Source of the DNA: Candidatus Woesearchaeota archaeon
GTDB taxonomy: Archaea; Nanobdellota; Nanobdellia; SCGC-AAA011-G17; GW2011-AR17
Reading direction: 5' to 3'
Length of the DNA: 28,296 nucleotides
Assembly (NCBI GenBank): GCA_964359695.1
Contig: CAYHUV010000002.1
Location: 1-28,296 of the forward strand
Below, in pieces: positions 1 to 28,296 of this stretch (positions are counted from its first letter, which is position 1; each line of letters begins with the position of its first letter). The notes under the pieces are model-generated. The model did not search any database and was not told where the DNA came from. It was given only the letters and a program-made list of their open reading frames with translations. The position numbers were made by a program, and so were the translations under genes.

Positions 1-789
1 TTTTCTTTTTATAGAAAATGTATTAGATGCCACAGTAGAAATAATCCCCCTATTTCCTTCAGCAATGATATTAAGCTTAAACTTTTTACCTTCAATATCA
101 TTAGGAATTTTCAATGTAAACTTACGAGTACTAAGGATTTTCTTAATAACATAAATATCCTCGGAAGTTTCAAGATTTGCAATGAAGATTCTAAAATTAT
201 TAACTGTATCAGGATGATTAAAATTAAAAGTCACTTCTATTTCTTCTCCTTGTTCTAACATTGGTTTGATAGGATCAATCGTGAAAACTTTTGGTACTGC
301 TGGTCTAATAGCAAATGGATCAGAAGCTTTTGCTCCTAAATCATTTCCAGACGCATCAACAATTCTAATGCCAATAACACAAGTATCTGAAGCATCACTT
401 GTCTTAGAACGAAAGTTAAAATCTCTTCTATCATAAAAAAGTATTCCTCTCTGTTGAAAATCACTCAGTGCAGGACTTGGCACTTTCGCAAATTCTATAA
501 GGATTTGATCTCCTTCATACAATTGCCCTCTTGTAATCTTAAATCGTACTGGAGCAGAAGCACCAGGTTCAATATCAGGAATTATTTCAATAGCAATTTC
601 AATAGTTTCTGTTGTAAACATATCTGCTGGCAATGGAATTTTCTGTACTATATCTATAGTACTCCCATCACTTTTTCTTAACCTCTCCACAAAATTCAAA
701 TCACCTGGTTCTGTAACTGGGCTTCCAGTAATATTTTTTCTATTAAGAAAAACTCCTTTTTGTACTTCTTGAATTTCTTCTTCTGCCAT
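1..789 (-). CDS. Hypothetical protein with probable Ig-like beta-sandwich domains; 3'-truncated by the window edge (missing from the ORF track)
   Basis: ATG at 789-787 directly follows the TAA (792-790) of the upstream gene. The frame is open for 263 codons to the edge: MAEEEIQEVQKGVFLNRKNITGSPVTEPGD...GEEIEVTFNFNHPDTVNNFRIFIANL...FKLNIIAEGNRGIISTVASNTFSIKRK. Alternating beta-strand pattern. Confidence 0.8.
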   Translation of the reverse strand, partial: MAEEEIQEVQKGVFLNRKNITGSPVTEPGDLNFVERLRKSDGSTIDIVQKIPLPADMFTTETIEIAIEIIPDIEPGASAPVRFKITRGQLYEGDQILIEFAKVPSPALSDFQQRGILFYDRRDFNFRSKTSDASDTCVIGIRIVDASGNDLGAKASDPFAIRPAVPKVFTIDPIKPMLEQGEEIEVTFNFNHPDTVNNFRIFIANLETSEDIYVIKKILSTRKFTLKIPNDIEGKKFKLNIIAEGNRGIISTVASNTFSIKRK

Positions 790-3700
790 TTACAATAACC
801 TCGATTGTGGTGTTCCCATTGGCGTTCTAGGATGACTGAAATTAATATCAAGAGATCCAGTTCTTTGTAAATAAGGTGGGCAAATAACAGTTATGTTTAA
901 TCTATGTGTTTCTCCTGCTTTTCCTGCAACTCTTCCTCCTCCAAGATCAATTCTCAATTCTGTAGGAAGTTGTCCTGTGTTATTTGTTGTATAAACAGTT
1001 CCAATAATATTAACTGGATATGGATGAACATCTCGAATACCAATAACAGCACCATTAATATTATTTCCACTAACACTATCAAACACAACAAAATTCATGA
1101 GCATATATTTATTTGCAGGTTCAGGTACCCAATTGACTGTCACTCTCATATGTTTTTGAGACGTAACACGAATATTAAAATTACCATTAACAGGTGCATA
1201 GCCTCCTCGAGTTGTACTTGCAATTACATCAAATTGATAATCTCCAGGAGTAACAGCAGCAGTAGGAGCAAATGCAGATCTTATAACTGCAGGCGGTCCA
1301 GCTACAAATAAAGGGGGAAAGAAACCTGTAGGTAATCTTCCTCCAGCAAGATTTGTAACAGTGAAATTTACACCTGGTATAGGACTCCCAGTTCTATCAT
1401 CAACAGCAACAAAATCAATATTGATGCTATCACCAATTCTTACTTCTGTTGCGCTTGGAGTAATTGTCATTCGCATCTGTGGTGGCTCAACATTTATAGT
1501 GACAGGAGCAATAGGAGTTGTTAAAATATAACCTGCAGGTATTGTAAGATTTATTCTATAAACAAAAGGAGTTGGTGTAGTTACAGCAGGTGCTCTAAAA
1601 TCAGTTCGGAATTCTCCACTAGCATTTAGTCTTCCTATAGCACCACTAAGGTTTGTATTTGGAGTAACAGAGATTGCTGCACCAACAAGAGGAGCACCTG
1701 TATTATCTTCTACAAGTACATTTATTCTTGCATCTTCTCCAGAACGTAATGGTCTTGTTAATGGATTTCCTGCAGCATCTTGTACAACAACAATAGTTCG
1801 TAGAGGTAATGGTGCCAGAACAATAATATTAAAATTTTGATTAGGCGGATTTTGATATCCAACTGCACGCACTTCTATTTCAAAAGTGTAATTTCCTGGA
1901 GTAGCTGGAGTAAAAGCAATACTAAGAATTCCTGTTGCACCAGTTCTTCTATTTGCGAAAAGTGTTCTATTTACCGTAGCAGTAACTTGAGCATCAACAG
2001 GAACTGTGCTTCCAGCTCTTGTAACTGTAACAACAACATTTTCTGTTGCTCCTTGTCTCATAGGAGAAATAGGTTGTGTAATTCCAACATTCAATTGTGG
2101 AAGATCCTCAACTTCAATATCTAAATATTCTATAGCATCATTGTATCCAGCAAGGCTTGCTTGAATAACAAATCTTTGTGTTCCAATCTGTGCAGCTGTA
2201 GGCCGGAAAAGACCCATGTAACGCCCAGCACCTCTTCTAATAGGAGTGCTAACACCAACAGCAGGAGTAATAGTAATTGTTGCAGTATCAATCATTCGAG
2301 CAGCTACTGCTCCAACAACAGGAACACGAACAAAAAGTTCAATATCAACATTTTGTCCAATACGCACAGGAACAAGAGGAGTTCCAGTAATAACTGTTCC
2401 TCCAACACGCCCACTATGATTAAATATTTCTAAGTTCTCTCGTCTAGGATTATTCACTAGGATAGCACCAGGCACAGGAGCAGGATTCGCAAAACCAGCA
2501 GCAGTGACAGCAATTTCAAAATTGTATGTTCCTGCAGCTGTAAAAGCAGGAGTTCGTATCGTTACCACACCAGGTCTTCCTACAGCAGCAGGAGCACCTG
2601 GAGTAGCAGGAATTCTTCTTCCATACCAGGATCTTCGTGCAGGAGTTGCTGGAATGGCAATAAGACCAGGACTTCCTCCAGCAGTTGTTCCACGTAATGG
2701 CCCAAGGCCAGGGGTTCTAGGGAAAATGATTTCTACATTCGCACCATTTATACCATTAACACCATCATCAACTTCAACAACAATATCAACAAAATTTCCG
2801 ACATCAATAGCTGTACCGGGAGCTGGAGCAGGATTTATGACATTCAATGCACCCATTGCTCCAATATTTATTGCTCTATCAGGAATGACAGTTGCAGGAT
2901 TAATTTCTGCATGAGTAAGTTCTATGTGCAATTGTGAATTCCCAGCAACATTTGGAGCAGTATATACAACACGCAATACTCCAAATGCATCACTCGTTCC
3001 TGTCGCAGGAGCAATGATCCCATTATTCACTCGTATAATAGTAAAATTTGCTCCAGCCAGAGGAACATTTCTCAACAATCTTCTTCTTCGATATGCAGTC
3101 AAAACAAAAGGAGTCACACTTCCAGGAGCGACAACAATAGGCGCTCCAGCTACTGCAAGATTTCCTACATTTTGTGCACCTGCTTGTAAGTTTAAAACTA
3201 ATCCCCCATTTCCTCTTCCTGGACCTGGTGCACCACCACCTCTACCAAACAATCCTCTTATCCATCCCCATATTACTCGTAAGGCATATCCTATTCCACC
3301 AAATATATAACCCCAAAGATCCCAAAAAATAAACCGTGCAATTCTTCCTAATACTTGCCTTAATACAGGAAACTTATATAATAAATATAACAATAAAATA
3401 AATAATGCAACTATCCCTAACCAAGAAAGCACAGACAATAATCCAGCAAGTGGGCCTAATCCAAAACTTAATACTCCTCCAAGAAGTGATCCTAACAATC
3501 CTAAAAACGCAGCAATTCCTAAAACCAATAATAATCCCCATAACCAAGAACCACCAAAGCCTGCTCCACCAGCACCCGCTCCTCCTCGAAATCTACTAAA
3601 AAGAAGAAATAAACCACCAATCAATAGTCCTATAAAAAACAAACTCCACAGAGGGCTTAAAGAAGAAAAGAAGAAATAATTTACATCAGAAAAGAATTCA

Positions 3701-4191
3701 TCAAAAAATCCTCCTACATAAGGAGTGCTACCTAATCCAACACCAAATGCATCTGTTGATCCAAGAGCAAACAACAAGAACAGTGTCGCAATCAGAGCAA
3801 GAAAGAATCGTATCCAAGAAAATTTATCTTTCTCTTCTTTCACAAACACTCCGGAGAGTTTATAGAAGATAATGAAAGGAGCAATAGCCATGATAACCCA
3901 ACCAAAGTTTTCTATCCAAGAATCAGGAGTAAATCGTAAGGTAAAAAAAGCAAGCAACAAAGAAAACATATTCGCAAGTTTTTCTTGTTCTTTCGTGAAC
4001 ACAGATTCCTTTGTAACTTTAACAAAAATAATGAATACCAGCATTGCATAGGCAATCTTCAGAAACAAAATACTCTCATCACTAGTGCCAAAAATAAGGT
4101 CTAAAAATGTTTTCGCAGCTAATACTCCTGGTAGGGAGAGAATCAATACTAAAGCAATCAGTCCAAACAAACCTCTTTTCATTACACCCAT
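790..4191 (-). CDS. Large membrane-anchored protein (1133 aa): signal peptide, multi-TM N-terminal region, Gly-rich linkers, ~800 aa of tandem Ig-like modules; putative adhesin/surface protein
   Basis: N-terminal hydrophobic signal followed by roughly 7-9 hydrophobic helices. Recurrent motifs resemble Big_1/invasin-type folds: VEVDDGVNGINGANVEI, VLVEDNTGAPLVGAAISV, VAVDDRTGSPIPGVNFTV, VVFDSVSGNNINGAVIGI. Confidence 0.75.
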   Translation of the reverse strand: MGVMKRGLFGLIALVLILSLPGVLAAKTFLDLIFGTSDESILFLKIAYAMLVFIIFVKVTKESVFTKEQEKLANMFSLLLAFFTLRFTPDSWIENFGWVIMAIAPFIIFYKLSGVFVKEEKDKFSWIRFFLALIATLFLLFALGSTDAFGVGLGSTPYVGGFFDEFFSDVNYFFFSSLSPLWSLFFIGLLIGGLFLLFSRFRGGAGAGGAGFGGSWLWGLLLVLGIAAFLGLLGSLLGGVLSFGLGPLAGLLSVLSWLGIVALFILLLYLLYKFPVLRQVLGRIARFIFWDLWGYIFGGIGYALRVIWGWIRGLFGRGGGAPGPGRGNGGLVLNLQAGAQNVGNLAVAGAPIVVAPGSVTPFVLTAYRRRRLLRNVPLAGANFTIIRVNNGIIAPATGTSDAFGVLRVVYTAPNVAGNSQLHIELTHAEINPATVIPDRAINIGAMGALNVINPAPAPGTAIDVGNFVDIVVEVDDGVNGINGANVEIIFPRTPGLGPLRGTTAGGSPGLIAIPATPARRSWYGRRIPATPGAPAAVGRPGVVTIRTPAFTAAGTYNFEIAVTAAGFANPAPVPGAILVNNPRRENLEIFNHSGRVGGTVITGTPLVPVRIGQNVDIELFVRVPVVGAVAARMIDTATITITPAVGVSTPIRRGAGRYMGLFRPTAAQIGTQRFVIQASLAGYNDAIEYLDIEVEDLPQLNVGITQPISPMRQGATENVVVTVTRAGSTVPVDAQVTATVNRTLFANRRTGATGILSIAFTPATPGNYTFEIEVRAVGYQNPPNQNFNIIVLAPLPLRTIVVVQDAAGNPLTRPLRSGEDARINVLVEDNTGAPLVGAAISVTPNTNLSGAIGRLNASGEFRTDFRAPAVTTPTPFVYRINLTIPAGYILTTPIAPVTINVEPPQMRMTITPSATEVRIGDSINIDFVAVDDRTGSPIPGVNFTVTNLAGGRLPTGFFPPLFVAGPPAVIRSAFAPTAAVTPGDYQFDVIASTTRGGYAPVNGNFNIRVTSQKHMRVTVNWVPEPANKYMLMNFVVFDSVSGNNINGAVIGIRDVHPYPVNIIGTVYTTNNTGQLPTELRIDLGGGRVAGKAGETHRLNITVICPPYLQRTGSLDINFSHPRTPMGTPQSRLL

Positions 4192-4322
4192 TTAACTCTC
4201 CTATATATATAAATGTTTTTGTTGGTTTCTTCTCTTCATCAACTTGCTAAGCCAAAATATCCAAAAAGTATTAATTTCTCTTAAACTTTACATTTAAATA
4301 GAATGAGTAAACAAAAAAGACT

Positions 4323-4667
4323 ATGCGACCCTTACAAGATCTAATAGATGATAGAATTTTTGTCATTGGAAGACTCCGTGAACTGCTCGAAGATGTTTGT
4401 GCCCTTCCTGGATATTACAATCCAGAAAAACCTCAAGGCATATTATTTTGCAGAGAACAAACAAAAATTCTTCAAGTCTATGATGCTCCAAGTGAATTTC
4501 GGAAAGAAAGTCATGTACTTGTTGTAGAGAAATGGGGGAATTACCCTTCAGATTCTCTTATCTTTGAAGTTCTCAGCCAGATAGAAAAAGAAGATATTCT
4601 TCATAATAATCACAAACCAGCAAATGCAAAGAGAAGATATGGTCTTTTTCGTATTTGTTACCAATAG
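4323..4667 (+). CDS. Hypothetical protein (114 aa)
   Basis: ATG ORF preceded by an AT-rich TATA-like stretch; normal composition; no recognisable motif. Confidence 0.55.
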   Translation: MRPLQDLIDDRIFVIGRLRELLEDVCALPGYYNPEKPQGILFCREQTKILQVYDAPSEFRKESHVLVVEKWGNYPSDSLIFEVLSQIEKEDILHNNHKPANAKRRYGLFRICYQ

Positions 4668-4697
4668 ATTTTTAAAGAAACATTCTACAAAAAGCCT

Positions 4698-4949
4698 ATG
4701 TTTGAGATCAAAGAATGCAAAACTAAAGGAGGCTATACTGTGAAGCCAACAAAGAACTTAAAATTAGACTTTGCAAAAATAAAAAAGCACTTCAAAGTAA
4801 TTTTTGATAGCCCTATTGCTTTAGTAATTCAAGAGGGCGATGTAGAAATAGTTATTCATAAATATGGAGAACTCCTTGTTAAAAGATGTAAGGACACAAA
4901 ATTAATCGAAACGCTTGCTCGGAGGATTTACAATGAAAGTCCATTATGA
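4698..4949 (+). CDS. Small conserved-looking hypothetical protein (83 aa) upstream of the sulfur carrier
   Basis: Overlaps and is coupled to the ThiS-like gene; alpha/beta pattern. Confidence 0.7.
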   Translation: MFEIKECKTKGGYTVKPTKNLKLDFAKIKKHFKVIFDSPIALVIQEGDVEIVIHKYGELLVKRCKDTKLIETLARRIYNESPL

Positions 4950-5124
4950 TCGTGAGAATAAAACAATAGAAACAAAATCAAAAACAGTAAAAGATCTGTT
5001 AAAAGAATTAAAGATAACTAGAAATTCTGTAATAGTCGTAGTAAATAATGAAGTTGTGACAGAAGAGTATAATTTTAAAACAACCGACAAAATAAATATT
5101 CTATCAGTCGTTTCAGGGGGATAA
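4933..5124 (+). CDS. Ubiquitin-like sulfur carrier (ThiS/MoaD/SAMP/TtuB family)
   Basis: Beta-grasp pattern ending in the diglycine VVSGG. The likely start ATG 4933 lies 7 nt after GGAGG (4921-4925). Adjacent to a TtuA-family gene. Confidence 0.9.
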   Translation: MKVHYDRENKTIETKSKTVKDLLKELKITRNSVIVVVNNEVVTEEYNFKTTDKINILSVVSGG

Positions 5125-5156
5125 GCTTTATAAATAGACTATAGCCCAAAAATTCT

Positions 5157-6062
5157 ATGTGCCATGCCTGCAAGACAAGACCTGTATTCAACTTAAGCTC
5201 TGGTGAACAGCTTTGCAAAAAATGCTTCATAAAATATTTTGAAAAGAAAGTACGAAAAACTCTTCGAGTTTACAAATTAATAGATAAAAAAGATGAGATA
5301 GCAGTCGCAATCTCAGGAGGAAAAGATTCCCTGACAGTCATGGATATTTTATATAATATCTATAAAGACAATAAAAAGATCATGATTAAAGCATTAATGA
5401 TTGATGAAGGGATTAAAGGATATAGGGATGAATGCATTGCTCCAACTAAAAAATTCTGTAAAGAAAGAAATATCCCACTAGAAATAGTTTCATACAAACA
5501 AGAATTTGGGTTTACACTAGATCAAGTGGTCAAAGGTAGAAAACCTTGTTCTGTCTGTGGTGTCTTAAGAAGAAATCTTTTGAACATATATGCAAGAAAA
5601 TTAGGCGTAAAAAAGCTTGCGACAGGCCACAACCTTGATGATGAAGCACAAACAATTATCATGAATCAGTTTAGAAAGAATATTGAAGCCTCAGCTCGTC
5701 TTGGTCCTATGAATGGAATAGAAGATCATGAATCTTTCGTTAGAAGAATCAAGCCTTTGTATTTTATGTCTGAAAAAGAAATTATGACTTATGCTTTCAT
5801 TAAAGGATTAACAAGAGATTTTAATGAATGTCCATACAATGGCGAAAGTTATAGAAATCAAGTAAGAGAAATGCTAAATAATTTTGAAGAACTTTATCCA
5901 GGAACAAAACATTCAATTGTCAATTCTTTCATGGAAATACTGCCAGTATTACAAAAAAAAGAAAAAAAAGGGAAAATTAAATCCTGTATACAATGCAAAG
6001 AGCCTAGTTCTCAAGATTTATGCCAAAAGTGCGTAGTCTTAAAGCAGCTCAAATTTTCCTAA
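5157..6062 (+). CDS. ncsA: tRNA 2-thiolation protein, TtuA/NcsA/Ctu1 family
   Basis: N-terminal CxxC...CxxC zinc finger, PP-loop SGGKDS, CSVC, TGHNLDDEAQT, CPY and a C-terminal CxxC...CxxC. Confidence 0.92.
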   Translation: MCHACKTRPVFNLSSGEQLCKKCFIKYFEKKVRKTLRVYKLIDKKDEIAVAISGGKDSLTVMDILYNIYKDNKKIMIKALMIDEGIKGYRDECIAPTKKFCKERNIPLEIVSYKQEFGFTLDQVVKGRKPCSVCGVLRRNLLNIYARKLGVKKLATGHNLDDEAQTIIMNQFRKNIEASARLGPMNGIEDHESFVRRIKPLYFMSEKEIMTYAFIKGLTRDFNECPYNGESYRNQVREMLNNFEELYPGTKHSIVNSFMEILPVLQKKEKKGKIKSCIQCKEPSSQDLCQKCVVLKQLKFS

Positions 6063-6383
6063 TAACTGTTCCAATTCTTTATTTATTTCTACAGTATCAC
6101 AGAAACCAAGAAAAGATTTATTGAATCCATACCATTGTTCTATTTCTTGTTTGAAGAAATGGCTAATATTGCTGGTCATAACCCTATCAAATAACACATC
6201 ATACACTTCTTCTAATTCTTTTCCATAGAGTTTTTTTGCTTCTACACTAAGAAAATGCAAATAACCCTGATGTAATTCCATTTTCTTTGCTTTTTCAAAA
6301 TAAAAAGCTACAGGGTTGCTTGGTTTTTGTATAAGCCTTACTTCGAGGTCATAATTTTCTTCTAACATTTTTTGCTCCTGCAT
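6039..6383 (-). CDS. Hypothetical protein (114 aa or more; 5' end uncertain)
   Basis: Plausible composition. The frame stays open 14 codons upstream of the ATG (QISSVKSKKDIARA) up to a TAG. Confidence 0.6.
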   Translation of the reverse strand: MQEQKMLEENYDLEVRLIQKPSNPVAFYFEKAKKMELHQGYLHFLSVEAKKLYGKELEEVYDVLFDRVMTSNISHFFKQEIEQWYGFNKSFLGFCDTVEINKELEQLLGKFELL

Positions 6384-6723
6384 AGCTCTCGCTATGTCTT
6401 TTTTGCTTTTTACGCTGGAGATTTGCTATCTATAATTAACATCTTTCAACAAACAAAGTATTTGTTAGATGTTATGACTAGTCATCCAGCAATATTGCTA
6501 TTTAAGAAAAGTCTTTTAATAAAACTTTATCACAAAAAGTCGGAATATTTCCGAAAATTCCGAAAGATTTCCACTTTTCCCTCAGAAGATCATATTTAGC
6601 TAAATCTAAAGAATCTTAAAATTTGTAACAAAATACTTCGAATGTATAATCCCTATTATTACATAGATTACAGCAAGAAGTTTTATAAACCATTATGTTC
6701 TATAAGTCATAAAAGAAGTAAAA

Positions 6724-7095
6724 ATGATAAGCTGGGTCTACACAACATTTAGCATTTTAGATATTGTATTGCAATTAACAGTAGCATATTTCTCATTTAA
6801 AATTTATAACTTTCATAAATTATCGAAAGTCTGGCTTGCAGTACCTATTGGATTTGTTTTTATGGCAATGCGTCGTATAATTGCCTTATCATATAAAATG
6901 GGCTATTTCCAAAATTCTATAATTAGCATCCAATTCATTGATTCTATTTTTGTTCCTTTTATTATATCATTACTCTTAGTTTTTGGAATCTGGGCAATGT
7001 ATAATAATTTCCAGAACTTTGCTTTAATTGAGAAAGATGTCACCGAGAAAGTCAAAGAATATAAGAGTTCTAAGAAGAGAAAGAAAAGAAAATAA
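6724..7095 (+). CDS. Small membrane protein (about 3 TM helices, basic C-terminal tail)
   Basis: Three hydrophobic segments, then KEYKSSKKRKKRK. Confidence 0.7.
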   Translation: MISWVYTTFSILDIVLQLTVAYFSFKIYNFHKLSKVWLAVPIGFVFMAMRRIIALSYKMGYFQNSIISIQFIDSIFVPFIISLLLVFGIWAMYNNFQNFALIEKDVTEKVKEYKSSKKRKKRK

Positions 7096-7113
7096 TCTTT
7101 TCAAAGAGGAAGC

Positions 7114-7121
7114 TTTAAAAA
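7114..7121 (+). promoter_or_regulatory. TATA box of tRNA-Arg
   Basis: TTTAAAAA 26-33 nt upstream of the mature tRNA 5' end, preceded by a purine-rich BRE-like stretch. Confidence 0.55.
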
Positions 7122-7146
7122 CATAGTATTTTTAATTGCATACTAT

Positions 7147-7242
7147 GAGTCTGTAGCTCAGCTTGGATAGAGCGATAGGATTGCAATATCCCGCTAAAGC
7201 CTTCTAAGCTATAGGTCGAGGGTTCAAATCCCTCCAGACTCG
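7147..7242 (+). tRNA. tRNA-Arg(UCU) with a 21-nt intron at non-canonical position 28/29; no encoded CCA
   Basis: Acceptor GAGTCTG/CAGACTC, D stem GCTC/GAGC, T arm GAGGG-TTCAAAT-CCCTC. After removing 7177-7197 the anticodon arm is ATAGC-CTTCTAA-GCTAT (anticodon TCT at 7203-7205). Confidence 0.93.
7177..7197 (+). other. tRNA intron with a relaxed bulge-helix-bulge motif
   Basis: Central helix AGCG(7171-74)/CGCT(7192-95); 3-nt bulges ATA(7175-77) and AAA(7196-98); inner helix GGAT/ATCC. Cutting after the 2nd nt of each bulge regenerates a perfect anticodon stem. Confidence 0.88.
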
Positions 7243-7380
7243 CTTTATTTTATTCTCTTTTCATTAATTTTCATACACATAATAATTGCAGGAATATAAA
7301 AAATAGCTATTTTTGTTCAGACAATATCAACAGTATATCTAATGAATTAGAATAAAAATAATTAAAAATAAAAAATAAAT

Positions 7381-7587
7381 TTATTTGCAATGTGGGCACA
7401 TTGGCTTTACTAATTTTATCAAACCACCAAGAACAAGAAGTCCTCCAATAAAGATTCCCCAACTTAAAATATCCAATAGGCTGTTAACTAAAACAAGACC
7501 ACCTAAAATAATAAGTTTTCCTGCATGACATTTTCCACACATACCATGATGACACATCCCACCATTCATTTCTTTTTCTTTTGCCAT
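7381..7587 (-). CDS. Small two-TM membrane protein flanked by Cys/His motifs (68 aa)
   Basis: Start ATG 7587 follows a GAGGTGA RBS. Contains MCHHGMCGKCH, a hydrophobic hairpin and a C-terminal CPHC. Confidence 0.75.
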   Translation of the reverse strand: MAKEKEMNGGMCHHGMCGKCHAGKLIILGGLVLVNSLLDILSWGIFIGGLLVLGGLIKLVKPMCPHCK

Positions 7588-7733
7588 AAATAAAATCACC
7601 TCAAACGATTCCATGAAAGACAAGTATATATAGTTTTTCATTGTCTATGTTGAAAAAGCAAGATTTAAAAAGGATAAATAAATTGTAAAACTATCGTTTA
7701 ATGAGTTCTACACTTATTTACGAAGGAGTTAGA

Positions 7734-8174
7734 ATGAATACCATAAAAAATGGGGATAAAGTTAAATTAAATTACACAGGAAACTTTGATGATGGTACAG
7801 TTTTTGATAGTTCAGAAGGAAGAGAACCATTAGAATTTATTGTTGGTTCCGGGCAGATAATCAAAGGGTTTAATGATGCTGTTATTGGAATGAAGAAAGG
7901 GGAAGAGAAAAAATTTCATATTAAATCAGTAGATGCATATGGAGAGAAAAACACTCAACTATTACGAAAAGTTGCAAAGAATCTTTTGCCAGCAGATAGA
8001 GAACCACAAGTAGGAATGGTTCTGGGTTTAGTACGAGCAGATGGTATGCAAACAGAAGCGCGTATTGTAGAAATTACTGATGAGGATATTACCATTGATT
8101 TAAATCATCCTCTTGCAGGAAAGGATCTTACTTTTATTGTGAAAATTATAGAAATAGAATCGGCAAAGGATTAA
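7734..8174 (+). CDS. slyD: FKBP-type peptidyl-prolyl cis-trans isomerase (SlyD-like, no His-rich tail)
   Basis: GDKVKLNYTG...DGTVFDSS...PLEFIVG...DLNHPLAGKDLTF. The start at 7734 follows AAGGAG. Confidence 0.95.
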   Translation: MNTIKNGDKVKLNYTGNFDDGTVFDSSEGREPLEFIVGSGQIIKGFNDAVIGMKKGEEKKFHIKSVDAYGEKNTQLLRKVAKNLLPADREPQVGMVLGLVRADGMQTEARIVEITDEDITIDLNHPLAGKDLTFIVKIIEIESAKD

Positions 8175-8311
8175 TTTTTATTTCTTGGGGTATAAATAAT
8201 TTGAAAAAAAATTTACAATTGGTGGGATATATAATCATCTAAGAAGATTACAGAGGCAGGATATATTAGTAAAAATGAGCTATAAAAATAAAGTGATTGG
8301 GGAATTGCCAC

Positions 8312-8878
8312 CTAAGGTCTTGTCCAACGAATCTCGTAGAACGTACATGAACTTTCTTCATCAACAATAGCAATAAGCAGTCTTTTTCTTGTAGAATGTG
8401 CAACTCTATTCTTTGCAGAAAATTCAAACCATGTCAACATACTGGTTTCTGCAACTGGATACATAATCCACTTCGCATGGTCATCCCCAGGCTTAACACC
8501 ACGATCATACACACGAAAATCAGCCCCAAATTTTAATGCAGTCTTCACAATATATCCTCTATTACGCATATCTTTGAATGCAGCATAACGAATAAAAAAA
8601 TTTGCTTCCAATTTTATAGCTATTTTTCGTAACTGATCAAAAATTAGTTCTTTTTTCCCTAACATAACTTGCATTTTCCCTCGTTCTACAAGGTATAATG
8701 CTTCAACAAAGGAATATTGATAATTTTTTTGTAAAGGATCACCATAACGGCTTTTTTCATAGAAATCTCTACTAACATCAGAAGATTCTGCAATTACTTT
8801 TCCATCAAGATATTCTGCAATAATCTTTTCTTTAGATTCTGGTTCAGTGATGGTGCTTTCTTTCGCCTTTTTTTCCAT
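8312..8878 (-). CDS. endA: tRNA splicing (intron) endonuclease, single catalytic alpha-type unit
   Basis: VEALYL, RGYIVKTALKFGADFRVY (catalytic Tyr), DDHA (His) and RVAHSTRKRLLIA (Lys). The start may be 8878 or 8896. Confidence 0.95.
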   Translation of the reverse strand: MEKKAKESTITEPESKEKIIAEYLDGKVIAESSDVSRDFYEKSRYGDPLQKNYQYSFVEALYLVERGKMQVMLGKKELIFDQLRKIAIKLEANFFIRYAAFKDMRNRGYIVKTALKFGADFRVYDRGVKPGDDHAKWIMYPVAETSMLTWFEFSAKNRVAHSTRKRLLIAIVDEESSCTFYEIRWTRP

Positions 8879-8929
8879 GTTTGAATTGAAAGGCAAAGTA
8901 TTTAAAAAGCTTTTCTTTTAAAATATAGT

Positions 8930-9820
8930 ATGGAAATTATACTTTTAGGGACTAGTTCAATGGTTCCAACTGAAGAGAGAAATCATTCTGCTACTTTATT
9001 AAAATATAAAGAGGAGAATATCCTTATTGATTGTGGCGAAGGTACACAAAGACAATTTCGTAAAGCAAAGATATCTGCAATGAAGATTACAAAAATTCTT
9101 ATTACTCACTGGCATGGTGATCATGTTTTAGGATTACCTGGGTTGTTCCTAACCCTAGCATCACAAGGTTATGCTCAGACTTTAGAGATTTACGTACCTA
9201 AAGGAACAAAAGAAAAACTTCAAGGAATTATGAGCTTTTTTGTCTCAAAAAAGACTATAAAATATAAAGTTTTAGAAGTAGAATCAGGTATTTTTTTTCA
9301 GAATGAAGATTTTTATTTAGAAGCAAAAAAATTGAAACATAGTACAATTTGTCTGGGCTATCGTTTTGTAGAAAAAGATAAAATAAAAATAAATATGCTA
9401 GCCTTGAAAAAAATTGGGGTGAAAGAGGGTCCTCACATCAAAAAATTACAATTAGGAGAAGATATTGTTTATCAAGGTAAAAAGATTAAAGCAAAGAAGT
9501 TCACCAAAGTAATACAAGGAAAAATTATTAGCTTTGTCTCAGATACAGCTTTTTGTGATACAGCAATAGAACTTGCAAAGAACGCGGACATTCTATTTTG
9601 TGAATCAACATACTTAGATGAGATGAAGGAGCAAGCTGAAATAAGAGAGCATATGACATCAACACAAGCTGCAACTATTGCAAAGAAAGCAAAAGTAAAA
9701 AAGTTAGTTCTAGTACATTTCTCACAAAGATATAAAGATCTTTCTCTTTTTTCAACAGAAGCAAAAAAAACTTTTTCAAACGTTTTAATTGGAAAAGATT
9801 TACAAACTTTTACTCTTTAG
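8930..9820 (+). CDS. rnz: Ribonuclease Z (tRNA 3' processing)
   Basis: LLGTSS, DCGEG, THWHGDH metallo-beta-lactamase motif, exosite arm, SDT, ESTY, HMT and HFSQRY. Confidence 0.95.
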   Translation: MEIILLGTSSMVPTEERNHSATLLKYKEENILIDCGEGTQRQFRKAKISAMKITKILITHWHGDHVLGLPGLFLTLASQGYAQTLEIYVPKGTKEKLQGIMSFFVSKKTIKYKVLEVESGIFFQNEDFYLEAKKLKHSTICLGYRFVEKDKIKINMLALKKIGVKEGPHIKKLQLGEDIVYQGKKIKAKKFTKVIQGKIISFVSDTAFCDTAIELAKNADILFCESTYLDEMKEQAEIREHMTSTQAATIAKKAKVKKLVLVHFSQRYKDLSLFSTEAKKTFSNVLIGKDLQTFTL

Positions 9821-10682
9821 TCTTTTTTTTATACTGAAGAAAAACATAAATAGTTGTCCAAAGATCAATAGTAATATTCAAAAGTATATTCATAACGCCC
9901 CATACAGACCCTATAATCAAAGCAAATGTTGTTACAGAAATAAAAAAAGTACCAAACCTAACAATAGTCTCCAAAAGATAACTAATTGCCCAGAAAATAA
10001 GGGAAAGAAGAATAACTACAAACCATGTTTTTAGAACAAATAATGGTGAATTTTTTAAAAGGGTATATGATTCTTTGAGAATGTGCAATGGTTTTTTTAT
10101 GTGTTTTAAAAACATAACAGGATAGCGAAAGAAAAGAGCAAGTTTTATTCCAATAAAAATGACTAAAGCAAATGGTATGGCTATGCCTAATCCTAATCTC
10201 ATTGCAAGATTTTCATTGAAGGAGAAGAAAAGAAAATATAATCCAAAACCAACAAGAGCAACAAGTGCGATGGCAACAAGACTCAACAGGTATACAAGGA
10301 TACGTAAAAGGACTATTGACCAAAATAATCCTTCCTTTTCTTTCAAAGCAGAAACAAGAGAAACTTTTTTCCCTGAAAGCATCTGCCTAATCATAGTAAA
10401 CTTTACAATAATGACACCAACACCAAAAATAAATGAGAAAAAACAGAAAGTCAACCCAGAAATAATAATCTCTTTTAGATTCTCATTTAAATATGATGTA
10501 AATAGGTCTAAAGAAACAGTCTCTGCAGTTTGAAGTAATACAAAAAAGTCCCCAGCACCAGTATAAATATAAATGAAATATAACCCGACAGAGATTATTA
10601 TAGCCATAACTAAATCTGGGAAATATAGAATAGGATTCTTCTTTAAATAAATAAAACTTTCTTTCAGGGGTTTAACAGGCAT
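9810..10682 (-). CDS. Multi-pass membrane protein of unknown function
   Basis: About 6 hydrophobic helices, with the repeated 'LKES' plus helix pattern typical of archaeal 6-TM hypotheticals. Confidence 0.8.
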   Translation of the reverse strand: MPVKPLKESFIYLKKNPILYFPDLVMAIIISVGLYFIYIYTGAGDFFVLLQTAETVSLDLFTSYLNENLKEIIISGLTFCFFSFIFGVGVIIVKFTMIRQMLSGKKVSLVSALKEKEGLFWSIVLLRILVYLLSLVAIALVALVGFGLYFLFFSFNENLAMRLGLGIAIPFALVIFIGIKLALFFRYPVMFLKHIKKPLHILKESYTLLKNSPLFVLKTWFVVILLSLIFWAISYLLETIVRFGTFFISVTTFALIIGSVWGVMNILLNITIDLWTTIYVFLQYKKKTKE

Positions 10683-10708
10683 AATATTTATCTCTTTTTT
10701 AGAGTTTA

Positions 10709-11707
10709 TTAACTTTTTGAAATTATTCGACCTTTAATTTTAAATTCTACATCTAGAAATGCTTCAATAACTTTTATATTTGTTTTCACATGTTCTGTAA
10801 TCTCTGGGGCTATATATGATCCACCAGCAATAGCAATAAATGGTAACAGCATGTCTGCGGTGTAGATATCCACTGTTCCTAACTCATAAGAATGAATTAA
10901 TGATGCTACTGCTTCTTCTGCAACTTTCTCAGCACTCTTTCCTTTTTCTCCTAATGCATCTCCTCCAAAAAAGGAATGTTCTGTTTCAAGAGTAATTTGC
11001 AAGCCTGAACCAGTACATAAACTTTCTGAGTATTCTGTATTAATCTGTATAGGTATATCTAAAAATTTTTCAAAAAGTATTCTTTTTGCTTCTTTTGCTT
11101 GTCGTTCCGCAACTTCTGTCTTTTCCAAATCTTTTGAAGCCACAGATATAATTTTAATTGAAATTGTTTTTCCTTTTTCAAGGATATTCAATGACTTAAG
11201 TTTTGGTTCAGAAGAAAAAGATTCCACTTCTGCTCCACCTTTTGGGAAAAATCCTTCTTTAATTACTATAAGATCAATAGTCCATCCCATTTTTTTCAAT
11301 AAAGGAAAAAGTACATATTCAAAATGATGTATTGGCGGGGCAAATTTTCCATAAGTAGCTCCACCCTTAATACGCAAATCTATTTTTGTTTCTAATGCTG
11401 GAATAAGTAAAACTTGAAGAATTAATCCTACAGAACCTGCAGTGCTTATTGGTACAGTAAGTTCTCCTTTTTTGAGTTTATTTGGAGAGAAAATTACTTT
11501 TGTTGAACCTCTTTCTGCCCCTCTAACTTCTGCATTACATAACTTTTGTATTGCCAGTAGGCCTTGAAGATGCTGTTCTTGTAATCCAAAATTGGGTCTA
11601 CCAGCACGAATATTCACAATAGTACATTCTTTTCCTGTTAATGCAGAAAATCCTAAAGCCGTTCTAAGAATTTGCCCTCCACCATCCTTTCCATCAATGA
11701 GAATCAT
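10709..11707 (-). CDS. rtcA: RNA 3'-terminal phosphate cyclase
   Basis: IDG..GGGQILRTAL, IRAGRPNFGLQEQH, GFFPKGG, ADMLLPF and a C-terminal catalytic His (TEHVKTN). Confidence 0.95.
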   Translation of the reverse strand: MILIDGKDGGGQILRTALGFSALTGKECTIVNIRAGRPNFGLQEQHLQGLLAIQKLCNAEVRGAERGSTKVIFSPNKLKKGELTVPISTAGSVGLILQVLLIPALETKIDLRIKGGATYGKFAPPIHHFEYVLFPLLKKMGWTIDLIVIKEGFFPKGGAEVESFSSEPKLKSLNILEKGKTISIKIISVASKDLEKTEVAERQAKEAKRILFEKFLDIPIQINTEYSESLCTGSGLQITLETEHSFFGGDALGEKGKSAEKVAEEAVASLIHSYELGTVDIYTADMLLPFIAIAGGSYIAPEITEHVKTNIKVIEAFLDVEFKIKGRIISKS

Positions 11708-11773
11708 AGCTACTCTGTTTGAAACAAGCTTTTTAAGAGTTATGGATTCAAGAAGGATATTTTTTAGGAGTAT

Positions 11774-12895
11774 TCAATATTTTTCTCTATCATAAAGCAC
11801 AAGCTCTACAATTGCTTCGCCATGGGGTGTCTGTGGAAATAAATCAAAAAGTGCAAGGCTTTTAAGAGAATAATTTCTAAACTTAAGAATATCCTTTGCA
11901 AGCTGTTGGGGATTACAAGAAATATAAATAATACATTCAGGTTTTTCATTGTTAAGAAAACTCATAGTCTTTTGATCCATGCCTACTCGGGGTGGATCTG
12001 TAATCACAAAGAATGGTTTTTTACAAGAAACACGAGCAATGTGTTTTGCATCAAGGACAAGGGTATTCACATGTGCACATGCATTTTGCTCAATATTCTT
12101 TTTTGCAGCTTCAATAGATTCTTTCACACTTTCAATAATCAAAACTTCTTTAAATAAATCAGCATTCACAATACCAAAAGTACCTACACCTCCATAGAGA
12201 TCAAGAAGCATGGCATTCTTTGTTTCATACTTTTCTAATAACTGAGAAACATAACTTTGCATTTTTTCTGCCATACGATGGTTATTTTGAAAAAAACCTT
12301 GTATAGGGTAAACGAATTTTTTACCCCAAAGAGATGTTTGAAGAAAATCATTTCCTTTGATCACAAAATAATCTGAAGAAGTACTCACATCACTTTGTGC
12401 AGGTACGCAGGTCACAAGGATATTTTTTGCAGAGCATTGTTCTGCAAAGAGTTTTATTTTTTCTATTGCATCATGAAGTTTTTGAGAATCGCTATTCAAA
12501 ACAAAAGAAACTGAAGAATCTAGTGGCGTAGAACGAATCACTGCATAACGAAATGTCCCATGATGTTTTCTCACATCAAACGCATCACAGTCTTTAAAAT
12601 AAGATTGTATTTCTTTCATCATAGAATTAATCTTCTCTTCGGCAATAACACATTGTGCGATAGGAATAATACTATCCAATTGCCCCTTCTTTCGAAGCCC
12701 AAGACCATGTGTATGAAATATAAAATCCATGCGATTCCTATATCCATACTCTGTATCAAAAAAGACTTCGACATTTTCATTTTTCATCATACTTTGTAAC
12801 TGTTTTTTCTTATTCTCTATTTGTAAAGAATAGTCAATATGTTGCGCAGTACAGCCTCCACAGCTTCCAAAATAGGGACATAAAGGTATTGCCAT
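11774..12895 (-). CDS. RlmD/RumA/TrmA-family RNA (uracil-5)-methyltransferase lacking a TRAM domain
   Basis: CPYFGSCGGC Fe-S motif, YRNRMDF, FFQNN, DLYGGVG, DPPR, catalytic YISCNP and DLFPQTPHGE. Confidence 0.92.
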   Translation of the reverse strand: MAIPLCPYFGSCGGCTAQHIDYSLQIENKKKQLQSMMKNENVEVFFDTEYGYRNRMDFIFHTHGLGLRKKGQLDSIIPIAQCVIAEEKINSMMKEIQSYFKDCDAFDVRKHHGTFRYAVIRSTPLDSSVSFVLNSDSQKLHDAIEKIKLFAEQCSAKNILVTCVPAQSDVSTSSDYFVIKGNDFLQTSLWGKKFVYPIQGFFQNNHRMAEKMQSYVSQLLEKYETKNAMLLDLYGGVGTFGIVNADLFKEVLIIESVKESIEAAKKNIEQNACAHVNTLVLDAKHIARVSCKKPFFVITDPPRVGMDQKTMSFLNNEKPECIIYISCNPQQLAKDILKFRNYSLKSLALFDLFPQTPHGEAIVELVLYDREKY

Positions 12896-13007
12896 GAATT
12901 CTGAGATAATTTTATTTGTTTAAGAAGCTTCTTAGAAAAAATTCAACTAGGAAGTTAATAAACTTTTAAAAGCATACTTTAAAAAGAATCCGAAAATATT
13001 TTTTTCT

Positions 13008-13505
13008 ATGACTTTATATTTCCAAAAAAAAGATATAGGCTTAAAAATAATATATCTTGCTTCTTATGATATGACTGATCCAAATCGACAAATAGTAGGA
13101 GCCTTACGATTACATGGGATATCTCAATTCGATGCGCCAGGATTTGAAGATTTTGTTGAAATAGGGCGAAAGTTAGATAGACCAGAACCTGATCTGAATT
13201 CTATCACAAGATATAAAGAATATACACGCTATTCAAGTGTAAATCTTCCTCCACAACATACTCAATGTATTATTGAATCTCCTAGAATTAGAAATAAAGG
13301 CATTCAAAGCCTAATCGTATTAGTTAATTCTTGGCTTAATATACCCCCAGAAAAACTCCAAATATATTTACAGAGAAGTATAATAAATGAGCTTTATAGA
13401 AATGGAATACAAGAAAAAGAATCTATAATAAAAGATATCCCCTCTAGATGTCTAGATCCATCGAAACCTTTTACTAGTTCTAGTGATCCACATTCTTATG
13501 CGTAA
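13008..13505 (+). CDS. Hypothetical protein (165 aa)
   Basis: ATG ORF whose stop overlaps the mpg start; no motif recognised. Confidence 0.55.
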   Translation: MTLYFQKKDIGLKIIYLASYDMTDPNRQIVGALRLHGISQFDAPGFEDFVEIGRKLDRPEPDLNSITRYKEYTRYSSVNLPPQHTQCIIESPRIRNKGIQSLIVLVNSWLNIPPEKLQIYLQRSIINELYRNGIQEKESIIKDIPSRCLDPSKPFTSSSDPHSYA

Positions 13506-14061
13506 AGATTTTTTTAAAAAAGATACAAAGAGTATAGCACAATCTCTTGTAGGTATGTACCTTATTCATGAATCTCCTGAAGGAAAAACAGTCGGAAAAA
13601 TTGTTGAGACAGAAGCATATCTCTTCAATGATCCTGCAGCACACTCATTCCGAGGGAAAACACAAAGAAATGCTCCTATGTTTGGCAAACCAGGAAGAGC
13701 ATATGTATATTTTACTTATGGTATGCACTATTGTTTTAATATAGTAACAGGAAAAGAAGGTATAGGAGAAGCAGTTCTGATTCGTGCACTTGAACCAATT
13801 GAAGGAATTGGTCTCATGAAAAAGAGAAGAAAACAAGAAGATCTCTCGCGACTTTGTAATGGTCCAGCAAAATTAGTTCAAGCAATGGGGATTACAAAGA
13901 ACTACAATAATATTTCTCTCGTTAAAAGACCTCTATATATTGAGGATAAAAACAAAGAAAATTTTTGTATTGTAAGAAAATCTAGGATAGGGATTAGTCT
14001 TGCAAAAAGTAAACTTCTTCGTTTTTATATAAAAGGAAATATTTTTGTCTCAAAAAGATAA
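13498..14061 (+). CDS. mpg: DNA-3-methyladenine glycosylase (AAG/MPG family)
   Basis: IVETEAY...DPAAHS...MFGKPGRAYVYFTYGMHYCFNIV...AVLIRALEP...NGPAKL...RIGI. Confidence 0.95.
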   Translation: MRKDFFKKDTKSIAQSLVGMYLIHESPEGKTVGKIVETEAYLFNDPAAHSFRGKTQRNAPMFGKPGRAYVYFTYGMHYCFNIVTGKEGIGEAVLIRALEPIEGIGLMKKRRKQEDLSRLCNGPAKLVQAMGITKNYNNISLVKRPLYIEDKNKENFCIVRKSRIGISLAKSKLLRFYIKGNIFVSKR

Positions 14062-14065
14062 ATAT

Positions 14066-14782
14066 TCACTTTATTTTATATTCTCGTAAACATTGTGCAA
14101 CAAAAAAAGGATCTTTTTCTATAATGGCATGAATCTCAGCTAATTTACTCTGGCTATTGATCCAATGTTTGTAAAAACAAATAGATTCACATTGCATTTT
14201 CATTTTTTCTAGTTCTAATCCAAATATTCTCCAATCGGAAATAGGAAGAATTCTTTTCTGGATTTCTTTATTCACTCTTTCATGTGTATTCCATTCTCTT
14301 TCTAAGAAAAAGAGTTTCATTGTAGACTCCTGAAGATCTAAAAGTTTTTTTAGACCATCATCTAGAATTGCCCGTGCATGAACCTTTTTACAAATCTCCT
14401 TTTTGGCTTTATCATCAGTTCCATAATAAGCAATAATAGGCAAGTTATATTTTCTTACAAATGCTTTACAACTTCCGATTGCTTTTTCATTTCTGGAGCT
14501 CACAATTATAAACCTAAAATTTTTTTGTTCAAGGGCATCAAGAACTTCTTTACAATGTGGATCAAGTGTATATTCCCATGTATGTTCAACCATAACTTTT
14601 TCCATAAGTTGTTTATACATAACTGAACCAAGAGGATATGTCTCAGACATACAGGTTTTAGGCCCAATATCTATCTTATGATAGATTTTTGCATATTTTA
14701 TTTTTACATGTTCACCAATCGCTATACATCCATCAAAATCAAGAACAATTACAATTTCTCGTGCAATATGATTTTGAAACAT
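14066..14782 (-). CDS. HAD-superfamily hydrolase, 5'(3')-nucleotidase-like
   Basis: Motif I LDFDGCI, motif II VSSR, motif IV ILDD and a C-terminal REWN. Confidence 0.8.
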   Translation of the reverse strand: MFQNHIAREIVIVLDFDGCIAIGEHVKIKYAKIYHKIDIGPKTCMSETYPLGSVMYKQLMEKVMVEHTWEYTLDPHCKEVLDALEQKNFRFIIVSSRNEKAIGSCKAFVRKYNLPIIAYYGTDDKAKKEICKKVHARAILDDGLKKLLDLQESTMKLFFLEREWNTHERVNKEIQKRILPISDWRIFGLELEKMKMQCESICFYKHWINSQSKLAEIHAIIEKDPFFVAQCLREYKIK

Positions 14783-14998
14783 AGTTTAATCTAAGTGCCT
14801 ATTTCTTAAAAAACTTCTCTTTTTAATCCACCTTTTTAAAATTAAAATTTACTTGGAATAAGCAAACTAAGTATTCCAGTTATACTTAACTGAATAAAAG
14901 GAGAAAATAGGGCCCAACATTAAGAAGCAGAACACTCCAAACTCAAAAAATAGAGATACTCACAAACATATGGGCATATCAATAAAGTAATATATACC

Positions 14999-15024
14999 TT
15001 TGTGAGACTAACAAATCTCACAAA
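14999..15024. repeat. Perfect 9-bp inverted repeat TTTGTGAGA-N8-TCTCACAAA; possible operator or hairpin
   Basis: Seen directly. It sits immediately after TATATA (14991-96), and an extra CTCACAAA half-site lies at 14959-66. Confidence 0.6.
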
Positions 15025-15088
15025 AAAGATTGGGTCAGAGCCCAAAACACATAAAACTTTTTAAACCCCACTTTCTTAAAAATTAGTT

Positions 15089-16054
15089 ATGACTAATCGG
15101 ATTTTAGAACTAAAAGAAAGAGTATTTGAGTATGTCAATATGCATGGTCCTGTTCTTCCTGCTGTGATATCAAAAGAGTTCCGCTCTACAAATATTTTTA
15201 TCTCTGCATTACTCTCTGAATTAGTCACAAATAAAAGGATTAAATTAACACGAGCAAAGATTGGTGGCTCACCTATGTATTATTGTAAATCACAGGAACC
15301 AAGAATTGTTGAGCTTCTTCGTGGAAATCTTGGGCAAAAACAGCGAGAAGCGTTAGATATTCTTATGGAAAAGAAAATCTTGAGAGATAGAGATTGTTTG
15401 CCTTTTGAACGTGTTGCTCTTAGGGAATTAGAAGACTTTGCAATCCCTGTGAAACTAATTATTAGTGATGTGGAGGAAATATTTTGGAAATGGTATCTTC
15501 TCCCAGATCAGGATGCAAAAGAGCTTATAGAAAGAGCTTTAGAAAGAGTTTATCCTTCTCTTAAAAAAGAAGAAGAGAAATTAGTCTATGCAGCAAAGGA
15601 TTTAGTAACAAAAATTCTACAAAAAGAAGAAGCACATACTCAGGAAGAGGAAGTTATTCCTGAAAAAGGGATGGAAAAGAAAAAAAGAAAAAAATTCCTA
15701 CAAGAAGTTCTTATTGATAAAGGAAAAAAAGAAAAAGTTGATGGGGACTTTGAGAATACAATTATACAATATTTAAAGAAAAAAGAGATTAAAATTCTGG
15801 ATAAAACCTCTTTAGGGAAGAATAAAGAAATTAATTTTACTGTACAAATTCCTACCTCTGTTGGAGAATTATGTTATTTTGTGAAAGCACGAAATAAGAA
15901 AAGTTTGAGTGAAGGAGATCTCCTTTTGGCCTTTACTGAAGGGCAAAATCTAAAATTACCTACATTATATCTTTCTTCTGGGGATATTACTAAGAAAGCA
16001 AAGGAATATATGAATAAGAATTTGAAAGGGATGAATTTTATAAGAATAAAATAA
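15089..16054 (+). CDS. Hypothetical protein: N-terminal winged-helix-like region, charged linker, C-terminal restriction-endonuclease-like alpha/beta domain
   Basis: GPVLPAVISKEF...ISALLSELV...KIGGSPMYY at the N-terminus; FENTIIQYLKKK...YFVKARNKKSLSEGDL...PTLYLS at the C-terminus. The fold assignment is by pattern only. Confidence 0.75.
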   Translation: MTNRILELKERVFEYVNMHGPVLPAVISKEFRSTNIFISALLSELVTNKRIKLTRAKIGGSPMYYCKSQEPRIVELLRGNLGQKQREALDILMEKKILRDRDCLPFERVALRELEDFAIPVKLIISDVEEIFWKWYLLPDQDAKELIERALERVYPSLKKEEEKLVYAAKDLVTKILQKEEAHTQEEEVIPEKGMEKKKRKKFLQEVLIDKGKKEKVDGDFENTIIQYLKKKEIKILDKTSLGKNKEINFTVQIPTSVGELCYFVKARNKKSLSEGDLLLAFTEGQNLKLPTLYLSSGDITKKAKEYMNKNLKGMNFIRIK

Positions 16055-16209
16055 GAAAAACGATTTTTAAATCTTTATGTTTATTAGCGCATTAGTACAT
16101 CACCCCAAATAACTCTACTTTTAGTCTCTTAATAAGCAAAAAGAACGTATACTCTATAACATCACTCTATAGCACAAAATTATTAAAGAGAACTAAAATT
16201 CTTCAAAAT

Positions 16210-16797
16210 ATGAGTAAGATAGCATTCGACTTGGACGACACTTTAGGAAATCATACTGAACAGTTTATAAAATTTTATGAAAGAGTGTATAAAAAAAGAC
16301 TTAACTTTAAATCATTTACTTCTTATGGGCTTGAGAGAGTATTACGTATGAAACGTGATGAAGTTAATGGATGTTTGAATAGATTTTATGAAAGTCCTGA
16401 GTTTGAATCTATATCTCCTTTAAACAACTCACAGGAATATGTTCAAAAAATGTTTGAAAATGGAGAGGAACTTTTTGTGCTCACAGGAAGACCTAAAGTT
16501 TTACGAGAAAAAACAAAAGGTTGGGTCCGAAAATATTTCCCATGCATTGGTCTTAAGCAAATTCTTATTGCAGGTGAACTTCTTCCTGGGCTTGAACAAG
16601 CAAAAGGACCTATCTGTTACAAAAGAGGTATTGACTTAATAGTAGAAGATTCTTGGGAACAAGCACTTAATTGTTCGACACATACAGGTGTTGCCCTTTT
16701 TAATAGGCCTTGGAATCAAAGTCGCTCTCTTAAAGAAGAAGCTATAACAATTGTAAATACTTGGGAAGAAGTATATGCACTTTCAAAAAAATATTAA
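16210..16797 (+). CDS. HAD-superfamily 5'(3')-deoxyribonucleotidase (NT5C-like)
   Basis: IAFDLDDTL, LTGRP, IVEDS and LFNRPWN. Confidence 0.88.
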   Translation: MSKIAFDLDDTLGNHTEQFIKFYERVYKKRLNFKSFTSYGLERVLRMKRDEVNGCLNRFYESPEFESISPLNNSQEYVQKMFENGEELFVLTGRPKVLREKTKGWVRKYFPCIGLKQILIAGELLPGLEQAKGPICYKRGIDLIVEDSWEQALNCSTHTGVALFNRPWNQSRSLKEEAITIVNTWEEVYALSKKY

Positions 16798-17132
16798 GAA
16801 CTTTCCACTTTATTGGTTTTATAAAATAAATAAATTAATTCTTGATATAACACTTCATAGAAATGCTCTCTGTTAATAGATGTTGCAATGCCAAATTGAT
16901 TTGGTTCGTAAATGTAAATCGTATTTTCTTTACAGAATGCACCTTCATCAGTTTTTAGGCCACGTAAGATTTCAAACTTATTCTTATCACTTACTAAGAT
17001 AACTTGCACTTCTTCTGGTTCTATAGAAAATAATTCACTAACTTTAGCATAAAAATATGGAAGTCTAGTATCTAAAACAGTAATTTCTTTATCCTTACAA
17101 CCATTTTCCAATATCTTTATATGCATATTCAT
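16794..17132 (-). CDS. Hypothetical protein with a degenerate zincin-like pattern
   Basis: EVQVILVSDK...GAFCKENTIYI...VLYQELIY mirrors the peptidase-MA core, with YQELIY in place of xHExxH. The ATG at 17132 overlaps the upstream TGA. Confidence 0.65.
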   Translation of the reverse strand: MNMHIKILENGCKDKEITVLDTRLPYFYAKVSELFSIEPEEVQVILVSDKNKFEILRGLKTDEGAFCKENTIYIYEPNQFGIATSINREHFYEVLYQELIYLFYKTNKVESS

Positions 17133-17266
17133 CAACTAGCCTCTTCAAGAAAACTCTCGGCTACACCTGGATAAGAGCGATCTCTTGCACTTAAGTATTC
17201 ATGTGCCATTTGGTTTGTAAAAAGATAAGTTGCAACACGTATAACTTTCTTTTGCTTGACTACCAT
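17132..17266 (-). CDS. 44-aa peptide ORF (below the ORF-track cutoff)
   Basis: MVVKQKKVIRVATYLFTNQMAHEYLSARDRSYPGVAESFLEEAS*. Its TGA shares a base with the downstream ATG (TGATG coupling) and it fills an otherwise empty gap. Confidence 0.6.
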   Translation of the reverse strand: MVVKQKKVIRVATYLFTNQMAHEYLSARDRSYPGVAESFLEEAS

Positions 17267-17297
17267 CTCATTTTTTAAGCCTAACTTCTTATTAAAC

Positions 17298-17334
17298 ACC
17301 CTGTTAAGGGTATTTTAAACCGACTAGTTTAAAA
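17298..17334. promoter_or_regulatory. Inverted repeats in a divergent promoter region
   Basis: ACCC-TGTTAA-GGGT (17298-17311) and TTTTAAAC-N6-GTTTAAAA (17313-17334). Confidence 0.35.
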
Positions 17335-17372
17335 ATAAAAACATTTATATATACCAAAAGTCTCTTTTGATT

Positions 17373-18212
17373 ATGATTATTCGAGCATTACTACCAAAAC
17401 TTATACCCAAAACTGTTAAGGAGAAAGTCATAGTTCTTCTTGCTTCAGAGTTCCCTTTAACTGTAAAAGATTTGAAGCTTAAGATTAAATCAAACTTCAA
17501 TGAATCTGTTTCATATCAATCAGTACATAAAGAGCTCAATCATCTTATAACTGATGAAATTATCATTTGTGATAATAAAAAATATCTTCTTAATATTGAA
17601 TGGATTAAACAGGTAGGCCTTTTTTCAGATCTGATTTTATCAAACTATACCTCACAAAAGAAACATTCTATAAATAAATTGTTAGAATTAAAGAATGATG
17701 GAGATTCTTTTTCTTTTGACTTTGAATCATATGCACAATTAGACAATTATTTTTTAGAGTTAATAGATTATTTTAATGAATTTTTTGAGAAAGATAAGAC
17801 TATACTTATGCACTATTCACATAATTGGTGGCCATTAATGTATCCATTAAAAGAAAAAGAAGTTGTTTCTAAACTTAAATCAGGAATTTATGGTGTCTGT
17901 GGTGCAAATTCAAATATTGATAAATACTGTTCTAATTTTGAAAAGAGTATAGGAATAAAAACATTTTATTCAAATAATCCTAATTTACATTGGCATTTGA
18001 ATGTTATGGGAGATCTCATTTTTAGTTTTTATGGTGATGATAATATTAATAAAGACATAAATAATTTTTTTATTAAGTATAAAGATCTTAAGAGTCTAGA
18101 TTTAAAGGGATTAACAGATATTTTACAAAAAAAAGGAAAATTTAGAGTTCTTGTGGTGAAAGACTCACAATTTGCAAAAATTGTGTTAGAGGAGACTAAA
18201 CTATTCAACTAA
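17373..18212 (+). CDS. Putative transcriptional regulator: N-terminal winged HTH plus uncharacterised C-terminal domain
   Basis: VKEKVIVLLASEFPLTVKDL...VSYQSVHKELNHLITDEII....KKYLLNIEW is a typical wHTH pattern. Confidence 0.75.
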   Translation: MIIRALLPKLIPKTVKEKVIVLLASEFPLTVKDLKLKIKSNFNESVSYQSVHKELNHLITDEIIICDNKKYLLNIEWIKQVGLFSDLILSNYTSQKKHSINKLLELKNDGDSFSFDFESYAQLDNYFLELIDYFNEFFEKDKTILMHYSHNWWPLMYPLKEKEVVSKLKSGIYGVCGANSNIDKYCSNFEKSIGIKTFYSNNPNLHWHLNVMGDLIFSFYGDDNINKDINNFFIKYKDLKSLDLKGLTDILQKKGKFRVLVVKDSQFAKIVLEETKLFN

Positions 18213-18271
18213 AAGTTGTAGAACTGAAAACCATATCCTTTTTATAGGGTTGCCTTAATGAAAAATAAGTA

Positions 18272-19366
18272 ATGGTTATTATTATGAGGCCTAAGGAACA
18301 AATCAATCTTGCAATAATTGGAGATTCAGCATTAGATCTTTTTATAGAGGAATCACCAAGCCGTTTTACACGTTATAATCCTACTATGACTATTGATCAA
18401 ATTCTGGAGTACAATAGAAAAACGGATGGAGAAGAACCTAGAGGATCTGTTTACAAAAGACTTGGTGGGCCAGTACTTACTGTAGGACAATATCTTGCAG
18501 GAAGAGACCTGACAAGTCAATCTAGTACTCCTTTTAAAGTTTCAGCTGTGACCATTCTTGGAACAGATCCTTTTTCAGAGAGATATAAAGATGCACTACA
18601 AACCTTACAAATAGAACTTGATGAAGAAAGAACATCTCAAGGGACTATTGCTCGTTGTGCATATATTTATGCTCATGGAAATGTTACAAAACCAATCATA
18701 ATTTGGGAGGATGGTGTTAACAAACATTTTAAGGATATAAAAATAAATAAACATTTCCTTGCAAGACAAGATATACTTGTTCTCCCCATCACAGAACCTT
18801 CTGTAGGAAAAAGAGCTGCAGAAGACTATAGGTCTTTAAAACCAGAAGGAACTATTGTTTATAATCCTGGACCTTATTTACAAGATTCTCGATATGACTT
18901 TGAGAGTTCTGGATTTAAAGATATTATTGCACAAACAAATATGCTAGTTCTTAATCGTCCAGAAAGAATAATTCTTAAAGAAAGAATGAATTTGAGGAGT
19001 ATTCTTCAACTTTTTTCAAACTACCTCAATCTTGATGTTCTTATATCTACAAAAGATAAAGATGGTTCTATTATATTCTCAAGAGATCCAATAGATAAGC
19101 ATGCTATTTTACATTCTAGACAAAAACCAACAATAGAAAGGGAATCACTTATTGAAAATCCTACAGGTGCAGGTGATGCTTTTTTAGGGACATTTTTGCG
19201 ATATCACTTAGGAAGAGGCTATGATGTTAAAGATGCTCATGTAAAGGCAAAGCAAAATGCAGAAAGACAGCTTACACAAAAAGGGGCTACTGACCAAAGC
19301 ATTGTTACAAAAGGGGAAATACCTTCTTTTGATGAAGACTATGGAAGACTACTCATCGCAAAGTAA
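18272..19366 (+). CDS. PfkB/ribokinase-family carbohydrate or nucleoside kinase
   Basis: N-terminal IIGD...D, LGG, YNPG, LNRPE and the signature NPTGAGDAFLG. Confidence 0.85.
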   Translation: MVIIMRPKEQINLAIIGDSALDLFIEESPSRFTRYNPTMTIDQILEYNRKTDGEEPRGSVYKRLGGPVLTVGQYLAGRDLTSQSSTPFKVSAVTILGTDPFSERYKDALQTLQIELDEERTSQGTIARCAYIYAHGNVTKPIIIWEDGVNKHFKDIKINKHFLARQDILVLPITEPSVGKRAAEDYRSLKPEGTIVYNPGPYLQDSRYDFESSGFKDIIAQTNMLVLNRPERIILKERMNLRSILQLFSNYLNLDVLISTKDKDGSIIFSRDPIDKHAILHSRQKPTIERESLIENPTGAGDAFLGTFLRYHLGRGYDVKDAHVKAKQNAERQLTQKGATDQSIVTKGEIPSFDEDYGRLLIAK

Positions 19367-19398
19367 AGCCTTATAATAAAATACTTCTTTTAAAGACT

Positions 19399-20481
19399 AT
19401 GCAAAAATACATTTTTATCCTAGGAAGGGATCCGGAACTCTCTAGAAGAGAAGTTTTTTCTTATTTTGAAGCTAGAAGTATCAATTATGAGATTGTTGAT
19501 TCTTCAGATATTGCTTTAGTTCTCAACATAAATGATATCTCTCCGGAAAAAGTGATAAAAGATCTTGGAGGAACACAAAAAATTGCACAAGTTATAGAAT
19601 CCATAGATAGTTTGTATATGGGAACAAAAAATAAAGTTCGTTATGCGATCTCACAATATGGAGAAGAGACTAAAGAAGAAGATTATCTCTGGTTAGAATT
19701 AAAAGCTTATTTCAAAAAAGAGAAAATCAAAGCTACTATTAAAAAATCACACAGAGAACAACAAGACTATCTTGATCCATCTGAAGCACAAAATGTTATA
19801 GAGATAATTCAATATAAAAATTATAGGGCTAAAACTGTAGCAGTTTTCAATCCTAAAGACTACAAATTTAGAGATACAAAAAGGCCTGCACAAAGGCCAT
19901 TACATACTGTTTCTATACGCCTTGCAAAGATTTTGATTAATTTATCTGGAGCAAAACCAAGAGATACTTTACTTGATCCTTTTTGTGGTATAGGGACAGT
20001 GTTACAAGAAGCATTACTTATGCATATGGAAGTTATTGGTGTTGATAAAGATAAATTTTGTATTGAAGCAAGTAAACAAAATATTGATTGGGTAAGAAAA
20101 CAGTATAATTGCTCTGAGAGTTATAGACTCATTCATTCTGATTCACGACAATTGTGCCAGTATCTTACATCTGTTGATTGTGTGGCTACTGAACCTTACT
20201 TGGGCCCTTTTTTAAAGAAATATCCGACAGAAACAGAAGCACGAAGGATTATTCAGGAGTTACTCCCTCTTTATCAAGAAGTACTCTTTCATCTCTTGAA
20301 AATAACAAAGAAAAAGATTGTCTTTATTACTCCAAGATTTAGAACGACTGCAAAGAAAGATGCGCCTATCAATCTTGCCCCTTTCTTAGAAAAAAAAGGA
20401 ATTAGCTTTGAAGGCCCTTTTCTCTATGCTTCTCCTACTTCTAGAATACTTAGGGAGATTTGGATTATTAAGCAAAAATGA
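19399..20481 (+). CDS. Trm11/TrmG10-like tRNA methyltransferase (THUMP-like plus Rossmann)
   Basis: RLAKILINLS...LLDPFCGIGTVLQEA...GVD; motif IV appears as ATEPYLG. Confidence 0.8.
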   Translation: MQKYIFILGRDPELSRREVFSYFEARSINYEIVDSSDIALVLNINDISPEKVIKDLGGTQKIAQVIESIDSLYMGTKNKVRYAISQYGEETKEEDYLWLELKAYFKKEKIKATIKKSHREQQDYLDPSEAQNVIEIIQYKNYRAKTVAVFNPKDYKFRDTKRPAQRPLHTVSIRLAKILINLSGAKPRDTLLDPFCGIGTVLQEALLMHMEVIGVDKDKFCIEASKQNIDWVRKQYNCSESYRLIHSDSRQLCQYLTSVDCVATEPYLGPFLKKYPTETEARRIIQELLPLYQEVLFHLLKITKKKIVFITPRFRTTAKKDAPINLAPFLEKKGISFEGPFLYASPTSRILREIWIIKQK

Positions 20482-21344
20482 GCCTAGAAAATGAAAAATA
20501 TCTAAACTGTACTATGCAAATTGCAAAGCAAGCAGGGAAAAAGATTCTAGAGATTTATAATTCAGAGCAAGATAGGGACATTTTTATCAAGGGAGAAGAT
20601 GGGCCAGTAACTAAAGCCGATCATGCATCAAATGTACATATTTGCAAAGAGTTGCACAAACATTTCCCTAGTTTTGGTATTTTAACTGAAGAACAACTTA
20701 AAGAACAAGAATTTTCTGCTGAAGAATTCAATGCACTGCAAGAAAAAACAAAAAATTGGAGGGATTATGAAGATCTTTGGATGATTGATCCTTTGGATGG
20801 AACAAAAGATTTTATTGATGGTTCTGGAACATTTGGTATTCATATTGCACATCTCCATAAAGATACTCCTGTTCTAGGAGTCAATTATTATCCTGTAGAT
20901 GATGTTTTTTATGTTGGAATGAAAGGAAAAGGTGCATGGAAAGTCAAAGATGGAAAATGGGAGCAATTGCATGTTTCCAAAAAAGCAAAGATGCAGGATC
21001 TTGGCCTTGTAGGAAGCAAATATCGCCCAAATGAGAAGGAAGATGCAATACTCAAAGCCTGTGGTTTAGGAGAACCATTGCGTCTAGGCCCAACTGGTCT
21101 AAAAATCTGCCTTGTTGCAAGTTCTGTAAAAGATGTATATATTGTTTTTAGCCCAAAACAAAGTCTTTGGGATACCTGTTCTTCTGAGATTATTCTTCAG
21201 GAAGCTGGTGGAGAAATAACTTATTTTGATGGAACAAAAATTGACTACAGACAAAGTTCTGGGACGAAAATCCTTAATGGTTTTTTAGTTTCAAATGGAA
21301 GAGTACATACACAGATTTTAGACAAACTAAAGCAGGTTTTGTAG
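20478..21344 (+). CDS. cysQ: 3'(2'),5'-bisphosphate nucleotidase / inositol monophosphatase family
   Basis: PVTKAD, LTEE, WMIDPLDGTKDF and WDTCSSEIILQEAGG. Confidence 0.88.
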   Translation: MSLENEKYLNCTMQIAKQAGKKILEIYNSEQDRDIFIKGEDGPVTKADHASNVHICKELHKHFPSFGILTEEQLKEQEFSAEEFNALQEKTKNWRDYEDLWMIDPLDGTKDFIDGSGTFGIHIAHLHKDTPVLGVNYYPVDDVFYVGMKGKGAWKVKDGKWEQLHVSKKAKMQDLGLVGSKYRPNEKEDAILKACGLGEPLRLGPTGLKICLVASSVKDVYIVFSPKQSLWDTCSSEIILQEAGGEITYFDGTKIDYRQSSGTKILNGFLVSNGRVHTQILDKLKQVL

Positions 21345-21386
21345 AGAACAAAACCTTTATATACCTCAACTAAATAATATATCACT

Positions 21387-21575
21387 ATGGGAAGAATCAA
21401 AACAACCATGATCAAACGTGTTGGTAATAAGTTAGTAGCCCTGAATAGATCTAGCTTCAAAAAAACATTTGAAGAGAATAAACCGCTTGTCCCAAAGTTC
21501 GTTGAAGTACCTTCTAAGAAATTACGAAACGTTCTCACAGGTTATATTACTAGGTTAATGAATAAAGAAGAGTAA
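21387..21575 (+). CDS. rps17e: 30S ribosomal protein S17e
   Basis: MGRIKTTMIKR...FEENK...SKKLRNVLTGYITR. Confidence 0.96.
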   Translation: MGRIKTTMIKRVGNKLVALNRSSFKKTFEENKPLVPKFVEVPSKKLRNVLTGYITRLMNKEE

Positions 21576-21644
21576 ATATAGAAGAAGGCCCTATAAGGGT
21601 TTTAACCTAGAGAAATATATTAGTGATTTATGGAGGGCAAAGCA

Positions 21645-21975
21645 ATGGATGAAGAAAAAAAAGAAAAAACTAAAGACAATGTTGTGTTCATAGGGGAAAA
21701 ACCTTTTATGAAATCCTAGAAGTTTCGGCTTTTAGAACATCAGTTATGTAACCGCCGTTGTCATGCAGTTTACAACTTTAGGAGCTCCAGAGGTAGTGAT
21801 TAAAGCGCGAGGAAAGTTTATTGCGAAAGCTGTTGATATTGCAGAAGTTGCTATGAAACGATTCTTAGAAAATCAAGTTAAATCAGATAATATTCTTATT
21901 GATAGTGAGGAATTCACTAATAAAGATGGTAGGCAAGTAAGAGTTTCAAGTATTGAGATTTATTTAAAGAGATAA
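21645..21975 (+). CDS. albA: DNA/RNA-binding protein Alba, split as join(21645..21712,21744..21975), 99 aa after removal of a 31-nt insertion
   Basis: GGAGG RBS at 21632-36. Exon 1 reads MDEEKKEKTKDNVVFIGEKPFM, exon 2 reads (N)YVTAVVMQF...VIKARGKFIAKAVDIAE...VSSIEIYL. Joined, they give the complete Alba signature. Confidence 0.9.
21713..21743 (+). other. Candidate archaeal mRNA intron (BHB-like, UUCG hairpin) in alba
   Basis: 8-bp stem 21716-23/21728-35 with a TTCG loop; bulges AAA (21711-13) and AGT (21742-44); central TATG/CATC. The insertion has stops in both exon frames. Confidence 0.8.
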
Positions 21976-21977
21976 TA

Positions 21978-22373
21978 TCACTTATGTATAATATTTAATC
22001 TAGGACTGTATAAGAGACATTGCTCTGCAAATAATCTTCTGTGGCACTTTTCTGCAGTCTTTTCTATACATAATAGAGTTATATCTTTAATCAAAGCCTG
22101 TTCTGCAAGGATACGAACAGCTGCTGCTTTTATAGGTTCAGAAAGGAATACTTTATACATAAGTTCAAATTCTTCCCAGAGAATTCTTTTTTGGTAATAA
22201 CTCCCTATTAAATTTGAAGGTGGGGCAAATTCTTGTAACCATAGGTCATAAGATCTTTTTGTAATACGCAGATCAGGAGTAATTCCATCATTGAGAGTAT
22301 GCCTACTCATAATAGAAACGCGCACACCGTCAATTTGTTCTATTGGAAAAAGAATGCATTTTGTGTAAAGCAT
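21978..22373 (-). CDS. DUF488/YeaO-family protein
   Basis: DGVRVSIM...WLQEFAPP...WEEFELMY...ITLLCIE...CHRR. Confidence 0.8.
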   Translation of the reverse strand: MLYTKCILFPIEQIDGVRVSIMSRHTLNDGITPDLRITKRSYDLWLQEFAPPSNLIGSYYQKRILWEEFELMYKVFLSEPIKAAAVRILAEQALIKDITLLCIEKTAEKCHRRLFAEQCLLYSPRLNIIHK

Positions 22374-22445
22374 AAAAAGATTATTTTCTTCACCTTTATA
22401 AAAATTTAGAAAAAGTTTATAAACTTTTCACCATATGGATGACAT

Positions 22446-24146
22446 ATGTTAGAGGCGATACAGAATCTTCCACAGAGTTTGCTCTTTTCTTTAGGGATTA
22501 TTCTTATTGCAGCAGCATTTTTTGCCTACCTTGCGAAGCTATTTAAACAACCGCTTATTCCTGCATATATTATTGCTGGGCTTGTACTTGGGCCGGTAGG
22601 ATTGAAGCTTATTCAAGATGTTGAGCTTATACATAGTATTTCTGAAATAGGAATTATCTTTTTACTTTTCATCGTTGGACTTGAGATGGATTTGAAGAAG
22701 CTCAAAACTGTAGGTGCGACAACTATAATTACAGGTGTATTGCAGGTTATTCTTACATTCTTTGCAGGATTCTTTGTTGCACTTTTATTAGGTTTTGATA
22801 CTATTAATTCGGTCTATGCAGGATTGATTATTGCTTTTAGTAGCACAATGATTGTGATTAAATTACTCTTCGATGAGGATGAGCTTAATACTCTACACGG
22901 AAGGATTATTTTAGGTATTTTATTTATTCAGGATATTCTTGTGATTATTGCATTGACAGTTCTTGTAGGATCAGGAAGCTTTACTTTTATGAACTTGCTT
23001 TCTACACTTGAAAAATTTGCTATACTCATATTGGGAGCATATATTCTTAATAGATTTATTGTGTATCGATTGTTTAAGTTTGCTGCAAAATCCAGTGAAT
23101 TACTCTTTTTATTATCAGTTGCTGTTTGTTTTTTCTTTGCGTTAGGGGCATATCTTCTAAACTTTTCTATTGCTATAGGTGCATTTCTAGGAGGTATTAC
23201 TCTTGCGAATCTTCCTTATAACTTGAATATTATTGCACGAATAAATTCTCTTAAAGATTTTTTTGCGACTATTTTCTTTGTGTCTCTAGGTTTGCAATTA
23301 GTTTTTTTAAATCTTGCAAGTATTATTCTTCCTTTCTTTGCGTTATTATTATTAGTTATTATCCTTAAACCGCTTATTGTTATGGTCATTCTTTCTCTAT
23401 TAGGATATGATAAACGAAATGCTTTTGTCTCTTCAGTTGCGCTTGCACAAATTAGTGAGTTTGCACTTATCCTTGTACTTTCTGTTAATACTATTTCGTC
23501 AGAACTTTTTTCTATAACTATTCTCTTAGGAGTTATTAGCATTGCTCTTACTGCTTATATTATGAAATATGAACTTTTAGTGTACAATAAAATTACTCAT
23601 TTCCTAAGCTTGTTCGAGAAACTTTCTAAAAATACTAGACAAATGGTGCATATAGAAAAAGATCATCCAGAATTAATCCTTTTTGGAGCTAATAGAGTTG
23701 GTGGAACATTCCTTAATAGTTATCATCATAATAAAAAGAAAACCCTTGTAATTGATTTTAATCCGGAAATCATTGATATGCTTAAAGGGCAAAATACTCC
23801 TTGTATGTATGGAGATATTACTAATATTGAAATTTTAAAACGTATCAACTTTAAGTCTGCAAAAGTGGTTATTTCTACTGTCTCTAGGATACAAGAAAAT
23901 CTTTTCCTTATGGATTATGTAAGAAATGTGCGTTCTGAAGCATTGGTTATTCTTACTGCAAATGATGTTGATGAAGCTCTTGAATTGTATGATGCTGGAG
24001 CTGATTATGTGCTAGTCCCTTCTATCAAGTCAGGAGAGATTTTTTCTGGATTGTTAGAAAGATATTTTGGAGATAAAAAAGGATTAGAAAAGATTAAGAG
24101 AAAACAGATTTTTATGTTAAAAGAAAATCTTAAACAAAAATATTAA
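22446..24146 (+). CDS. CPA2-family cation:proton antiporter (Kef-like) with C-terminal RCK/TrkA-N domain
   Basis: About 13 TM helices; GIIFLLFIVGLE, SST, ILFIQD and ALAQISEF; C-terminal FGANRVG...IDFNP...YGD...AGADYV. Confidence 0.92.
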   Translation: MLEAIQNLPQSLLFSLGIILIAAAFFAYLAKLFKQPLIPAYIIAGLVLGPVGLKLIQDVELIHSISEIGIIFLLFIVGLEMDLKKLKTVGATTIITGVLQVILTFFAGFFVALLLGFDTINSVYAGLIIAFSSTMIVIKLLFDEDELNTLHGRIILGILFIQDILVIIALTVLVGSGSFTFMNLLSTLEKFAILILGAYILNRFIVYRLFKFAAKSSELLFLLSVAVCFFFALGAYLLNFSIAIGAFLGGITLANLPYNLNIIARINSLKDFFATIFFVSLGLQLVFLNLASIILPFFALLLLVIILKPLIVMVILSLLGYDKRNAFVSSVALAQISEFALILVLSVNTISSELFSITILLGVISIALTAYIMKYELLVYNKITHFLSLFEKLSKNTRQMVHIEKDHPELILFGANRVGGTFLNSYHHNKKKTLVIDFNPEIIDMLKGQNTPCMYGDITNIEILKRINFKSAKVVISTVSRIQENLFLMDYVRNVRSEALVILTANDVDEALELYDAGADYVLVPSIKSGEIFSGLLERYFGDKKGLEKIKRKQIFMLKENLKQKY

Positions 24147-24628
24147 TCTTTTTCCATACCTAATCTTTCAATAAGGCATTGTCTTGAGATAGGTTCTTGT
24201 AATTTAAAATATTCTGAAAAATGACTGAAGTTATAGTCATTATGTGTTTTTAAAAATCTTGAAAGAAAATTTTCTGCTATACGCAGCTGAATAACTTCTT
24301 CTGCAATTCCTATAATTTTTTCAGTATCTTTTATTTCACTTGGAATTCTAAGGTAAAAACGTTGAGAAGGATCATAGCCTGGATGTAATTGATCTATACC
24401 TCTACAAAGTTTTCCTCCTCTTTCAATTTCTCCTCTTGCAAAAGCAAATGAAGCCTGTACAAACATAAAATCTGCAGTGATATAAGTTCCATTATTTGGG
24501 GATTCTCTTACTGCATTTAATGACCTCTCTAAATCCTCAAGAATTATATGATCCCTAAAATCTCCCCATGTTACTTTTGCTTTAGATACATAAGAAAGGA
24601 TTATTTCATTTACATACATAGAATTCAA
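24143..24628 (-). CDS. Hypothetical protein (about 160 aa)
   Basis: Fills the gap downstream of udk; no motif recognised; start uncertain (24628 or 24619). Confidence 0.6.
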   Translation of the reverse strand: MNSMYVNEIILSYVSKAKVTWGDFRDHIILEDLERSLNAVRESPNNGTYITADFMFVQASFAFARGEIERGGKLCRGIDQLHPGYDPSQRFYLRIPSEIKDTEKIIGIAEEVIQLRIAENFLSRFLKTHNDYNFSHFSEYFKLQEPISRQCLIERLGMEKD

Positions 24629-24649
24629 AAATTTTATATCTTATTTAAA

Positions 24650-25282
24650 TTATTCGTTTAGTACAACAAGGTCTGCATATTCCTTTGTAGGAGCAATATG
24701 TTCTTGATACATAGGCTCTGCATATCTTTCCCAATAGCCTCTAATTTTGTCTCTTACTGTATTTTCTCCTTCTTCTCCAATCATTCTTCTTCCTTCTGCA
24801 ATATCTCTATGGATTCTTCTTGCTAAGCGACAAGGTGTTGAAGCATCGACAAATACACTGAAATCAAGGTGAGGTCTGAGATTTTCATGCAAAGCAAAAA
24901 GACCTTCTACTAATACCAAAGAAGCTGGAAGAACTGTTGTATATCTTACTCTCTGCGAGATTGCGAAACGATAATCTGGTCTTTGTATACTTTGCCCTTG
25001 ATGAAGCAAGACTAAATGTTTTTTTAAGAGAGAAAGTTCAAGACAGTTTGGATGGTCATAGTTTTTTCGATCAGGCATATCATCCTTTCCTAAGTAATAA
25101 TGATCAAGAGCAAGGTTAAGCATTAATGGGAAATGCTCTTCGAGATTCTTTGCCAGAGTTGATTTTCCTGAAGCAGAACCTCCTGCAAGACCTATAAGGA
25201 TAATTTTTCTTGAAGTGGAAATTTCTAGGAGTTCTTCTTCTATTGCTCCTATTGCTTGTTCAAATGGGATTATTCTTTGCAT
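24650..25282 (-). CDS. udk: Uridine kinase family protein
   Basis: IGLAGGSASGKST P-loop, LDHYY, NYDHP, VEGLF, RRIHRD and PTKEYADLV. Confidence 0.9.
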   Translation of the reverse strand: MQRIIPFEQAIGAIEEELLEISTSRKIILIGLAGGSASGKSTLAKNLEEHFPLMLNLALDHYYLGKDDMPDRKNYDHPNCLELSLLKKHLVLLHQGQSIQRPDYRFAISQRVRYTTVLPASLVLVEGLFALHENLRPHLDFSVFVDASTPCRLARRIHRDIAEGRRMIGEEGENTVRDKIRGYWERYAEPMYQEHIAPTKEYADLVVLNE

Positions 25283-25317
25283 ACGCCTAAAAATTTTTTA
25301 CTATTATATTAAAGTTA

Positions 25318-25391
25318 TGGCACAGGTGGGATTTGAACCCACAACCCCGAGCTCATGAGACTCGTATTCCACCAGATTAAACTACTGTGCC
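25318..25391 (-). tRNA. tRNA with CAU anticodon (elongator Met or Ile2; not initiator-type)
   Basis: GGCACAG/CTGTGCC+A acceptor; anticodon arm CGAGT-CTCATGA-GCTCG; T arm GTGGG-TTCAAAT-CCCAC; 74 nt; no CCA. Confidence 0.92.
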
Positions 25392-25415
25392 AATAACTTA
25401 AAAGTTCTCTTGGGT

Positions 25416-25423
25416 TTTATAAA
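25416..25423 (-). promoter_or_regulatory. TATA box of the CAU tRNA
   Basis: TTTATAAA 25-32 nt upstream of the mature 5' end, preceded by GAAAACC. Confidence 0.55.
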
Positions 25424-25484
25424 GGTTTTCACAAGTTTTATTAACTACACATTAGTTTGTTTTTCAATAATTTGGAGGTCTAAA

Positions 25485-25865
25485 ATGACAAAACAAAATT
25501 TAAGACAGAGTATAATAGCTCTTGGTTTGACAACAGTTTTAAATGGCTGTGCAGAGACTTGGAATCAAGCAGACAATCAAGGTGGATTATTTATTTCTAC
25601 AACTGCAGATTATATTATTAGAAATGATTCTGGTGGGGTAATAATGGATGTATGGAAATTAAGAAATGTTATTGTTTCTTCAGCTACACAGTCAGATGGT
25701 TGGATTTTCAAAGATGAATATGGAAATTCAATTAACTTAGGCGGAGACGTAAAAATGATTAGATTGAATTCTGAGAATAGTGACCTTTGGGACAGATATT
25801 GTGACTATCATGTAGAATCTGCTGGTGGAAAAACATATTTTGAAGTTTGCCCAAGCAAAGAATAA
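25485..25865 (+). CDS. Putative lipoprotein of unknown function (126 aa)
   Basis: GGAGGT RBS before ATG 25485. Basic N-terminus, hydrophobic core and lipobox-like LNG-C. Confidence 0.8.
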   Translation: MTKQNLRQSIIALGLTTVLNGCAETWNQADNQGGLFISTTADYIIRNDSGGVIMDVWKLRNVIVSSATQSDGWIFKDEYGNSINLGGDVKMIRLNSENSDLWDRYCDYHVESAGGKTYFEVCPSKE

Positions 25866-25970
25866 TATTTTTTTTATCCTTTTTAATTTCATCCATATAT
25901 TCAAACTGGATCCTTCTCCACTAATCTAAATGTAGCCATCTCCATTCTGTCGTATAGCAAATTAGAAAAA

Positions 25971-26381
25971 TTAGTCCTTTAAAAGGCTTTGTATAACCTT
26001 CTGCACTTTGTCGAGATCAGGATCATGTGCACTTCTCCATACACCAATGTGCAAACCATCACCAGGTCTTCTAGGGATTATATGCATATGGACATGAGGC
26101 ACAAGTTGACCAGCATCCTTACCATTATTTTGAAGAATATTTACTGCATCAGTGTATTTCATCAATCCTTTTGCTACTTTTTGTACACTTTGCATAAAAG
26201 AAAGATATTCCCTTTCTGGCATCTGTGTTAATAGTTCATAATGTTCTTTAGAAACTACCAGAGTATGTCCTCGTGAAGCTGGATTAATATCTAAAAATGC
26301 AAGTACATATGCATCCTCATAGACTTTTTGTGCAGGAATTTCACCGGATAAAACTTTACAAAAGATACAACTAGAGTTCAT
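25971..26381 (-). CDS. HIT-family nucleotide hydrolase
   Basis: CIFCK, AFLDINP...GHTLV and the histidine triad HVHMHIIPR. Confidence 0.95.
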   Translation of the reverse strand: MNSSCIFCKVLSGEIPAQKVYEDAYVLAFLDINPASRGHTLVVSKEHYELLTQMPEREYLSFMQSVQKVAKGLMKYTDAVNILQNNGKDAGQLVPHVHMHIIPRRPGDGLHIGVWRSAHDPDLDKVQKVIQSLLKD

Positions 26382-26559
26382 CTTTAGATCCTCTAAAGAT
26401 TTCTTTCTTATTTTCTTTTAATCCATCAAGAATTTGTTGTTTTGCAATCTCTAAAAGTCCTACCGTTTCTTGTGGAGCCATATTTTTAGAACTCATCTTT
26501 GTTGCCATCTTTCCATCTTTGACAATGAATTTGATTATGAATATTTTATCTTCAGTCAT
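26371..26559 (-). CDS. Small hypothetical protein (62 aa)
   Basis: Overlaps the HIT start (coupled); plausible composition. Confidence 0.65.
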   Translation of the reverse strand: MTEDKIFIIKFIVKDGKMATKMSSKNMAPQETVGLLEIAKQQILDGLKENKKEIFRGSKDEL

Positions 26560-26650
26560 TATTTTTAGAAAAGGATTATATCTTTTTAAAAGTATCTTTT
26601 GTGCACTATTTTCAAAAGATTTAAATAGCTGTATTATTTTTAAGCTTTAA

Positions 26651-27145
26651 ATGAGAAAAATATTTTTGTTTAGCATTCTGATGATTCTTTCTATGAGTAC
26701 ATTTGTTGTTGCAGAAAGTCTTGAAGATCTACTTATAGATGGCACTGCAGATCTTTCAGGACAAGATCGTATTGATGCACAAAAAGTAATACTTGTTGAA
26801 AATGTTGATTTGCTTGCTTCAGAAATGGATACAAAAATGGAATCCATTCCAGGCATTGTAAAAAAAGTCATAGGAAATACAAAAGTAAATATTTATTTTG
26901 ATAGTGGAGAAGTAATTGGTTTTGTAATAGAAGATGCAAAAGTTGTTGAAATTAAAGCTGAAGAAATAGAAGAACAAACATTTGATGTATATATCTCTGA
27001 TAATGCCTTTGAAGATCTTAATGCTGGTTCTATTAATATTAATAATGCTATTAAAAATGGGGATATTAGTTATGATGGCAGAGGATTTTGGGGAAATATT
27101 AAATTTGGGATGCTTACTACTGCATTAAAGATTTTAGGGTTCTAA
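26651..27145 (+). CDS. Secreted or membrane-anchored protein with an SCP2 (sterol/lipid carrier)-like domain
   Basis: Signal peptide, then VNIYF...GFVIEDAKVVEI...DVYISDNAFEDL...NAIKNGDISYDG matches the SCP2 pattern. Confidence 0.7.
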   Translation: MRKIFLFSILMILSMSTFVVAESLEDLLIDGTADLSGQDRIDAQKVILVENVDLLASEMDTKMESIPGIVKKVIGNTKVNIYFDSGEVIGFVIEDAKVVEIKAEEIEEQTFDVYISDNAFEDLNAGSININNAIKNGDISYDGRGFWGNIKFGMLTTALKILGF

Positions 27146-27323
27146 ATCAAAAGGGTTATAATCTAGAATAGCATAGCCTTTAATCTTGCGACTAAGAGAA
27201 AGGTTTTTATCTGAGATTCTTTTTTTTTGAAAGGTTGTGGTTGCTCCATGTTTATCACCTTGATAATTGAACAATCTTTTGTGGTCAACAAAGTTCTTAA
27301 GTCTTCTACAAAGCGGTAATCAT

Positions 27324-28280
27324 TCACTTTCTAAACACAACAACAGAATAAGATAAATTACTAGTAGAAATTTCCCTTTCTTCAACAACTTTCAAACCTT
27401 CACACATACTCTTCAATAATTCTGCTTGTGGAGCAATACACACAACAGTTCCTTTCTTCTTCAAAATAAAAGATACATGATAAAAAAATTCTTTGTACAA
27501 TCTTTTCACTTCATTTTCTTTAAGTGTTTTTGAAACAAAAGGAACAGCACTTACAATGAAATCCACTTCTTCTTCAACAAATTTTGTATCTAACCATTCT
27601 ATTTCAATACGAGAAATATTAATCTCCTTTCGCACATGTGCTAAAGTCGCATTAATCTCAGTACTTCGTACATCCGGAAAAAGAGCATCATATGCAAAAA
27701 TTTTTCCTTTCTTAAATCTCGCAGCTTCAATAGCAATAATTCCATCCCTGCAAAAAGGATCAATAAACACCCTTTTCCCAGTATATCCAGATAATCGAAC
27801 AAGTCCATATGCAACACAAGCATTAATTGATTGATTATGTATTTTCACCCTATATTCCCTTTTAGAAAGCAACACTGGACTCAGGTCAAGCCCAACAAAA
27901 ATCTTCCCTTCAACTATATCAATAAATACAATACTCTTAGGATTTCTCAAATCCACAGTATTTCCCTGCAAAAAAAATTTCTCTCCAACAATCTTCTCTA
28001 CTTCTTGAGAACCTAATCCATACTCATCTTTCCGAGAGCAGACCACTCGAAAAGGACTTTCTACAAAAAAAGTTTCTATTTCTTCATGTTTAACACAAGT
28101 TTGTTTCAACTCATATACTTTCATAATACTCTGCGTCTTAGAAATCAATTTTTCTACACTCTTCGTTTCAAAACACACTCGCCCATGAACAAGAACTGTA
28201 GATTTAGCTTTCAATATCTCTTTAATCTCTTTTTGAGAAATATCTTCCATACCATTTGGACAAATCGCTATGTATTTCAT
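27324..28280 (-). CDS. THUMP-domain methyltransferase (Trm14/RlmL-like) with divergent SAM motifs
   Basis: CPNGMEDIS..E, THUMP region, GLDLS...KREYRV...SINACVAYGLVRL and DPFCRDGIIAIEAA. Confidence 0.82.
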   Translation of the reverse strand: MKYIAICPNGMEDISQKEIKEILKAKSTVLVHGRVCFETKSVEKLISKTQSIMKVYELKQTCVKHEEIETFFVESPFRVVCSRKDEYGLGSQEVEKIVGEKFFLQGNTVDLRNPKSIVFIDIVEGKIFVGLDLSPVLLSKREYRVKIHNQSINACVAYGLVRLSGYTGKRVFIDPFCRDGIIAIEAARFKKGKIFAYDALFPDVRSTEINATLAHVRKEINISRIEIEWLDTKFVEEEVDFIVSAVPFVSKTLKENEVKRLYKEFFYHVSFILKKKGTVVCIAPQAELLKSMCEGLKVVEEREISTSNLSYSVVVFRK

Positions 28281-28296
28281 TCTGCAAGATAAATGT

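What the first reader, a model, noticed from the sequence alone, without database searches (positions are those of the whole stretch)
21645..21975. Candidate BHB-type mRNA intron in the alba gene: a protein-coding archaeal intron outside cbf5
Seen in sequence: the Alba frame from ATG 21645 reads ...IGEKPFM-K-S-stop (TAG 21717-19) and resumes 31 nt later as YVTAVVMQF. The insertion (21713-21743, ATCCTAGAAGTTTCGGCTTTTAGAACATCAG) folds into an 8-bp stem with a UUCG tetraloop. It is framed by a 3-nt bulge AAA (21711-13), a central helix TATG/CATC (3 pairs plus one U-C mismatch) and a 3-nt bulge AGT (21742-44). Cutting after the 2nd nt of each bulge, which is the rule for archaeal splicing endonucleases, joins ATG AA to T TAT GTA. 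This gives M-N-Y-V and restores the conserved Alba KPxMNYV motif and a 99-aa protein. The insertion also has a stop in the exon-2 frame (TAG 21733-35), so readthrough or a single frameshift cannot rescue it. Established: archaeal mRNA splicing by EndA is, to my knowledge, documented only for cbf5 in some Crenarchaeota. Inference: production of this chromatin/RNA-binding protein depends on the tRNA splicing machinery. That could act as a sensor of splicing capacity, or as a feedback loop if Alba binds its own intron hairpin.
Basis: partly seen in the sequence, partly recalled or inferred. Interest (0 to 1): 0.95.

Follow-up and report, generated by a model that had tools for sequence, protein, structure and literature searches.

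The report
tRNA-type mini-intron splitting the alba gene
The only gene for the chromatin/RNA-binding protein Alba in this groundwater Woesearchaeota (DPANN) archaeon is broken by a 31-base insert shaped like a tRNA intron. About 60 related genomes carry such inserts at the same codon, so this is very probably a real intron in an archaeal protein-coding gene, something described in print only for cbf5.

Summary
Intronless congeners have the predicted spliced sequence letter for letter.

The insert is very probably a bulge-helix-bulge (BHB) intron cut by EndA and rejoined by RtcB; both genes are in the genome. No RNA data were available, so splicing itself is not shown.

- **Spread:** 61 of about 207 alba genes in 240 genomes of the order are interrupted within a 6-nt spot. 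There are two main positions 4 nt apart, and four genomes carry two introns around a 4-5-nt micro-exon.
- **Cut sites:** the canonical cut rule restores Met-Asn in 57 of 61 genes, and 54 of 65 introns pass a BHB test against 2.3% of shifted registers.
- **Structure:** the helices covary strongly.
- **Selection:** exon 2 has dN/dS of 0.02-0.05.
- **Stops:** every gene has an in-frame stop in its first intron.

Open points:
- The motif is relaxed, with no outer helix.
- EndA is a plain alpha4-like enzyme.
- The sensor and feedback ideas are untested.
- A LAGLIDADG homing-endonuclease gene sits just upstream of split alba in 9 of 31 relatives and 0 of 29 intronless ones. It is absent here. This suggests how the intron spreads.

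This scan noted alba introns before on other DNA. I found no publication.

The parts
21632..21636 (+). Shine-Dalgarno-like GGAGG, 8 nt before the alba start codon
   Evidence: Read directly. The same GGAGG-to-ATG spacing is seen in congeners. It supports ATG 21645, not ATG 21630, as the start.
21645..21712 (+). alba exon 1 (22 codons plus the first 2 nt of the Asn codon)
   Evidence: The ...VFIGEKPFM sequence is conserved in all relatives.
21707..21710 (+). 5' strand of the central 4-bp helix (UAUG, in exon 1)
   Evidence: Pairs with CAUC 21738-21741: 3 Watson-Crick pairs plus one U-C mismatch (row L007). Loci L047 and L088 share the same UAUG/CAUC.
21711..21713 (+). 5' bulge AAA; predicted cut between 21712 and 21713
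   Evidence: The cut site equals the indel boundary against intronless congeners. AAA is the 5' bulge in 33 of 38 type A introns.
21713..21743 (+). 31-nt BHB intron (type A position, ATGAA|...|T-TAY)
   Evidence: A clean 31-nt insertion relative to L002-L006. It is present in contigs assembled independently from two runs. No other copy exists in the genome.
21714..21737 (+). Inner helix and loop: U14-A37, a C-A mismatch, then the 8-bp stem 21716-23/21728-35 with UUCG loop 21724-27
   Evidence: RNAfold. Positions 1-5 of the homologous inner helices covary in the 38 type A introns.
21717..21719 (+). In-frame TAG that ends translation of unspliced mRNA after 24 residues
   Evidence: All 61 interrupted genes have an in-frame stop inside the first intron.
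21738..21741 (+). 3' strand of the central helix (CAUC, the last part of the intron)
21742..21744 (+). 3' 'bulge' AGU; predicted cut between 21743 and 21744. No outer helix follows it.
   Evidence: The outer helix is 0-1 bp in 64 of the 65 introns (3 bp in one).
21744..21975 (+). alba exon 2 (last nt of the Asn codon, 76 codons, stop TAA 21973-75)
   Evidence: dN/dS against congeners is 0.02-0.04.
8312..8896 (-). EndA, the only splicing-endonuclease gene found in the genome (alpha4-like, 194 aa)
   Evidence: Pfam N- and C-terminal domains. It is the single PF01974 match in the genome. The closest solved chains are N. equitans alpha (3IEY_A) and M. jannaschii (1A79), and it has no loop insertion relative to 1A79.
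7177..7197 (+). Comparator substrate: a 21-nt intron in tRNA-Arg(UCU) (gene 7147-7243) with the same relaxed architecture
   Evidence: ARAGORN calls an abnormal 97-nt tRNA. Read directly, it has central helix AGCG/CGCU, bulges AUA and AAA, inner helix GGAU/AUCC and no outer helix.

Best explanation
The 31 nt at 21713-21743 are a bulge-helix-bulge (BHB) intron in the alba pre-mRNA.

**Inferred mechanism**
1. The transcript folds so that exon nucleotides UAUG (21707-10) pair with the intron's 3' end CAUC (21738-41).
2. This 4-bp helix is flanked by a 3-nt bulge AAA closed by the inner hairpin, and by AGU on the 3' side.
3. The splicing endonuclease EndA (8312-8896) cuts after the second nucleotide of each bulge.
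4. RtcB (elsewhere in the genome) joins ...AUGAA to U-UAU-GUA, and probably circularises the intron.
5. This recreates the Asn codon and a 99-aa Alba.
6. Ribosomes that read unspliced mRNA stop at TAG 21717 after 24 residues.

**What is shown**
- The insertion, its exact boundaries and the motif.
- Conservation and covariation of the motif in about 60 genomes.
- Purifying selection on the exons.
- Presence of both enzymes.

**What is inferred**
- The cleavage and ligation themselves.
- Origin: the intron belongs to a family that spreads and turns over at this one site of alba in Woesearchaeales. This is probably helped by a free-standing LAGLIDADG endonuclease gene that lies just upstream of alba in some relatives and is absent here. 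It need not have any regulatory function.
For: 1. **Boundaries.** The boundaries defined by alignment with five intronless congeners are unambiguous and equal the canonical BHB cut sites. The spliced sequence equals the congener sequence TTTATGAATTATGTAAC.
2. **Spread in the order.** In 240 genomes of the order, 207 have alba. Of these, 61 (G000 included), from 19 of 29 families, are interrupted within a 6-nt stretch of the KPFMNYV codons.
3. **BHB geometry.**
   - 65 introns of 21-39 nt were found.
   - At boundaries set by the protein alone, 56 have at least 3 of 4 central pairs.
   - 59 have an inner helix of at least 4 bp.
   - 54 pass both tests, against 2.3% of 10,920 shifted registers.
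4. **Reading frame.** Cutting after the second nucleotide of each bulge restores Met-Asn in frame in 57 of 61 genes, although intron lengths fall in all three phases.
5. **Covariation.**
   - In the 21 type B introns, 93.5% of cells pair, against 36-46% in slid controls.
   - 10 pairs show changes on both sides.
   - 0 of 500 shuffles reach the observed score.
   - The wobble base of the exonic Pro codon covaries with the intron (UA 14, GC 4, CG 1).
   - Type A inner-helix positions 1-5 show all four Watson-Crick pairs with few mismatches.
6. **Intact genes.** All 61 spliced ORFs are complete. Exon 2 dN/dS is 0.02-0.05, including pairs in which both genes carry introns.
7. **In-frame stops.** All 61 genes have an in-frame stop in the first intron.
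8. **Machinery and copy number.** alba is single-copy in this genome. EndA and RtcB are present.
9. **Internal control.** A tRNA-Arg(UCU) gene in the same window has an intron with the same relaxed architecture.
10. **Assembly.** Independent contigs from two runs carry the insert unchanged.
Against: - No RNA evidence: no RNA run was listed, so neither the spliced junction nor a circular intron has been seen.
- The motif is relaxed. The outer exon-exon helix is absent (0-1 bp in 64 of the 65 introns), and in this genome the central helix has a U-C mismatch.
- The only EndA found is alpha4-like, without the specificity-loop insertions. The literature holds that only (alpha-beta)2 and epsilon2 enzymes, or loop-bearing alpha4 enzymes of DPANN, cut relaxed motifs (PMC5829648).
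- The genome is 88% complete, so a second EndA subunit could be missed.
- The fold energy of the single sequence is not better than shuffles.
- Four relatives (L055, L065, L072, L076) are off by one nucleotide under the canonical rule.
Confidence: 0.88

Rival explanations
1. The insert is never removed. alba is a dead or dying pseudogene in this genome.
For: Both frames are blocked by stop codons. Eight congeners have an intact uninterrupted gene.
Against: - No other alba was found in this 88%-complete genome.
- Both exons are intact, with an SD and a start codon.
- Exon 2 dN/dS against congeners is 0.02-0.04 at dS above 1.
- 60 other genomes have the same kind of insert with complete spliced ORFs. 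Independent decay would not produce that.
Confidence: 0.03
2. The gene is expressed without splicing. Either an N-terminally truncated Alba starts at Met 30 (ATG 21763), or two separate polypeptides are made.
For: ORF 21763-21975 starts with a conserved ATG. Gene callers would annotate it this way.
Against: - Exon 1 (..VF[IV]GxKPFM) is conserved up to the splice site in the 57 interrupted genes that have a single-intron solution, which a discarded leader would not explain.
- There is no SD before ATG 21763.
- The BHB geometry and its covariation have no role in this model.
Confidence: 0.04
3. Translational bypassing or recoding: ribosomes hop over the 31 nt, as in phage T4 gene 60.
For: A stop codon and a hairpin sit right after the last exon 1 codons, which resembles the gene 60 take-off site (recalled from knowledge, not tested).
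Against: - There are no matching take-off and landing codons. The Asn codon AAU has to be assembled from AA plus U, which a hop cannot do.
- Insert sequences differ widely between genomes, yet all keep BHB geometry and the cut rule.
- Bypassing is unknown in archaea.
Confidence: 0.02
4. Assembly or sequencing artefact.
For: The source is a low-coverage metagenome-assembled genome with 128 contigs.
Against: Contigs assembled separately from two runs span the insert with zero differences. Sixty other genomes from many studies have inserts at the same site.
Confidence: 0.005

Closest known systems
BHB intron in the cbf5 (pseudouridine synthase) pre-mRNA of Crenarchaeota (Watanabe 2002; Yoshinari 2006; Yokobori 2009, PMC2738675)
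   Same: - A short BHB-type intron inside a protein-coding region.
- Removed by the tRNA splicing endonuclease and a ligase.
- Patchy distribution within an order, pointing to gain and loss.
- The host gene encodes an RNA-associated protein.
   Different: - Different gene (alba) and a different superphylum (DPANN Woesearchaeales, not Desulfurococcales/Sulfolobales).
- Several insertion positions within 6 nt.
- Double introns around a 4-5-nt micro-exon in some relatives.
- A single alpha4-like EndA was found, not the hetero-oligomeric type that the cbf5 literature links to pre-mRNA splicing (title of Yoshinari 2006, cited in PMC12397907).
- cbf5 itself is uninterrupted in this genome.
- Splicing has been shown experimentally for cbf5 but not here.
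Non-canonical archaeal pre-tRNA introns with relaxed BHB motifs (HBh'/BHL; Marck and Grosjean 2003; PMC5829648)
   Same: - A 4-bp central helix.
- A well-formed 5' bulge closed by an inner hairpin.
- Cuts after the second bulge nucleotide.
- Size of 20-35 nt.
- The tRNA-Arg(UCU) intron at 7177-7197 in the same window has the same architecture.
   Different: The host is an mRNA, so the exons must stay in frame and ribosomes compete with folding. A conserved in-frame stop lies in the intron.
BHB intron in the 5' UTR of Haloferax volcanii HVO_1309 mRNA (PMC7714728)
   Same: An mRNA substrate of archaeal EndA, confirmed in vivo and in vitro in that paper.
   Different: It lies in the untranslated leader, not in the coding region, so it does not interrupt a reading frame.
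Archaeal rRNA BHB introns carrying LAGLIDADG homing endonucleases, and 'collaborative homing' of introns with free-standing endonuclease genes in phages (recalled from knowledge, not read here)
   Same: A LAGLIDADG gene is associated with intron-bearing alleles of alba in relatives (9 of 31 against 0 of 29). The intron interrupts a highly conserved DNA sequence that could be the enzyme's target.
   Different: - The endonuclease gene lies outside the 31-nt intron, immediately upstream of alba.
- It is absent from this window and has no close homologue in this genome.
- Cleavage of intronless alba has not been tested.

Membership tests
Archaeal BHB intron (spliced by EndA and RtcB) | Two 3-nt bulges on opposite strands separated by a 4-bp helix | tested here: met
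   In this window: AAA / UAUG-CAUC (3 bp plus a U-C mismatch) / AGU. Across the 65 homologous introns the central helix has 4 of 4 pairs in 31 and 3 of 4 in 25.
Archaeal BHB intron (spliced by EndA and RtcB) | Both bulges closed by flanking helices (canonical hBHBh') | tested here: not met
   The inner helix is present (8-9 bp here; at least 4 bp in 59 of 65). The outer exon-exon helix is 0-1 bp in 64 of the 65 introns (3 bp in one). The motif is therefore a relaxed HBh'/BHL-like form, not the strict one.
Archaeal BHB intron (spliced by EndA and RtcB) | Cutting after the second nucleotide of each bulge yields the functional sequence | tested here: met
   The spliced sequence equals that of the intronless congeners. 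Met-Asn is restored in frame in 57 of 61 genes; four are off by one nucleotide.
Archaeal BHB intron (spliced by EndA and RtcB) | The helices are supported by compensatory changes | tested here: met
   One search gives 93.5% of cells paired against 36-46% in slid controls, 10 pairs with changes on both sides, and 0 of 500 shuffles reaching the score. One search gives the type A tallies.
Archaeal BHB intron (spliced by EndA and RtcB) | Splicing endonuclease and RNA ligase are encoded in the genome | tested here: met
   EndA at 8312-8896. RtcB on contig C56:1633-2925, E 1e-167.
Archaeal BHB intron (spliced by EndA and RtcB) | Spliced exons and an excised, usually circular, intron are observed as RNA | not testable with these tools
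   No RNA run was listed for this stretch. Only DNA contigs were available.
cbf5-type pre-mRNA intron lineage | Located in cbf5 of Desulfurococcales or Sulfolobales | tested here: not met
   The host gene is alba of a Woesearchaeota archaeon. The cbf5/TruB gene of this genome is uninterrupted.
Homing-endonuclease-associated mobile intron | A homing-endonuclease gene inside or beside the intron-bearing allele | tested here: not met
   There is none next to alba in this window. In relatives a LAGLIDADG_3 ORF lies immediately upstream on the same strand in 9 of 31 interrupted loci and 0 of 29 intronless loci.
Translational bypass element (T4 gene 60 type) | Matched take-off and landing codons flanking the gap | tested here: not met
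   No matching codons are present. The Asn codon must be built from nucleotides on both sides of the gap.

The most novel reading that the evidence does not exclude
The alba mini-introns are the 'immunity' half of a two-part mobile element.

- A free-standing LAGLIDADG endonuclease, encoded just upstream of alba, cuts the conserved intronless KPFMNYV-coding DNA.
- Repair then copies the endonuclease gene together with a 21-39-nt BHB intron that destroys the target site.

This would explain the following:
- four insertion positions within 6 nt;
- double introns around a 4-5-nt micro-exon, apparently with an enforced order of splicing: in L091 the downstream intron's helix is perfect only before the upstream intron is removed;
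- presence or absence differing within single genera.

This genome would be a post-invasion state in which the endonuclease gene is gone and the intron remains, leaving its only Alba dependent on the tRNA-splicing enzymes.
Probability: 0.4. Interest if true: 0.9.

Novelty: new member of a known kind. Interest (0 to 1): 0.8.

Why it matters
Archaeal protein-coding genes are treated as uninterrupted. In the literature I could search, the only coding-region intron of the tRNA type is in cbf5 of some Crenarchaeota (PMC2738675, PMC7714728).

- **A second case.** alba would be a second, independent and much more widespread example, in a different superphylum and in a core chromatin/RNA-binding protein that is single-copy here.
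- **Annotation.** Gene callers truncate or miss such genes, and tiny exons of 4-5 nt may exist.
- **Enzyme specificity.** The result raises the question of how an alpha4-like EndA handles relaxed motifs on mRNA that ribosomes are already reading.
- **Intron spread.** Together with the neighbouring LAGLIDADG genes in relatives, it offers a testable system for how BHB introns spread into protein genes.

Tried and rejected
- **RNA evidence.** No RNA run was listed for the locus. The second and last run search returned only DNA runs.
- **Structure-only search for the best BHB near the junction.** The crude score often preferred spurious pairings in this AT-rich sequence. I therefore fixed the boundaries from the protein and then tested the geometry against shifted registers.
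- **Genome-wide scan of G000 for BHB motifs whose removal joins two ORFs.** It gave 1260 hits against 1270-1378 in frame-shifted controls. Adjacent genes and off-frame ORFs dominate, so it is uninformative. It shows neither presence nor absence of other mRNA introns.
- **Mobile-repeat idea.** The intron has no other copy in the genome. One 16-nt match of another genome's intron to contig C1 is a coding 72-nt tandem repeat, a chance match.
- **cbf5 intron in this genome.** Not present.
- **Class-level pattern search for type A introns (401 genomes, about 313 outside the order).** True hits were found only inside the order. The two outside hits are intronless genes. The pattern is stringent, so this is only 'not found in those searched'. 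Type B was not searched at class level.
- **Regulatory readings** (sensor of splicing capacity, Alba binding its own intron). There is nothing to test them with, and no conserved element points to them beyond the in-frame stop.

Full report
**1. Observation**

- ATG 21645 follows GGAGG at 21632-36. It opens a frame that reads MDEEKKEKTKDNVVFIGEKPFMKS and stops at TAG 21717-19.
- The frame that continues as YVTAVVMQF... to TAA 21973-75 is blocked upstream by TAG 21733-35.
- Joining 21712 to 21744 gives a 99-aa protein. The read-through form, with X at the break, matches Pfam Alba (PF01918) across the break: E 5.7e-15, profile positions 1-62.
- RNAfold reproduces the 8-bp stem with a UUCG loop. 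The energy of the 76-nt stretch is no better than shuffles (z = -0.10), and the minimum-energy fold closes the hairpin with UGA/UCA, not UAUG/CAUC.

On its own, then, the sequence is only suggestive.

**2. Boundaries from comparison**

Five congeners have uninterrupted alba genes (72-91% protein identity). Their DNA aligns with one clean 31-nt gap at exactly 21713-21743, and their sequence at the site (TTTATGAATTATGTAAC in L003) is the predicted spliced sequence. Shifting the gap by one base either way breaks the match. The insertion boundaries are therefore fixed independently of any structure, and they fall after the second nucleotide of each proposed bulge, which is the archaeal EndA rule.

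Contigs assembled separately from two groundwater runs span the insert without a difference, and no intronless DNA form was seen. No other alba was found in the genome (965 kb, 88% complete).

**3. The same spot is interrupted in about 60 genomes**

Titles of related records name Candidatus Woesearchaeota / Nanoarchaeia (DPANN).
- Of 240 genomes of the order, 207 have alba.
- I examined the DNA of 91 loci. Sixty-one (this one included), from 19 of the 29 families sampled, are interrupted between the KPF and NYV codons.
- The other matches are full-length without stops.
- In this genome's own genus, only this genome carries the insert.

There are 65 introns of 21-39 nt, mostly 31-33 nt:

| Type | Position | Number |
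|---|---|---|
| A | ATGAA\|...\|T-TAY (as here) | 38 |
| B | TTTA\|...\|TGAAY (4 nt upstream) | 21 |
| A' | ATGAAT\|...\|TAY | 2 clear cases |
| B' | TTT\|...\|ATGAA | 1 |

The three remaining introns sit in off-by-one genes (L055, L065, L072), whose position could not be fixed. The fourth off-by-one gene, L076, is counted under type A.

Four genomes carry two introns separated by a micro-exon of 4 nt (TGAA: L045, L089, L091) or 5 nt (ATGAA: L087). In L091 the central helix of the downstream intron (ACUG/CAGU) is perfect only while the upstream intron is still present. That suggests an order of splicing.

**4. BHB geometry and covariation**

I placed the boundaries by the protein alone (the product must read MN before Y, with an open upstream frame) and then tested the geometry.
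- The central helix has 4 of 4 pairs in 31 introns and 3 of 4 in 25.
- The inner helix has at least 4 bp in 59.
- 54 of 65 pass both tests, against 2.3% of 10,920 registers shifted by up to 6 nt.
- The canonical cuts restore the frame in 57 of 61 genes, although intron lengths fall in all three phases.

Type B introns align well (A1). On the structure I named, 93.5% of cells pair against 36-46% when partners are slid. Ten of 15 pairs show changes on both sides, and 0 of 500 shuffles reach the covariation score. One covarying pair joins the wobble base of the exonic Pro codon to the intron (UA 14, GC 4, CG 1).

In type A, inner-helix positions 1-5 show all four Watson-Crick pairs with few mismatches.

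The outer exon-exon helix is essentially absent: 0-1 bp in 64 of the 65 introns. The motif is therefore a relaxed HBh'/BHL-like form.

**5. The genes are alive**

- All 61 spliced ORFs are complete (95 aa or more).
- Exon 2 dN/dS is 0.02-0.05, including pairs in which both genes are interrupted, such as L041/L042, L064/L074 and L089/L091. It also includes the off-by-one pair L055/L065.
- Exon 1 keeps ..GxKPFM up to the splice site in the 57 genes with a single-intron solution.
- All 61 genes have an in-frame stop in their first intron, mostly 7-8 nt after the 5' splice site. Unspliced mRNA therefore yields only a short peptide, even when the intron length is a multiple of three.

**6. Machinery**

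- The genome has one EndA (8312-8896; Pfam N and C domains) and one RtcB (C56:1633-2925, E 1e-167).
- EndA is closest to the N. equitans alpha subunit (3IEY_A) and to M. jannaschii alpha4 (1A79). It has no loop insertion relative to 1A79.
- According to PMC5829648, relaxed motifs are cut by (alpha-beta)2 and epsilon2 enzymes, and by alpha4 enzymes of DPANN that carry an extra loop. How this plain enzyme handles the motif is therefore open, and a second subunit could lie in the missing 12% of the genome.
- An internal control exists. The tRNA-Arg(UCU) gene at 7147-7243 has a 21-nt intron (7177-7197) with the same architecture: AGCG/CGCU central helix, two 3-nt bulges, GGAU/AUCC inner helix and no outer helix.

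**7. Origin**

Earlier notes of this scan mentioned a homing-endonuclease gene beside split alba genes, so I tested this.
- I looked at loci with at least 1.8 kb of sequence. An ORF matching LAGLIDADG_3 (PF14528, E 2e-17) lies immediately upstream of alba on the same strand in 9 of 31 interrupted loci. It is absent from all 29 intronless loci (Fisher p = 0.002; related genomes are not independent, so this overstates the case).
- These ORFs are 44-58% identical to each other across five families. They accompany both type A and type B introns, and several are truncated.
- This window has no such gene next to alba. The genome has no close homologue: the best match is 24-26% identical, to an intein-like domain.

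The pattern fits a homing endonuclease that targets the conserved intronless site, with the mini-intron breaking that site. This is inference only.

**8. Literature and earlier notes**

- Full-text searches found coding-region BHB introns only in crenarchaeal cbf5 (PMC2738675), plus a 5'-UTR intron in Haloferax HVO_1309 (PMC7714728). No paper mentions an alba intron.
- The library holds open-access papers only.
- This scan has noted alba introns before in at least 10 other genomes. Those notes are not independent evidence.

**9. Verdict**

What is missing is RNA or biochemical proof. The rivals (pseudogene, unspliced truncated protein, bypassing, artefact) are each contradicted by several results above.

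Noticed in passing
window 7147-7243: tRNA-Arg(UCU) gene with a 21-nt intron (7177-7197) in the 5' strand of the anticodon stem. The motif is a relaxed BHB without an outer helix. ARAGORN reports it as an abnormal 97-nt tRNA.
   Followed up: partly
window 8312-8896 (-): The only EndA found is alpha4-like. It is closest to the N. equitans alpha subunit and to M. jannaschii EndA, with no specificity-loop insertion. Yet both visible introns of the window have relaxed motifs.
   Followed up: partly
L045 (G120), L089 (G049), L091 (G048), L087 (G132), just upstream of the alba YV codons: These alba genes carry two BHB introns separated by a micro-exon of only 4 nt (TGAA) or 5 nt (ATGAA). In L091 the downstream intron's central helix is perfect only before the upstream intron is removed.
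   Followed up: partly
L028:605-1492, L042:119-1072, L045:1933-2808(-), L050:467-1372, L060:1753-2718(-) and four shorter ones: A family of LAGLIDADG_3 ORFs (44-58% identical to each other) lies immediately upstream of split alba genes on the same strand. Some copies are truncated.
   Followed up: yes
L055, L065, L072, L076 (alba of G108, G109, G161, G170): These are 33-nt introns with perfect central and inner helices, but the canonical cuts leave one nucleotide too many. L055 and L065 are under strong purifying selection (dN/dS 0.03), so the real cut must differ. An AGU (Ser) codon would result if the 5' cut were one nucleotide earlier.
   Followed up: partly
L112 (JBDRIN010000016.1), alba: An intronless alba that encodes F-M-S-Y where all others have F-M-N-Y. 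Ser is therefore tolerated at the split codon.
   Followed up: no
window 21588-21612: A conserved GGCCCTATAAGGGTTTTAACCTAGAG element lies between the rpS17e stop and the alba start and is shared with congeners. It may be a promoter (TATA-like) or a terminator hairpin.
   Followed up: no
G000 contig C1, about 20083-20515 (outside the window): A perfect 72-nt tandem repeat (at least five copies, broken by a run of N). It is probably a 24-residue repeat in a coding region. It shares 16 nt by chance with an intron of another genome.
   Followed up: partly
G000, several contigs (C89, C74, C23, C26, C37, C6, C24): The genome has 18 LAGLIDADG_3 matches. Many lie inside open frames of 700-1400 aa, as expected of inteins. 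This 1-Mb genome is rich in homing-endonuclease domains.
   Followed up: no
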